This document shows positions 1 through 64,000 of a DNA stretch of 64,000 bases, piece after piece. Under the pieces are notes generated by a model that was not told the DNA's origin, did not search any database, and was given only the letters and a program-made list of their open reading frames with translations. The DNA is from a virus, in IMG/VR virus record IMGVR_UViG_3300043409_001877, positions 1-64,000 of that record. The stretch is one strand, 5' to 3'. The position numbers and the translations under genes are program-made. Numbering within the stretch: the stretch's first letter is position 1; each line of letters starts with the position of its first letter.

Positions 1-27
1 AAAAAAAAGGCTGAAATTATCAGCCTT
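1..27 (-). terminator. Intrinsic terminator closing the DUF2828/ncRNA unit
   Basis: Perfect 8-bp stem AAGGCTGA (7-14) / TCAGCCTT (20-27), 5-nt loop, followed on the minus strand by a U-run (A tract 1-8). Confidence 0.8.
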
Positions 28-36
28 CTAATTAGA

Positions 37-200
37 TAGAGTATTATCGGAATTGTTTGAATGTTAAAGTCATTCGTCCTGGCTGGGTAAAATCATCCTC
101 GCCACAGATGAAGTTTGCTTCGTTAACTTTTTCAAGTTACTAGGCTTTTCGGATAGTTGTATGTTTTTTTAACTTTGCTGCAATTATTCCCAATACTCTA
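37..200 (-). ncRNA. Candidate structured ncRNA (Y-RNA-like) downstream of the Ro60/TROVE-like gene
   Basis: Ends pair: TAGAGTATT (37-45) with AATACTCTA (192-200), continued after a bulge by GGAAT/ATTCC. Internal GNRA hairpin UAACUU-GAAA-AAGUUA (124-139). Lies between the DUF2828 stop and a terminator. Confidence 0.55.
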
Positions 201-205
201 ATATT

Positions 206-1600
206 TTAAGCAGTAATAAGCTCGTAACGTGTGCTATTAACTGTTTTATTCATGATACCAATTGGTGACATATCTTCACCTGTCAACAATGATTTTAAGA
301 TTGCTGGTGAGAAACCACTAACCAACGCTGTACCATTATCACCAACTTGAACTGGGAAGTTTCCAGCACTTCTGCTTTGGATATTCCAGAACACTAATTT
401 TGGCATTGCGTAACCAGCTGTTTCGTATTTTTCACTAATCATATCCAACGCACTTCCTCTGTGATTAGTAGCTTGATTAAACTCCATGTCTGACATAATC
501 AAAACTGTTGTTGGCATTTCCGATTCTGGTAAGTTGAATCCAATTGCCTGATTAAGAATCAAAGTAAACACAGCTTCAAGGTTAGTACTCATACCCCAAT
601 CAGAATGTTGTAATTGACGATAACGGTCTTTTAAATTACCGTTAAGGTATTGCAATACTGGTGATTCAGAGAATGTTATAAACGCATCCTTAAATTTACC
701 TTCGTTTCTTTCTGAAATATACAACCCTAAAGAAATACATACATCCAAACAAGTAACAGTTTTACCTGCTGGTGAACTCATAGAACCAGAAACGTCACAC
801 ACTGGTAACACTCTTTCATTGCTACCTTCCATGTAGTTAGGTAACGCATCCCATTGCTTTACAGCCATTGTTTGATCTCCCTTTTGTAAGGTTTTCAATA
901 CATCGTATGGGTATACAGCTGAAGCGTTAACTTTAGTATCGCCATTTTTGTATGCATCAAAACGAGTTGAGTCATGTTTACCAAACGCTTTACCATAACG
1001 AGCCATAGCAACAGATGGTACATGTTCATAAGTAATACCATTCCATTCTTTAGCACACATAGCTGTTTCAACAACATTAGTTTTTTCAACTAACATTTTA
1101 CGATACTCTTTTGGAGATAATTTCATGTAACGTTCTAAAGCAATAGCTTCTTTACCTTTACGAGGCATCCACTTAGCACATAAACCGTTATTCTCATTAA
1201 GAGCACTTACGATTAAGTTTTTAGCTTGCGTATCTAATTTAGTACCAAATAAAACTAATAAATCATCCCAACGACCATATTCGGAAACGTATGATAAATT
1301 TTTAGCTAACGACTCAGTATGATTTTCAACCAAATATAACATTAAATCTCTAAAGATCTGACGCTCACCAGCACCACCACGAACATCACGAGCCCAGAAC
1401 ATAGTTCTAAGAGCTACTAACGGATTTTCGTTAAATGCTTTTGAGAAGTTAACTACTAATCTTTTTTTGTCTTGCCCACGCATAGCTCCAATTGTGAAAA
1501 ATAAATCCACACAAGCATTAAGTGATGAACTATTGGTAACCATACCGTTTTCAGTTTGGTTATCTCTTGTTCTAAGTGCGTCTACTAATGAATTTGCCAT
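206..1600 (-). CDS. DUF2828 family TROVE/Ro60-like protein with C-terminal vWA domain
   Basis: Motifs ACVDLFF, RDVRGGAGER, EYGRWDDL, CAKWMPR; MIDAS DVSGSM; SDMEF; FWN; LVSGFS. Confidence 0.85.
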   Translation of the reverse strand: MANSLVDALRTRDNQTENGMVTNSSSLNACVDLFFTIGAMRGQDKKRLVVNFSKAFNENPLVALRTMFWARDVRGGAGERQIFRDLMLYLVENHTESLAKNLSYVSEYGRWDDLLVLFGTKLDTQAKNLIVSALNENNGLCAKWMPRKGKEAIALERYMKLSPKEYRKMLVEKTNVVETAMCAKEWNGITYEHVPSVAMARYGKAFGKHDSTRFDAYKNGDTKVNASAVYPYDVLKTLQKGDQTMAVKQWDALPNYMEGSNERVLPVCDVSGSMSSPAGKTVTCLDVCISLGLYISERNEGKFKDAFITFSESPVLQYLNGNLKDRYRQLQHSDWGMSTNLEAVFTLILNQAIGFNLPESEMPTTVLIMSDMEFNQATNHRGSALDMISEKYETAGYAMPKLVFWNIQSRSAGNFPVQVGDNGTALVSGFSPAILKSLLTGEDMSPIGIMNKTVNSTRYELITA

Positions 1601-1622
1601 TGTTTTATTTTTAATTACTTTA

Positions 1623-1653
1623 CAAAGATAAGCATAAATTCTTAAAAAACAAA
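1623..1653 (-). promoter_or_regulatory. Bacteroidota primary-sigma promoter (-33 TTTG / -7 TAnnTTTG)
   Basis: Minus strand TTTG (1653-1650), 19-nt spacer, TATCTTTG (1630-1623), 22 nt before the DUF2828 ATG. Confidence 0.8.
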
Positions 1654-1660
1654 TTTTTTA

Positions 1661-2017
1661 CTACTTTTTTTTATTTTTTTTATTTTTAAGCTTGAAAATG
1701 CTATCTGGTGGTTCAGATAGTGAGTATAAAAATTCGCCATCTTTGTTCAAACCACTCATTTGTAACATACCATCATTAATTAAATCATCAAACGTTTCAA
1801 CAACAGAAATTTTTCTGGTTGATTTAACAACCTCATCAAATTGTTCAAAATTAAGTGTCGGATCACCTAATTCAATTATGTTAGATGTAGCCACTTTTAA
1901 AATCTCATCATATAAGATATCTTTATCTAAAAAAGGATCTTCTTCACTAAAAAGATCCTCTTTATCCAACCCATCTATAAAATTTTTTGTGTAAATTATT
2001 GCATCAGTATTATCCAT
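1661..2017 (-). CDS. Hypothetical protein
   Basis: 118-aa ORF with an upstream host-type promoter. Confidence 0.65.
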   Translation of the reverse strand: MDNTDAIIYTKNFIDGLDKEDLFSEEDPFLDKDILYDEILKVATSNIIELGDPTLNFEQFDEVVKSTRKISVVETFDDLINDGMLQMSGLNKDGEFLYSLSEPPDSIFKLKNKKNKKK

Positions 2018-2021
2018 AAGA

Positions 2022-2053
2022 CAATAGTAATAAGAAAATATTAAAAAACCAAA
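2022..2053 (-). promoter_or_regulatory. Bacteroidota-type promoter variant
   Basis: TTTG (2053-2050), 20 nt, TACTATTG (2029-2022), just upstream of the ATG at 2017. Confidence 0.55.
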
Positions 2054-2400
2054 TCTTTCTTATCATAAGAATCTATTATTTCAAATATCTTCTTATTTGC
2101 CCATGTTGGTAATTTATCGTAATGTCTTCTAAATAGCTTAAAATCTGATGAATCTATATTAAACTCCTCAGTTGGGGTATCTTCATAGGTTGTCTTTCGT
2201 ACAGTATCGAAATACAGACTACCTAGCTCACAAGCGTATTGTCGCTCATTATTTGGGATAAAATCTACAGATAAGTATATATGGGACTTATCTGGTGATA
2301 TGTAATATATTTTTAATTTTTTGTTTTCATAGTCATATACTGTGAATTTATAAATAAACAACGTGTTAAGGTATTTAACCTTTTTATCAAAATTTCTCAT
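2041..2400 (-). CDS. Hypothetical protein
   Basis: 119-aa ORF fitting between neighbours. Confidence 0.6.
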   Translation of the reverse strand: MRNFDKKVKYLNTLFIYKFTVYDYENKKLKIYYISPDKSHIYLSVDFIPNNERQYACELGSLYFDTVRKTTYEDTPTEEFNIDSSDFKLFRRHYDKLPTWANKKIFEIIDSYDKKDLVF

Positions 2401-2476
2401 CTTTTTATCTTTTTGTAACTATTTATAATAGAACATTGCGAGAGATAAAAAGCTTTTAAATAAATATCGTAAAAAT

Positions 2477-2869
2477 ATGGAAAAGAAAAAAATTAAAGTA
2501 ACACAAAGACAAATTGAGCTTTTAGCTGAAAATGAAATGAATAGGTTAAAAAAAGAAGACATTGAAGGTATGATGGGTGATCCAGAGGACAGACGTGTTG
2601 AATATCCAACCCCAGGTGAAATTGAAGCCATTAAAACTGGCGAAGAAATGCCTACTGGTGATGATGATACAATCGACCCAAAAGATATGAAATCACCCCC
2701 TCATGAATTACTAAGTTATTTAGATAAAATCGAAGAGGCTAAATCAATTTTAAGTAAAGTTGCGGCTAAAGAAGATAACGAAAACATCAAAAACAGAATA
2801 TACGCTCACTACGAAAAAGCTCAAAAATTAGCTTTTGAATTAATTAAAGAGTTTGGTATTGTTCATTAA
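2477..2869 (+). CDS. Hypothetical acidic protein, possible head-internal protein
   Basis: N-terminal KIKVTQRQIELLAENE resembles the KVKVTESQL start of 8695..9045. TATTTAT upstream (2420-2426) and terminator downstream. Confidence 0.7.
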   Translation: MEKKKIKVTQRQIELLAENEMNRLKKEDIEGMMGDPEDRRVEYPTPGEIEAIKTGEEMPTGDDDTIDPKDMKSPPHELLSYLDKIEEAKSILSKVAAKEDNENIKNRIYAHYEKAQKLAFELIKEFGIVH

Positions 2870-2900
2870 TCAATTTATCTACATATAAAAATTATTACTA

Positions 2901-2928
2901 AGGGCGGTTATACCGCCTTTATTTTTTT
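2901..2928 (+). terminator. Intrinsic terminator
   Basis: GGCGGT-TAT-ACCGCC (2903-2917) followed by a T-rich tract. Confidence 0.7.
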
Positions 2929-2951
2929 ATATATTTTACTACTTTTAAGTT

Positions 2952-3581
2952 ATGTATAAAATCATATTATATAATAACGGTAAGAGAGTTAAGACCATTA
3001 GGTCATACCAACTCTATACAAACGCTATTAAAAAATATAGGGGTTTACTTAAGGATAATAAAACTTATTTCCCTAAAGAATATCTATGGAATGGTATTAA
3101 AACCGATTATGAGTTAGTTTTAACAGCACCACCAAAAAATAAAGCTATGGAGTTTTTTAGAAATGAAATTGGGGCTGTTGTTAAGATTAAAACTAAAGGT
3201 GATTTTGTTATAAAACAAATAACCAAATACACTATTGAGGATCGGTTTAAAAATAGAATCGATGGTAAAATGTATGATTTTAAATTATTAATAAAAAAAC
3301 TATTAAGTAATCAAAATTTAACATATACTATAATGGCTATTAATAATAAATTAGTCATTGAGTGTTTTGAGAATGATGATGTTGATGTGTTTGTGTTAAA
3401 GAATTGTGATATAGCTTACTCATTATCTGAAGCTATAAGGGTTTTTAATAACACAAATGGATTGACGAATTTCATATACTTCCAGGAACCAACATTAGAT
3501 ACTAAGATGAGGGTTTATGATGATCTAGAACTTAAATACGGTATTAGTAAAGATTACATGCAAAAGGTAACGACCCGTTAA
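2952..3581 (+). CDS. Hypothetical protein
   Basis: 209-aa ORF, converges on 3578..3796 with a 4-nt overlap. Confidence 0.7.
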   Translation: MYKIILYNNGKRVKTIRSYQLYTNAIKKYRGLLKDNKTYFPKEYLWNGIKTDYELVLTAPPKNKAMEFFRNEIGAVVKIKTKGDFVIKQITKYTIEDRFKNRIDGKMYDFKLLIKKLLSNQNLTYTIMAINNKLVIECFENDDVDVFVLKNCDIAYSLSEAIRVFNNTNGLTNFIYFQEPTLDTKMRVYDDLELKYGISKDYMQKVTTR

Positions 3582-3796
3582 CTCATTTTAAGTACAAATT
3601 TAACGTTATAAATAATCACATCAAATTTATCTTTTGATTTATACCCCTGTAAAGTGTTGTTTTGTATTTTAAACACTTCTTGTTGTAAATTTTCGTGCTT
3701 TGATTCATTTAAATAAATGGTAATATCCGTTGTTATTTTATCACCAATTGTTTGAGTAATAATCTTAGCTAATTTATATAATTCACCAAGTTTCAT
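3578..3796 (-). CDS. Hypothetical protein
   Basis: 72 aa, start overlaps the upstream stop (coupled). Confidence 0.6.
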   Translation of the reverse strand: MKLGELYKLAKIITQTIGDKITTDITIYLNESKHENLQQEVFKIQNNTLQGYKSKDKFDVIIYNVKFVLKMS

Positions 3797-4008
3797 ATAT
3801 ATTTAAAGACCTTATTAATCTTTGTTTTTAATTTTTGTAAAAATGATGGTTCTGGTTTAATGTAGGTTCTATAGTCATTAATCTTTTCACCCAAACCAGA
3901 TTTAATAGTTTTTGCAAATTTTTCTTTTTCAGTGTCAATTTCTATTTGATCTTTCCAAAGTTCTTTTTCGTAAACTTTAATAGCTTTTTCTATGTTCTTA
4001 TCACCCAT
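3793..4008 (-). CDS. Hypothetical protein
   Basis: 71 aa, coupled to neighbours. Confidence 0.6.
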   Translation of the reverse strand: MGDKNIEKAIKVYEKELWKDQIEIDTEKEKFAKTIKSGLGEKINDYRTYIKPEPSFLQKLKTKINKVFKYI

Positions 4009-4616
4009 TACTTATAAATATAAATAGTAAAATCTTCATCATTATGGTAATTTGTTACTAATACGGTATTATCTGAACCGTACCTAATTTTAAACTCTTC
4101 ATAAAATTCATTTGGGTCGAACGTATTAAATACACTATCTTCACCATCATTAAATGCGTTGGTTAAGAAATTAAAAGCAACACCCTTATTAGCCAAATTA
4201 TAAGCATAATCAATAGCGCCTAATATCTCGTTTTTAGGCATTTTAACAGTAAACATACCCGAACCTATGATATAATCAAAAGAGTCGCTTAAATCGAATA
4301 TTTCACCCGTTTTAAATGAAATGTCTGGATGTTTTTGAATAGCATAAAAAATATAATGTGGGTTGATGTCAACTCCGCTGTATTTAGTTGTTGGGTGATT
4401 TATGTTATTTAAGTAATTAACAAAATGACCTAAACCACAACCAAGATCTAAAATACTATCATCTTCAGTAATACCAATATCATATAAAACTTTAAACCTA
4501 TCAGTTTGAGCCTCTGTTGAATCCCAAGCAACTGCTTCTGGTTTATTTATATCAGTATATAATAAAAACGGTGTGTAGAATTGAATAATCTCCTCTTTAT
4601 AATTCGTCCTTGACAT
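4008..4616 (-). CDS. Class I SAM-dependent methyltransferase
   Basis: Motif I SILDLGCGLG, motif II YSGVDIN, FDYIIGSG. Confidence 0.85.
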   Translation of the reverse strand: MSRTNYKEEIIQFYTPFLLYTDINKPEAVAWDSTEAQTDRFKVLYDIGITEDDSILDLGCGLGHFVNYLNNINHPTTKYSGVDINPHYIFYAIQKHPDISFKTGEIFDLSDSFDYIIGSGMFTVKMPKNEILGAIDYAYNLANKGVAFNFLTNAFNDGEDSVFNTFDPNEFYEEFKIRYGSDNTVLVTNYHNDEDFTIYIYK

Positions 4617-4932
4617 GTCTCTCTAGGTTTAATTGAATTAGATATAATAACCAAATGACCCCAGATATAAAAGATGCGTCAAATATGGAATATGTGATTA
4701 GTTGTAATATATTTGAATGAGCAGCTGAAAACAGGTCATAAGATGGTGAAAATTTAAACCCCAAACTAAAAAATAAACCTACCCAAAAACCACTACACAT
4801 CATACAATTCAATAGTTTATGGACAAAATTAACTCGATCTTTAAAAAATTCTCTAACAGGTTCCATTATTTTACTTTGTACGAGCAATAAAGTTATACCG
4901 TAGCAACCCATAATAAAATATAGTAACATCAT
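4597..4932 (-). CDS. DUF1360-like membrane protein
   Basis: Hydrophobic helices and LLNCMMCSGFWVG (CxxC..W) motif. Confidence 0.6.
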   Translation of the reverse strand: MMLLYFIMGCYGITLLLVQSKIMEPVREFFKDRVNFVHKLLNCMMCSGFWVGLFFSLGFKFSPSYDLFSAAHSNILQLITYSIFDASFISGVIWLLYLIQLNLERHVKDEL

Positions 4933-4933
4933 A

Positions 4934-5473
4934 TTATTTTTTCTTTTTATCTAAATTTACTGGAATTATATTACCATCACCCATTGTTGCAGCATCTTCT
5001 TCATTATCCTCATCACTATCACGAATATCAGCTTCTGTTGTTAATTCTGGTATTAAATCTGGTGTTAATTCATTATCATCATTCGGGTCTATTTGTGTTG
5101 GCTCTGTTAGTACAAATGGGGTATCAAATTGGATTTGTTTTAACTCATCATAACTTAATGATGTAAATAACTTTTTAAGTTCACCCATTTTTTGTGAAAA
5201 TAATTTTTGTTTTTTCTCAATATCCAAATTATGATCAATAATGTCTGATAGATGTTTAAACAATTGTTCAAAATTCATTGACTCAGTAAAAATAATGTAA
5301 TAGGCTCTATTACCATTTTCATCATCTTTTTGCTTCTTAATGTTATATTGGTCTGTTGTTTTTAACAGTTCCCAATCATTATTAAGCCAAAAATCTATAA
5401 TTTTTGTTGTTTTATTAACCCTGAATCCAATGATATTTTCTGGGTATTTTTCAAATAATTTATCTATTTTCAT
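4934..5473 (-). CDS. Hypothetical protein with acidic C-terminus
   Basis: 179-aa ORF in an operon-like arrangement. Confidence 0.7.
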   Translation of the reverse strand: MKIDKLFEKYPENIIGFRVNKTTKIIDFWLNNDWELLKTTDQYNIKKQKDDENGNRAYYIIFTESMNFEQLFKHLSDIIDHNLDIEKKQKLFSQKMGELKKLFTSLSYDELKQIQFDTPFVLTEPTQIDPNDDNELTPDLIPELTTEADIRDSDEDNEEDAATMGDGNIIPVNLDKKKK

Positions 5474-5679
5474 AGTCCAATTCCTTTAAATATTGTTGTT
5501 AATATAACTGCAACAGATACAGCTAAATAGGTAAGTGTTTTAGGGTTAATTTCAAAACTCTGAGGTTCTGGTTTGTTTAAATGTCTTATAAATAAGAATA
5601 ATTGTCTAATAATAATAAGACAAGACATAAAAAATACTACAAATAAAGCTTTATCGATTAACGTTGTTAATATTTCCAT
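5470..5679 (-). CDS. Small two-helix membrane protein
   Basis: 69 aa, two hydrophobic segments. Confidence 0.6.
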   Translation of the reverse strand: MEILTTLIDKALFVVFFMSCLIIIRQLFLFIRHLNKPEPQSFEINPKTLTYLAVSVAVILTTIFKGIGL

Positions 5680-5689
5680 AATTTTCTTA

Positions 5690-5721
5690 CAAATATAGTA
5701 AAAGAAATGGAAATTATCAAG
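5690..5721 (-). promoter_or_regulatory. Bacteroidota-type promoter
   Basis: CTTG (5721-5718), 20 nt, TATATTTG (5697-5690), 10 nt before the ATG at 5679. Confidence 0.65.
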
Positions 5722-6190
5722 CTGGTTTTGTGAAATATTTGTTTAAAATTTTATAAATTTCAATAAAAATGTCGTATTCTGATTTTGTTTTAATTTTAGT
5801 TAACGACAATATATTAGCCCAAAAATCAATAATCTTATTAAATAATAATCTACTTTTGTCTTGATTATTATAAAATATTTCACTAAAATAATTTAAAAAA
5901 TAATAATAGTGTTCGCCATTTGATATGAATTTTATATTTTCTTTACTGAAGTGTTCAATATTTTTATTCCAACACCAGGTAAAGTGAGATTTTCTATCAT
6001 TATCATCTATGATAACATCATCACCAAGATAAGTGTCATGAATTAAATAACCCAACGAAATAATAAAATCACAATACAACTCAACCCTTTCTGGTATCAC
6101 ATTATTAATGTTATTCAAATATGTTAGTTGTTCAGTACTTAATGGTTTAGAAAAGTACTCTATGAATCTACCTATGGGTTCTCTATTCAT
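5717..6190 (-). CDS. Hypothetical protein
   Basis: 157-aa ORF preceded by TATTTAT (6213-6207). Confidence 0.7.
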   Translation of the reverse strand: MNREPIGRFIEYFSKPLSTEQLTYLNNINNVIPERVELYCDFIISLGYLIHDTYLGDDVIIDDNDRKSHFTWCWNKNIEHFSKENIKFISNGEHYYYFLNYFSEIFYNNQDKSRLLFNKIIDFWANILSLTKIKTKSEYDIFIEIYKILNKYFTKPA

Positions 6191-6210
6191 TTATAAATCG
6201 CTTATAATAA

Positions 6211-6236
6211 ATAAGGACTCCATTAGAAGCCCTTAT
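6211..6236 (-). terminator. Hairpin/terminator after the 809-aa gene
   Basis: Minus RNA AUAAGGGCUUC-UAAU-GGAGUCCUUAU forms an 11-bp stem using G-U pairs that work only on the minus strand. Confidence 0.6.
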
Positions 6237-6265
6237 AAATTAAATATAATATTTTTTTTTAAAAA

Positions 6266-8695
6266 TTAAATGAACTTTTTGTTCGAAATTTGTTTATAAA
6301 GAATTTCAGTTTCATTAAGAGCTTTTGTTAATTTGTTCTCTTCAACTATTTTCTTTTCATATCCAAACATGGCTTTCATTCTTTCGATATCTTTATTAGT
6401 CTCTTCGTTAAATACTGTTGTTTTAACGTACCCTTGATTCTTTTCAACAGCTGTCCTGTCATGGCTTGATGAATAATCGTTAGCATTAATAGCTGGATCT
6501 TTAGATCTTTCTTTAGCAGCATTAATCAAATTTTTACCAGTATCTGTTTTAACAACATTGGCGTGATCATCTGGTGCATTGCCCTCAGCCTGATCTAATA
6601 CTCTATCTTTTTGGTCTTTAGACATTTCAGTTCTATAATCTAAATCTAAATTGTTTCTCCAACCATTTAATTTACCAGCAACATCTTTTTCAAATTCGTT
6701 TGGTGTATGCTTTTGGTTTTTTAAGTTATCAACTTTTTGTTCAACAGAATCTTGAGATTTTTCAGCATCAGTAGTTGCTTCTTTATTTTCTTTGTTTGAT
6801 TCTGTTTTATTTGTTGATGTTGTGTTCTTACCAACAACTGGTTTAAAGGTTGGTAAATTACCTTCTTCTAAACGATCTTCATCATCATCATATAAACCTA
6901 ATTCATCAGCTTTAACAATAGAATCAATTGAAATTTTTTCTGGAGAAAATTTAGTACCAATTTCGTCATCATCATTTGTTGTATCTAATTCCTTATTAGC
7001 ATTTCTATCTTCGATACCCATTTCGATTGAATCTATTTTACTTTTAGTTGTGTAAATACTATTTTTCATATCAAAAATATCAGATAAAACATCTTCCATA
7101 ACATCTAAAGTTTCAAAACCAATTGAATCACCAAATTTAGCAAAATAACCACGTTTTCTTGGTTCAACTAAACCACTAAATACATCGGGATAACCAGCGC
7201 CTAATTTTGTTAATCTGCTATAATATTCAACACTACTTTCATCTTCTTTTTTAGTTAAGAAATCCATGAAACCTTCGTTAGTATATTCAACACCTTGTAA
7301 TTCAGTGTTGTAATATTGATTCATTGTAGATGCATCTAATTTAGCAACCATTGGAGTAAAATTACTAACATATTTGCTATATTTTGTAATCTTATCGTCT
7401 AACACTTTTTTCATCTTTAAAAGATATGTTGGACTTTCTTGATCGTCATCATCGTCATCATCTTCGTTTTCCATCATAGGTTCATCACCAACGCCAATTA
7501 CAGTAACAGCTGGTTGTGTTTCAGCGCCTGGCATTTCAACTTCACCAGTACCTTCTTCAGACTCAACTGTTAAGAAATCAAATACTTGATCAATACTTTC
7601 TTTAGCTGTTGCTATGTGATCAGCAGCCCAATCGTGACCGTTTTCTAAGATAGATTCAATTTTAGATGGATCCATAGCCATCATTTCTTCAACATGATGT
7701 TTAATTAACTCCAAATTACTAAAGAACATATATCTACTACCACCTTCTTCAGCGTGTTCAACACCTTCATCTTTACGCATCATTTCAAAATCAGCTCCGC
7801 TAATTTTACCATCATGGTTTTTATCAAGTTCTTTTTGACCACCAATTAATTTTTCACCTAAATATGATTGCATTTTTGAACCACATTCGCTCTCATTACT
7901 AACACAAGATTTATACATCTCACACATGATCTGATCATCTTCCATCATAGTTGAGCATTGATTTTCATATGTACCACCTTCGTTTAATTCTTCAGATAAA
8001 AATCCTTCTTGAACTAACACTTCATAAAGACAATCGGATTTTTCCTTCATCATTTCGTACATAGCTGATCTCATTTCTGAAACCGATAAATTACTTAAAT
8101 TATTCATTTCGTTTATATTTTGTTTTTTATTTTTTAATTCTATTGATTCGTCTAATTTAATCATTTCACGCAAATATCTTTCTCTAATAATTTTAGCGAT
8201 AGCTTCAGGTGTTTTTTTAGTTTCATTAGCAACATGTGAACAATACTCATAACAGTTTGAACACATACCTTCTTTAGTTTCACCAATTAATTTGATTGGT
8301 TTATCTATAGCACCTTGTGAACAATATGGAAACGCTAAACATTTTGGTTCTATTGTCACCAATTTACCACCGTTCCAGCTTGGTTTTTGTTTAAGGTCAG
8401 CACCAAACCAATCGTTAAGGTCAGATTCAGTTACCATTTTACCCTCAATAGAATAAACATGTTCTTTAACATAACCTTGAGGCGCTGTAACTAACTTACC
8501 AGTACCAGCTGAGTTTTTTACGCTACCATCTTGCCAAGTATTGAATAACCTGCTATTTAATTTTTTTCTTGAAATACGACCCAAAGGGCCTATATACCCA
8601 CCATATGTTGGACTACCTGGATCACCTAAAACAGATCCTGTGGTTGTACCAACAGCGCCTTCACCATCTTCGTTAATATGTTTTTTATTTTCCAT
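6266..8695 (-). CDS. Large acidic protein, putative head-internal/virion protein
   Basis: Many (I/L/V)-x-E motifs, EF-hand-like DKNHDGKISGADF, Cys cluster CLAFPYC...CSNCYEYC. Confidence 0.65.
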   Translation of the reverse strand: MENKKHINEDGEGAVGTTTGSVLGDPGSPTYGGYIGPLGRISRKKLNSRLFNTWQDGSVKNSAGTGKLVTAPQGYVKEHVYSIEGKMVTESDLNDWFGADLKQKPSWNGGKLVTIEPKCLAFPYCSQGAIDKPIKLIGETKEGMCSNCYEYCSHVANETKKTPEAIAKIIRERYLREMIKLDESIELKNKKQNINEMNNLSNLSVSEMRSAMYEMMKEKSDCLYEVLVQEGFLSEELNEGGTYENQCSTMMEDDQIMCEMYKSCVSNESECGSKMQSYLGEKLIGGQKELDKNHDGKISGADFEMMRKDEGVEHAEEGGSRYMFFSNLELIKHHVEEMMAMDPSKIESILENGHDWAADHIATAKESIDQVFDFLTVESEEGTGEVEMPGAETQPAVTVIGVGDEPMMENEDDDDDDDQESPTYLLKMKKVLDDKITKYSKYVSNFTPMVAKLDASTMNQYYNTELQGVEYTNEGFMDFLTKKEDESSVEYYSRLTKLGAGYPDVFSGLVEPRKRGYFAKFGDSIGFETLDVMEDVLSDIFDMKNSIYTTKSKIDSIEMGIEDRNANKELDTTNDDDEIGTKFSPEKISIDSIVKADELGLYDDDEDRLEEGNLPTFKPVVGKNTTSTNKTESNKENKEATTDAEKSQDSVEQKVDNLKNQKHTPNEFEKDVAGKLNGWRNNLDLDYRTEMSKDQKDRVLDQAEGNAPDDHANVVKTDTGKNLINAAKERSKDPAINANDYSSSHDRTAVEKNQGYVKTTVFNEETNKDIERMKAMFGYEKKIVEENKLTKALNETEILYKQISNKKFI

Positions 8696-9045
8696 TAGCT
8701 AGCTGAATTTTTTAAGTCATTAGACCAGAAACTTCTTCTAGTCCATAGGTTTTTATATAATTGAACTAATACGTTTCTAGTTATATCTACAATATACTTT
8801 TCAATATCTTTATCCGTTTTAAACTTCTTTTTAATAATGTCAGTAACTTTTTTTTCTAAGTCTGAACTTCTATTAATATCTAAAAAATCTTTGATTTCTT
8901 TTTTAACCATAGTTTTAACATCACTCTTATCTGTTGGTGTTAAAGCCTCAGTAATAACAGATTCATCACATAGACACATGTCCATTTCCTTTATAACCTC
9001 ATTAAAATAGGTTGCTAATTGGGATTCTGTTACTTTTACTTTCAT
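8695..9045 (-). CDS. Hypothetical protein, putative head-internal protein
   Basis: MKVKVTESQL start, ITE motif, TATTTAT 12 nt upstream. Confidence 0.65.
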   Translation of the reverse strand: MKVKVTESQLATYFNEVIKEMDMCLCDESVITEALTPTDKSDVKTMVKKEIKDFLDINRSSDLEKKVTDIIKKKFKTDKDIEKYIVDITRNVLVQLYKNLWTRRSFWSNDLKNSAS

Positions 9046-9082
9046 TATATTTTATATATAAATAGTTGCCAAAACAACAATG

Positions 9083-9490
9083 TTACAATAAAAGGATTAT
9101 GGTTAGAATAAATAACCCACCGCTACTAATATAAGCTATATTCCTTTGTCTTCTATAAGTTTTTGAGTTATGTTTAAGATCTGAAATTTGATTATCTTTT
9201 TCAGTTATAACTTGGTCTTTTATGTTAATTACCGCATCTTTTTCAGTGATAATACCTTTATGTTCAGTTATAATAGTATCTTTTTCTAAACCCTGTTTTA
9301 CTAATATATGTACACTATCTCTAGTAACACCAATTTCAGCTTTTAATAATTCGTTATCTGATTTAAGTATTAAAGCTTTTTTTAATGCTGCGCATGGAAC
9401 ACAGCAAATTGTATCATTTAAAAGCGTTTGCGAATTCGCTTGAGATGTCCCTATTAGACAAAGAATTAATACGATTAATATCTGTTTCAT
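9083..9490 (-). CDS. Exported coiled-coil protein with C-terminal membrane anchor (spanin-like partner?)
   Basis: Signal peptide ending ANS|Q, heptad-rich middle, hydrophobic C-terminus; overlaps the upstream gene by 77 nt. Confidence 0.55.
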   Translation of the reverse strand: MKQILIVLILCLIGTSQANSQTLLNDTICCVPCAALKKALILKSDNELLKAEIGVTRDSVHILVKQGLEKDTIITEHKGIITEKDAVINIKDQVITEKDNQISDLKHNSKTYRRQRNIAYISSGGLFILTIILLL

Positions 9491-9767
9491 GAGCTTTTTT
9501 TTCTTTATTTAGTTTATTTTTTAAATCACTTAATTGATTATTATATTCAATAATCTTAGCGGTTCTTTCGTTGATAGACTTATTTAATGAATCTATTTTA
9601 ACATCATGTTGATGCACAACCGAATTTAAAGAATCAATCGTTTTTTCGTAATGTGATGTATCAATTATACCTATGTTACTTTTGCTAAAAACAAAATATA
9701 TCATCACACTTGTAATTAGTACGATAATCAATAATATTAAGTTTTTATTCATTAAGTTTTTATTCAT
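9414..9767 (-). CDS. N-terminally anchored coiled-coil protein (i-spanin-like)
   Basis: One N-terminal TM helix then a coiled coil; near the amidase-fold gene. Confidence 0.55.
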   Translation of the reverse strand: MNKNLMNKNLILLIIVLITSVMIYFVFSKSNIGIIDTSHYEKTIDSLNSVVHQHDVKIDSLNKSINERTAKIIEYNNQLSDLKNKLNKEKKAHETDINRINSLSNRDISSEFANAFK

Positions 9768-9769
9768 TT

Positions 9770-10291
9770 TTATTGGATATTTCCTTGTGTTGCTGATATA
9801 AGTTTATTACGACCTATTTGGTTATCATTATATGATTTTGTTATTGTTTGTAATAAATTAATAATATCAACATCCAACCCAATTGTACCAGAAATAACAT
9901 CCATTTGTGGATTTTCTTCATCAGTATCAAATTTTATACTTTTAATAGCATCAATACCAGGGTTTTTAATTGTTTCTGTTGTCATTATGATTCTACTATC
10001 CTCAATAAAAATTGAAACTATGTCTAATAATAATCCAGTGGCTTTTAAAAACTCTCCAATAGATGTTATAATTGTTGTTTTAACAGCGTCATCAAGCTTT
10101 TCTTGTGTTTTTAAAAAACCAACAGTATTAATACCATCGAATGTTACTTTTTCACCTTCTTTAGCTTGTTCCTGATTTTCAGTTTCCTCAGGATTAACCA
10201 TAACACCATCGTTATTATTTGTAATAGCTTCTTCGGTTATCATTCTAACCTTTGATAACATGTTTCTTATTTGATCGTATTCGTTTATCAT
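9770..10291 (-). CDS. Hypothetical protein, putative head-internal protein
   Basis: MINE...MITEE motifs. Confidence 0.6.
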   Translation of the reverse strand: MINEYDQIRNMLSKVRMITEEAITNNNDGVMVNPEETENQEQAKEGEKVTFDGINTVGFLKTQEKLDDAVKTTIITSIGEFLKATGLLLDIVSIFIEDSRIIMTTETIKNPGIDAIKSIKFDTDEENPQMDVISGTIGLDVDIINLLQTITKSYNDNQIGRNKLISATQGNIQ

Positions 10292-10292
10292 T

Positions 10293-10901
10293 TTATTTAT
10301 TTATTATTTCTGTTAATTTTTCGAAGTTAAATGCTGGTGTTAAATCATAGTGATTTTTACTGAAATTACTCCTGTTTAGAATACCCTTATAATTAATTGG
10401 TTTATGGGTTGTTACATTATCACCAATAAAATTTTTATTAATAGAATACTCTAAACATAAATAGTCTATTAATTCAGTTAGTGTCAAAAATTGTTCTTCA
10501 GTATATTGTGCCCAATGTTTTTTAGATCTCCATAATTTTTCAATGATTGGTTCATCATATATAGCACCTTTCCAGTCTATATAGGCGTTAGATTCTTCAT
10601 TATATTGTAACCACCCAATATTTTCTAGGGCTATTACAATAGATTGTTTATCAAAATCTTGATTATCAAGTACTTGAGATGTGTTTATAGGGTCATAATG
10701 TTGGTATATAGCGCCAGAACGGGCTATTGTAAATGCTGGTATTTTCTTGTATTGTTTATTATAACGTAAATTAATACGAGTTATATAATCATCAATAGAA
10801 CAGCCTGTGTTAATTAAAACTATTTGTTTTTTCTTAGTTCTATTTTTTTGTATATGCTTGTGGGTATCAAAAAAATGTTCTTTATTTAGTTTCTCCTTCA
10901 T
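10293..10901 (-). CDS. Amidase_2 (N-acetylmuramoyl-L-alanine amidase) fold protein, Zn ligands apparently lost
   Basis: KKQIVLINT, FTIARSGAIYQ, SIVIALEN, YTEEQ..L.ELI..LC, GILNRSN...DLTP pattern. Confidence 0.7.
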   Translation of the reverse strand: MKEKLNKEHFFDTHKHIQKNRTKKKQIVLINTGCSIDDYITRINLRYNKQYKKIPAFTIARSGAIYQHYDPINTSQVLDNQDFDKQSIVIALENIGWLQYNEESNAYIDWKGAIYDEPIIEKLWRSKKHWAQYTEEQFLTLTELIDYLCLEYSINKNFIGDNVTTHKPINYKGILNRSNFSKNHYDLTPAFNFEKLTEIINK

Positions 10902-10991
10902 TAAACACCTTTATTTTATTTAAAAAATTTATTGTAGGTGCTGACTTATCTTCTAAACGTCTTTCGCTACCAATATTATAATTGGTTGCTG

Positions 10992-11597
10992 TTATAACTT
11001 TTTTTTTTCGATCTCAGGTTCTACTACCTCAACCACTGGTTCTTCAATTACCTGAGTAACAGCATCAGTAATCTGATCATGTACGGTATCATGTACGGTA
11101 TCATGTACGGTATCATGTACGGTATCATGTACGGTATCTACACCCTCATTTACTACCTCATCTGGTTTAACGTAATCAACTAATGATTTAATAAAACCTA
11201 ACGCAACCAATGGTAAAATAGCTCCAGACACAATTGATAATATTCTTTTTTGTTCAATAATCTCACTATCAACCAATCCAAATAATTCAACCCAGGCTTG
11301 GTAATCAACTAAATGAACATACGCAAAATAAGCATTACCCATGGCTTGCATGGCTGTTAATGTAAAAAATAAAGTCCAAACAATACCTTTGTTCATCTTT
11401 CTTAACGCAATAATAGAAGCTAAGGATGCTGCGGCTCCAATTTCAAAAGCAATTGCTAATGTAATTGCTAACCATTCTGGGTTAGATAATTTAAAAAAAT
11501 CGATTACGTGAATTGTCGATATAATGGATACCATTATATATAACGTAACGAATGTACCGATTATAAAATTTTTTGTTAGATTGTTTTCTTTTTGCAT
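10992..11597 (-). CDS. Four-helix membrane protein with tandem DTVH repeat and acidic tail
   Basis: Four hydrophobic segments in the first ~140 aa; ends at an A10G slippery-type run. Confidence 0.75.
   Translation of the reverse strand: MQKENNLTKNFIIGTFVTLYIMVSIISTIHVIDFFKLSNPEWLAITLAIAFEIGAAASLASIIALRKMNKGIVWTLFFTLTAMQAMGNAYFAYVHLVDYQAWVELFGLVDSEIIEQKRILSIVSGAILPLVALGFIKSLVDYVKPDEVVNEGVDTVHDTVHDTVHDTVHDTVHDQITDAVTQVIEEPVVEVVEPEIEKKKL
11076..11138. repeat. 12-bp tandem repeat (ATCATGTACGGT)x5 encoding (DTVH)5
   Basis: Five perfect copies plus a partial ATC. Confidence 0.95.
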
Positions 11598-11608
11598 ATT
11601 ATTTTTTT

Positions 11609-12409
11609 TTAAGAAATGTAACAGTTTAATTCATATTTTTCACGCATACCATAGATTTGTATTTGTAAAGCTTTTTTAATTTCAACACCATCCTTAAATA
11701 AGGTAATTGTAAATCTATTTGTAACACCTTCATCTGGTTTTCTAGGCCCTAAACCTATTTTAGTGGCAGCTTCATCATCGCTATATGTATAACCATTTAT
11801 TTCAGCATAATCTAAAGCAGCATTTACCGCACCAGTATAACTGTCATGGTAAACCTCATATTTGTTTTTATTACCTTTATATTCTTTAAGAATGTTAATT
11901 TTTTCTTCAGTTAATTGTGCTTCATTAATATGTTTAATTCTTTGACCAACTTTTACATATTCACCTATATTTTCTGATCCTTTTAAGGAGTCTCCAATAA
12001 ATTCTAATAATTTTAAAGCACTATCAGATAGTTTATTTGTAGTTTGATTATCACGTTTTGCTTCGCAATATTTCATTAATTCTTTTTTTACTGCTATGTA
12101 TTTTATAACATCACCATTTTTATCTTCAACTGATTTCCTCATATTATCTGAGTATTTATCCACATATCCTAAAACAGCACTATAAAAATCAGGATTATTT
12201 TTTTCAATTTTTGTAGAAAATTCAGTTGGTGGTTTATTAGGTACTGTATTCGCTTTAGTAGGTACACTAAACATAGTTGATAAGGTAAGAGCGGTAGCAG
12301 CGGCTAATGATTTCCCTAATCCTTCTTCAGTTACTTGTGCTTCATCAACTTGTTTAATTCTAGCGTCAATCTGAGCTAAAAGATTATTTAGTTTATTAAT
12401 ATTATCCAT
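11609..12409 (-). CDS. Putative head-internal protein with internal hydrophobic segment
   Basis: Duplicated EAQ(V/L)TEE motifs; GLGKSLAAATALTLS follows the first. Confidence 0.6.
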   Translation of the reverse strand: MDNINKLNNLLAQIDARIKQVDEAQVTEEGLGKSLAAATALTLSTMFSVPTKANTVPNKPPTEFSTKIEKNNPDFYSAVLGYVDKYSDNMRKSVEDKNGDVIKYIAVKKELMKYCEAKRDNQTTNKLSDSALKLLEFIGDSLKGSENIGEYVKVGQRIKHINEAQLTEEKINILKEYKGNKNKYEVYHDSYTGAVNAALDYAEINGYTYSDDEAATKIGLGPRKPDEGVTNRFTITLFKDGVEIKKALQIQIYGMREKYELNCYIS

Positions 12410-13900
12410 TTAAATGATTGTTTTTTTAAATTCAGTTATTATGTTGTTTATTTCAGCTAACGACTCATTTATTTCAGTAGCTGTGCTATCAATAGATGGT
12501 GCATATTTTTCAATTTGTTGAATAATAAACATAGATGTTTCTCTAATTACTTTTTGGAATTTTTTAACTTTATCTTTATTTTGTTTCCATAAAGCAAGGT
12601 AAGTAATTGAATGTTCAATAGGAAAATCATAAGTTTTCATTACAGTATAAGCAACTGATTCAGCGTGTAATTCTTTTTCTTCTGATGAATACTCTCTACC
12701 AATAAATAATTTACCATTTTTTAAACCTTTATTAGCTGGTTGATGTAAAATTTCGTGAGCAATTTCGTGTACAAACGTAGATAATAGTCCAGCGCCAACA
12801 CTACTACTCAATAATTCAATATGACCACCTTTACTAACACCCCTAGCACCATCCAAATCATCTGATTGTTTAATCTTAATACCATTATCCTCACAAAACG
12901 CTTTTAAAGCCTCTATCATGATCTTAGATTTTTCATCCTCAGTATCATCATCATTAAACCATTTTGGTGGCTCAGGTGCGTTAATTTGCTCAACACCAGC
13001 TATTGGTTGTACGTTTAAGTTATCATAAATGGCAACCTCGTTAAAGTTACTTGTTGATTTCATTTTAACATAACCCTTTTTAAGAGCCCAATTCCAAAAT
13101 GCGTTGTATTTTTCTTTTGGGATTGGGTTACTTCTATCAACAATTTTAAATCCACTTTCAGCTGAGTATTGATCTGGTGATTTAGGATAGTCTTTAATAA
13201 TTCTAGCAACATTACCCGATAATGAACCAGTGTTACCTGGTTTTAAAATTAAAATCTTTTTAGGGTTTTCTACTGGTTCAAAACCTCTACCTAACCAATA
13301 CGGTACAGAACCAAATTCTTTAGCTCCTTTAGAAGCTTGTAACCAAATCATGAATGTATTAAAAAAGCTATACGAATACTTACCAGTATCTAAAATATAA
13401 GATTTAGCCGCTCTATTAAAATCAGCAATATCATCTAATAATTTACTATCATCTAAACTATCAGCTAATTGATCTATATAACTATCAACTAAGTCTAATG
13501 TAATTTTACCTGATTTGGATTTAACAAAATCTAACGTACCTTTAACAACTTCAATAAACTCTTTAGCTTTAATTAACTCTTCGATATCAGTAAACGAACC
13601 AATTTCTTTGTGAGTTTCACTAGACCCTAATAATTCATTCGCAGCTTTAACTGCATCGTTAGCTTTTTTAGCTATTTCGTCAGCACTTTTAAAACGATCG
13701 TTCCAGAACCAATGCTTTTCTTGGCTATCCCAAGCAGCACCGAATTTCTTCATGATATCTTTAGTTTTGAAAGTTTCATTACCAGCTTCTTTAGGATCTG
13801 GATTATCTGAAACAACAACAATTCTTTTTTGACCGTATCTATCAGTTGTACTCTTTACATTAATAGCTTCGTCTGTCGTTGATTGGATTACTTTAAACAT
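12410..13900 (-). CDS. ArdC-like ssDNA-binding domain plus zincin metallopeptidase (antirestriction/polyvalent-type protein)
   Basis: YSFFNTFMIWLQ and W...G (ArdC-N-like); HEIAHEILH and ELHAESVAY (HExxH peptidase); N-terminal KFGAAWD...W module. Confidence 0.75.
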   Translation of the reverse strand: MFKVIQSTTDEAINVKSTTDRYGQKRIVVVSDNPDPKEAGNETFKTKDIMKKFGAAWDSQEKHWFWNDRFKSADEIAKKANDAVKAANELLGSSETHKEIGSFTDIEELIKAKEFIEVVKGTLDFVKSKSGKITLDLVDSYIDQLADSLDDSKLLDDIADFNRAAKSYILDTGKYSYSFFNTFMIWLQASKGAKEFGSVPYWLGRGFEPVENPKKILILKPGNTGSLSGNVARIIKDYPKSPDQYSAESGFKIVDRSNPIPKEKYNAFWNWALKKGYVKMKSTSNFNEVAIYDNLNVQPIAGVEQINAPEPPKWFNDDDTEDEKSKIMIEALKAFCEDNGIKIKQSDDLDGARGVSKGGHIELLSSSVGAGLLSTFVHEIAHEILHQPANKGLKNGKLFIGREYSSEEKELHAESVAYTVMKTYDFPIEHSITYLALWKQNKDKVKKFQKVIRETSMFIIQQIEKYAPSIDSTATEINESLAEINNIITEFKKTII

Positions 13901-13903
13901 TTT

Positions 13904-14248
13904 TTACTTAGTTTCTAGGGCTTTTATCTTATTTTCTAAATCCACTTTTTTAGGGATAATGTGTTGATTCTGAAATTCCATCATTTGAGCCTGTCTATTT
14001 AATTTAGACATCTCATTATTAATTTTATCATATACATCATATTCTGATTTATATTCAATCAACTGGATATTCTTATCGGTTAAGACTAATTCAGATAAAC
14101 TATCGGATTTAACCTCTAGTTTATTACGTTCTTTTGTTAATTTTTTAATACTACCGTTTTTATTACATGTTTGTAATAGCATAACTAATAATAGCACTAT
14201 AAATGCAATTAAACCGTGTTTACTAAAAAAAGTTTTAATTTTTTCCAT
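13904..14248 (-). CDS. Membrane-anchored or lipoprotein-like coiled-coil protein
   Basis: Hydrophobic N-terminus ending LLQTC, helical remainder; TATTTAT upstream (14278-14272). Confidence 0.55.
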   Translation of the reverse strand: MEKIKTFFSKHGLIAFIVLLLVMLLQTCNKNGSIKKLTKERNKLEVKSDSLSELVLTDKNIQLIEYKSEYDVYDKINNEMSKLNRQAQMMEFQNQHIIPKKVDLENKIKALETK

Positions 14249-14287
14249 ATTTTACAAAATTTAGGTTATTAATAAATATTTGGGTTT

Positions 14288-15076
14288 TTATAATAGTTCA
14301 AACAATTCAGTAGAATAAAACCTTAATTTTTTAATGGCTTTCTCTTTAATTTGCCTTACACGCTCCTTTGTAAGCTCAAGATCCTCTGAAATGTCTTGTA
14401 GAGTAAGACAATCACCATCTAACCCATAATATTTTTTAACAACATATTGTTCGTAATTGGTTAGATTACCTAGTATTTTATTTAATTGATTGTTTAAAAT
14501 TTCTTTATCATCAGCAAAAGTTAGGTCAGCTCTAACCGCTGAATTGTCAGCTATTATATCATGGTATGAATTACCATCATCATCAATTGGATCATCTAAT
14601 CGATTAATTTTTGGCAGCCCAACTATGTTTTTAGGCATATCATCCGAAATCTCTTTTTGAGGCTCTTTATTATGTTTATAGATATCATTTATAACATTAA
14701 CAGGTAAACGAATAGTTCTGGAGTGCTCATTTAATGATTGTATCATGCTTTGTTTTACCCACCAAATAGCGTATGATAGGAATTTAACCTCAGTTTGTTC
14801 ATAATTATACTTCTCAGCGGCTTTTAATAGACCGTAATTACCCTCAGATATTAAATCTGACAAAGAAACTCCTTGATTAAGGTATTGTTTTGCCACAGTA
14901 ATGACATATCTCAAATTAGAATAAATCAACAAATCTTTAGACTTTTGACACCCTTCTTTAATTTTATTAATAACCATGCGTTCTTCTTCCCTTGTTAGTA
15001 CGTTATACTTCTTAACATCTAATAAGTAAGAATGGATTTCATTTTGGTCAATCCAGTGTGAGGTGTTTTTAGCCAT
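14288..15076 (-). CDS. Phage-encoded RNA polymerase sigma-70 factor (RpoD-like, no region 1.1)
   Basis: YL.DV..Y..LTREEE (1.2), SNLRYV, DLISEGNYGL, KFLSYAIWW, SRTIRLP, LTKERVRQIKEKAIKKLR (4.2). Confidence 0.92.
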   Translation of the reverse strand: MAKNTSHWIDQNEIHSYLLDVKKYNVLTREEERMVINKIKEGCQKSKDLLIYSNLRYVITVAKQYLNQGVSLSDLISEGNYGLLKAAEKYNYEQTEVKFLSYAIWWVKQSMIQSLNEHSRTIRLPVNVINDIYKHNKEPQKEISDDMPKNIVGLPKINRLDDPIDDDGNSYHDIIADNSAVRADLTFADDKEILNNQLNKILGNLTNYEQYVVKKYYGLDGDCLTLQDISEDLELTKERVRQIKEKAIKKLRFYSTELFELL

Positions 15077-15692
15077 TTTTTGTATATTTTTTTAATATTA
15101 ATTCTTCTTCTTTTGTTAAACTTTTAATCCCAAAATCTTTTATCTTTTCAAGTATGGGGTCAATATCATCCATTGTTAATATTTGGTTGGTATTTTTTAT
15201 TATAGACGGTTCGTCATCCATAATTTGACCACTCTCTAATTGTTGTGTTAACATATCAATAAACTCTTGACGCATCTTACTGATTATATCTATAAATCCT
15301 TGAACTTTATTTAATGATGAATCGATACTTTTTATAGTTGTTGATTTATCATATAAATGTTTATAATGCGCATCACCTAACGTTTTAACATAGTTATTAT
15401 TGTTAACCTCAAATAATAAAAAACTATCCATATACCCATCATAAACACGATTAAGTATTTGTTGAATTTCTTTTATTTTTTTAAGAGAATCAAATCTAAC
15501 AACAATACACGCTGATCCAATACTATATTTTAATAATGAATTAGAATCTAATATAGCTTTAAACCCATGCTTAAAATTATCTGGGTATCTACCCAAAAAT
15601 AAAATAATATACTCTCTCCTTTTCGGTGAAAATATTTTTTTTACGTTAATGTAAATATTATATCTGATATAAAAAAATAAATTACTAAACAT
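15069..15692 (-). CDS. Hypothetical protein with C-terminal DUF6576-like helix pair
   Basis: IDPILEKIKDFGIKSLTKEEELIL. Confidence 0.55.
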   Translation of the reverse strand: MFSNLFFYIRYNIYINVKKIFSPKRREYIILFLGRYPDNFKHGFKAILDSNSLLKYSIGSACIVVRFDSLKKIKEIQQILNRVYDGYMDSFLLFEVNNNNYVKTLGDAHYKHLYDKSTTIKSIDSSLNKVQGFIDIISKMRQEFIDMLTQQLESGQIMDDEPSIIKNTNQILTMDDIDPILEKIKDFGIKSLTKEEELILKKYTKNG

Positions 15693-15696
15693 ATTA

Positions 15697-18081
15697 TTAG
15701 TTTTCGATTACGGTTGATATATTTTCTTCTTTTCTAACCTTAACCGAATGATCAGCCCAATCTTGAATGAGAGGGTTATGACTAATGATCCAAATATGTT
15801 CAAAAAATTGTTTTAATTTATCAAAAAATAATCCAATCTTATCTAAATTCTCATTGGACACCTTTCCAGTAATTTCATCAAAAACAATAATGTTTGGTTT
15901 TGGTAATGAACAAATTTTACTAAGCACACAACGTAAAGCTAAGGAACTAACGGTTTTTTCATAACCAGAACCAGCACTTAAAGGTTTTTCAACTGATGTT
16001 TCATGGTCAACCATCCAAAACTCAACCTCACTTTTTTCGTTCATTCTAATTTCTAATACAAAATCAGAAGTGTCGGATAATAATATTTTAAGATGGCTAT
16101 TAATTAACGGTATCATAGTACCTAAAACCATTTTAGAAATACCGTTTTTACCATAAACTTCTAAATACACTTTAAAAATATTATCGATTAACTCTTCATT
16201 TTTTAATTCTTTAAGCAAACCATTAAATTCAGAAATCTTACTATTAGATAGTTCAATATCCTTTTCAATACTTCTAATTTGTAAAGCTATAGTATCTTTT
16301 TGTTCAGTTAAATTGTCAATCTTGTATTTTACTTTTTGGATATCTGTATCAGTTATTTTATTTTTTTCAACCATATCTTTAACCTTACGGTATTGGTTTA
16401 ATTTATCATTACCACGATTCAAACTATCGTTATAATTTTTTAAATCCATAGCGGCTCTATCAGCTAATAATATATTCTTGTTATAGGCATCCCAAGCATC
16501 TTTTATACCATCAAAATGATTTATTTTTTTAGTAACGGATATCACATCTAACTTTGAACTTTCCCAAGCTTTTAATTTAATATCCTTTAACTTTTCACTA
16601 TTTTCAATTTCTTTAGTATGGTCAACATCAGCCAAAGGTCTTTTACATGTTTGACATATTTCACTATTCTTTAAATTAAATATTTGTTGTTCAAGTGTTC
16701 CAACCTCAACTTTTAAAGAGATTTCAGATTCGGTATATTCCCTTAACTCACCTTTTAGAATACCATAAGCATCAATATCATACTGTTCTTTTGGTTCTGG
16801 TACTTGCTCAATAATTTTTTTAACTTCTTCAGCTTTTTGATCGATTAGTTTTTGAACTTTATCAATACCATTTTGAATAGTGTACTCATCTAATTTGTAT
16901 AACTCACTATCAATATCGTTATATCGTGTTTTAAACAAATCATCCTTTTGCGTGTTATGATTTTCAATGTCTTTTTTAACCAAATCAAGCGATGATTGTT
17001 GTGATGTAATCATACGATCATTTTCAACTATCTTATCATTTTCAACTTCAATTTTAGCTAAAATATCCTGACTATTATTATGGTATAATTTTGATTTTTC
17101 TTTCCACTCCGTGTGTTTCTTTTTAGCTATTTTTTCTTTCTCACGGAAAAACTCAAGACCAATAAATCTGGTTAATATTCTACCACGCTCTGTTGGTTTG
17201 GTTTTAATAAGATCATCTAAGTTATCACCAGTTGTTAAAATTGTGATTAAAAAATCATCGTAGGTTCCAACATATGTCTTAATCAATTCATCAGTAAACT
17301 TTCTTTGTTCGCCATTTAATTGTTTAATACCACCTCTTGGTAAAACTTGATAGAAATCAACTTCATTCTTACAAGCATAAGCACCATCTCTACCAGCTTT
17401 TCTATTGATACTGCGTTTAATTATATAATTATCCCCCTCAATCTCAACTTTACCTTTAACTTCAACAGTGTCTTTATCACTAAATCTGTTAAACACCTCT
17501 TCATTCTTTTCTGTTTTGGTTGTAGTACCAAAAAATAAAAATAATAATAAATCAACTGTTAATGTTGTTTTACCACCATAGTTTGGTGGATCTGATATTA
17601 CTGAAGTTATACCGTGTTTATCATCAAATATAATTTTATTATCATCACCAAATGATAGAAAATTTGAAAATTCAATCTCTTTAATCTTAAAGGTTTTATA
17701 ACGATTAGTTTGTTCCTTGTAATTTTCTAATTCAACATTAACTGTTGAATCTAATTTCATTAAATGTGGTAACGCTATGGTGATATCATTATCTTTAATA
17801 TACCTTTCAATAAGGGCTTTTTGATAATTTTCATCTAATACCAATTCTGAAGCATCGGCTGTACCTTCAACCACAACGTCAGAATTCTTACTTGTAATAG
17901 GTTTAAAAATAACTTTAACCTTTGATGTTTTGTATTTATTTTGGAAATATTTTTCAACTTGTTTTTCTTTAATTGTAGAATGATTATCTAAAGTATCTTC
18001 CCAGATTACTTTAATATAATTATTGCTATCATAAATTTCTTCATCTTTTAGTTTAGATGTTGTCGTATACTTTGTAGTCAT
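15697..18081 (-). CDS. SbcC/Rad50 (T4 gp46-like) recombination ATPase
   Basis: FSNFLSFG, Walker A NYGGKTT, coiled coil with CQTC zinc hook, SGYEK signature, Walker B IVFDE, IISH. Confidence 0.9.
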   Translation of the reverse strand: MTTKYTTTSKLKDEEIYDSNNYIKVIWEDTLDNHSTIKEKQVEKYFQNKYKTSKVKVIFKPITSKNSDVVVEGTADASELVLDENYQKALIERYIKDNDITIALPHLMKLDSTVNVELENYKEQTNRYKTFKIKEIEFSNFLSFGDDNKIIFDDKHGITSVISDPPNYGGKTTLTVDLLLFLFFGTTTKTEKNEEVFNRFSDKDTVEVKGKVEIEGDNYIIKRSINRKAGRDGAYACKNEVDFYQVLPRGGIKQLNGEQRKFTDELIKTYVGTYDDFLITILTTGDNLDDLIKTKPTERGRILTRFIGLEFFREKEKIAKKKHTEWKEKSKLYHNNSQDILAKIEVENDKIVENDRMITSQQSSLDLVKKDIENHNTQKDDLFKTRYNDIDSELYKLDEYTIQNGIDKVQKLIDQKAEEVKKIIEQVPEPKEQYDIDAYGILKGELREYTESEISLKVEVGTLEQQIFNLKNSEICQTCKRPLADVDHTKEIENSEKLKDIKLKAWESSKLDVISVTKKINHFDGIKDAWDAYNKNILLADRAAMDLKNYNDSLNRGNDKLNQYRKVKDMVEKNKITDTDIQKVKYKIDNLTEQKDTIALQIRSIEKDIELSNSKISEFNGLLKELKNEELIDNIFKVYLEVYGKNGISKMVLGTMIPLINSHLKILLSDTSDFVLEIRMNEKSEVEFWMVDHETSVEKPLSAGSGYEKTVSSLALRCVLSKICSLPKPNIIVFDEITGKVSNENLDKIGLFFDKLKQFFEHIWIISHNPLIQDWADHSVKVRKEENISTVIEN

Positions 18082-18361
18082 CGTTTAAATTTACTTTTTT
18101 AGATTCTTTTTTTGGTTTTTGTTCTGATTGAATTTCTTCTATTTTAACTTCAGGTGAAGTTACAATATTTTCTGGATTATATACAAGTTTTTCTTCAACT
18201 TTTATTTCTTTTTTTATAACAATATCTGGTTTATCCCCATACTTCTCACTAACAAAAGCTTGTTCAAGTAATTTGTTGCAGAATAAATCAACGTCAGTTA
18301 TATTATTTGCCGCACAATACAGTTTAATATCACTATATAAAGAATTTTTAATATTAAGCAT
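18053..18361 (-). CDS. Hypothetical protein between sbcD- and sbcC-like genes
   Basis: 102 aa, overlaps both neighbours. Confidence 0.6.
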   Translation of the reverse strand: MLNIKNSLYSDIKLYCAANNITDVDLFCNKLLEQAFVSEKYGDKPDIVIKKEIKVEEKLVYNPENIVTSPEVKIEEIQSEQKPKKESKKVNLNDDYKVYDNI

Positions 18362-19154
18362 TTATTAATTCTTCTTTGCCCTCTTCAATATCTTCGATAT
18401 CCGTTATTTTAAAGTTAAGGTACTTAACAGGGTTTTCAATATCAAAAAACTCAAATTTAATATCTTTATCATTTATTGTTACAATATTAAATCCGTGTTC
18501 TGAAACTGTTTCACCAAAATTTTGTTGTATCATACTGCCAGGATAAACCACAGAAACCCCACTTTTAGTGTTTAGCACTTGTCTTTTGTGAATATCCCCA
18601 CATAAAACAGCATCACACTTATTAAATTTTTCAACATCACTACCATGCATAAATTTAAACCCAAGTTCATTAACAGCGCCATTTATAACACCATGAAATA
18701 AACCTAATTTAACTTTATCATCAAATTTGTTAGATACTAACGAATCTGGTGCCATATTGCTATCATATATGGAATATACAACCCAAGCAATGTTTTCATC
18801 AATATTAACATCTGATTTGGTATAATAAATAATATTGTTAACATCAAGGGCGTTAATAATTGGTGTTAGAGCATCCATTCGTTCTTTGTTTTGTTCAACA
18901 ATATCATGGTTACCAGGAATAACAATAACTTTACCAGTAACTTTTGAGCATTCATTTAAAAACCAAGACACCTCGTTAACTAACTCTGGGCTAATTTGAT
19001 TTCTAGAATGTACAATATCACCAGCAATAACAATTCTGTCTGGTTTAATTCTTCTCATTTGGTCTAAAAAATTATCACAAATTGATCTAAATTCGTTGTG
19101 TCTTTGGAAATTCCTAAAATGAATATCCGCTATATGAGCTATTTTATTTATCAT
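18354..19154 (-). CDS. SbcD/Mre11 (T4 gp47-like) metallophosphoesterase nuclease
   Basis: ADIH, GDIVH, PGNHD, FHG, GDIH, YPGS.IQQNFGE. Confidence 0.9.
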   Translation of the reverse strand: MINKIAHIADIHFRNFQRHNEFRSICDNFLDQMRRIKPDRIVIAGDIVHSRNQISPELVNEVSWFLNECSKVTGKVIVIPGNHDIVEQNKERMDALTPIINALDVNNIIYYTKSDVNIDENIAWVVYSIYDSNMAPDSLVSNKFDDKVKLGLFHGVINGAVNELGFKFMHGSDVEKFNKCDAVLCGDIHKRQVLNTKSGVSVVYPGSMIQQNFGETVSEHGFNIVTINDKDIKFEFFDIENPVKYLNFKITDIEDIEEGKEELINA

Positions 19155-19891
19155 CCTACGTATTTTAATTTATAATGTTCAATGATCATTTCAGCCTCTC
19201 TTTTCATGTACCCTATCGGTATTAATTTAAACATCTGTGAAAATTTATCCCAATAAAACAAACCACCTCTGTTAAATTTACGCCCAGTCTCTCTTTCATA
19301 CATTACACCATAAATTGATAATTGTAACGTATAATCGTTATATTGACAATGCGGTAAATGACTCACTGGAAAATGTAAAAATTCCCCGTAAGTATTTTCA
19401 AAGTTAAACTTCTTATTAGTTTTAAAATCCCAAACATTAAACATATTTTTTGGGATATTTTCAATAATATCTGATGTACCAGCAATACCTTTATCATCAG
19501 TAAATTCAATTGACATGATATGCTCTGGTTTAACACCACCAAAATTCTTAAGCAATCCAAGATCCTCTTCTTCGCATACCGTTTTAAACGCATTTATAAC
19601 CACTTTCTCGAACTCATCTCTTGGGGAGTATAATCCGCTGGGGGCTAATAAGAATCGCTCTAATATCTCATGTAAATTGGTTCCATACTCATTGGCTAAA
19701 CGATTTGTTTCACGCCACTCTAAAATAACCTCAGCTTTAGTTACCCCTCTACGACCAGCTACCCTTTCAGCGTGGTAATCCTCATCAAATTTCTCCTTGT
19801 AATTACCTAAAACCGTTGTAACCGAAGTGTATTTACAATTCGGCATAACGTCATTTATATAGGTATGTGTTTCTGCTATTAGTTTTATCAT
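19151..19891 (-). CDS. PD-(D/E)XK exonuclease
   Basis: SVTTVL, GTNLHE, GTSD, WDFKTNK, YTLQLSIY. Confidence 0.85.
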   Translation of the reverse strand: MIKLIAETHTYINDVMPNCKYTSVTTVLGNYKEKFDEDYHAERVAGRRGVTKAEVILEWRETNRLANEYGTNLHEILERFLLAPSGLYSPRDEFEKVVINAFKTVCEEEDLGLLKNFGGVKPEHIMSIEFTDDKGIAGTSDIIENIPKNMFNVWDFKTNKKFNFENTYGEFLHFPVSHLPHCQYNDYTLQLSIYGVMYERETGRKFNRGGLFYWDKFSQMFKLIPIGYMKREAEMIIEHYKLKYVG

Positions 19892-19895
19892 TTAT

Positions 19896-20870
19896 TTAAT
19901 CTGTTAATTTATAATTTTTATCTTTTAACCACTTTTTTAGGTTTTCACTACCAAATTCTTGGTTAAAGCTTGACACATCGTAATCATTAGGCATTGCGTT
20001 TAATAGTACTTTATTATGTAATTTACCAGCATCTAATTTATTAAAAATCTTTTTAGCATCTTCTAAAGCATCTGGGTCTAATACAATAATAATAAAATTA
20101 TTTGACTTAAAGTATATTTCGTTAAATAATTTATCATACATTTTTTTTCCAAGTAATGGAATGCTATTAGGTATGACAATATGGTCAAAAGCCCCCTCCA
20201 CTAAAAAGACTGGTTTTGCCCAATCAATTAATCTTTCATTAAAAATAATGCTTGTTTTATCAACAGATGGATTTAGGTATTTATATTTACCAGCTCTCGG
20301 TGATATTGAACGTGATACAAAATAGTTTAATTCACCATCTTTATCATACGATGGTATTATAACTCTATTTTGATATATACCATCTAAACAATAACCTATA
20401 TGATACTTGTCAATTACTTCATCACTTATACCTCTTGAATATAAATAATTAAAAGCTGATTGGAATAATTTGTTTTTTTGTTTACCGTTTAAATGAAAAA
20501 ATTCTTTCGGTAATTGTAGAATATCTTTTTCTACTTTTTCTACATGTTGATAATAATCACCGTTAAACTTAAATTTACCTAAAACAAATTGTTTAAGTGT
20601 TGGTTTATCCGAATATTCTTTAAATAAATTATATATCTTACCTTTTGTACCGTGAGTTTCAGAACAAGACCAGCAATTGTAAACACCCATATCATAATTA
20701 ATTTCAAGGTTTCCTTTACCATCAAAATCAATACCTTTCATACTGGAACAATTTGGGCAATCGAATGATATCTGACCTTTACTTTCGTAATGTTTCCTTG
20801 ATTCCCCCAGAAATTCTTCTAGTAATCCAATAAGTTCTAAATGTTTTCTCTCCGTGTCGATATCGTACAT
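19896..20870 (-). CDS. DNA primase (Zn finger + TOPRIM)
   Basis: CPNC...CWSC, YLYSRGI, RVIIP, KYLNP, LVEGAFD, LDPDA. Confidence 0.9.
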   Translation of the reverse strand: MYDIDTERKHLELIGLLEEFLGESRKHYESKGQISFDCPNCSSMKGIDFDGKGNLEINYDMGVYNCWSCSETHGTKGKIYNLFKEYSDKPTLKQFVLGKFKFNGDYYQHVEKVEKDILQLPKEFFHLNGKQKNKLFQSAFNYLYSRGISDEVIDKYHIGYCLDGIYQNRVIIPSYDKDGELNYFVSRSISPRAGKYKYLNPSVDKTSIIFNERLIDWAKPVFLVEGAFDHIVIPNSIPLLGKKMYDKLFNEIYFKSNNFIIIVLDPDALEDAKKIFNKLDAGKLHNKVLLNAMPNDYDVSSFNQEFGSENLKKWLKDKNYKLTD

Positions 20871-20885
20871 TACCTAGGTTTTAGG

Positions 20886-20917
20886 CAAAAGTAAACAAAT
20901 AAAAGCTAATAAACAAA
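20886..20917 (-). promoter_or_regulatory. Bacteroidota-type promoter of the primase-nuclease-sbcDC-sigma operon
   Basis: TTTG (20917-20914), 20 nt, TACTTTTG (20893-20886). Confidence 0.75.
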
Positions 20918-20918
20918 T

Positions 20919-21518
20919 TTATTCGAAAATATTTTGCATACGAGCATATGATAAACATACCGTGTATGCGTCACTCATATCAAAATTTTCTTTTTTAAGT
21001 TCACCGTTTTTACCTAATAACCAGCTTATTTTGGGTTCCCGTTTTGATACTAGCTCCCAAATAATTCTCTTTTTATCGGTATCTTTAGGATAAGACCCAA
21101 ACAATACTATTTTTTTACTTGAACCTGGTTGCATTAACTCAGGAAATGCGTTTTTTCTAGCCTCGTATGTGCTAATGTATTCTGGTGTTACACCTAATTT
21201 ATCGTAACATATTTTAGTAACCATACCATTAAAACGCAGCAGGGTACCAACTGTATTAACATTATTTGATCTTAATAGTGGTTCCTCAATTAAAACGTGT
21301 TTAATATTCATTTTAGAATATTTCAATATAAAATCAGAAAATAAATCTGCTTTTTTTATTAATTCTTCTGTTTTACTACTAGGTGTAGGTTTTACCATTG
21401 GGGAAATGTGTGTTAACTCAAGTAACTCCCCTTTTTGATTAAAAAGGGAGATACCGATAGTCTTTGTGCTCACATCTAGTCCAAGTAAGTAGTAATCTTC
21501 TTGTATCTCTTTTTGCAT
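20919..21518 (-). CDS. RuvC-like Holliday junction resolvase
   Basis: LLGLDVST..IG, VLIEEP, DMSDAY. Confidence 0.8.
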   Translation of the reverse strand: MQKEIQEDYYLLGLDVSTKTIGISLFNQKGELLELTHISPMVKPTPSSKTEELIKKADLFSDFILKYSKMNIKHVLIEEPLLRSNNVNTVGTLLRFNGMVTKICYDKLGVTPEYISTYEARKNAFPELMQPGSSKKIVLFGSYPKDTDKKRIIWELVSKREPKISWLLGKNGELKKENFDMSDAYTVCLSYARMQNIFE

Positions 21519-21527
21519 AAATTTTAA

Positions 21528-23423
21528 TTATAATCTTATTTTCACATTGAATGACACTACGTCATACCAATATTTTTTAACAGGTTGTGTTGGTTTACAT
21601 ACAGCTAACAAATTACCAGCAGAATCATGAATACCTAATTGTGTAATTATGATAGGATATAAGTTTTGATCTACAGAATAAAAATTACTAAAGTCAGCGC
21701 CAACAGCTGTTGTGGTCAATTCTTTTGCGGTATCATTGGTTGATTTAAAAAATTCATCCGATGATGCTAAACAAACAATATTTAATGATTTTTCGCTGTT
21801 ATAGCTAATAAAACCCATATTTGTTGTTATATTAGCCTGACCAGTTATAGCTGAATATAAACCAGATGTTCCAGATGAGTTATATTTAATAACAAATTGA
21901 GAGCTATCCCATATAATTTTATCGTTTTCATCTTTCGTTGTTAACATAACCGTTGGGTCGGTTGCAACGTAACCTCTAGTTGTACCAGTTGCTAACACAC
22001 CATTAACATCATAATTCTTATTTGAATTTGGAAGACTGGTTGTTAACGATTTTGTAATGGATCCGTTAAACACATTTCTGAAATATGAATCCACAACTTT
22101 AGGATGTGTTATCACAACAAAACCTTTATCTAACACGGCAAAACCAATACACTCATCTAAATTATAATTAAATAATGATTTTTCTTGTGATATTGGGTTA
22201 AATACTCTTGTACCATCTAGTAAATCAGCATAACCATCAGACCATGAACTTGATGTTGCTGGTTGTGGTTTTTTAATTAAATCACCAAATAATAAAACAA
22301 CATTACTTTCATATGTTAAAACACTGGTTAAATCAGGTCTAACACCAATATCTTTAACAGATAAATCTTTTTCACTGGTTACTTTATCTAAATTATATGT
22401 TGTTAAGTTTTTCTTATTATAGGTACCATACATTTCCAATAATAAAGGTGTTGTACCGTATGTATAATAACCTAACTTAGCGTCTACAACACTTGTGGGT
22501 GTTGCGCCTGTGTAATAAGGTAATGAGAAGCTAATAGATTTACCATCGATTAATTCACCATATGAACCGTTTGGTACTTCAAAAATTAAGAATAATTCAT
22601 TTGGAATAGGTAATACCGCTTTATTTGTTTTGGTGTATTCATACGAACCGATTGTTTGTAAAGCAGTATCATAATATTCGCCAGTATATCCAGTAACAGG
22701 GTGTACTACTAAAGGTGTTGTTGTTGTACCTGTTGTTGCCCAAGCAGTCCATTTATATTTAGTAGCATCAATAACAGTGTCATAGGTTGTACCAGTTGCA
22801 GCTGTTAGAGTGCCTAATGCAGTTCTTGTGTATTTTTTCATTTCCTCATCAGCAACTGGTAAGTTTAATGATTTTAATAGGTTTGCAAATATTGTGTTTG
22901 TATCTGTTCTTTTAACAAACATACCTTTAATAAAATTAGTTGGGTATGTTGTACCAGTTACTCTGTTAGTTAAGTTATTGATACCATCATTTAAATCAAA
23001 CGGTACACTCTCATTAACAACAACCTTACTTTCGATAGGTTTTAAAACGCTATACGCTGCTGGATTTATATCATATTCAATATAACCTCTACAGTCACCA
23101 CCAAATTGACTTGTTGACATACTAGTATCATCGTATCTAATGATAAAAAAATACTGAAATTCATCTGAATTAGTTATGGATTCTTGACTTGAATTTGTAT
23201 CTAATTTAGTAAAAGTAGCTGAAAATACATTTGTTGAGGTATTGTTAATTTTTGTTTTTAAAGGCATGGTACTAGACACGTCTGTATGTGTGATTAATAC
23301 CGTTGCATTTGTTGCAGGTAAATATTTTGGGCTACTTTTTAAGTATAATGTAGCAGCACCATCAGTACCGCCAAGGGTTTTTCTTCTATAAAAAGGGATT
23401 CTTACTTTTAATATTGCGCTCAT
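21528..23423 (-). CDS. Virion structural protein with C-terminal tail-collar/fibre-like segment
   Basis: C-terminal ITQLGIHDSAGNLLAV.K..QPVKK; Thr-rich; in the structural block. Confidence 0.65.
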   Translation of the reverse strand: MSAILKVRIPFYRRKTLGGTDGAATLYLKSSPKYLPATNATVLITHTDVSSTMPLKTKINNTSTNVFSATFTKLDTNSSQESITNSDEFQYFFIIRYDDTSMSTSQFGGDCRGYIEYDINPAAYSVLKPIESKVVVNESVPFDLNDGINNLTNRVTGTTYPTNFIKGMFVKRTDTNTIFANLLKSLNLPVADEEMKKYTRTALGTLTAATGTTYDTVIDATKYKWTAWATTGTTTTPLVVHPVTGYTGEYYDTALQTIGSYEYTKTNKAVLPIPNELFLIFEVPNGSYGELIDGKSISFSLPYYTGATPTSVVDAKLGYYTYGTTPLLLEMYGTYNKKNLTTYNLDKVTSEKDLSVKDIGVRPDLTSVLTYESNVVLLFGDLIKKPQPATSSSWSDGYADLLDGTRVFNPISQEKSLFNYNLDECIGFAVLDKGFVVITHPKVVDSYFRNVFNGSITKSLTTSLPNSNKNYDVNGVLATGTTRGYVATDPTVMLTTKDENDKIIWDSSQFVIKYNSSGTSGLYSAITGQANITTNMGFISYNSEKSLNIVCLASSDEFFKSTNDTAKELTTTAVGADFSNFYSVDQNLYPIIITQLGIHDSAGNLLAVCKPTQPVKKYWYDVVSFNVKIRL

Positions 23424-23424
23424 T

Positions 23425-23670
23425 TTATTTGGTTCTTATGATTTGATTTTTTATTGTAACATTTTTTGATAATGAATATACATTATCATTATAATCGCCA
23501 GTTAAATCCGAAACCTGTTGCTCAATGTATAAATTAGCGTTATAGTTAACATCCTCATCTGAGATTGAGAATTGTGTTGGGTTAAACCCTTGCTCTAAAA
23601 GCCTTAATCTACCCAATTCGGTAAGGTAAACCTTCATTTCTACTGTAGTACCTGTATTTATTAAACCCAT
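23425..23670 (-). CDS. Small structural protein (N-terminal collar/fibre-like module)
   Basis: YLTELGR...FSISDEDVNY, paralogous to the N-termini of 25837 and 26418. Confidence 0.6.
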   Translation of the reverse strand: MGLINTGTTVEMKVYLTELGRLRLLEQGFNPTQFSISDEDVNYNANLYIEQQVSDLTGDYNDNVYSLSKNVTIKNQIIRTK

Positions 23671-23719
23671 TTTATCTTTTTTTAATTATAGTTATTAATT
23701 TTTATTTATAAATAGTTCT

Positions 23720-24268
23720 TTATGTAATTTTTATTGGAGTATTGAAAAAAGGTGTTGTTCTTCTTTTTTCAATAAATTTAGTTCTAATTTTATTAAAATC
23801 TATAATCCCCTCAAATAATTCTGTATCTGGTAATGGTTTGAATTTTATCGTTGGTTTTGAATCATTAGCTAATGCTTTGTATTCACAAAACCTTATCATT
23901 TTACTACTACCTGATGATAATATAGAACTAACTTTATTACTAGTATTTACCATATCTTCTGTAATATCGGTAGAATACATCATATTATAAATTATATTAT
24001 ATTTCTTACATAATAAGTGAAACTCTTTAAAAAATTCAGTTAGGGTGTCAATTTCAATCAATTTTTTGGCTAAAATTATAAAATCTATATCACCATATGG
24101 TTCCTGTTTTATTAAATAATCAATATATGATCCAACTAAATATATTTCATAACCATATGGTGTGTTTAACTTTTTTAATTCAATTAAAAAAGCATCAAAC
24201 TTTCTTTTTAACAAGATTTCACCATCAATGATATCAACACTATTTTTAAGGTAATATTTATATCTCAT
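23720..24268 (-). CDS. Pol-beta superfamily nucleotidyltransferase-like protein
   Basis: hhhGS (YLVGSY) then GDIDF. Confidence 0.55.
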   Translation of the reverse strand: MRYKYYLKNSVDIIDGEILLKRKFDAFLIELKKLNTPYGYEIYLVGSYIDYLIKQEPYGDIDFIILAKKLIEIDTLTEFFKEFHLLCKKYNIIYNMMYSTDITEDMVNTSNKVSSILSSGSSKMIRFCEYKALANDSKPTIKFKPLPDTELFEGIIDFNKIRTKFIEKRRTTPFFNTPIKIT

Positions 24269-24270
24269 AA

Positions 24271-24942
24271 TTAATATATTCCAAAAAAATACGTATTAAC
24301 ACCCTCATATCCAGTGTTAATCAAATTTATTGTAACGGTTATTGTATCCCTAATTGGTGTTAATTTTTGTTTTTCCCTCCAACATATAACAGATAAGTTT
24401 ATATCAATAGTACCAATATTTTTATTTTGATTGATACTAGTCTTACCATAATACTGCGTATCTAGTAACCCAACATTACTTACAGCATAAGTAGCACCAA
24501 ATTTAAGTGACTGGAATGGGTTAACTAAATATAATGAACCATTTCCATAAACTGTTTTACCAGAAATTGTTAAATTACCAACTTTTTTGTTTCTAAATTT
24601 TACAATATAATTATCATATTTAATACTACCATCCGCTGAATAGGTTGTTCCAGTTGTATCTAAACTTACATTTAAATCCGTTGCTAGTATACTGGTGTCA
24701 TTTCTAAATCTTGAACTAAGCAAATAAATACCTTCAAAGTATATTGGCTGGTTGTTTTTGTTTAATATATAAAAATAACCATCGGATAAACTGGTATATG
24801 ATTTAGCTATATTGGCAACGCTAACACCATGTGTGTTTAAATAAAAATCATTCCCAATACCACCAAATTTTGGTATGTGAAAATCAAAAACTGGTTGTTT
24901 TGCCTTATTTTTGTAGTATGATAAACTTGGTATTGATGCCAT
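24271..24942 (-). CDS. Putative structural protein
   Basis: Beta-rich composition, within the structural operon. Confidence 0.55.
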   Translation of the reverse strand: MASIPSLSYYKNKAKQPVFDFHIPKFGGIGNDFYLNTHGVSVANIAKSYTSLSDGYFYILNKNNQPIYFEGIYLLSSRFRNDTSILATDLNVSLDTTGTTYSADGSIKYDNYIVKFRNKKVGNLTISGKTVYGNGSLYLVNPFQSLKFGATYAVSNVGLLDTQYYGKTSINQNKNIGTIDINLSVICWREKQKLTPIRDTITVTINLINTGYEGVNTYFFGIY

Positions 24943-24956
24943 AATTATTTAAATTT

Positions 24957-25844
24957 TTATGCGTCTCCTGGTGGTGAATATGAACCGCCAGAATACTCTG
25001 GTACAGATATAGGTACGTAATAAATAAATACATCCGACATATGTTCAATGGTTTCTGATGCTGTGTATGGTAAACCTAAACTTGGTGCATCCGCAACAGC
25101 TATGTTATAATATTTCACAATTATTTTATAATCTTTTGTTTTTTCAGCGGTTTGTTCAAAATCAGGTAATTTTACATCTACTCTAAAATTATAACCACCA
25201 GGTGTAGTTTTATAAGCTTCAAATAACTGTGTGTATGTTGTACCAGAATACCCCATATCAATACAATCCTCACTATTTTCACCTGTAGTTAATCGTATAC
25301 CAGCTTTATTAGTGATACTATAAAAACTACTATCAACATCATTAAAAGCGCCAGAATCATAATAATAATATTCCAAATTTTCTAAACTTAAAGGAACTAT
25401 TTTTGAACCAAGTTGCGCATATAATTTAACCCTTAGTCTATTGTAAAAATTTTTAGTCTGGGTTGCAGTCCAACCACTTCTTGTAAAAGTTCCCAAATCT
25501 GACCCATAAAATCTAAAATAAAATCTAAAACTATTGTAATATACTTGATTTGGTATTAAATGATTTTTTTTATGTATTTCGCTATACTTTATAGTTGAGT
25601 TTGATTTTGTAATTGCATTTGAACCAGCAAAGGCGCTAAATTTACTATTATTAAAATCTTTTAAGTTTGCATCATCAAAAATCACATTTTTTAATGTAAA
25701 ATTATTAGATTCGGTTTTTGTTTTTGGGTAAAAATCATAATCTTCTATTAACTGATCTTTATAATTTAAAGAAGTTAAAGTTTCATTTGGTTTATTAATT
25801 AAATATAACCCATTAACACCACTTATGTTAAATTGCTTACTCAT
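24957..25844 (-). CDS. Putative structural protein
   Basis: Within the structural operon, overlaps the upstream stop. Confidence 0.55.
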   Translation of the reverse strand: MSKQFNISGVNGLYLINKPNETLTSLNYKDQLIEDYDFYPKTKTESNNFTLKNVIFDDANLKDFNNSKFSAFAGSNAITKSNSTIKYSEIHKKNHLIPNQVYYNSFRFYFRFYGSDLGTFTRSGWTATQTKNFYNRLRVKLYAQLGSKIVPLSLENLEYYYYDSGAFNDVDSSFYSITNKAGIRLTTGENSEDCIDMGYSGTTYTQLFEAYKTTPGGYNFRVDVKLPDFEQTAEKTKDYKIIVKYYNIAVADAPSLGLPYTASETIEHMSDVFIYYVPISVPEYSGGSYSPPGDA

Positions 25845-26418
25845 AATTTATATATGTTAAAATATTTAAAGTAGCGTTAGTATTAATAGCGGGTTCAAAC
25901 ATAACGTAATCTTTTTGCGTCTTTTGTTTTGTACCTAAAAGAGCCCTTCTATATTCAATATCATCAGCAATCTTCCCCCTTAATGATACTTGCACAAACA
26001 CATCATTAATGTAATCATCACTATCAGCTACCCCATTACCTAAAGATGTTTTTTTGGTACCAACATGATTTATTGTTGGTATTGGTTGTGGTGCTAAATT
26101 TGTCGGGTTAAATAATATAATTTTTTCCCAAGTATTTGGTACCAATGATGGTATAACACCAGAATTTGGTGTGGCGCTTTTATACCTATAAAATGTACCA
26201 CCCCCATCAACAACAATATCATCATATGAGTAAACAGTAGAGTAATTATAAGCTAAAACTTCTTGGCTGTTTGGTACGAGAATGTTGTAATTTGAATCAC
26301 CATCACATAAAGAGAAATAGGTAATAGCATCTTTAAAACCTCCGTCAAAAAATTTTTGCTTACCTAAATCTGTTAAATAAACCTCAAATGTGTTTGTATT
26401 ATCTTTTATAAATCCCAT
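25837..26418 (-). CDS. Structural protein, collar/fibre-like N-module plus CBM5/12-like motif
   Basis: YLTDLGK...FSLCDGDSNY; Y..DDIV...G.FY...W. Confidence 0.55.
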   Translation of the reverse strand: MGFIKDNTNTFEVYLTDLGKQKFFDGGFKDAITYFSLCDGDSNYNILVPNSQEVLAYNYSTVYSYDDIVVDGGGTFYRYKSATPNSGVIPSLVPNTWEKIILFNPTNLAPQPIPTINHVGTKKTSLGNGVADSDDYINDVFVQVSLRGKIADDIEYRRALLGTKQKTQKDYVMFEPAINTNATLNILTYINYE

Positions 26419-29105
26419 TAAAAATCTATTGTTGCTTGTATTATTAACATATCAGAATTATATTTTCTAGTCAACGGTTCGCTAAATTTACCAATAGCCA
26501 CCAAATCATCATCCTCATCATAAATAGCTAATTCAGTAAACGCTACTTTATCTTGGTTTGGGTTAAATGTTGGATTTGCTGTGTTTATAAATTTATTAGG
26601 TAATACGTTACAAGTCATTAATGTTTTATATATTGTTGCTTTAATATCAGTTTCAATATTCCCATAAAAGAACACTTCATCACCAAAACTAAACTCATCA
26701 ATAGTAGTTGAATTTGGTAAAGAAATAAAGTCACTTACATCATATTTTGAGTTGGCACTTATATCAATTAACGATTTATCTAAATTTACCCTTAAATTTT
26801 CAATAAGGCTTACTGTATAATTTACATTAGCTGGATTACTACCTAAACCACTATTATCTAGATAAAACACGGATAACACAGACCCATTAGCTGGTGTAAA
26901 ATTTAATTCAACACGTCTGTATTGAGTTGATCCTGTTGTGTATACACCATAATTATTTGAACTAATAAGTTGACCATTATAAAAGAAATAAACCACATTA
27001 TTATTTGGTTGGTAATCCAATGTTATAGCCACTTTAGTTCCGTTTATATAAATACCATCATTGTAATCATTACCACCAGGAATGCCAGTTAATGGTACGG
27101 TTATGTCTTGTCTTAATGTTTTTGATGTTGTCGTATCACCAATTAAATAATGGAATTGAATAGTATCACCATTTGTTAAAAGGGTACTGTCAAATTCAAT
27201 GTAGGCTGTGTTTGATGGTGTCGCCATAACACTTAATGGGTATTTCCAATATTCACCATCCACACCAATATTATCAGATGATGACGCTTGTTTTAATATT
27301 GATCCATTTAAAGATATGATTACATCCCCAATTTCCGTATTCGTTAAACCGTATTTATAACTAGAAAAATTTGCTGGATAAATTGATGATTCTGTATATA
27401 ACTCAAAACTATCACATAAATTAGATGTTCCAGTTTGACATCCGTTTTTACCAATAAAAGTGTTTATATTTAAATAATTCCAATCGGCTGGATCTGGTTT
27501 GTTATTTATTTGAGTTATTTGCCACAATAAAAGAATATTGTCGGTTCTAAAACCAATACCAGGCGTATCATCATAATCACGTAAAAAACTAAACTCACTA
27601 TAAGTTGGATCTAAAGGATCTTTAGGAAATTCAAATATAATATCTTTAACGGTAGATGATGTGTTACTAATTGTGTTATAATCTTCACAATGCAAACCAC
27701 TTATACCCTCAGAATCATTGAATACATAACTAACATGTATAGCTTCATTGTTTTGTAAGACACCAGTAACGCTAGATCCTTGGCAAACTCCTGGTTCTGT
27801 TAGTGTTAATTTTGGTTTAGGTAACGTCCAATTTCTATTGGATTTGTAAGACAACGCTGCTAACAATTCCTGATGTTCTATTAAAATAATTTTTTGATCT
27901 ACTAAAACTTTACCAACAATCGTTGGGTTTGTTTCTTGGTCAACTAAATCGTAATATTTAACACTAGCATTGGTTCCCATATATTTAACAGTTGACCCGC
28001 AGACAAAAGTATACCCAATTTCAGTACCTAAACCAGCACCACCATATTGTTTTTTATGCCACATTATATACGGTAATTTAAGTTTAAATGTGTTTTTATA
28101 AAAACCTTCAGCATAAAGATTACTAACCGAATTATTTGTATAATGTATAATACCAACTTTATCTAAAAGATTATCTAAGAAATAATCATAGCAAACAGCA
28201 GTACCCCAATAATTCCTGGATTTAGATGAGTACTTTCCTTTATTAATAGTACTATCAAGACCAATAATATCTTCAATAGTTACAATATTCATATTCCAAA
28301 CAGGTATATCATCATTAGCCAGCGTACAATTGGATGTAAAATCAAATAAACCACCATCCCAATAAGCGTTTGGGTTAGTGACATCGTAATAATCTTTAAT
28401 TGTATCTTTACCTGGGTAAACAAAAGCATCAAAAGTGTAGTCACTAAATAACGGTAATTCACGATCCACTTCAACACTAATAGTAACACCAGTGGTATAA
28501 CCTGTTAAATCAAAAGATTCTCCACTATTTATGGAAATTATTGAGTACATTAAATAAGGTGTTGGCTCTAAATTTAATTCATTGTAATTTAATGTGGTGC
28601 CACTATAAGTTTCAGTATAACCACTTGTTTTAAATTTTATAAACAAATAATCTCCTTTTTTTACAGTATTACTATAATTATCGTTTATAAACGTGTTATC
28701 ATTAAAAACTAAATCAAGCGTTGTTGTACCCGTAGCTGTGGTACCAGTAGCACCACCAAGTAAACATAATGTATTTTCAATAGTAACGTTACTAGTTGTT
28801 AAATCATATGTAAAAAAACCTCTTTCTTTTGCTGCGCTATACACTTCATTTGGTAATGATGTGAATATTGATATCGGTAATTTATAACTGCTACCCTCAC
28901 TTGGTACTGGGTATTGTATATCGTGCTGACTATCAACTGGTCTTAAAATATTAACCAATGAGAATGTATCTGAACTATAGTCCATTTCACTGTCACCAAG
29001 GCTAAAGTTAGTTAGAGTTAATTTACCAGATGATAAATTACTTCTACCTGTATTTGTTAACTTAAGGTTAACTAGTGGTTCATTTTTTTTTATTATGTAA
29101 CTCAT
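26418..29105 (-). CDS. Large baseplate/tail-fibre-attachment structural protein
   Basis: N-terminal LTNTGR...FSLGDSEMDY and C-terminal TELAIYDEDDDLVAIGKFSEP. Confidence 0.7.
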   Translation of the reverse strand: MSYIIKKNEPLVNLKLTNTGRSNLSSGKLTLTNFSLGDSEMDYSSDTFSLVNILRPVDSQHDIQYPVPSEGSSYKLPISIFTSLPNEVYSAAKERGFFTYDLTTSNVTIENTLCLLGGATGTTATGTTTLDLVFNDNTFINDNYSNTVKKGDYLFIKFKTSGYTETYSGTTLNYNELNLEPTPYLMYSIISINSGESFDLTGYTTGVTISVEVDRELPLFSDYTFDAFVYPGKDTIKDYYDVTNPNAYWDGGLFDFTSNCTLANDDIPVWNMNIVTIEDIIGLDSTINKGKYSSKSRNYWGTAVCYDYFLDNLLDKVGIIHYTNNSVSNLYAEGFYKNTFKLKLPYIMWHKKQYGGAGLGTEIGYTFVCGSTVKYMGTNASVKYYDLVDQETNPTIVGKVLVDQKIILIEHQELLAALSYKSNRNWTLPKPKLTLTEPGVCQGSSVTGVLQNNEAIHVSYVFNDSEGISGLHCEDYNTISNTSSTVKDIIFEFPKDPLDPTYSEFSFLRDYDDTPGIGFRTDNILLLWQITQINNKPDPADWNYLNINTFIGKNGCQTGTSNLCDSFELYTESSIYPANFSSYKYGLTNTEIGDVIISLNGSILKQASSSDNIGVDGEYWKYPLSVMATPSNTAYIEFDSTLLTNGDTIQFHYLIGDTTTSKTLRQDITVPLTGIPGGNDYNDGIYINGTKVAITLDYQPNNNVVYFFYNGQLISSNNYGVYTTGSTQYRRVELNFTPANGSVLSVFYLDNSGLGSNPANVNYTVSLIENLRVNLDKSLIDISANSKYDVSDFISLPNSTTIDEFSFGDEVFFYGNIETDIKATIYKTLMTCNVLPNKFINTANPTFNPNQDKVAFTELAIYDEDDDLVAIGKFSEPLTRKYNSDMLIIQATIDF

Positions 29106-29141
29106 TTATACTTTTACAATAAATAGATTTATTTTAGTTTT

Positions 29142-32100
29142 TTAGAAAATTGAATTTTTTATATTTATATTTTTAACGTCAAAAATAGTTTTTGGGTTTA
29201 ATGAACCCAACGTGTTTGATTCAATTCCTTTTAAATTAACAAATATTGTTGCGTTTTCAACTACATTTTTTAATATTATAGTTCTTGTTTCGTAGTCAGT
29301 TAATCTGGTAATTTTAGTTTCTATAGTACCAGTCTTAATTAAAGCGTCATTAATAAAAATAGGTGTACTATCAATGAAAGCAGATTTAAATTTAGTTTGA
29401 TTACCCGTAGTTTGATAAGTAACTGAGACTTCTACAAAGTTATTTGGTATTATATTATAGTTCTTATCAAGAGGTGTTGTATTATTAACAACAGTAGAAT
29501 CGCTAATTGTTACGCCATCTAAATTTTTGGTAGTTACAACCACATTTGCCAACGCTTGACCGTTTTGTGTTATTATTGTTCTTACATTATATGGTAATAT
29601 ATCTATAGCTTCTGTTGCTGTTATAGGTGTTGATGATACGCCAGCACTTCTATTTAATTTATTAACGTCAGTATCAAATAAAATACCAAAAAACGTTGTG
29701 GCAACATTGCCACACGGGTTATATACGTTTAATTTACCCATGAATTCACCAGTTAAAGGATAACCAACGGGGTCTTTTTCTATGTAATAATCTAATATAA
29801 TATCATTACCCTTGGCTCTAAAATCGACAATACCATGTGATGTAGGTGTAACTCTATTGTCATCTGTTAAATCGTAAAATTTATCTAAAGCTGTCAGAGC
29901 CTTGTTATTAATTGTTGAACCACTAAATGATCTGCTTGTAAACCCAGATTTTAAAGTAAAATTAGGTTTAAAAAAGAATAGTGAATTTTTTACGTCTGTT
30001 GTTAAACTTTCAATTGTAGACTCAAAAACGCTTACACGTGTCCTATCTTTATAGAACGTAAAATTATTAACAAGGCAAAAATCATTTTCAACCCAATTTG
30101 TATTATCTGAATACGGTTGAGTTGAACCAGTTACCGTTGTAAATGTTGCACCAACATACTTGTATAAAACACCACGATTTGCCGCATATCTCTGACCCAA
30201 ATATAAACCATCTGGGTTATATGTGGTACCAGAACCACCAACAATCCAAGTATTTGGGTTATTTTTTTGATCTTCTCTAGATAATCTTTCAAATAAAGGT
30301 AATGAACCGTTACTCTCACCTATAAACGGATATATATAATACCCAGCATAAGCACCATTAGCAGGGTATCCTGGTTTTAAATATATATTTGTATGTCCAC
30401 TCCTTAAAGCCGCACTGTAATCGTTATAATAATCAGTTTCGTAAAAACCATTTTCAGGTGCTGACAAACCATATGTGGTTCCTTGATATTTGGTTGTTAA
30501 TGGTGATCCACCAATATTCCTTAATACTTTATTAGCACTTGTCACTTCATACAAATCATTAAACGCATACGAATTATCAATGTACATTGAATCGGGTCTT
30601 AATAAAGAATTGTATTTTCCGCCAAATGTAATACCACTTACGGTATTACCTGTTGAAATTAATGGTATGCCAGGTGTTGTAACTGGTAATGTTCTTGGTA
30701 ATCTAGCTGCCGTTGAACTATAATTTAAGAAAGAGGATAAACCAAGCCACGAACCTAAATTAAAAGTTACACCAGAAGTTGCCATACCCGCTGAAGTATT
30801 ATGTAAAGATCTATGGTTAAATAAATCAGCAGACACTTTAGCCCAATATGTGTTGTAGCCAGGCCCTGTTGTTGCAGCTGTTGGGTTGTTATTTAATGTT
30901 GTTTGTCTGGCTATATAATGTCTATAATAATACGTACCAGATTCATTAACATAAGCGTACACAAAATCACCAGCATTGTAAGTTGTGGTTGAGCTGTATA
31001 TTACTGGTTTTTGATAGATGTATCTAAAAAAGTGATTAGCTCCACCAAAATTACCAACCACAATATCACCAAATTTATAATCTTGTGGTTGTGTTGGATC
31101 GTATGCTATAATATTTCTATAAACATAATCAATCACATTTGGGTTTGGTAGATTATTAACCATACTTTCATCATAACCCCAAGGTGTAAAATTTGCTGGG
31201 TTATATTTTTCTATATCAACAAAACACGATCTTGCGCCTCTTGGATGATATATTGGGTGAATTTCACCTAATATGAATGAGCCGCTATCGGCTATTTTAA
31301 AACAATTATCACTTGTTATGTTATTAACACAAACATATAATTTATAAATTGTTTTAGTTTGAATTGTGGCACCAGTTGAGTTTTTAACCACAACATTATA
31401 ATTATTAATAGGTACTTTAACAACATCATTTAACTCATAATTAATAACTTGACTATTAAATAATGGAACTTTATCTAATATAGCTTTATATATTTCACTC
31501 GTATATATTTCACTTTCTAAAGCATAATAATTAAACGTTGCAACACCAAGCGTGCCATTATAGTATCTTTTTTTAGTTCTAATTTCACTCATAAAATCAC
31601 CAGAATAATTTATGCTAGTGTAATCAATTAAACCATCATCGTAAGATATAAAACTATTTGTGACTTGAGTTGTACCAGTACCCAAAACCGTATTGTTATA
31701 AAAACTTTTATTTGGGTAGTAACTAAACTGCCTAGTATGGTTTAATTCTCTTTTACGAATTTTTTTACCAATACTAATAGCGTTATTAATGTTATTAAAC
31801 TCAGTTGTTTTTGATGTTTTACCTAAAAAATAATCACTATATGAAAAATCAAACTCTAGTGTGGCAGTTTCAACACCTTTTTGTTGTGTTGTGCTGGATG
31901 AGCCAGAAGTACCAGCAAATCCAACAAGTCCACTGGTTGGTATATTAGCGTTTTTACTTCTAATTTTAAAACTAAAATCAATCTTATCATTGTTTAACTC
32001 TTTATCATAAACTGTTGTGTTGTAAATAAAAGTATTTTGATTATATTTTTTATAATACACGTTATATAATGTATTAAAAATATATGATGGGTCTGTTGAA

Positions 32101-35100
32101 TAGTTAATATCTAATGATGGTATTGATGAATATTTAGTACCAGTTTTTAATTGTAACTCCGTTGGCGCTAAATCTGGTAAGTTATAAATTGGTTTAATTG
32201 ATAATCCATCATCAAAATAACCTTTACCAATAAATCCAGAATTAAATAACAATCTAAACCTAGGATCACTCAAATTTCCACCATTAGCAATATAATCAAC
32301 CTCATCAACTTCTTGGTGTTCGTAATTAATTGTTTCGTATCTACTAAGCGTACATGGTAAATCAATTGGATTTATAATTAATGATATCCTTTCACCTGAA
32401 TTAAAAAACCCATTGTACTGATATAAATATTCTCTATTATCCGAAATATCATCACCATTAAATGTAAATGCTTGTGTATCATATACAAAACCTAAATTAT
32501 TAACCAATTTAATATCAACTGTTTGTGATACATTTGTAGAGGATTCAAAATATAAATTAAAATTAAAATTTAAAAAACTATTTCTTGTTATTAAATAATA
32601 ACCAGGGTTTGTTTTAACTAATGTAAGATCATCACCAGTTGATAAAAAATTATCGTTTAATGATTGTATTGATACATAATTGTTAGTATCTGGTTGAAGG
32701 GGTAACGATCTATCTAATGTTTGTATTAAGGTACTATTATCATTCAGCGTATAAAAAGGCCCTAACTTGGTTGAGTCTAAATTATAAAAACCATCAAATT
32801 CAACACTAATAGAATCCGAAATAAATAATTCACCATTAACTATGTTATCACCAACTCTAAAAGTATTGGCTGCCGTAGAACCGCTAAATATATGTAATAA
32901 ATTTAATGATTTTGTTAAATTTATTGAATGTACTGTTTTGTTGGGGTCTAAAGAAATTCTACTAATATACGCTGGATCAATATGCATTAGTGGGTCGCTT
33001 TTAGTCCTATCTTGATACCTATCATACATACCGCCAGGTGTGTCACCAGCAATTGTTGACGTATTAATTGTGGTACCACTAGTACCAGGTGTCATAGATG
33101 TACCTAATAACTTTAAACCACCACCAGAACTTGAGGGGTAAATAGTTGTGCCAGTAACAGTATCACCAGTAACCAAAAATACTTTACTATTCGCTTGTAA
33201 ATTTTCTTTATTGGTGGCATGTATTTGAGCAATTATTTCATCTTTATAGTAGACTTTTTCATTAACCCAATTAAATCTTTTCTTATACGGAACAACCCAT
33301 TTAAAACTTGAGCCGTAGGTAACGCCACTTGGTTTTAAACCAGTATAATCTTTACTATACCCGTAATATTTTGGTTGTTTTACACTTAATATAGCACCCG
33401 TTTCATCAACATATGTTTTATAAGTTGTACCAAGATATGAACTTAAATTTATTGTTCTACCAGTTATATCATAATAACATACGTGAGGTTTTGGTGGTGG
33501 GCAGTCAAAATCAACATTAATATTAATATGGGCTATTGCCCTACCAATACTGTTCATATAAAATGAACGTTCAGATTCTGTTATATCAGAAGTTGCTGAA
33601 TCACCAAATACGATTGTTCTTGAATCAACATCCATTGGGATATGATCCCATATTAAATTGTTTTCATATCCACTTTCATAAGGGCCTACAACAACAGCTT
33701 TATTTGGTGTTAGTCTTCCATTTATTTGCGAATATATACCAGCTGTATGTATACCATCAGTGGGTGGGTAAGTAAGATTAAATTGTGATATTGTATTTAA
33801 ACGATATAATTTTTCATCGTAAATAACAAACACACCATATCTTTCGCTTAACACATCATTTACATTCCCATTATAAATTGAATCGTCACCGTAATCAACC
33901 CCAGACTCCCAAGTATAAAAAGATCCTTCACTAGTATCACAATATTCAAACATTGTATAATGAACACCTAAATATTCATTAATTGTGGGATCTGTACCAT
34001 ATATTTTAGAACCAACTTTACCTTCAATTTGGAATGTTGGTATTTCACCAACTGTTGTTGGGTTAACTTTACCAGCATTGGATGTTACACTTGTGGTACC
34101 TAATAAAACTGGTTTTAAAGCACCTTGTTGAAATTCCGATCCATCGGTACCAAGCCAAGATACGTTGGTGTTTAAACCGTGCTTATATAAGAATTTATTA
34201 TCTAATAAACTTGAGTTTTGTATTTTTTTACCTGCATTAATAATTGTTGTTGCTGGTACAAACTGTTCAATTAATCTAATCCAAGAAGTGTCAAATTTAT
34301 TTAAAAATTCTAATGTTCTAGTTGAATCAATTGGTGTTGATGTTGTATTAAGGTAATCAAAATATATTTTTGATAATGACGGGTATGTTTTAATAGTTTT
34401 TCTATTCTTTGGATTAATAAAATTATCTAAAGATTTTTTAATAAACTGGTTGAAAGATACGGTAGATGCGTCAAACATTAAAGTGGAATCAATATTTAAA
34501 TCGGTATTAACTCTACCAATATTTCTAAGATATTGTCGATAAACAGTTACATCAAATATTCTGTTTGAAGCTAAATAAACCTCCAATTCTTTTGAATTTA
34601 TTGATAATCTACTATCATCACTTGTATACTCGGTATAACCGTTAGTATCTTCAAATAAATAATCTTTTGTTTCTTCAGTGTAAACCCAACTCTTAACATT
34701 ATCTACAGTTCTTTGTAAGTCAAAAAGATATATATTATTAAATTTTTTATACTCGTTAATATATTTTTTACCAAAATCGAACCCACCAATATTAACTTTA
34801 TCCTCACGTAAATAACCACCATTTTCCTGGTATTTAACATTTGTTGGTATTGTTGGGTAACCATCTGAATTAAAAGGTACTGTTTGGAATAAAATAACGG
34901 GATCATCGCCTGCTATATTACTATAGATTTTATTTAAAGCATTAATAGCATCCAACTTTTTTTCAGCTAAGTAAATGTACTCATTAAATTCAAAAATTTC
35001 TTCTGGTAAACCAACTAATTTTAATATAAATTCAACGGACTTTCGGGTACCTTTAGATTTAAACAAATAAAATGAGTTAATTAATATTCTTCTCCAAATC

Positions 35101-36674
35101 TCAATGTCAATTTCAGCTGGTGTTGTTCCTTTAGCTAAATTATCTGGATTTAATTGGAAGAGTGAATCAATTAATGAATTTTCATCTTCAACTTCAAATG
35201 TTTTAAAACCTAACATCCTAGCATAATTTTTAATTAATAAATCTGGGACATTTTCAATCTTATTATAACTGACATTTCTCATGAAAGTTATACTGTCAAT
35301 ATATTTTTTTACATCATCAAATGTTTTACCGTATAATTGTAAGATTAAATTAAACTTTCTATCAGTTGTATCAAATTCTTTTAACACATCTGTTGTTAAG
35401 AATCTTGCAATTAAATTAGTTTTTACGCTATCGTAGCTATCAGCTAAATCGTTTAATTTAGTTGTATATTTATCAAAATCATTACTAAACATGTCAACAT
35501 TAATGTCATCATATTTTGGGAAATACACCGTTTCTTTAACATTGCTAACAACACCATTATCAGATATTTTAGGAAACATAAACTCACTATAATATTTACC
35601 ACTTTCTTCATCTATATTTAATAAAAACGATGCTAAATCAGTTAGTTCACTATAAAAAGTTGTGTATATTGAATTTTTTGGTTTAATATAGTAGTTAACA
35701 TTAGCCTCACTATCAACATTTAAAATACTAGAAAACGGATCTCCACCGATAATTAATCTAATACCAGTGCCATCATCATTATAATTTTTTGGGAATGTAG
35801 CGCTAATAATAGGATATTCTACGTTGTTATAATATACCACATAATCTTTATAGGTTTTTGTGAAATTTCTATATTTTGTAATATTTTCAGCATCAGTAAG
35901 CGTGCTACCAGATAATGTGTATTCTATATTAAATGGGTTGGATAAACCATATAAATTTACTTTAAATTCTGAACGACTTTCAGTTGGATATGATGTATAT
36001 TCAACAACAGTTGGTGTTAGAATTGATATAGCATTAAGTTTTATAGCCGCAGGAAATGCGTTATAAATTTCTAATAAAGTATTTTTAAATCTTTCTTTTA
36101 ATGAAGAAAATAAAACGTAATTATCTAATTTTCTTCTATCAAATAAAACATTAACTTTAATGTTTTGATCTATTTTATTTTTTAATGTTTCAACATAAGG
36201 TTTACCTTCAAAATATGGTAAGTTCCTATTAACAATATCTTCAACAGTGTAGCTTTTGACAGCATCATTTTGTATTGATTGTGTGCTAAGATTTAATTGT
36301 GCGGTTGCTGTTAATTGTGCTTGTCTATCTCTTGTTTGATTGTACGGTACGCTTTTATTTATAGAAAAATTACCTAGAGTAAAAAACGGATCTCCAGTTA
36401 TTTCATTTTTAGCGTTAGCAAATTGTAATCCAACTAATTTATCCCCAAAAGAATCACTACCAAATGCACCAATTTTACCCTGTACAGTTCTATATCTTAA
36501 AGCGTTTTCATACAATAGATATGATGAACACGGAACATACTTTGTCTCACCGTTGATTGAATATGTACGATAACCATCACAACCTAGGGCTTTGGCGGCA
36601 TCGTAAGCTTCTTGAGCTGTATTATATAAATCACGTATGATTTGGTTATTTGTTGTGAAACTTAAATTAGCCAT
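29142..36674 (-). CDS. Giant baseplate wedge/tail protein (2510 aa)
   Basis: EIWRRILIN..YLFKSKGTRKSVEFIL (P2 gpI / T4 gp7-like wedge motif), beta-rich C-terminal domains. Confidence 0.7.
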   Translation of the reverse strand: MANLSFTTNNQIIRDLYNTAQEAYDAAKALGCDGYRTYSINGETKYVPCSSYLLYENALRYRTVQGKIGAFGSDSFGDKLVGLQFANAKNEITGDPFFTLGNFSINKSVPYNQTRDRQAQLTATAQLNLSTQSIQNDAVKSYTVEDIVNRNLPYFEGKPYVETLKNKIDQNIKVNVLFDRRKLDNYVLFSSLKERFKNTLLEIYNAFPAAIKLNAISILTPTVVEYTSYPTESRSEFKVNLYGLSNPFNIEYTLSGSTLTDAENITKYRNFTKTYKDYVVYYNNVEYPIISATFPKNYNDDGTGIRLIIGGDPFSSILNVDSEANVNYYIKPKNSIYTTFYSELTDLASFLLNIDEESGKYYSEFMFPKISDNGVVSNVKETVYFPKYDDINVDMFSNDFDKYTTKLNDLADSYDSVKTNLIARFLTTDVLKEFDTTDRKFNLILQLYGKTFDDVKKYIDSITFMRNVSYNKIENVPDLLIKNYARMLGFKTFEVEDENSLIDSLFQLNPDNLAKGTTPAEIDIEIWRRILINSFYLFKSKGTRKSVEFILKLVGLPEEIFEFNEYIYLAEKKLDAINALNKIYSNIAGDDPVILFQTVPFNSDGYPTIPTNVKYQENGGYLREDKVNIGGFDFGKKYINEYKKFNNIYLFDLQRTVDNVKSWVYTEETKDYLFEDTNGYTEYTSDDSRLSINSKELEVYLASNRIFDVTVYRQYLRNIGRVNTDLNIDSTLMFDASTVSFNQFIKKSLDNFINPKNRKTIKTYPSLSKIYFDYLNTTSTPIDSTRTLEFLNKFDTSWIRLIEQFVPATTIINAGKKIQNSSLLDNKFLYKHGLNTNVSWLGTDGSEFQQGALKPVLLGTTSVTSNAGKVNPTTVGEIPTFQIEGKVGSKIYGTDPTINEYLGVHYTMFEYCDTSEGSFYTWESGVDYGDDSIYNGNVNDVLSERYGVFVIYDEKLYRLNTISQFNLTYPPTDGIHTAGIYSQINGRLTPNKAVVVGPYESGYENNLIWDHIPMDVDSRTIVFGDSATSDITESERSFYMNSIGRAIAHININVDFDCPPPKPHVCYYDITGRTINLSSYLGTTYKTYVDETGAILSVKQPKYYGYSKDYTGLKPSGVTYGSSFKWVVPYKKRFNWVNEKVYYKDEIIAQIHATNKENLQANSKVFLVTGDTVTGTTIYPSSSGGGLKLLGTSMTPGTSGTTINTSTIAGDTPGGMYDRYQDRTKSDPLMHIDPAYISRISLDPNKTVHSINLTKSLNLLHIFSGSTAANTFRVGDNIVNGELFISDSISVEFDGFYNLDSTKLGPFYTLNDNSTLIQTLDRSLPLQPDTNNYVSIQSLNDNFLSTGDDLTLVKTNPGYYLITRNSFLNFNFNLYFESSTNVSQTVDIKLVNNLGFVYDTQAFTFNGDDISDNREYLYQYNGFFNSGERISLIINPIDLPCTLSRYETINYEHQEVDEVDYIANGGNLSDPRFRLLFNSGFIGKGYFDDGLSIKPIYNLPDLAPTELQLKTGTKYSSIPSLDINYSTDPSYIFNTLYNVYYKKYNQNTFIYNTTVYDKELNNDKIDFSFKIRSKNANIPTSGLVGFAGTSGSSSTTQQKGVETATLEFDFSYSDYFLGKTSKTTEFNNINNAISIGKKIRKRELNHTRQFSYYPNKSFYNNTVLGTGTTQVTNSFISYDDGLIDYTSINYSGDFMSEIRTKKRYYNGTLGVATFNYYALESEIYTSEIYKAILDKVPLFNSQVINYELNDVVKVPINNYNVVVKNSTGATIQTKTIYKLYVCVNNITSDNCFKIADSGSFILGEIHPIYHPRGARSCFVDIEKYNPANFTPWGYDESMVNNLPNPNVIDYVYRNIIAYDPTQPQDYKFGDIVVGNFGGANHFFRYIYQKPVIYSSTTTYNAGDFVYAYVNESGTYYYRHYIARQTTLNNNPTAATTGPGYNTYWAKVSADLFNHRSLHNTSAGMATSGVTFNLGSWLGLSSFLNYSSTAARLPRTLPVTTPGIPLISTGNTVSGITFGGKYNSLLRPDSMYIDNSYAFNDLYEVTSANKVLRNIGGSPLTTKYQGTTYGLSAPENGFYETDYYNDYSAALRSGHTNIYLKPGYPANGAYAGYYIYPFIGESNGSLPLFERLSREDQKNNPNTWIVGGSGTTYNPDGLYLGQRYAANRGVLYKYVGATFTTVTGSTQPYSDNTNWVENDFCLVNNFTFYKDRTRVSVFESTIESLTTDVKNSLFFFKPNFTLKSGFTSRSFSGSTINNKALTALDKFYDLTDDNRVTPTSHGIVDFRAKGNDIILDYYIEKDPVGYPLTGEFMGKLNVYNPCGNVATTFFGILFDTDVNKLNRSAGVSSTPITATEAIDILPYNVRTIITQNGQALANVVVTTKNLDGVTISDSTVVNNTTPLDKNYNIIPNNFVEVSVTYQTTGNQTKFKSAFIDSTPIFINDALIKTGTIETKITRLTDYETRTIILKNVVENATIFVNLKGIESNTLGSLNPKTIFDVKNINIKNSIF

Positions 36675-37572
36675 TTCTTACGATATTTTTTAATGTTTTT
36701 GTTGTATCTATAGCGTTTCTTCTTTTTCTAACTTCAAAAAGTTTCTTGTCAACAGCATCTCTTATTTCATAAAGGTCATATTGTGAGTAGATATTACCAT
36801 CAAAATCATACATGGTGTATATTCCATCATCCATTGATTTTGTTTGATCCCCAAATAAACCGATAGCTAAACTTTCTAAATCATAATTAACCATTTCAAC
36901 CTCAATAATTTGGGGTGAAAAACTTGTATTTGTAATTATAACATTTTGGTCTTTTCTACCAATAAATGGTGCTGCTGTTGGTTTAAAACTAGGTGCCACA
37001 TTTGGTGTTACGGTACAAAATAGCATATTACCAACATTATTGTAAATATACTTTATTGTTTTTTGAGATGAGTTTGCTGTGTTAATTTGTACTGGTTCAG
37101 ATATAAATGAGGATGTGATTACTCTATATAAATTAGGGATTTTAGTACCATCATTATTTAAGTACTCAACACGATAACCATCTAAACCATTATTTGAAAA
37201 TTTGCTAATATAATTAGCTGGGGCGGAATCAACATTAAAAATTAAACCCTTAACATCTGGATATGTTGCTAATTCAGCGCAATCCTCAATTTTAACTCTA
37301 ATTTGTGCTGGTCTGATATATATCGTATAAAACCCCTTTAGATTAAACACTTCTTTAGGTAGTGTCATATTGTATAACCCACCCAATATCTCAACGTCTT
37401 TACCACCAAATTCAGTTGTGGACATAACAGGTTTAATTACCTGACTACCAAGTAGTTTTGTTATTTTTTGTATCTCAGTAGAATTTCTATTCTTACTATA
37501 GATAACAACAACTTCAATATCGTTTGGGTCGACATCAGCTGGTCTTTTTACACCGTATACTCCAATTGCCAT
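36667..37572 (-). CDS. Putative baseplate structural protein
   Basis: 301 aa, coupled to the giant wedge gene. Confidence 0.6.
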   Translation of the reverse strand: MAIGVYGVKRPADVDPNDIEVVVIYSKNRNSTEIQKITKLLGSQVIKPVMSTTEFGGKDVEILGGLYNMTLPKEVFNLKGFYTIYIRPAQIRVKIEDCAELATYPDVKGLIFNVDSAPANYISKFSNNGLDGYRVEYLNNDGTKIPNLYRVITSSFISEPVQINTANSSQKTIKYIYNNVGNMLFCTVTPNVAPSFKPTAAPFIGRKDQNVIITNTSFSPQIIEVEMVNYDLESLAIGLFGDQTKSMDDGIYTMYDFDGNIYSQYDLYEIRDAVDKKLFEVRKRRNAIDTTKTLKNIVRNG

Positions 37573-37575
37573 TTT

Positions 37576-38391
37576 TTATATATTTTTAAAATTATATCCT
37601 TTATTATTTATTTTATAATAACCTAAACCAAGTTTACTTAACTGATTAATATCTTTAACGTTTTTCAATTTCTTGGCTCTTTCAAAGGCACTATTTAAAC
37701 CTCTATCTATAAATACTTCGGAGACAATTTTTGGTTCCTCAATTAACCCATCAAACAAAACTAAATTTGGGGTTGAGGCGGTCACCACATTTGATCTCAT
37801 GTAGCTAAATATAGATAAATTATTACCGAAATCAACATACTTTACAGGATTTTCAGTATCTAAGTATAAAACGTATTCTGGGTATTTGGGGTCATCAACT
37901 AATATCATAGCAGATATACCTAAACCAGGGATTATAAATTTAATATTAATTCTAACATTTGTGTTTAAATCGCTAAGTTGGTTTAGTACTTGTATATTAC
38001 CATTATCATCGCCAACTGTCTGCGTAAAACTTATTTGATTACTAATTGGGTTTGTATTTATAACATCTTTTTTATTAAAATATTTATTAATTAAAGTAAA
38101 TTTACTGTCAGTCTTCCCAGTTACAAAATATTTAGCGCTTGATGGTTTAAAAAAATTTTTAACATCCTCAGCTGTTGATATTATTTTTGTGTTTGTTTTG
38201 TAATTAACAATATCGTTTTCTTGATTATTGGATATTCTCATTGCATTATCAACCAAGTTGTTAATTTGTTCTAACTTGTAATTGATTGGTGTATTATAAC
38301 TAGCATCTATATAAGACCCTGGTAAAACAGTGTTTGATTCGATATTAAATATAATCGAATTATCCTTATTATTTAATTTTATTCCAATCAT
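37576..38391 (-). CDS. Putative structural protein
   Basis: 271 aa in the structural block. Confidence 0.6.
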   Translation of the reverse strand: MIGIKLNNKDNSIIFNIESNTVLPGSYIDASYNTPINYKLEQINNLVDNAMRISNNQENDIVNYKTNTKIISTAEDVKNFFKPSSAKYFVTGKTDSKFTLINKYFNKKDVINTNPISNQISFTQTVGDDNGNIQVLNQLSDLNTNVRINIKFIIPGLGISAMILVDDPKYPEYVLYLDTENPVKYVDFGNNLSIFSYMRSNVVTASTPNLVLFDGLIEEPKIVSEVFIDRGLNSAFERAKKLKNVKDINQLSKLGLGYYKINNKGYNFKNI

Positions 38392-38495
38392 AGTTTTTTA
38401 TTAATTAACACCATTCGTTTGGTTGATATTGGTTATTATTTCTATACTCATCTATTATAAATAGGTTGTTTTTATTAAAGTAATTTTTGATACGC

Positions 38496-41477
38496 TTAAC
38501 ATGGTGCATCAACATCAGCTTCAAACACCGCTTTACCATTTTCAAAACGGTATATTTTTTGGTTCTTACTAGAGAATGGTAGATGATTCTTTAATGATGT
38601 TTTATTGCTATCAAACAGCTCAGTGAACGTGGAATCATAGTATATTGTTGTGTTTGGGTCTGTCCAGTTAGGGCTTGTCGCATAAACAATAATTGATATT
38701 AGCTCATAACTATTGGTTGGCACTCTTACCATGTGATCGTTATATTCTTCATAGCAATACGCTAAAAAGGTGTTAAGTGTAATTTGATTTGTGTTAGTTC
38801 CTGATGATCCTGATGTTCCTGATGTTCCACTTGAACCTGATGTTCCTGATAAAATTGGTGAAATAGATTGAGTTCTATTATTTATAGGGGTTATTCCTTT
38901 TTTAGATGCCCTTATCGCAGCATTTAATGGTATGTATATATTTTTTATATCGCCACTATCATTCATCAATGACATTTTAACGATACCTTTAATTCTTATT
39001 TCTTCAGTATAATAAAAACTTTCAAAAACTTTATTGCCAATACTAAAATGTAAATCTATATTTACAATCTCATTTGGTTGTATATAATTATCACCGTTGT
39101 ATATTAATAAAACATCAAATAAATAATCTCTAACATTATTTGATTGGTTAGGTGCATCAATATACTTATTTAGATAATCTAAATCCAACACGTTAAACAT
39201 ATTAACATCAACTTGCGCTATACTTGGAGAATTGTCTTTATACAAATATCGATTACTTAATAATTTTGGATAGTCCGAAGGTGATAAATTACCACCAATT
39301 TTAGTTATGACTATATTTGGTAACCTATCAATGGCATTAATATTAGTTACTACAGGATTATTACCATCCTGGTCATACGAAACATTGTACTCATATACCA
39401 AGCTTTCTAGATGTAATAATAAACCACATTTATTTTTAATATCATTATAAACATCATAATCCGTTGTTTTAAGACTATGGAATGCTTGTTTTATTTTTCC
39501 TAAGTATGGATATATACAGCTATGTGTTATGAAGTTTACAGGTGATGTGTTAACATTAGCAGAATTTAAAGACCCTAACTCTTCTAAACTTAAATTATTA
39601 CCATTTACATCCGTTAAAATAGTTGTTGTGTAATCGTCAAATTTTAAAACTTTAATATCAAGTTCATTATTATAATTTTTTAAAGAATCAAATAATTCGT
39701 CTAAAAAAATTTTTACATAATTTGGAGCTCCGCCAGTTGGTACTCCGCCAACAAGAACTGAACCTTCTAAGGTAGACCTAAAGTTTTTTGTGGTTATATT
39801 TTTTACTAAGTATTTATCTAACTCGTCAATTAATATATCAAAAAAATCGATAGTGTTAAACATTTCTTCACTAAACGAATATGTTGATACATTGCTTGCG
39901 CTATATATTGATAGATCTGGTATAATTAAAGCCTCGGCTACCCTAAACTTATCCCCCTCATCCCAATTGGTTTCAATTTCATTATAATAAGCTGTGTTAT
40001 ATATATTATTATCCGTAATTACGGATATGTTATTAAGTTCTAATTTTCTAATCCTCCAAGTAATATCATCAATATTATTTGCTGTAATTCTTTTTAAAAA
40101 ATCACTATAACCATTTATCACAGTATTATAAATTGGTACTGTGTATTGATTTTTTTCAAAATTAACAAATAAATTAGTTGGTTTAGTAACAACGTAATTT
40201 TTAAAACTATTAATAAGCTCACCGCAACCAAGAACATACGTACCAGTGGCAAATTTATCTAAAGGGTTGGTGTTATTATATGATCTTACCGAATGTTTAT
40301 TACCTTGATAGTTATCTAATATTAAATTTTTAATTCTAAATGATAATGGGTTTAAAGGATCTGGTGTTGGTGTTAAATCAACATCAACTGGTTTAACATT
40401 TTCTATAACATTATTATTAAAATACTCATCATAAGCTAATTCGTATAAATCAAAATCCGTTCTTTCTAAAGAATAAGTGTTAGTATTAATATCATACTCA
40501 AAAATATTATATTTTTTGCTTTCAAAATCTAAAACATATTTTAAATACCTAATTTCATTTTTAAAACCATCTGCTTTTTGAAACCATTTTTTTGATTTCT
40601 CTTGTTTTGATGATGGTACTAATAAAATTTTATTACCGTTTAATGCATCCCAAAACGAGAATTTAACATAAAACTCATTATTAATATAATTATTTAAAAA
40701 GAAAAATGAATACCCTTCATCACCTTCTTTTAATTTAAAACAAGGTCTTTCATGTATTACATTATTTAAAACAATTTTTTCTTTTATATTATATTTTGTG
40801 TTTATAAAAATTGGTATTGATTGTACTCTAGTTTGGCTAATATTTATTGGTGAATTAAAAAACTCCATTAATAAAAATGAGTTGTAAAAAAATGGTTTAT
40901 TTTTATACAAAACGCTATTAGTTACCCAACTATCTTTTTTACTCCAATATGGTAGGGTAAAGCTATTATAAAAAATAGGTAATCCGCTTTTTTTGGGGGT
41001 TACTATATTTGCTAAACCAATAGGGTCACCAACAGGTTGTGGTAGACCTAATATTGCTTTTGATTTTGTTATTTGTAATTCATCTTTAACAGTAACTTCT
41101 CTTAAACCATTCTCTTGCTTATTTTCAAATGCGTTATTAAAAGATATACCAAAATCAACACCCGTTTCGGGTGGTACTAAACCAAACTCTCTTTTAGTTC
41201 TTAATACATGTTCCGAAAAAGCAAATTCAATATAAGGTGTTATTTGTGTAATATCGGCTTCTTGTAAATATTTTAAAAAGAAAATATTAAAGTTTAACTC
41301 TAATGATGTTTCTGGTTTGTATTCATATATCTCAGAATCAACAATCCCATTTACAGTACCAGCAATACCAAGATTTAATAATTTATCATTATAAAAATCT
41401 CTATCACATGTATAATCTTCGGATACAATAAAATTGTTTACTGATATATCGTTATTAATAACTCTAGTTTTTAACAT
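38496..41477 (-). CDS. Putative structural protein with Ser-Gly-Thr linker
   Basis: 993 aa; SGTSGSSGTSGTSGSSGT before a ~100-aa terminal domain. Confidence 0.6.
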   Translation of the reverse strand: MLKTRVINNDISVNNFIVSEDYTCDRDFYNDKLLNLGIAGTVNGIVDSEIYEYKPETSLELNFNIFFLKYLQEADITQITPYIEFAFSEHVLRTKREFGLVPPETGVDFGISFNNAFENKQENGLREVTVKDELQITKSKAILGLPQPVGDPIGLANIVTPKKSGLPIFYNSFTLPYWSKKDSWVTNSVLYKNKPFFYNSFLLMEFFNSPINISQTRVQSIPIFINTKYNIKEKIVLNNVIHERPCFKLKEGDEGYSFFFLNNYINNEFYVKFSFWDALNGNKILLVPSSKQEKSKKWFQKADGFKNEIRYLKYVLDFESKKYNIFEYDINTNTYSLERTDFDLYELAYDEYFNNNVIENVKPVDVDLTPTPDPLNPLSFRIKNLILDNYQGNKHSVRSYNNTNPLDKFATGTYVLGCGELINSFKNYVVTKPTNLFVNFEKNQYTVPIYNTVINGYSDFLKRITANNIDDITWRIRKLELNNISVITDNNIYNTAYYNEIETNWDEGDKFRVAEALIIPDLSIYSASNVSTYSFSEEMFNTIDFFDILIDELDKYLVKNITTKNFRSTLEGSVLVGGVPTGGAPNYVKIFLDELFDSLKNYNNELDIKVLKFDDYTTTILTDVNGNNLSLEELGSLNSANVNTSPVNFITHSCIYPYLGKIKQAFHSLKTTDYDVYNDIKNKCGLLLHLESLVYEYNVSYDQDGNNPVVTNINAIDRLPNIVITKIGGNLSPSDYPKLLSNRYLYKDNSPSIAQVDVNMFNVLDLDYLNKYIDAPNQSNNVRDYLFDVLLIYNGDNYIQPNEIVNIDLHFSIGNKVFESFYYTEEIRIKGIVKMSLMNDSGDIKNIYIPLNAAIRASKKGITPINNRTQSISPILSGTSGSSGTSGTSGSSGTNTNQITLNTFLAYCYEEYNDHMVRVPTNSYELISIIVYATSPNWTDPNTTIYYDSTFTELFDSNKTSLKNHLPFSSKNQKIYRFENGKAVFEADVDAPC
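38796..38849. repeat. Degenerate 9-bp tandem repeat x6 encoding (SG[T/S])6
   Basis: agttcctga tgatcctga tgttcctga tgttccact tgaacctga tgttcctga. Confidence 0.85.
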
Positions 41478-43219
41478 TTTACATCTTTATATTTACTGTA
41501 AGGTTTAACCCCTTTTATATTATTATTGTTATTTTCATCTTCATTATTGTTATCATTTTCATTCAAATCCAAACCATCTAATATATCACCAAATTCGTTT
41601 GTAAATTGACTACCTAATGATGTAATATCGTTAGTACCTAACTTGTATTTTCTAGCGTATCTTTTTTCTGGAACAAGAAAGAAATTAATTTGATTAAATG
41701 CATAAAAAGATCCGTTTGTAAATGGAAAATCTATAAAAGCACCATCTTCATTAGCAGCACCAATATCATATATGTCTCTCCAAATGTATTTCTGTTTGCT
41801 TCTACTAAAAACAGCATAGCTTGGTACATTTATGGTGTTATCACCACTATCTTCAATATACTCTGATTTTAATTTTAAATTTATTTTATAAAACGGTTTG
41901 TAATTAAATAATACGTTGTTATGTATAAACCTATGACTAATTTCAGAGATCTCTGTTTCATATAAATTTTCAGTAGTATGTTCACATAAAGCATAATAAA
42001 AACTATCACCAACACTAACCTTCTTATTAAAACTCTTGCTATTATCTGTTATTTGTTCAAGACCATCACCATCGCTAACAAAATCAATAAAAAAATTAAA
42101 ATGTGATTCTATATTACTAAATAATTTAGCATTTGGTGAACCGTTTTTTATTATACCAATATATAAATTAGTAAGAGGCTCACCTTTATTATTGGTGTAG
42201 TTTTCTGTGTTTAAACTATGGTTTAAGAAAAAGTTTTTAATTTGCTGTTGTAAGTTATTTATTGAAAAAGAACAATCGTCTAACTCATCAATAATGTCAA
42301 TAACTTCTAAATTTTTGACGTAATACTCTAAGGCTTCTTTTTCCACAACTTTTGTTACATAAAAATCTGGATCAACAAATGGTTGTATTTGTGGTCTTGG
42401 TCTGTTAAAATTAGTATTATTAATACTACTAAATGTTAAACCTCTAACGTTTTGTTCCTCATTAATTTTTTCAATTATTGCGTTATTAGCTAAATTAGTT
42501 TGAACTGAATCAAATGATATGGCTACAGCTGAGTTTGTATCAACAGTACCCATATCGGCATTATATAAAGCTATTTTTGGTTTTAAATCAATAAAAATTC
42601 TATCACCTTCAGTAAATACAACTTCATACATACCACTATTAATAGTATTAAGTTTTTTACTATCAATTTTTATTTTATCACCTTTATTAAAATTGTGACC
42701 TAAAGGAAAAAATAGACCGTAGTTTTCTTGAAATTTTGAACTAGTAAAACTTCTTGCTGGAATACCATTTCTAAAATCAATATTAACCGAAAAATCTTTA
42801 GCTGATTCAATTAATAAATTATTTTTTCTAAATTTTTCAATTATCTTAGTACCTTTACTATACAGTTGGGTGTTATTAGCGTCTTTTATTGTAGGTATTG
42901 GTTTTGATTTTAATATAACAATAGACCAGTTAGTTAAATTTAAATCAAATATTCTTTTATCTATATTTATTTTTCTATCACCATCATACGTTGATTCGTA
43001 AACATCTAATGATAATATCGGATTAATTGAACCATACATTCTAAAATTAGAATTTGATTCCTTTTCTATTGTAAATTGTTTTTGTTGTGATATTTCAAAG
43101 AATAGATTATTTTCGTATCTAATTTTATTCGATTCATCCAAAATAACTCTACTGGACAACGATGTGTTCGTTCCCCCAGCAATTTTTTTCTCACCTAATA
43201 TTTCAATTATTTCGCTCAT
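41471..43219 (-). CDS. Putative structural protein
   Basis: 582 aa, coupled within the baseplate operon. Confidence 0.6.
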   Translation of the reverse strand: MSEIIEILGEKKIAGGTNTSLSSRVILDESNKIRYENNLFFEISQQKQFTIEKESNSNFRMYGSINPILSLDVYESTYDGDRKINIDKRIFDLNLTNWSIVILKSKPIPTIKDANNTQLYSKGTKIIEKFRKNNLLIESAKDFSVNIDFRNGIPARSFTSSKFQENYGLFFPLGHNFNKGDKIKIDSKKLNTINSGMYEVVFTEGDRIFIDLKPKIALYNADMGTVDTNSAVAISFDSVQTNLANNAIIEKINEEQNVRGLTFSSINNTNFNRPRPQIQPFVDPDFYVTKVVEKEALEYYVKNLEVIDIIDELDDCSFSINNLQQQIKNFFLNHSLNTENYTNNKGEPLTNLYIGIIKNGSPNAKLFSNIESHFNFFIDFVSDGDGLEQITDNSKSFNKKVSVGDSFYYALCEHTTENLYETEISEISHRFIHNNVLFNYKPFYKINLKLKSEYIEDSGDNTINVPSYAVFSRSKQKYIWRDIYDIGAANEDGAFIDFPFTNGSFYAFNQINFFLVPEKRYARKYKLGTNDITSLGSQFTNEFGDILDGLDLNENDNNNEDENNNNNIKGVKPYSKYKDVKC

Positions 43220-45513
43220 TTTATATAATAATTTTTTTCTATATCATATAATGAATTTGTTTCATTCCAATTACCAAAGTAATAGTATTTGTTATTATAA
43301 GAATTAGCATCATTGTTTGTAACAATAACACCATTAATAACATTAGTATTATTATTCTCATCATCAACATAAATGTCAACAAGATTAGTGTCAAAAAAAT
43401 TTATATCATCTACAACTTTATTTAAATTACCTTTTTCATAGGAAGAATAAACACCATCTTTAATTAAATCAGGTAATTCATCAGTAATATCATGTATGAA
43501 TATTTCCATAACAGACTCTTTACCAGCACTTTGTCTGCAATTAATAAAAACACCGTAAGTGTACCCGTCACTAACAACTTGGTTAAAAGCTGGATGTACA
43601 TTAAATCCGTTTGTTTTAGCGCCAGTTTTTTTACCTAATTCAATAGCATACAAACTAGCCGTGAAAACTTCTGTTGAGTTGTCACCAAAATTCCACGTAC
43701 CAATATCACCAAATACATTATTACCGTTAATAATGAAGTTGTCAGCCGAAAATAAATTAGCGTACACTGTACCTGAATTTGTACCACCATTTCTTTTAAC
43801 ACCAATACCAAAATATAATTCACAATCAGTTACTTGTTCATTGTATGAATCAGAAATATCTATTGAAATTTCATTAACTATTTTTATCGGTCTATCTAAA
43901 GAACCAGCACCACCGTCTTGTGAAAGTACCCTAGGTATTAAAACTGATCCAATTATGGTTGGTTCATCTATATTATATGCACTATCAATTGTTATCGGAA
44001 AATTCCAAGGGGCGAGCGCTTTATCTGGGTTAAATTTAGGAAAATAACCAACGGTGTTATCAAGATCTTTTGTTAATATATTATTTCTACTATGTTTAGC
44101 GTGTATTGTTTTTACCGTATAAAATTTTCTTTTTCTATTTAATAAATCATATTCAAATAATCCAGACCATGTACCTTCCCAACCGCCAAGCCAAACATCA
44201 CCACTTAATGTTGATGGTATTCTTATACCTGGAATAATTGAATTAAAAAATCCACCTCGAACATTTCTCCTATTTGTAAAAGCATCATCAGTATCATAAA
44301 TTTCAAAAGCGTAATAACCTTTTGTTGGTATACCTATTGCGCTGTCTGTTGTTTCTACTAAATCACCAAATTCATTTGTTGTGTAATAATCCATATACAT
44401 TGGTAGGCTTATTCTAAAAATACCATTGTAATATGACCCACTGAATACCCCTAATCTTTTTCTACTACCCTTATTTAACTTATCATCTAAACGATAAACC
44501 ACAATTTCCATTTTTTGAAGTGGGTACAAATCACCAGTATAATAACCAACTGAATCATCTAAGAAATATATTTCTGGATTATTATCTGTTCTCCAGGCAT
44601 CTATATTATAATCATAATCTGGTCTAACACAAAACCCCTCAGTACTAGCGTGTACGTATCCAAAAAATATCGCAGTCGGTGTATATTTAAAATTTATTTT
44701 AAAATCACATCTTGTTATACCAACATCACAAAAATCATCATCACCCCAAAAAGGTGAAACTGTTACCTTTTTTACATTATGGAAAATATTAGGCATCTCA
44801 TCTAATTCAGTTTTAACTTCAACATCATAATTGTTGTTTCCGTTATATATAAAATTAGGTACTTTATTTTGGTTGATTGTTGTTTCTACTGCGTTACTAT
44901 TGATAAGCGTTTTAAGTTCTTCTATACTTTGATTTAAGGATGTTTGCTCAACTAAATCATTAGCCGATAAATCAAACGAGTTCGTATCAAATACATCAAA
45001 ATCCATAATAATATCGTGTTGCCCCAGTGGTACACCAAATATCATATAATCACCAGACTCATTAGTTGTTGTTGTATATTTATAATACTTATCCATTATT
45101 TCCACGTATTGTGGATAATGTGAAAAATCAGAAGAATCTGGGAAATTGCCAACAGCTCTGTGGCTTGGGTTTTTAGTGTTTCTAACTCTTGGTAATAAAT
45201 TATATCTAACACCATTAGGGAATGTATCGTTAATAGTTTCAAACGGATATAATTCAGTTATTTCCGTTCTAAGTTTATCTTCTTCGGTTATTGGTATAAA
45301 AATACTAACTTTAGCATTCTGGACACCAAACCCGCTATTAAGCATTACTCTACCAACTATAGCACCAAAATCAGAACACTGCCTATCGTAAGCATCTGCG
45401 CTAGTAATCTTAAGACTTAAAATCTCAAGATTATCAAATTCTTGTTCAATATTTAATGTTACCTTCTGATCTTCTTTAACAAAATCAATTGGTATTCTTA
45501 TGTTTCTTTCCAT
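43216..45513 (-). CDS. Baseplate-associated protein with carboxypeptidase-regulatory-like beta-sandwich
   Basis: IVGRV...GVQNAKVSI...TTTNESGDYMIFGVPLG; directly after the gp6-like gene. Confidence 0.6.
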   Translation of the reverse strand: MERNIRIPIDFVKEDQKVTLNIEQEFDNLEILSLKITSADAYDRQCSDFGAIVGRVMLNSGFGVQNAKVSIFIPITEEDKLRTEITELYPFETINDTFPNGVRYNLLPRVRNTKNPSHRAVGNFPDSSDFSHYPQYVEIMDKYYKYTTTTNESGDYMIFGVPLGQHDIIMDFDVFDTNSFDLSANDLVEQTSLNQSIEELKTLINSNAVETTINQNKVPNFIYNGNNNYDVEVKTELDEMPNIFHNVKKVTVSPFWGDDDFCDVGITRCDFKINFKYTPTAIFFGYVHASTEGFCVRPDYDYNIDAWRTDNNPEIYFLDDSVGYYTGDLYPLQKMEIVVYRLDDKLNKGSRKRLGVFSGSYYNGIFRISLPMYMDYYTTNEFGDLVETTDSAIGIPTKGYYAFEIYDTDDAFTNRRNVRGGFFNSIIPGIRIPSTLSGDVWLGGWEGTWSGLFEYDLLNRKRKFYTVKTIHAKHSRNNILTKDLDNTVGYFPKFNPDKALAPWNFPITIDSAYNIDEPTIIGSVLIPRVLSQDGGAGSLDRPIKIVNEISIDISDSYNEQVTDCELYFGIGVKRNGGTNSGTVYANLFSADNFIINGNNVFGDIGTWNFGDNSTEVFTASLYAIELGKKTGAKTNGFNVHPAFNQVVSDGYTYGVFINCRQSAGKESVMEIFIHDITDELPDLIKDGVYSSYEKGNLNKVVDDINFFDTNLVDIYVDDENNNTNVINGVIVTNNDANSYNNKYYYFGNWNETNSLYDIEKNYYIK

Positions 45514-45514
45514 T

Positions 45515-47332
45515 TTAGAACCCTAGTACGTTTTGAGTTGTTGGTATAACAACAATGTCTTTTTCCGTATATTTTACTTGTAGAATTTGGTCACCATTAA
45601 CTCTAATAGCACCACCAGTTAAATCAATTTCATTTGTTGTGATGTCCACAATATCATTGCTAGAAATTATTGATGTGGAATAATCTCCACCGACTTTATT
45701 ATAAGCTTTAATATAATTAATATTTAAAATACCGTCAATTTGTGATAATTTTTTAATCAAACCACCAATTAAATAACTCTGACCTAAAGAAGTATTTTCC
45801 TTGGTAAAATCGTTGGCAATAGTAGATGCTATACTTCCAATTACATTTACTTGAGCACCGTCTTCACAAAGAACTGAAATTTCAAATCCAATGTTAATAA
45901 CCTCAGCTGGTTTAACAACAACATAATCATTAATCATTCTGTAACGAGATAAATAATTCGCAACATTTTCTAAAAGAACTGATGAAACACTATCGCTTAA
46001 ATTACCATCACTATCTGTTGATAATATACCTATATTAATTTTATTTTGTACTTGAGTTACACTTGCTTTAGCTGGTGAACCAAACTTAGCTGGCATGCCT
46101 AATAATATAGCTTTATAATCTTGTAATGTTACAGCTCTATTTTGTGCTGCAAAGTTATATGAAATATAATTTCTAAGCTCTTCTATAGACGGTGCGTCAC
46201 CACCACCAATAGCTGGAGTTATGTTTGTTACAGTTAAAGAGCCTTGAACAATAGCATTAGTTCTTTCGTCAGATCCTGTTATTTTAACCGCTATTTGACC
46301 TATTGTATTAATTACACCAAGACCAACATTTGTATCAGCTCCACCACCAATTCTATATTTTACGTATAATGTTGTGTTGTTAATTGGAGCCCAACCTAAA
46401 CTGGTGTTATTTAAAAAACTTTTTAAATCAAAACTACCCGCATCAACAAAATCATCTAAAATATCCAATCCTTGATTTATTTGAGATCCGAATGTTAAAA
46501 CACAAAACCCATTTGGCGTAAATTCTTTAATAAATCTTTTATCAATTTTATTATAAGCACCATTATAAATACCATTAACTGGTGCTGTTGTTGGGTCTTC
46601 TATAAAGACACTGTCCTCAGCTAATGAAGGTACTTCATACCATTTATTGGTTCCTGATTTAAATTCTGTAATAGTTGGTAATACTTCAAATGTGGTACCA
46701 TTTTTATGAATAACTGATTCGATTGATATTACATTATTTTCAGGTAATGTTATTTGATAGAATGGTTTTGTGTTATTAATTGTTTGAGTGTAAACTCTAG
46801 TGGCACCAGCAATAACGATACCTGTTTTAGTTATTTTATAAGCGCTTAAAACACCGTTAACAAAAATAGGTACTTTAGTTCTATCAACTTTGTTTGATAT
46901 ATTAAAATTTGAAGCAAAATCAATATCATATAATAATTCAAAACTGTTAGTATCGGCTAAAAATTGTGAACCAGCATATAATAATGGTAAATAACTTTTA
47001 TCTTCAGCATCTCCTCTGGCTGGAACTTGTACCGTAAACTGACAAACAGCAATACTAGCGGAAGTGCCTGGTAATTTTAAACCATATGTTTTGGCAATAT
47101 TATATAATGATTGTTTTTCTTGTGCGTAATCTAAAACAGTTTCTTGTAAAGATCTATCAATATGAAATTGTAAGTTATCTGATATAGCCGCATTAAGGTC
47201 TAATAATACAGATAAGATAGAAGCGTCATTGTAATTTTGAACAATTCCAGGGTAGTATTGTTTTATATAATTTATTTGCTCGGTTTTTAACGAAGCGAAA
47301 TCTCTTTTACTATAATTAATTGTTTTTGCCAT
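45515..47332 (-). CDS. Baseplate wedge protein (T4 gp6 / P2 gpJ-like)
   Basis: YSKRDF..LK, YRIGGG...N, A.GGGD..SIEELR, AQNRAVTLQDY. Confidence 0.85.
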   Translation of the reverse strand: MAKTINYSKRDFASLKTEQINYIKQYYPGIVQNYNDASILSVLLDLNAAISDNLQFHIDRSLQETVLDYAQEKQSLYNIAKTYGLKLPGTSASIAVCQFTVQVPARGDAEDKSYLPLLYAGSQFLADTNSFELLYDIDFASNFNISNKVDRTKVPIFVNGVLSAYKITKTGIVIAGATRVYTQTINNTKPFYQITLPENNVISIESVIHKNGTTFEVLPTITEFKSGTNKWYEVPSLAEDSVFIEDPTTAPVNGIYNGAYNKIDKRFIKEFTPNGFCVLTFGSQINQGLDILDDFVDAGSFDLKSFLNNTSLGWAPINNTTLYVKYRIGGGADTNVGLGVINTIGQIAVKITGSDERTNAIVQGSLTVTNITPAIGGGDAPSIEELRNYISYNFAAQNRAVTLQDYKAILLGMPAKFGSPAKASVTQVQNKINIGILSTDSDGNLSDSVSSVLLENVANYLSRYRMINDYVVVKPAEVINIGFEISVLCEDGAQVNVIGSIASTIANDFTKENTSLGQSYLIGGLIKKLSQIDGILNINYIKAYNKVGGDYSTSIISSNDIVDITTNEIDLTGGAIRVNGDQILQVKYTEKDIVVIPTTQNVLGF

Positions 47333-47333
47333 T

Positions 47334-47753
47334 TTATAATACTAAGGTTACTGTATCTGAGGATTGAAAAGTCCTTGATGTTATTGTATAATCAATATTT
47401 ATTCTAACGCTGTGTTGTTTTTTATCATCATTAATATATTCAATATTATCATAAAATTGCTCAATATTAATCTTGTTAATTTTTAAATTAGGTATATATT
47501 TTTCAACAGAATCTGTTATTTCATTTTCAATTTTAGTTATTATAATCTCATCAAGCGGTTCAAAAATATATTGGTATAAATTTGTACCAAAATCTGGTAA
47601 GTAATATCTACTACCTCTTCTGGTTAATAATAAATGAATTAAACTTGATTTAATTTCAGACTCAGGTATTTTTGTTAATTTTAAAAAATCACCATTGTCA
47701 CTATCACCAAAAGGGAAATTTATACCGTATGTCGTCTTCCTAATATTATTCAT
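47334..47753 (-). CDS. Baseplate wedge subunit (T4 gp25 / GPW-like)
   Basis: GINFPF, LLLTRRGSRYYLPDFGT.L..YIFEP. Confidence 0.9.
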   Translation of the reverse strand: MNNIRKTTYGINFPFGDSDNGDFLKLTKIPESEIKSSLIHLLLTRRGSRYYLPDFGTNLYQYIFEPLDEIIITKIENEITDSVEKYIPNLKINKINIEQFYDNIEYINDDKKQHSVRINIDYTITSRTFQSSDTVTLVL

Positions 47754-47798
47754 GATTATATTTTATCATAAATAGTAAGAAAATTTATTTTATTGTAA

Positions 47799-47826
47799 AG
47801 AAAAAAGCCACCTTTTTGGTGGCTTT
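47799..47826 (-). terminator. Intrinsic terminator after nrdA
   Basis: AAAGCCACC (47804-47812) / GGTGGCTTT (47818-47826) 9-bp stem, with a U-tract on the minus strand. Confidence 0.85.
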
Positions 47827-47830
47827 ATTA

Positions 47831-49984
47831 TTAACTTGAACATCCGAAACACTCATACTGTGAATTATCGGGCTTTTTAGGTAATGGTTCAGATGAACCA
47901 CCACTTGATAGTTTTGAATTATTCTCTATTTTTGATTTTGTTCTGGTATAATATACACCAGATTTAAGACCAGATTTCCACGCAAACATTAAAGCGCTTG
48001 ATATCTTAGAATATTTAGCATCCGAGTGGTATACATTTAATGATTGTGATTGATCAACATAGTTATTCCTAATAGCTGATAATTCCAATAACGTTTTTTG
48101 TGAAATCTCCCAAACGTCTTTATAGCGATACTTAATATCTTCTGGAATTTCGTTAATTAACTGAATGCTACCACCATTAGAGACAATTTTATTCTTAATA
48201 TCATTATCCCATAGGCTAATTTCATCTAATTCTCTAACTAAATGCTTATTAATAACTAAAAACTCACCCTGACCAACTCTTCTGGTAAACAAATTAGAAG
48301 TTACTGGTTCAAACGACTCAAAAACACCTAATAAAATAGCGGAAGATGCTGTTGGCATTAACCCTAAAAATAATGAATTTAATACAGGAATTGGTTCCCC
48401 AGATGGTAATGGACTCCAACCCTCAATATATGTCTCACCTTGTGAATATGGACTACCGTCCCAAGCTGGGTACGTTCTGTTTTGTTCCTTAGCCATTTTC
48501 ATAGACTCAGTAACCGCAGCTTTGTACATTGTTTCGAAAATATCTTTATTCCATTTTTTAGCTTCTTCACTTTCGAATGAAATTTTCTTTTTAGCGAAGA
48601 AATCAGCTAAACCAGCTACACCAATAGCTAACGACCTTTGGTCTAACCCAGCTAAAGCACTCCACTCATCACTCCATTTATTCTTATCAATAACGGAATT
48701 TAACGCTCTAACCATTACTTTGGTGCTTTTGGCAATAGTTGCTAACTCATTATGCTCAGCCAAATTAATTGAACCTAAAGTGCATTGTGATGTGTAACCT
48801 GGTTTAGATACATTGGTAATTTCAATACAGAGATTACTCTGCTTAATAACCCCAATATTCCTTTGCATGTTTTTTCTATTAGCATTGTCTTTAAAGAACA
48901 CATATGGTCTACCACTTTCAACTTGTGATTTAATAATAGCATCCCAAATGGTTTTAGCGTTTGCTTTATACCCGATACCAAGTTCAACAGCTTTATTGTA
49001 CATTTCAACAAACTCATCACCCCAGGTTTCGTGTAATGGTTTTAAACCAGCTTTTTCGATATCATTTGGACAAAATAAATACCAATCTTCATTGTTAATT
49101 AATTTTTCCATGAATAAGTCATTGATAACCACAGAAGTAAATAAATCTCTGGCTCTCATTTGTTCGTCTCCGATTGGTAGTGTTAACTCAAGAAAATCAA
49201 TAATGTCTCTGTGCCAAACTGACAAATATAAAGCGCAGCTACCAGAACGACTACCTTGCTTATAGAATCTCATTTTACTTTGAACCATATCAGCAAGTCT
49301 AACAACACCACCAGCATTTGAATTAAATGAACTTACCATTGAATGTTTACTTCTAATTGGATCTATTAATAAACCTATCCCAGAACCCTCTTTTGAGGCG
49401 TATGACATCTTTGTAAGCGTCTCTTCAATACCTTGGATGGTATCGCTATGAAGTGTCGTTAAATTGCACGAAATCATCCCATTTCGCTTATCAATACCTG
49501 CATTAGTATATATAGGGGTTGCAAAGTTCATTCTTTTATGAGTTAACTCATCTAAGAACATTTTTTTTTCGCTTGGGGTTGTGGCTAAATGTGAAGCAAC
49601 TCTTTCATACATACATGATGGTAACTCAACTGGTGTATTACCTTCTTTAACTGAGTATTTTTTTAAAAATGTTGTCGCAGCAAAGAAATCGTAAGTCATA
49701 TCAACTTCTTGTAGTTCTTTACCAATTAATTTAGATTGTCTACTTAATAATAATCTACCACCTAATGTCGCATAATCTGGGTGATTAATTACTTTATCAG
49801 CTGATTTAAAAGCTATTAACTCATCTAATTCAGTTGTTGTCATATCATCATAAATTAATGGTATAACTTCTTTAAATAAACTATCCGAATCAACATTTAA
49901 ATCTTTTGAATGTTGTTTAATTCTACTTAATATTTTATTAGGCATAAAAGCCTGATACTCACCGTTTCTTTTCTTAATTCTCAT
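47831..49984 (-). CDS. nrdA: Ribonucleoside-diphosphate reductase alpha subunit, class Ia, with ATP cone
   Basis: IKKRNG cone, TP...NAG, ISC, QSNLCIEI, MPTASS, DQSQS, GLKSGVYY, C-terminal CFGC. Confidence 0.95.
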   Translation of the reverse strand: MRIKKRNGEYQAFMPNKILSRIKQHSKDLNVDSDSLFKEVIPLIYDDMTTTELDELIAFKSADKVINHPDYATLGGRLLLSRQSKLIGKELQEVDMTYDFFAATTFLKKYSVKEGNTPVELPSCMYERVASHLATTPSEKKMFLDELTHKRMNFATPIYTNAGIDKRNGMISCNLTTLHSDTIQGIEETLTKMSYASKEGSGIGLLIDPIRSKHSMVSSFNSNAGGVVRLADMVQSKMRFYKQGSRSGSCALYLSVWHRDIIDFLELTLPIGDEQMRARDLFTSVVINDLFMEKLINNEDWYLFCPNDIEKAGLKPLHETWGDEFVEMYNKAVELGIGYKANAKTIWDAIIKSQVESGRPYVFFKDNANRKNMQRNIGVIKQSNLCIEITNVSKPGYTSQCTLGSINLAEHNELATIAKSTKVMVRALNSVIDKNKWSDEWSALAGLDQRSLAIGVAGLADFFAKKKISFESEEAKKWNKDIFETMYKAAVTESMKMAKEQNRTYPAWDGSPYSQGETYIEGWSPLPSGEPIPVLNSLFLGLMPTASSAILLGVFESFEPVTSNLFTRRVGQGEFLVINKHLVRELDEISLWDNDIKNKIVSNGGSIQLINEIPEDIKYRYKDVWEISQKTLLELSAIRNNYVDQSQSLNVYHSDAKYSKISSALMFAWKSGLKSGVYYTRTKSKIENNSKLSSGGSSEPLPKKPDNSQYECFGCSS

Positions 49985-49997
49985 TATCTATAATATT

Positions 49998-50945
49998 TTA
50001 AAATTCATCATCAAACATACCATCAGTTGTTGTTGGGATGTCCACTCTAGTGTATTGTCCAATTCTTTGTTCAAAGAAATTGTTTTTGGCTGAAAGACCT
50101 ATTCTAGCCATGTAATCTAATGGATTGTTTACGTTAAACTCTGGTTCAATACCAAAATCTTTTAAAACAACATCTGTTACGTATCTAACATATTGAACCA
50201 TCATGTCGGTTGTTAGACCCATTAATCCATTTGGCATACTGTCTTTAACAAAAATTTCTTCAACTTGACAACAAGATAATATAATTTCTCTAACATCAAC
50301 AGATGATAATTGATTAATGGCGTATTTGTTATATAAATTTACAGCGAATTCATAATGTAATGTTTCATCTTTGATGATTAACTCATTCATTGAAGCTAAA
50401 CCTTCCATTTTGTTTCTTGACCTATACCAGAACACACCAGCAAATACGGAACTAAATGAAATACCTTCAACGCAAGCAAAAGCTATTAATCTGTGTACAA
50501 ATGATGGATGGTTAATCCATTTTTCAGCCCAAGAAGCTTTTGCTGAAATGGATAAACTAGTTTCCATGGAATTAAATAAATCCGTTTTTTCTTTATCGTC
50601 TTTAATGTAAGCTTCAATTAATAATGAATATCCATTTGCGTGAACTTGTTCAATAAAGGTTTGGTGACCATAAAAGTATTGAGCTTCAAGTAAATCAACT
50701 TCGCTCATAAAATTAGTTGCCAAATTATCAATCACTAAACCATCTGATATAGCAAAAAACCCTAAAATATTCTTTAAATATAATTTTTCAGAGTCTGTTA
50801 ATTCAGGGTATTTGTCTTTTGATAGATCTATTTCCTCAGCCACCCAAGTTTGTTTTTCTGCTTTTTTATAGAAATCCCATAAATCTGGGTGGGTAATCGG
50901 AAAAATTGAATACCTCTTTGTTAAATCGTTGCTCTTTAAGTTCAT
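49998..50945 (-). CDS. nrdB: Ribonucleoside-diphosphate reductase beta subunit
   Basis: FFAISDG, EQVHANGY (radical Tyr), VEGISF, DETLH, NFFE. Confidence 0.95.
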   Translation of the reverse strand: MNLKSNDLTKRYSIFPITHPDLWDFYKKAEKQTWVAEEIDLSKDKYPELTDSEKLYLKNILGFFAISDGLVIDNLATNFMSEVDLLEAQYFYGHQTFIEQVHANGYSLLIEAYIKDDKEKTDLFNSMETSLSISAKASWAEKWINHPSFVHRLIAFACVEGISFSSVFAGVFWYRSRNKMEGLASMNELIIKDETLHYEFAVNLYNKYAINQLSSVDVREIILSCCQVEEIFVKDSMPNGLMGLTTDMMVQYVRYVTDVVLKDFGIEPEFNVNNPLDYMARIGLSAKNNFFEQRIGQYTRVDIPTTTDGMFDDEF

Positions 50946-51015
50946 AATATGTTTTTATATAAATACCCTTCAAAGGTACTTTTAATTTGTTAAATAAAAA
51001 AATTTTGTTGTTTTT

Positions 51016-52422
51016 TTAAGGGGTTTCGTTAGCTCTAGCTTTTACTATTTCTCGGTATTGTTGTCTATTTTTTTCGATTCTTTTCTTTTCGCTATCGATT
51101 TCAAATCCATTTTCTGTAACTCTATCGTTAGTATCAATTTCAAGTAAACCATTATCGAATTTACAATTTTGGAAAATCATACCATCTGAACCTAATCTAT
51201 TTTTAAGAATAGATATTGTGGCAACTTTTTGTTCTTTTTGTTCCAACGTTTTACCAATACTCATAATAAAGTGAGCAATTTGAGCTTTTTTAAGTGAACC
51301 ACCCATGTTTTCAGTTCTAACAACCTCAACACTAGTAGAGGCTCTATTACCTTGAGTTGCTGTCCAACAAGCAACATCCATCTCTTCAGCCATTGTCTCA
51401 AGTAAACGCATTATTTTACCCTCATTAGACCATTCTTCAGCGCCCTGTGTTTCTTTCTCCAATGACAAACAATCAACATAATCAAGAACTAATAAATCAA
51501 TCTTATTCCCCTTGGAGTTTAATTTCTTAATAATGTTTTTGATTTTTGTAATAGTAACACCATCAGCTGGTAATTTCTGAAGAAAAATATGATTATCAGT
51601 CTTTTCTCTTGTTTCTTTAAACTTTTGTAATTTACCTTTAACAATTACACTAAACTCTGGATTTGCAATATCGGATAATTGCGTTTGAGTCATAATGGCA
51701 TAGTGTTTTCTTTGGATAGCTTTTTCTTTATCTTCAAAAAATACTTGTAAAACATTTCTACCATCCATATAAGCTTGGTTGGCTACTTTTGTTAAAAAAG
51801 TTGTTTTACCAACACCAAGTGGTGCAATAACTAAAGCTAACTCTTGTTTAGCTAAACCACCAGACATAATTTCATCAATACCATCAATACCTGTTTTTAT
51901 TGGGTCACGAAATTCATCGGATAAAACGTTGTCAAGATCATGATACAACGTAATTGAGTCTTCAACCTCTTTAAATATTAAAGCATCTTTTAATACTTTT
52001 TCAATAATATCATAATCATCAACCACACCACGTTGCAACTTCTTGTCAATCTCAGACATTGCTTGTTTTAAGTTCTGTAGTTTACAAAATTTAACAACAA
52101 ACGGTTGTACGTTTTTATTGGTTACTTTTATGTTCTCAATTTCCTGAACTGTGTCTAACACTTGTGCTTTAGCAGCATCTTGGTCAGCCATGTCCATATT
52201 GATTTGAGATCTTAAATTAGGAAAATTTAAGATTGCTTGATGTTTTTTATAATAATGTTTTAAACAATGTGTTATTTTCTGAAGAGCGTCAACATTAAAA
52301 TGTTTAACCTCTAAAGAATCTATAACCGTTTCCCCAAATTTTGGGTCGGTTATAATCTCATTAAATAATTCTAATTGATAATCTCTACCTAATTCGGCAA
52401 TGGATGTATGGTTTGTGCTCAT
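51016..52422 (-). CDS. Replicative DNA helicase (DnaB / T4 gp41-like)
   Basis: IKTGIDGID, APLGVGKTT, LVLDYVD, WTATQGNR, ILKNR. Confidence 0.9.
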   Translation of the reverse strand: MSTNHTSIAELGRDYQLELFNEIITDPKFGETVIDSLEVKHFNVDALQKITHCLKHYYKKHQAILNFPNLRSQINMDMADQDAAKAQVLDTVQEIENIKVTNKNVQPFVVKFCKLQNLKQAMSEIDKKLQRGVVDDYDIIEKVLKDALIFKEVEDSITLYHDLDNVLSDEFRDPIKTGIDGIDEIMSGGLAKQELALVIAPLGVGKTTFLTKVANQAYMDGRNVLQVFFEDKEKAIQRKHYAIMTQTQLSDIANPEFSVIVKGKLQKFKETREKTDNHIFLQKLPADGVTITKIKNIIKKLNSKGNKIDLLVLDYVDCLSLEKETQGAEEWSNEGKIMRLLETMAEEMDVACWTATQGNRASTSVEVVRTENMGGSLKKAQIAHFIMSIGKTLEQKEQKVATISILKNRLGSDGMIFQNCKFDNGLLEIDTNDRVTENGFEIDSEKKRIEKNRQQYREIVKARANETP

Positions 52423-52427
52423 GTTTA

Positions 52428-52901
52428 TTATACTGTAAGTTCATAATTTAAATACGTTGTTTCTAATCTATCTGTTCTTTCTGATAGACACTTTTGAATT
52501 CTAGTAATCATACTGTAGATATGTTCTCTAATATCTACCGTGTATCTAATCTTAACAGGATAAATAGTAGCATCCCATTCACGATAAGCTATAATCTTAC
52601 CATCCATTTTAACAACAATCTTCATGATATCTTTTGAAGCATTTTGTTCGAAGTTTTTATTTTCATAAAAAACACGAGCATTATCATTCATAAAATCCAA
52701 TGTTTTGTTTTTCATGTGGTGTTGGACGATTTCTTGATTCTCATCAATAACATATTTAAAATTCATTGAGTTAATTGATTTGTTGTTAAAACCAATTACG
52801 CTAAAAAATCTTTGTACGATTATATTATCGTTTAGATAAACTGTAAATTCAAACTTTTTTTGGTCTTTGTTGAATTCTTTTTTTTCTGGAGTTGTGTTCA
52901 T
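52428..52901 (-). CDS. Hypothetical protein in the replication operon
   Basis: 157-aa ORF between exonuclease and helicase. Confidence 0.7.
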   Translation of the reverse strand: MNTTPEKKEFNKDQKKFEFTVYLNDNIIVQRFFSVIGFNNKSINSMNFKYVIDENQEIVQHHMKNKTLDFMNDNARVFYENKNFEQNASKDIMKIVVKMDGKIIAYREWDATIYPVKIRYTVDIREHIYSMITRIQKCLSERTDRLETTYLNYELTV

Positions 52902-52904
52902 TTT

Positions 52905-53966
52905 TTATTTGTTTTTTGTTTGTTCGTATAATTTTTTTTCTTTCTGTATAATAGTAATAAAACTTGACCAGAAAACAAAGAAAGAGTCATCATATTTTGG
53001 AAGAAAATTTAATAATTCATCTTCTACCATCATTTTCATGATTACTTTTATCTCACCTCGACCATCAGGTGATAGTGCTTCGTTTACCATTTCATTAATG
53101 GCTAACTTTAAATCTTCGGTTACGTTAGGTTGTGATAAATTTATAATCTTCTCCATCACACCAAAATAATCAGTACCATATGTACCCCATTTGGTTCTAC
53201 CTTCTTTAATTGTTAATAGTGGTTTACTAGTTGGGTTATTAGCTAATAATTCATTAACTCTTTCAACAATCCATTCTTTTGTTTTACCACCTTTTTTTAA
53301 TTCGGGGAATAATTTTAAAACGGTGCCTTCACCTATACCTTCTAGTCCAGATATATTATCTGAAGTATCACCAGCAATCATTTTAATTAAACCAACATTT
53401 TCATAATGGTAATCAAAATAATTCATAAAATTTAATTTATTTATAACAACTTTTTTACCATAAAGATAAACCTTGGTACCATCATCTATTAATTGTAATA
53501 AATCACGATCGTTTGTATAAATAATTTTATTTTCTTTTGGTGAATTTTTTGTATAGTGCGCTATACCATCATCAGCCTCACAACCATCAATCTCAACTTG
53601 TCTAATAAACAACTCTTCAAGATATTGTTTAATTCGTATTCTTTGACGATCTAAATCATGTTTTTCATCTATAGAAACTTTTTGATTTCTATTTGATTTG
53701 TAGTAGGGATAATAAGCTTGTCGATAAGCTTTTGAATTCTCACCCTCCCAAAAAACAACAACCTTTGTGATACCAAAATCTTGGTAAAATCTTTTGATTG
53801 TGTTTACAAAGTGGTAGATGGTGCCAATACTACCGTTTTTAGTCTGTATTTGCTTGGCACCATGAAACCCTTGTTTTAATAAACCCTCACCATCTATTAG
53901 TAGGGTGTTAATCGTTTTCCTCTTGAGGTTTAGCATTGCTAGTAAAAGTTTTTCCTTGTTCTTCAA
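52905..53966 (-). CDS. 5'-3' exonuclease / RNase H (T4 rnh, PolI N-domain-like); real start probably ATG at 53936
   Basis: LLIDG, YKSNR, EADD, DRDLLQL, GDTSDNISG..GIGE. Confidence 0.9.
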   Translation of the reverse strand: MKNKEKLLLAMLNLKRKTINTLLIDGEGLLKQGFHGAKQIQTKNGSIGTIYHFVNTIKRFYQDFGITKVVVFWEGENSKAYRQAYYPYYKSNRNQKVSIDEKHDLDRQRIRIKQYLEELFIRQVEIDGCEADDGIAHYTKNSPKENKIIYTNDRDLLQLIDDGTKVYLYGKKVVINKLNFMNYFDYHYENVGLIKMIAGDTSDNISGLEGIGEGTVLKLFPELKKGGKTKEWIVERVNELLANNPTSKPLLTIKEGRTKWGTYGTDYFGVMEKIINLSQPNVTEDLKLAINEMVNEALSPDGRGEIKVIMKMMVEDELLNFLPKYDDSFFVFWSSFITIIQKEKKLYEQTKNK

Positions 53967-54924
53967 TTAATTCAAAATCGTTTGTACCAAGCATTTCAAC
54001 CCAATAACTAGCATGTTCTTTTTTATAAGCATCGATAGATTCTTTATTATCTAAAACAAATCCATGTGGAGTTGCGATAATTCGACCATCAGCATAACCC
54101 AAACCATTTACGTGGTTTTTCATTACGGTTACTTTTGTTCTTGTTGCAAATACAACTTTTCTACCATTCTTAGTAGCATCAATTTTTGATGTACCTGCAT
54201 TTTTTTGGTTACCAAATAAGAAAACCAAAGTTGAGTTTAACCAAAACGCATCACCACCTTTAGCTTTAATTCTTGGTTGTCCAAAAGGATTATCTGGTAA
54301 TTCAACCCATGGCTGATTAACAACCACCATTGTGTTAGTATATTTACTATCTTCTTTTCTAGTGCTATTAATACGTTGATTTAACCCCATACCAATCTTT
54401 TCAGCTAATACACCAGCGGTGTGTTGTTTACCACCTTTACCTTCATATGTCATTCTACATGGTACGGATCCAACGGAATCCCAGAAGAAACAAAGATCAT
54501 GAGGAATACTACCTTTAATTTGTTCATCTAAAAGCATGTTGATATAATCTGTGATTTGTTCAATATAAAAGAAATCATCACGATATAAGAAGTCACCATC
54601 CCACTCACCAGTCTCATTATTAAATTCACATTCCAATCCCATTAAAAATGCGTGAGAGAAATCCCATTTCTTTTCGGTAATGATAAAAACTGGAATCATA
54701 CCTTGTTGTTGTGCCGAGATAGCAGATTTAATCATGGCTGTGGTTTTACCAGTATCAGAGTGACCTAATAACATATTGATATGACCAACTGCTGGCCCTG
54801 GAATTCCAGCTGTTTCTAAAAATGCTTCTCCGCAATTTAAAAATTTATCAGCTTTATATTTTGTTGTTGTACTATATTTGTTTTTGATATCCTTAAAAGA
54901 ATAATCTTTTTTCTTTACTGCCAT
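53908..54924 (-). CDS. RecA/UvsX-like recombinase
   Basis: GHSDTGKTT, FFWDSVG, VVNQ, KGG.A, KNHVNG. Confidence 0.85.
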   Translation of the reverse strand: MAVKKKDYSFKDIKNKYSTTTKYKADKFLNCGEAFLETAGIPGPAVGHINMLLGHSDTGKTTAMIKSAISAQQQGMIPVFIITEKKWDFSHAFLMGLECEFNNETGEWDGDFLYRDDFFYIEQITDYINMLLDEQIKGSIPHDLCFFWDSVGSVPCRMTYEGKGGKQHTAGVLAEKIGMGLNQRINSTRKEDSKYTNTMVVVNQPWVELPDNPFGQPRIKAKGGDAFWLNSTLVFLFGNQKNAGTSKIDATKNGRKVVFATRTKVTVMKNHVNGLGYADGRIIATPHGFVLDNKESIDAYKKEHASYWVEMLGTNDFELIEEQGKTFTSNAKPQEEND

Positions 54925-54944
54925 ATTATTAATTTTTATTTATT

Positions 54945-54986
54945 AAAAAAAAGACACTATGGGTATATTACTACATCCATAGTGTC
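54945..54986 (-). terminator. Intrinsic terminator/attenuator between ssb and recA-like genes
   Basis: GACACTATGG (54953-54962) / CCATAGTGTC (54977-54986) stem, then U8 on the minus strand. Confidence 0.75.
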
Positions 54987-54999
54987 CTGTATTATTTTA

Positions 55000-55908
55000 T
55001 TAGAATGGTAAATCTTCAGTATCTAAACTGATTGGAGAGCCCATATCTTGTGGAACAGCCATCGGATTTGGTTCAGCGTATGTGGTGTCCTTTGTAGGTG
55101 CAACATAAGTGGTTGTACCACCCATGTCATCAGATTTAGCTACAAATTTTTTGCTTTCAGAATCCCAAGCTGGTTCAAATCCCTCAGCAACGATACGTAA
55201 AAACTCAATTGGTTTTTTCTTGTAAATGCTTTTCCAAGTCATTTCATCCGATAACCACGCTGTTGCATCATCTGGGTTTGTGCTTAATGGGCTAGTATCA
55301 TCCAACATAATTTGTGAAACTTTTGGAAAACCTTTAACAACATCACGAACTAAAGAGATTGTGATATCACGACCTTCAGCATCTGGTCTAAAAATAGCTC
55401 CAGCACCTGGTTTCTTGTTATCTAAATGTTTCATCAATGGAACTAATTTGTCCATGATACCTGAACCATCGTTCACTTTATTGAATCTCCAGAATTTAAC
55501 ACCCTCGTGTTCTTTTCCACGCTCAATACATCTGATGATATAAAAATCACGAGATCTGTAACTGTTAGCTAAGGTTTTGTCTTCTTTGTCACCATTGATA
55601 AGAATTTTGTACATGTCGTTAAGTGGTGACTCTTCGCCATCTTGGGCTGGATCGTAAAGTTTAGTCCAATTTTTACCTATCTTAAGGCTGTGGAACTTTC
55701 CGATCTCATACCATTTACCATTCGTGTCGATTGGTAAAATTCTGATAATTCTTTCTCCAGAGTTAACTTTGTCTGGTAGAATCAAAGTAAAGTACTTACT
55801 AAGATCCACTTCTTTTCTTTCCGAATTCGGTTTTGTGGTTTTTGCTTTTTCGTAATCAGCTAACGTGTTTTGAACAGCCTGATTCCAGTCGATGTTTTTG
55901 TAATCCAT
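55000..55908 (-). CDS. Single-stranded DNA-binding protein (gp32-like)
   Basis: IRILP, GVKFWRF, GRDI, acidic C-terminal DLPF tail; next to the recA-like gene. Confidence 0.8.
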   Translation of the reverse strand: MDYKNIDWNQAVQNTLADYEKAKTTKPNSERKEVDLSKYFTLILPDKVNSGERIIRILPIDTNGKWYEIGKFHSLKIGKNWTKLYDPAQDGEESPLNDMYKILINGDKEDKTLANSYRSRDFYIIRCIERGKEHEGVKFWRFNKVNDGSGIMDKLVPLMKHLDNKKPGAGAIFRPDAEGRDITISLVRDVVKGFPKVSQIMLDDTSPLSTNPDDATAWLSDEMTWKSIYKKKPIEFLRIVAEGFEPAWDSESKKFVAKSDDMGGTTTYVAPTKDTTYAEPNPMAVPQDMGSPISLDTEDLPF

Positions 55909-55934
55909 AATATATATTTTTTTAAATTATGATA

Positions 55935-55966
55935 CAATATTACGAAAGAAAAATCAAAAAGTCAAG
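55935..55966 (-). promoter_or_regulatory. Bacteroidota-type promoter of the replication operon
   Basis: CTTG (55966-55963), 20 nt, TAATATTG (55942-55935). Confidence 0.55.
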
Positions 55967-55980
55967 TGCCGAGTGAAAAA

Positions 55981-56262
55981 TTAATTAAATAATTGTCTTT
56001 TTGTTTTGGAACCCACTAATAAAACACCATATGTGCTTGCTGTAATATCAAGAGTGGCTATTGACGTTAGGTTATAAATAAAAGCACCAGGCATTCTTAC
56101 ATTGATACCATTAAGTAACATGTCGGTTGTATTTTCATATGCACCCAAAACAATCATTGAGTGGATATTATATGTGTGACCAGTATCACCAGAGTTTAAT
56201 GTTGAAGTATTAATACTTTCTCCTTGGTCTAATTTTACTACGTATTTTTCTGATTGTATCAT
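55981..56262 (-). CDS. Hypothetical protein
   Basis: 93-aa beta-rich ORF. Confidence 0.55.
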   Translation of the reverse strand: MIQSEKYVVKLDQGESINTSTLNSGDTGHTYNIHSMIVLGAYENTTDMLLNGINVRMPGAFIYNLTSIATLDITASTYGVLLVGSKTKRQLFN

Positions 56263-56265
56263 ATC

Positions 56266-56991
56266 TTAAGATTGTTTAAATGGATTTTGAGCTGGCGGTG
56301 CAAAGCTATCTTTAACAACACCATCATTATAATCGTTCATAATAGTATCAAGCATATTCATCTTTGGACTATTTTCTAAATCGGTTTGTGTTTTAACACC
56401 TTGATTATTATTGTATTGGTCAATGGTTACACTATACGGATAAGAATCTTTAGTTAAAGCTTTTCTTCTTTCTTCTTCTGTTGGTGGTCTCATTAATTCG
56501 ACTTGTTTAGCCATAGCTTCCATTTTACCAATTAACGCATCCATCTTACCTAAGTTATTTTCAATAGTATCAAGTTTACCCATTAACGAATCCATCTTAG
56601 TTAAGTTACTCTCAATAGAGCTAATCTTACCTTTAATTTCATTAGTATCATTAACTAAATCAGTAACATCAACTTCAGTTACTTCTTCGTCACCCATAGG
56701 TGCTTCTGTACCATCTGTAGCTGGATTTTCAGTTCCCATATCTGGATCAGTTAAACCATCTGTACCTTCAGTACCATCAGTTGCAACGTCAGTAACAGGA
56801 GTCTCAGTTCCATCAACAGCAGCATCAACTGGTGGTGCATCGTCAATTGTAGTGTCATCAGTACCTGGTTCATCAGCTTCGTTATAGAATCTATAAGATC
56901 CTTCATCAAGAGTTAATTTATCTTGGTATGCTGTAATTGTTTTAAAACGTTTAATTTCGTTTTCCAATAGGGTGTTTAACTTTTTGCTCAT
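56266..56991 (-). CDS. Acidic coiled-coil protein, putative head/scaffold-type
   Basis: LLENEIKRF start, D/E/T/P-rich middle, heptad repeat segment. Confidence 0.6.
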   Translation of the reverse strand: MSKKLNTLLENEIKRFKTITAYQDKLTLDEGSYRFYNEADEPGTDDTTIDDAPPVDAAVDGTETPVTDVATDGTEGTDGLTDPDMGTENPATDGTEAPMGDEEVTEVDVTDLVNDTNEIKGKISSIESNLTKMDSLMGKLDTIENNLGKMDALIGKMEAMAKQVELMRPPTEEERRKALTKDSYPYSVTIDQYNNNQGVKTQTDLENSPKMNMLDTIMNDYNDGVVKDSFAPPAQNPFKQS

Positions 56992-57206
56992 CTTAAAAAG
57001 GCTTTTTTTGTATGACTTATAGGGGTTTCTTCTCTTAAAAGCTCTCTACCATCTTCAAGTACTAATTTTTTTTCGATTATTTTTCTTTCAATTAAACCAT
57101 CCGCTGTTTTAATATAACAAACGCCAGATTTCAAATCGCACACCTCTTCACCAACATTGGCATCATTACCAAGAAAATTAGCTATATTATTGTTTATATT
57201 GTCCAT
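56988..57206 (-). CDS. Hypothetical protein
   Basis: 72 aa, TATTTAT 13 nt upstream. Confidence 0.6.
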   Translation of the reverse strand: MDNINNNIANFLGNDANVGEEVCDLKSGVCYIKTADGLIERKIIEKKLVLEDGRELLREETPISHTKKAFLR

Positions 57207-57244
57207 AATTAGTTTTACTATAAATATCTGGGTTTTTATTAAAG

Positions 57245-60200
57245 TTAAGCTAATTTAGATAATGTTGAATTTAACGAAGTAAATAGCGCATCACCTTTAC
57301 CAGGATGTGCGGTACATAATGAAACATTACCCACAACCGTAAATCCTTTATTTTTAAAAACATTAATATAATTATTAATCTTATTAATCCAATACGGTTC
57401 AGTATTTGTTGCTGTTACTTTTAAATTAGGTTCCCAACCATAATTTCCGTTAATTATATATTTAGTCGCTTTAGGGAATTTTTGTTCAATTAAACCTATT
57501 AATTCAAGTTCTTTCGCATTACCACCACTTAAAGTCCAAAGACCATTAGACCCAATTGTTAATATCAGATTTTTCACATCAGGGAAAGTTGTATTCGTTC
57601 CTTTTAAAGCTGTTATTAACTCACCTATATGCCAACCGACAGTATCTAATTCTTTAGGAGATGATATTCTAGATATTGCTGGGTATATCGGGTCAATACC
57701 TTTAGCTAAAGAGTCACCAATTACAACAGTTTTACTATTAGCTGTGGCTGCTATTGGTGCCACAGAACCATTTCTGTAATATTTAAGAGCTGCTTGAACA
57801 TCAGCTGTATTAGTTGCTGCTCTATCAACACCATTGCCTCCGTAATAACTTTGATCAAACGCTACATTGTGGGTTCTACCTTTATCATCAGTCCATGTTG
57901 TTGGGTGCGGTACGCCAACACTACTCCATGTTTGTGCTATATCCATTGCCGCTTTATTTAAATTATCTTGAGTATCATCAACTTGTTTATTTAGATATTT
58001 AATAGTATTTGGTCGTAATAAAGCCATACCCAATTTATCTTGGTTTTCTGGGCTATATAAATCAGTGTTTGTTAAACCAGCATCTTTTAAATTACCTTTT
58101 AATGTTTTGCCTATTATTTGATATCTACCAGTAGCGTGTAGTCTACCAACACTGTCTTCAGCGTGTGATTGGAATTGAATTACTTCCCCTATTGTATATT
58201 GTGATAAGGGTTTTGCTAAACCAGTATACCTAGTATTTTTACCATCAGCAAAATAACTATGTAAAACATCACCAGATGTATAGTAATTATGATCATCATA
58301 TGTGTGAGACTCATGCGATAAAACTTTTTCGAATAATGCTGGATATTTTTGAATAGCTGTAAAAGCGCCAGTTGCATTTGGATCAAAATTATTAGCTCCA
58401 ATACTACTATTACCATTAACACCTTTTGGTTGATATTTTATAACACAAATATATTTTAAATCGGAAACTCTTGAACCATCCCCTTTGTTGTTACTAGGAT
58501 CTATTAGTCCACTCCCTTCTATTAATTTAAGTTCTCTGTTAAGAACAGTCTGACCAAGATTACCACCATACACAGATGCTTTTAAAGTAGTAGCCTCTTT
58601 TACGCAGTCGCAATGTGTTAAATCACCTCCCGTTATTTCACTAAGAGTTTTATTAATACTTTTGGAGCGAGTGTTACAAACCAAATCCCCAACTCTAACG
58701 GTTGCATTTGGATCTGACACATCGTAAGCTTGCCAAGCGTAATTTTTATCATCCCTACCTTTTAATATATATGTGTTATGGTTTATTGAAAAAGGAAATT
58801 CAACTCCAGATTTTTGCATAATAAAAGATATAAAAGCTGCTGACCAAGGTGAATCAGGGCTACCACAAGGGAAGTTTGCAATTGACGATCTTGCCGCTAT
58901 CCAATATTTTGTTAATGCAGCAATTACGATTGGGTTCTTACAATCCTCTTTTAATGCACTAGATTCCCATAATTTGTATTCCTCATCAATAACACCAACT
59001 ATTTTAGATATGTAACTATTTTGTTTATTTATATCTATACCAGATTTTGATGGTACGGAATCGGGTTCTGTTGTTGACGTTAGAGTATAATAATTATTAA
59101 GTGCTAAAGGTGACCACTTAATGCCACCGTAAACGTCTGTTTGAGCCCCGTGTTTTGTTGTAAAGAATGATATGTTCGGTTTGTATGTACCTAGGAATTT
59201 AATGCTAAGTTTTTCAGTTGTGGCTGCTTTTGTTTTATCTTTAATTAATGATCCTTGCGCAATTTTTATTGAGTCACACATAAATCTATAATCAACCCAA
59301 AACGTTAATTGATTATCTGGGTCGCTTAAATCATCATACTCTTTATCACCATAGCCACCAGGAAATTTTATTTCAAAATCTATACTAAATGAAAATGTTG
59401 GGTTGTCAGCTTTTAATTCGGGGTATGTAACTGGTATACCAATATTATTAAATATCGCTTTTTCAGCAAAATTAACATTAGCTTTTTGTTTTTTAGGTAA
59501 TTTATCCCAAGCAGCTTTTAAATTAACCGCATAATCATTTTTTTGTGAATAGCTAGAAGCGATAGACCCAGAGCTTTCTAATTTTGATGTTATAAAAGTA
59601 TTAAACGCATTTTCATCATAATCACCATTTGACTCTGTTAAAGCAAACTCCCAAAAAACATCATAAACGGTTTTTTCACTACCAGACGCTTCTTCTGTTG
59701 AATTAATATAATTACACCAACTTTGAAAACTTGTATACTCTGATAAACCATTACCACCACCTACTGCTGTTTTTGTTTCTGGTGTCACACCAATTAAGTT
59801 AACTTCCTTAAAAGAATTAATTGTTTTTTTGTTTGTTGGGTCAAACGTATTAAACACATCATAAATATCATACGTACCAGTAGCATCAAATTGTCTGGAA
59901 GCTGGCATGCCATCATCATATGATGTTAATATATGTTCAACAAAGAATGTGGTTTCTTTTATTGGTATTAGTTCTTTTGGTGGTGTAATTTCACTAGCTG
60001 ATGATGATAGTGTTATTTTTTCATTACCATCAACAAGACCAGTATCAACCCCTTTCATTGTACCAATTAAATCAGTGGGTTTCTCATTTGGTATAACCAT
60101 TTTAGTCGCATAACCTGAATCACTTACAATACCACTTAAAAACAGACCTAATGTACATTCAGGGTTAATTGTATATCCATTCCCAGATTCTTTAAATAAT

Positions 60201-62002
60201 TTAGATAATGATAATTTTTTACTACCATCATCATATCTAGGGTCAGCATATTCAGCTGTAAAATTCATTAAACCAACAGCAATAACTGGCATCGTTTTAA
60301 TTATTTCAGAGTGAATAGTTGTATTATTTTTAAAAGCTTTTGCTGTGTTATATAAAGTTGCTATAATACCTAAATTAGCAGCTGAAGCTTCAAGACTACC
60401 TGTGATTGAATATAAATAAGCTCCAATAATTTTTCTACCATCAAAATAATGAATTCTATTAGTACCATCTGTTAAGTATTGAGCGATATCACCGTAAGGG
60501 TTAATACTATTTTGAACTGTTTGTAATCTACCAGATGTATCAGGTTCACCCTGAATAGCAATTTGCTCAAAAGCCTTAACACTTTCCAGTATATTAGCTT
60601 TTTGTTGGCGCATTAAAGCTAACAATTGTTTTCTAACATCGTTTTTACTTATAATTGGTTGTCTAACCCCTTTAAAAGTTGTAACCATATTATTTGGTAC
60701 AATTTTATGAGTTACGTTTGTAATCCAATATGTACCATGAAATAAGGGAACGTTTCTTAAATAGAAGTATGTTAACGGTTGTATTGTTGCGTTACCTAAA
60801 CTGGTAACAGTGCACGTGTATGATCTTTTTTCTAATACGGGAAAAATATTTTTTGTTTGTGGTGTTACGCCTTTAGTGTTTACCAAATCAACCCAAGTTT
60901 TTATACTCTCTTCGGTATCAAAAAATTCGCTTGTATCTAACTGAACCCCATTAAACATTTGTTGGTTTTGTCTACCAAAGTCAACGGTAAAGCATGTGAT
61001 ATTTGAATCATTCATTTCATCTGGCGCATTCTCATTTAAAACTCTAACCTCATTGTTATTATCATGACCGACATCTAAACAGAAAGAATTTAAATAATCA
61101 TTTTTAACTTTATTTCTATCACTTAAACCAACCGTATCAGCTCTTGAAGTAATAGACCCTAATTGGTATATGTAGCCAGGTAACCCAGTTAACCCACCAA
61201 ATTTTACATTTCTTTTTTGTAAAATATCTTCACCAAATAAAGTTGTGTTAGTGTGGGTTCCAAATAAACTATCAACCACATTATATAAATCAGCATCGTT
61301 ATTAGTTAAATTAGATAGAGTACTATTTAAGTTTAAATAATTTGGTATTTGTTGTGGTATAAAACCGCTTTCCGTAGCTAAACCAGATAACAACCCAGAT
61401 AATGAACCTGTTGTTAAATTAACTACAGCTTGTTCTTTAGAATTTTTATTAACTTTTTCATCACCAATTACAACGGCAGTAAAATCTGTATAATAATTTT
61501 TATTGATGTAAGCTAAATTAGCCAACACTTTAGTTCCAATGTCATTATTACCTCTATCAACGACTGAAAATATTTGGTATAGATCGTATGATTTTGCACT
61601 TGTACCAGCAAAACATTCATCTGAGGTTAAAACACTATTATAAAATAATTCAATTTTATTTAAATTATCAAATTCTAATGTATTTAAATCTCTTATTTTT
61701 GATACAGCGTGAACTGGAACAGAACCATTAGTTTTTCTACTACCACCACCAACTCTATCATATAAACTTTTTATATTATAATATGTTGTTTTTTTAATAT
61801 CAGCCTCAAAATTTTCATACTTTGGTTTATTAACGTAACTTTCTTCGGAATTGGGGTCTGTTTTTAATTTATAGTATTCAGCAACACCATCAAGAAATGA
61901 ATTAATACCCGTTAAATTTGAATTTATCGTAGTTGTAACGAAATCCTGAAAGAATTTCTTATTCGTTAATTTTTCACCGTATGCCTCTAAAGCTGTTTTC
62001 AT
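57245..62002 (-). CDS. Baseplate hub protein with DUF2272/CHAP-like, lysozyme-like and SGNH-like domains
   Basis: Hub-like LGNATIQP..YF...GTYWITNVTH; PWSAAFIS...GDLVC...HCD; HES...ATGRYQI...QDKL...WSS; VIGDSLA...GSN...HP. Confidence 0.75.
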   Translation of the reverse strand: MKTALEAYGEKLTNKKFFQDFVTTTINSNLTGINSFLDGVAEYYKLKTDPNSEESYVNKPKYENFEADIKKTTYYNIKSLYDRVGGGSRKTNGSVPVHAVSKIRDLNTLEFDNLNKIELFYNSVLTSDECFAGTSAKSYDLYQIFSVVDRGNNDIGTKVLANLAYINKNYYTDFTAVVIGDEKVNKNSKEQAVVNLTTGSLSGLLSGLATESGFIPQQIPNYLNLNSTLSNLTNNDADLYNVVDSLFGTHTNTTLFGEDILQKRNVKFGGLTGLPGYIYQLGSITSRADTVGLSDRNKVKNDYLNSFCLDVGHDNNNEVRVLNENAPDEMNDSNITCFTVDFGRQNQQMFNGVQLDTSEFFDTEESIKTWVDLVNTKGVTPQTKNIFPVLEKRSYTCTVTSLGNATIQPLTYFYLRNVPLFHGTYWITNVTHKIVPNNMVTTFKGVRQPIISKNDVRKQLLALMRQQKANILESVKAFEQIAIQGEPDTSGRLQTVQNSINPYGDIAQYLTDGTNRIHYFDGRKIIGAYLYSITGSLEASAANLGIIATLYNTAKAFKNNTTIHSEIIKTMPVIAVGLMNFTAEYADPRYDDGSKKLSLSKLFKESGNGYTINPECTLGLFLSGIVSDSGYATKMVIPNEKPTDLIGTMKGVDTGLVDGNEKITLSSSASEITPPKELIPIKETTFFVEHILTSYDDGMPASRQFDATGTYDIYDVFNTFDPTNKKTINSFKEVNLIGVTPETKTAVGGGNGLSEYTSFQSWCNYINSTEEASGSEKTVYDVFWEFALTESNGDYDENAFNTFITSKLESSGSIASSYSQKNDYAVNLKAAWDKLPKKQKANVNFAEKAIFNNIGIPVTYPELKADNPTFSFSIDFEIKFPGGYGDKEYDDLSDPDNQLTFWVDYRFMCDSIKIAQGSLIKDKTKAATTEKLSIKFLGTYKPNISFFTTKHGAQTDVYGGIKWSPLALNNYYTLTSTTEPDSVPSKSGIDINKQNSYISKIVGVIDEEYKLWESSALKEDCKNPIVIAALTKYWIAARSSIANFPCGSPDSPWSAAFISFIMQKSGVEFPFSINHNTYILKGRDDKNYAWQAYDVSDPNATVRVGDLVCNTRSKSINKTLSEITGGDLTHCDCVKEATTLKASVYGGNLGQTVLNRELKLIEGSGLIDPSNNKGDGSRVSDLKYICVIKYQPKGVNGNSSIGANNFDPNATGAFTAIQKYPALFEKVLSHESHTYDDHNYYTSGDVLHSYFADGKNTRYTGLAKPLSQYTIGEVIQFQSHAEDSVGRLHATGRYQIIGKTLKGNLKDAGLTNTDLYSPENQDKLGMALLRPNTIKYLNKQVDDTQDNLNKAAMDIAQTWSSVGVPHPTTWTDDKGRTHNVAFDQSYYGGNGVDRAATNTADVQAALKYYRNGSVAPIAATANSKTVVIGDSLAKGIDPIYPAISRISSPKELDTVGWHIGELITALKGTNTTFPDVKNLILTIGSNGLWTLSGGNAKELELIGLIEQKFPKATKYIINGNYGWEPNLKVTATNTEPYWINKINNYINVFKNKGFTVVGNVSLCTAHPGKGDALFTSLNSTLSKLA

Positions 62003-62020
62003 ATTTTATTTTTTTACAAT

Positions 62021-64000
62021 TTAAAGTTGTCTGCCTAAACCAGTAGGTTTCACCACACCACCACTATAAACATCCCCAAAACTAAAAGCAGATTCTTTAA
62101 TAATATCATTTACTTTTTTAGACTCTTCTTCTTTTAATCTTTTTTCTAATAATATTCTAACCCTTTCTTGCTCTTGTTCAACTGGTCTTACATATCTTTC
62201 AAATAAAACTGCGTGCTCAACCAAGGGATTGCCTGGTAAATATTCATCATTTAATACATCTAAATCAGCTAACACACGATAAACATAAGTTCTTATAAAT
62301 TTATTTAAAAAATAATACATGCTAGGAGTGTATTTAATATTTAAAAATTCAAAAAATTTTATAACAATTGTCGCATATAAATCAGTTAAATTAACATCAA
62401 TCACACCACGTTTAGTATTTGGGTCATACTTAGTAAATAATTTATTTACCATATATAAACCGTTTAAATAAATAATACCATCTTTTTCTGCTTTTGTAAC
62501 TGACGTATACGGTGCAATATATGTATCACCAAATAAAGCTTTTCTTGAAAAATATCTTATAGTATCAGTATCGTCAACAGTTTTTCCTAGGTCGGTGGCT
62601 ATTTCACTATAAGTCATTTTATTTGAAAATAATATTTCTGGTTGGGTTATTAAAGTATGTAATGATAAATCAGGTGTTGATTCATTATAATATATTGAAT
62701 TACTTGGTGAGTAATTCGTATGAACAATCGTGTCAGAGCAAAATTCATCAATAACAGAATATGTTTTATCTTTTTGTGATAAAGTTAAAGCGACATTTAA
62801 AAATTTAGATAAACCAATTTCAGCCATAAATTCGTAATTATACATTGAGTTACCAATTAAAGCCAAATTAATTTCTTCACCACTTAATTTTATACTTGTT
62901 TTGGGGTCTGTAAATTCTTTAATTTCATCATACGTAACAACAGATGATGCTAACATTAAACTTTTTAAGTTAAAACCTTTTTTAATATATGTTTCACTAC
63001 CAAATTTACAAAAATCTAAAAATAAACTTTTAAAATGAGTTAGTTGTGTAAAATTTAAAGAATCTAATAAATTAGCTATTTTAAATTGTTCAAAATAACC
63101 AGTTTTATCATACTCTATATTATCACTCACTGAGCTGACGTATAAATGATTTGTTTTAAAATAATTCCAACCATAAATATTTGAAGTTAATTCATCGATA
63201 CCAGATTTATTTTCGTAAATACCACCACCAAGAACACTATCCATAGCTAAATTTGAACCAACTTTAGTATTATCAAACCATAAAAATCTAGTTGTGTTTT
63301 TTAAAATGGTGTGATTATCAAAAGATGATGGATCATTAAGGAGTACCCCTCTATTAAATTCCTTATTCATTAAATATAAAGATTTATTTGGGTTATTTAA
63401 ATTTAAATTACCGTTTTTTGAATTGTATATACCAGTTAAAACATCTACTTTACTAACATCAAAATATAGATTTGTAACAACTTCAGATGTGAGAAAAGCG
63501 TTTGGGTGTAAAAAATCCATAGCCCAAGATAGGGCAGCAAGAGCTGTAGATGCGCCTTTGGGATCGCATAGTGTTAAATTTTTATATTCATCATCTTTAA
63601 ATTTATTGGCTTGGGCTAGACCAACTGTAGCATTTTCTAGGTCTGGATTGTAGGTTACTTTGTCATTTGAATCTTTATATAATAGTTCGGATAACTTTGT
63701 GATATTAGTATCGTTAATACCTCTTTGTATAAAATTTATATTACCTAATTTTAATCCAGAACCAGGGACATCAGATAACCATGGGCTATGTAATAAATAA
63801 TTTGGTGATATACTACCACCACAAGATGGGTATAATAAATATGATGCTTTATTATCAACTTTATTAAATTTATCACGAAAATTAATTTTTTCTAGTGTCC
63901 AAAGGTAACTCAGGAAATCAGTTAAACTATCTATTTGTTGTGTTAATGTGTTAAAACTAGAGTTTAATGTCTTATCTAAGGCTTCTGGTAAAACTGTTTG
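62021..64000 (-). CDS. Large virion (tail/baseplate) protein, 5'-truncated by the window edge
   Basis: Manual translation shows the frame of 62021..63520 stays open to position 64000, so the track's Met at 63520 is probably internal. Confidence 0.75.
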   Translation of the reverse strand, partial: QTVLPEALDKTLNSSFNTLTQQIDSLTDFLSYLWTLEKINFRDKFNKVDNKASYLLYPSCGGSISPNYLLHSPWLSDVPGSGLKLGNINFIQRGINDTNITKLSELLYKDSNDKVTYNPDLENATVGLAQANKFKDDEYKNLTLCDPKGASTALAALSWAMDFLHPNAFLTSEVVTNLYFDVSKVDVLTGIYNSKNGNLNLNNPNKSLYLMNKEFNRGVLLNDPSSFDNHTILKNTTRFLWFDNTKVGSNLAMDSVLGGGIYENKSGIDELTSNIYGWNYFKTNHLYVSSVSDNIEYDKTGYFEQFKIANLLDSLNFTQLTHFKSLFLDFCKFGSETYIKKGFNLKSLMLASSVVTYDEIKEFTDPKTSIKLSGEEINLALIGNSMYNYEFMAEIGLSKFLNVALTLSQKDKTYSVIDEFCSDTIVHTNYSPSNSIYYNESTPDLSLHTLITQPEILFSNKMTYSEIATDLGKTVDDTDTIRYFSRKALFGDTYIAPYTSVTKAEKDGIIYLNGLYMVNKLFTKYDPNTKRGVIDVNLTDLYATIVIKFFEFLNIKYTPSMYYFLNKFIRTYVYRVLADLDVLNDEYLPGNPLVEHAVLFERYVRPVEQEQERVRILLEKRLKEEESKKVNDIIKESAFSFGDVYSGGVVKPTGLGRQL

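What the first reader, a model, noticed from the sequence alone, without database searches (positions are those of the whole stretch)
1..1653. Ro60/TROVE-like DUF2828 gene co-transcribed with a candidate Y-like structured RNA
Seen: a perfect host-type promoter (1653-1623), the DUF2828/vWA ORF, then the largest non-coding stretch in the window, then a strong terminator (1-27). The spacer starts 5 nt after the stop and its ends pair: minus RNA 5'-UAGAGUAUU-G-GGAAU...AUUCC-GAU-AAUACUCUA-3', a bulged terminal helix. Inside are a GNRA-capped hairpin (124-139), a GUUAAA/UUUAAC helix, a UCAUC/GAUGA hairpin whose loop (UGGC) could pair with a downstream GCCA, and CAGCAA just 3' of the 5' strand. Known: Ro60/Rsr (TROVE+vWA) proteins bind Y RNAs through a bulged 5'/3' stem, and bacterial Y RNAs are encoded next to rsr. 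Inference: a phage-encoded DUF2828-RNA ribonucleoprotein, possibly for RNA quality control/repair or as a decoy against host anti-phage RNases.
Basis: partly seen in the sequence, partly recalled or inferred. Interest (0 to 1): 0.85.

Follow-up and report, generated by a model that had tools for sequence, protein, structure and literature searches.

The report
Phage Ro60-like protein with partner RNA
A large uncultured phage carries a small operon that makes a ring-shaped Ro60-like protein and one 166-base folded RNA; the RNA's conserved "handle" sits beside the same protein gene in very different phages, so the two are probably partners in a Ro60/Y-RNA-like particle that I found in no paper or RNA catalogue.

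Summary
Window 206-1600(-) encodes a 464-aa DUF2828+DUF7788 protein. Its predicted fold matches solved Ro60/TROVE proteins over both domains (Z 13-17), although sequence searches find no TROVE match. The 205-nt spacer downstream holds a 166-nt RNA (36-201, minus strand) closed by a 15-bp bulged helix. An invariant U..C.GCAA motif follows the 5' strand and an invariant G follows the 3' strand. An intrinsic terminator comes next.

This stem-plus-motif "handle" covaries strongly across clades. A covariance model built only from other clades picks the window RNA as the best hit in all 64 kb. A short-handle model hits next to the homologous gene, on its strand, in 9 of 9 cultured phages of nine bacterial genera. 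It scores nothing comparable in 0.9 Mb of unrelated viral DNA.

The RNA is not YrlA or any other Rfam family, and its interior is not tRNA-like. That interior has two covarying hairpins and a pseudoknot, and recurs only in three close relatives.

Binding, processing and function are untested. This scan has found the same system many times on other DNA. I found no publication describing the RNA family. The handle matches the published description of Dictyostelium Class I RNAs.

The parts
1623..1653 (-). Promoter-like element TTTG-N19-TATCTTTG (Bacteroidota -33/-7 type), 22 nt upstream of the ATG
   Evidence: One search gives the exact match. One search shows a similar element at the same place in L216, L001, L002, L003, L004 and L028. 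The motif count in the window is not above chance (4 vs 3.2).
206..1600 (-). Gene for the 464-aa Ro60-like protein: DUF2828 helical-repeat part, then a DUF7788/vWA domain with MIDAS residues D269, S271, S273, T339, D371
   Evidence: families; invariant residues; model, pLDDT 77; Foldseek: top 13 hits all Ro60, E 3.6e-9 to 2.6e-5; Z 13.1-16.9 over 325-384 residues.
36..201 (-). Handle RNA, about 166 nt, from the 5' strand of the outer stem to its 3' strand
   Evidence: fold; conservation and covariation; model R2, built without this clade: top hit 37-204, 25.2 bits, E 0.006.
186..200 (-). 5' strand of the terminal helix: outer UAGAGUAUU(G) and inner GGAAU (190-186)
175..185 (-). 11-nt single-stranded motif AAUUGCAGCAA; U, C, G, C, A, A are invariant across clades
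   Evidence: (invariant columns T20, C22, G24, C25, A26, A27).
124..139 (-). Hairpin UAACUU-GAAA-AAGUUA. L001 and L002 have a UUCG-capped hairpin at about this place
   Evidence: read directly from the sequence.
93..111 (-). Hairpin UCAUC-(loop UGUGGCGAG)-GAUGA
   Evidence: four of five pairs change on both sides among four sequences.
80..83 (-). GCCA, which pairs with the loop UGGC (101-104) to form a pseudoknot
   Evidence: 4 pairs, 100% paired. L002 has UAGC/GCUA, a compensatory change.
59..75 (-). Hairpin GAAUG-ACUUUAA-CAUUC with a conserved 7-nt loop NCUUUAA
   Evidence: the closing pair switches G-C to C-G in two sequences.
37..53 (-). 3' strand of the terminal helix: inner AUUCC (53-49), invariant G (48) within the GAU bulge, outer AAUACUCUA (45-37)
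   Evidence: (A149 and G154 invariant).
1..28 (-). Intrinsic terminator, hairpin GAAGGCUGAU/AUUUCAGCCUUU plus U8, at the end of the contig
   Evidence: fold; same terminator in L216, followed by a new promoter-like element and gene.

Best explanation
Window 1-1653(-) is a self-contained early operon: promoter, a Ro60-like ring protein (DUF2828 type), one 166-nt structured RNA, terminator. The RNA belongs to a widespread phage RNA family defined by a 'handle'. The handle is a 5-7 bp helix that joins the two ends of the RNA and is closed by an invariant G-C pair. A single-stranded U..C.GCAA motif directly follows its 5' strand, and an invariant G directly follows its 3' strand.

The most likely mechanism has four steps.
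1. Host RNA polymerase transcribes gene and RNA together (inferred).
2. The long-range helix closes the RNA. The 10-bp outer extension protects it or marks it for excision from the mRNA (inferred).
3. The protein binds the handle, as Ro60 binds the bulged stem of Y RNAs (inferred from co-inheritance and fold).
4. The clade-specific interior, here two covarying hairpins and a pseudoknot, acts as a cargo or adaptor. It would either gate the protein ring or tether a host RNA-processing or defence factor (speculative).

Shown here: the protein fold, the RNA structure and its covariation, and the gene-RNA linkage across phages. Not shown: binding, RNA ends, and biological role.
For: Protein:
- Foldseek's top 13 PDB hits are all Ro60/TROVE and cover the full length.
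- VIA-align gives Z 13.1-16.9 over both domains, against about 9-10 for vWA-only chains.
- The MIDAS residues are invariant in 26 homologues.

RNA structure:
- The inner stem is 98.8% paired in 32 RNAs from four clades, with 35 double-change cells. No shuffle out of 500 reached this, and slid controls gave 21-58%.
- Outer stems of 6-14 bp, with different sequences, are present in all 32.
- The window-clade structure is 98.3% paired, with 9 pairs changed on both sides.

RNA family membership and linkage:
- Model R2, built only from other clades, ranks window 37-204(-) first in 64 kb: 25.2 bits, E 0.006, next best E 1.7.
- 90 of 96 non-identical metagenomic loci have a sense-strand handle within 1.3 kb downstream of the gene. 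Density is 1.15 per kb, against 0.03 antisense and 0.09 elsewhere.
- Model R1 hits at 25-50 bits on the gene's strand in 9 of 9 cultured phages of Vibrio, Salmonella, Listeria, Mycobacterium, Campylobacter, Staphylococcus, Enterococcus, Synechococcus and Bacillus. Sixteen of those 21 hits lie within 1.2 kb of the gene, most of them within 0.5 kb.
- The best score in 0.91 Mb of unrelated viral DNA is 17.2 bits.

Operon layout:
- The promoter-like element is conserved in place.
- The same terminator is present in the closest relative.

Precedents: Ro60 genes lie next to their Y RNAs in bacteria and phages (PMC4201824), and Thermus phage phiLo Ro60 binds two adjacent Yrl RNAs (PMC12135203).
Against: - There are no binding or expression data.
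- The motif differs from the Ro60-binding GNCGAAN0-1G of YrlA/YrlB (PMC4201824).
- In KVP40, BUCT-ZZ01 and vB_BcoS-136 some handle RNAs lie 3-9 kb from the gene, so adjacency is not absolute.
- Bas63 gp130 is described as Ro60-like and sits directly upstream of the tRNA genes of a Felixounavirus. I did not check that it is a DUF2828 homologue. It countered the Ppl defence when expressed alone from a plasmid or from T7, without the phage's RNAs (PMC11482910). At least that activity may not need them.
- The only published binder of the similar Dictyostelium Class I RNAs is an RRM protein, Rnp1A (PMC7919456).
- Part of the pairing in alignment A6 was required by my own detector (columns 4-8). Only columns 9-10 there are unselected evidence.
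- E-values from R1 and R2 are rough because calibration was shortened.
Confidence: 0.62

Rival explanations
1. The structured region is a cis-acting 3' UTR element of the protein's mRNA. It would act as a stabiliser against 3' exonucleases or as an autoregulatory operator, and not as a free-standing partner RNA.
For: The RNA starts 5 nt after the stop codon, has no promoter of its own, and shares the gene's terminator. In clades A, B and D the first RNA after the ORF always has a long outer stem.
Against: In other phages the same handle occurs upstream of the gene (P100, CPX, EfV12-phi1), inside tRNA arrays (Si3), kilobases away (KVP40, BUCT-ZZ01), and in two to four tandem copies. None of this fits a 3' UTR role. 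An autoregulatory operator would still mean that the protein binds the handle.
Confidence: 0.15
2. The handle RNAs act independently of the Ro60-like protein. They might bind a host factor, or be decoys or tRNA-operon passengers. In that case they sit near the gene only because both belong to the same early or tRNA expression module.
For: Many copies lie in or beside tRNA arrays. Bas63 gp130 works without phage RNAs (PMC11482910). The similar Class I RNAs bind an RRM protein (PMC7919456).
Against: The linkage holds in phages of five bacterial phyla with otherwise unrelated gene orders, including this window's contig, which has no tRNA gene at all. No handle scoring 20 bits or more was found in 100 viral contigs that lack the gene.
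Confidence: 0.17
3. The motif is a DNA- or RNA-level signal, such as a promoter, a processing site or a terminator accessory, and the pairing is incidental.
For: The motif is short and A/U-rich, and it recurs at the 5' edge of each unit.
Against: There is compensatory covariation in the inner and outer stems and in internal hairpins. Hits are strand-specific, 139 sense against 4 antisense. A processing signal would not need a 3' partner strand 50-170 nt away that ends in an invariant G.
Confidence: 0.04

Closest known systems
Bacterial and phage Ro60 (Rsr) with Y RNAs YrlA/YrlB (Chen et al. 2014, PMC4201824; Rfam RF02553), and Thermus phage phiLo Ro60 with Yrl1/Yrl2 (PMC12135203; PDB 9kop, 9l5y)
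   Same: A ring of helical repeats plus a vWA/MIDAS domain. One or more small RNAs are encoded next to the gene on the same strand. The RNA ends pair in a bulged stem with a short conserved motif beside the 5' strand, and the interior is variable. Some family members in other phages carry T-arm and D-arm-like parts, for example Si3 at L280:3029-3170.
   Different: There is no sequence-level TROVE match; Pfam files the protein under DUF2828/DUF7788. The motif is U..C.GCAA rather than GNCGAAN0-1G. YrlA gives no hit. The window RNA has no tRNA-like domain. No binding has been shown.
Class I RNAs of dictyostelid social amoebae (Kjellin et al. 2021, PMC7919456)
   Same: As the paper describes them, a short stem joins the 5' and 3' ends. 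An 11-nt motif follows the 5' strand, with U3, C6, C9, A10 and A11 nearly invariant. A conserved 5' G pairs with the C of a 3' CUGU, and the rest is variable. The phage consensus ..AGG....UUACAGCAA...CCUGu and the window's AAUUGCAGCAA fit these positions.
   Different: Class I RNAs are 42-65 nt, are eukaryotic, have their own promoter, and are reported only in Dictyostelia. Their known binder is the RRM protein Rnp1A. The window RNA is 166 nt, has an extra 10-bp outer stem, and has C-G-A-U where Class I has C-U-G-U. I compared with the paper's text only, not with the amoeba sequences.
Bas63 gp130, the Ro60-like counter of the Ppl defence in a Felixounavirus (PhageMaP preprint, PMC11482910)
   Same: It is described as structurally Ro60-like and lies directly upstream of the tRNA array. 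That is the position of the DUF2828 homologue in Felixounavirus Si3, which is 42% identical to the window protein. The authors guessed that some of the 'tRNA genes' there may be Y RNAs.
   Different: I did not check that gp130 is a DUF2828 homologue. The paper identifies no RNA, and gp130 worked alone in T7. The host and defence repertoire of this window's phage are unknown.

Membership tests
Ro60 / TROVE-vWA proteins | Ring of helical (HEAT-like) repeats followed by a vWA domain, as in solved Ro60 structures | tested here: met
   the top 13 Foldseek hits are Ro60 and cover the full length. Z 13.1-16.9, 325-384 residues aligned across model residues 17-463, well above vWA-only chains (Z about 9-10). 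The model itself has pLDDT 77 and pTM 0.65.
Ro60 / TROVE-vWA proteins | MIDAS motif (DxSxS...T...D) in the vWA domain | tested here: met
   D269, S271, S273, T339 and D371 are invariant in 26 homologues.
Ro60 / TROVE-vWA proteins | Sequence-level match to the TROVE domain or to solved Ro60 chains | tested here: not met
   only DUF2828 and DUF7788 at E up to 0.1; phmmer and a profile search of PDB give only E 0.58 to phiLo Ro60, over the MIDAS stretch alone.
Ro60 / TROVE-vWA proteins | Binds a Y RNA and the ends of misfolded RNA | not testable with these tools
   Needs RIP, EMSA or a solved structure.
YrlA-type Y RNA (Rfam RF02553) | Match to the family covariance model | tested here: not met
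   no hit in the window at E up to 10; no hit in the whole contig at E up to 1; none in five related loci at E up to 0.1.
YrlA-type Y RNA (Rfam RF02553) | GNCGAAN0-1G motif near the 5' end (PMC4201824) | tested here: not met
   The conserved motif is U..C.GCAA. A CGAA occurs at window 73-76, but it is in the 3' half and is lost in L002.
YrlA-type Y RNA (Rfam RF02553) | tRNA-like domain (T and D arms) | tested here: not met
   no tRNA or tRNA-like hit in the window RNA. Other members of the handle family do carry such parts.
YrlA-type Y RNA (Rfam RF02553) | Encoded within a few kb of the Ro60-type gene on the same strand, with the 5' and 3' ends paired | tested here: met
Phage 'handle' RNA family (not published, not in Rfam; defined in this scan) | Inner helix closed by a G-C pair, U..C.GCAA after the 5' strand, G after the 3' strand | tested here: met
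   all invariant positions present in the window RNA; detected by a model built from other clades only.
Phage 'handle' RNA family (not published, not in Rfam; defined in this scan) | Linked to a DUF2828-type gene | tested here: met
Dictyostelid Class I RNA | Stem joining the ends, plus an 11-nt motif with U3, C6, C9, A10, A11 | tested here: met
   The window motif AAUUGCAGCAA fits all five positions given in PMC7919456. This was compared with the text only.
Dictyostelid Class I RNA | Length 42-65 nt, 3' end CUGU, DUSE promoter, dictyostelid genome | tested here: not met
   The window RNA is 166 nt, has C-G-A-U at that place, a phage operon context and a bacterial-type promoter.

The most novel reading that the evidence does not exclude
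DUF2828-type proteins and handle RNAs form a third, so far undescribed branch of Ro60/Y-RNA particles. In it the protein reads a fixed handle and the interchangeable interior supplies the function. The dictyostelid Class I RNAs would be the same RNA class, related by descent or transfer rather than by chance resemblance. In phages the particle would serve as a counter-defence or RNA-decay-steering device, as hinted by Bas63 gp130 acting against Ppl.
Probability: 0.15. Interest if true: 0.9.

Novelty: new variant of a known kind. Interest (0 to 1): 0.72.

Why it matters
Homologues of this protein are found in 711 sequenced phage records. These include Felix O1-like, KVP40-like, Listeria P100-like, Campylobacter, staphylococcal, enterococcal and cluster L mycobacterial phages. 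The protein is annotated only as 'RNA-binding' or 'Ro-like'.

If the handle RNAs are its partners, a very common phage ribonucleoprotein has been overlooked. Many short 'hypothetical' genes and odd 'tRNA-like' calls in phage tRNA regions would then be explained. A published anti-defence phenotype (Ppl) would gain a molecular lead. The function of Dictyostelium Class I RNAs, open for 20 years, would gain a testable candidate mechanism.

This window offers the simplest form of the system: one promoter, one protein, one RNA and one terminator within 1.65 kb. That makes it a convenient construct for co-expression and structural work.

Tried and rejected
- Known RNA families: Rfam on the window and on related loci gave only terminator-driven or tRNA hits. 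YrlA RF02553 gave nothing in the whole contig. ARAGORN found no tRNA in the window or the contig.
- Small ORFs in the spacer: only 21- and 28-aa TTG ORFs, so coding was rejected.
- Sequence-level similarity to solved structures: none.
- Short-handle model R1 on the window RNA: it cannot span the 130-nt interior and gives only 8.8 bits with a wrong 3' partner. I therefore built R2 from long RNAs of other clades.
- More handle RNAs in the 141-kb contig: my detector gave about 30 candidates. All but the window RNA look like chance; those I inspected at 75.6-75.9 kb lie inside a 2550-aa ORF.
- More members with this window's interior: pattern scans of viral contigs returned chance matches plus the known contigs.
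- ESM Atlas: only viral DUF2828 clusters, nothing on eukaryotic relatives.
- Neighbouring genes: no RNA-repair function found. Two small upstream ORFs have no Pfam match, and HSP20 and ClpP lie downstream in relatives.
- Literature: 'DUF2828' appears in five unrelated papers. No paper describing the RNA family turned up.
Full report
WHAT IS THERE

The window is the first 64 kb of a 141.5-kb IMG/VR viral contig that CheckV rates 47% complete. Two relatives with the same locus lie on contigs of about 300-320 kb, which would fit a jumbo phage.

On the minus strand, 206-1600 encodes a 464-aa protein with Pfam DUF2828 (residues 16-118) and DUF7788 (265-444), and a full-length match to phrog_850 'RNA-binding protein'. 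A 60-nt gap upstream holds TTTG-N19-TATCTTTG at 1653-1623. This fits the Bacteroidota -33/-7 promoter consensus as I recall it. The bare motif is not enriched in the window (4 matches against 3.2 expected). However, a similar element sits at the same place in L216, L001, L002, L003, L004 and L028, while the L006 clade has a TTGACA/TATACT pair there.

Downstream, 1-205 is the longest ORF-free stretch inside the window and has no credible small ORF. It ends in a 10-bp hairpin plus U8 at the very end of the contig. The closest relative, L216 (protein 89% identical), has the same RNA and the same terminator, followed by a new promoter-like element and gene. The unit promoter-gene-RNA-terminator is therefore complete.

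THE PROTEIN

Sequence searches against solved structures find nothing. An AlphaFold2 model built on 26 homologues (pLDDT 77, pTM 0.65) tells a different story.
- By Foldseek, its 13 best PDB matches are all Ro60/TROVE proteins, aligned over their full length. They include Thermus phage phiLo Ro60 (E 3.6e-9), Xenopus and human Ro60, and Deinococcus Rsr.
- VIA-align gives Z 13.1-16.9 with 325-384 aligned residues spanning both domains. Chains that share only the vWA domain stay near Z 9-10.
- The MIDAS residues D269, S271, S273, T339 and D371 are invariant.

So the protein has the Ro60 architecture but lies outside the TROVE sequence family. tblastn finds homologues in 711 cultured-phage records, several annotated 'Ro-like RNA binding protein'.

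THE RNA IN THE WINDOW

The RNA spans 36-201(-). Five nucleotides after the stop codon, UAGAGUAUU-G-GGAAU begins. It pairs with AUUCC-GAU-AAUACUCUA 130 nt further on, and this pairing is part of the minimum-energy and centroid folds.

Three relatives share the same interior: L216, L001 and L002. A further group shares only the ends: L003, L089, L201 and the L004 group.

On the four-sequence alignment, the structure I propose is 98.3% paired. It consists of the 15-bp terminal helix, the hairpin UCAUC/GAUGA, the hairpin GAAUG/CAUUC, and a pseudoknot between the first hairpin's loop UGGC and a downstream GCCA. Nine pairs change on both sides. No shuffle out of 500 reaches the observed pairing or covariation score, and slid controls give 23-53%. 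The pseudoknot has one compensatory change (L002: UAGC with GCUA). With only four sequences, the interior is supported but not proven.

The interior matches no Rfam family and is not tRNA-like. I found it in no other contig.

THE HANDLE FAMILY

Reading the DNA after the stop codon in 80 viral and 80 metagenomic loci with homologous genes shows the same layout in every clade:
- an outer stem strand whose sequence differs from clade to clade,
- a small loop,
- an inner stem strand,
- then U..C.GCAA,
- then, 50-170 nt later, the inner 3' strand, an invariant G and the outer 3' strand.

Many loci carry two or three such units in tandem. Some have a small ORF first and the units after it.

The evidence for this family comes from four tests.
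- Long RNAs. In an alignment of 32 long RNAs from four clades, the five inner pairs are 98.8% paired, with 35 double-change cells. No shuffle out of 500 reached this, and slid controls gave 21-58%. All 32 also have an outer helix of 6-14 bp.
- Short units. In 26 short units, seven pairs are 99.5% paired. Five of these pairs were required by my detector. The two that were not (columns 9-10) still pair in 51 of 52 cells, with four pair types each.
- Position relative to the gene. A simple detector finds a sense-strand handle within 1.3 kb downstream of the gene in 90 of 96 non-identical loci. Density is 1.15 per kb, against 0.03 on the opposite strand and 0.09 elsewhere.
- Leave-clade-out test. 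Model R2, built only from clades B and D, ranks window 37-204(-) first in the whole window: 25.2 bits, E 0.006, next best E 1.7.

REACH AND SPECIFICITY

Model R1 was built from 26 short units and run over whole genomes of nine cultured phages that carry the gene. It gives 25-50-bit hits on the gene's strand in all nine.
- Listeria P100: three hits just upstream of the gene.
- Mycobacteriophage Rumpelstiltskin: two hits just downstream.
- Salmonella phage Si3: three hits within the tRNA array next to the gene. By eye there is a fourth unit, which carries T-arm and D-arm-like parts.
- Campylobacter CPX: two hits between the tRNA array and the gene.
- Staphylococcus S-CoN_Ph3: two hits just downstream.
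- Enterococcus EfV12-phi1: one hit 120 nt upstream.
- Synechococcus BUCT-ZZ01: one hit at 35 bits about 100 nt upstream (and a weaker one, 20.6 bits, next to it), plus three hits 6-9 kb away.
- Bacillus vB_BcoS-136: two hits 3 kb away.
- Vibrio KVP40: one hit 7 kb away.

Several of these hits were not in the seed alignment. In 0.91 Mb of unrelated viral contigs the best score is 17.2 bits. These contigs were a harsh control, because they had been picked for containing part of the motif. In 48 related loci, all 34 hits at E up to 0.001 lie on the gene's strand, downstream of the gene.

WHAT IS KNOWN

Ro60 genes in bacteria and some phages lie next to Y RNAs. These RNAs have paired ends, a GNCGAAN0-1G motif and often a tRNA-like domain (PMC4201824). 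Thermus phage phiLo Ro60 binds two adjacent Yrl RNAs and host PNPase (PMC12135203). A jumbo-phage survey notes TROVE proteins with a tRNA-like partner (PMC7824862).

The PhageMaP preprint reports that Bas63 gp130 counters the Ppl defence. It describes gp130 as Ro60-like and directly upstream of the tRNA genes of a Felixounavirus. It also reports that gp130 works when moved alone into T7, and it guesses that some neighbouring 'tRNA genes' may be Y RNAs (PMC11482910). I did not verify that gp130 is the DUF2828 homologue. The position matches Si3.

LeBron gp53, a cluster L 'Ro-like' protein, is moderately toxic when overexpressed (PMC13148394). I found no paper or Rfam family that describes the handle RNAs.

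Earlier notes of this scan report the same system on many other genomes and point to Dictyostelium Class I RNAs. I checked that lead against the paper. Class I RNAs have a short stem joining the ends, an 11-nt motif after the 5' strand with U3, C6, C9, A10 and A11 conserved, and a conserved 5' G paired to the C of a 3' CUGU (PMC7919456). The phage consensus and the window motif AAUUGCAGCAA fit these positions. I could not compare actual amoeba sequences, nor test whether amoebae have the protein.

READING

The most likely reading (about 0.6) is that the RNA is the bound partner of the Ro60-like protein. The handle would be the docking site and the interior a clade-specific cargo or adaptor.
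- Co-transcription, processing, binding and role are all inferred.
- The outer stem is present on the first RNA after the ORF but short or absent on units inside arrays. It may protect the RNA or help to excise it from the mRNA.
- The main rivals are a purely cis-acting 3' UTR element, or RNAs that act without the protein.
- The Bas63 result shows that at least one activity of a probable homologue does not need the phage RNAs.

This is a new variant of the Ro60/Y-RNA kind, not a member of the YrlA family. The window holds its simplest form.

Noticed in passing
window 48210-48273 (+): Model R1 gives a 22.1-bit hit (E 8e-4), higher than anything in the 0.91-Mb control. The hit lacks GCAA (it reads CAUCUAA), has mismatched pairs, and lies antisense inside a 717-aa ORF (47831-49984, minus strand). 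It is probably a false positive.
   Followed up: partly
L216:1501-2900: In the closest relative (89% identical) the Ro60-like gene reads as two overlapping ORFs (1501-1965 and 1932-2900). This means a frameshift, from an assembly error or from gene decay. The RNA and terminator are intact.
   Followed up: no
L006:4401-5009 and the L006-L020 clade: The gene is followed by three handle RNAs and then an array of 3-9 tRNA genes. The first RNA in L006, L009, L010 and L012 contains a T-arm-like hairpin, GGAUAGG-UUCAAAC-CCUGUC.
   Followed up: partly
L280:3029-3170 (Salmonella phage Si3) and L282:2985-3125 (mycobacteriophage Rumpelstiltskin): Handle RNAs whose interiors carry tRNA parts. Si3 has a T arm (GAAGG-UUCGAUU-CCUUC) followed by a D-arm-like stretch, the permuted order seen in YrlA. 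Rumpelstiltskin has CUGGG-UUCGAGU-CCCAG. ARAGORN calls neither a tRNA.
   Followed up: partly
OR354826.1 8872-8961 (Staphylococcus phage S-CoN_Ph3, L284:2713-2802): An annotated 29-aa 'hypothetical protein' (CDS0028) overlaps a handle RNA hit (8882-8950, 27.6 bits). It is probably a miscalled gene over an RNA.
   Followed up: no
window 59-75 (-): The 7-nt loop NCUUUAA of this hairpin is conserved in all four relatives and differs by two positions from a tRNA-Lys(UUU) anticodon loop, CUUUUAA as I recall it. Its meaning is unknown.
   Followed up: no
whole contig G000 (141,494 nt): There are no tRNA genes at all in this half-genome, unlike most phages that carry the system. The contig's right end gives no sign of joining its left end.
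   Followed up: partly
L001:5879-6544, L002:1931-2314: Relatives encode a ClpP-type protease and an HSP20 small heat-shock protein a short way downstream of the RNA locus. The 545-595-aa gene directly after the RNAs has no Pfam match.
   Followed up: no
L234, L243, L248, L251, L262, L269 (metagenome loci): In these homologue loci the DNA right after the stop codon shows no handle motif. Six of 96 non-identical loci have no handle by my detector within 1.3 kb downstream, but I did not check which six these are. They may carry divergent handles, or RNAs placed elsewhere.
   Followed up: no
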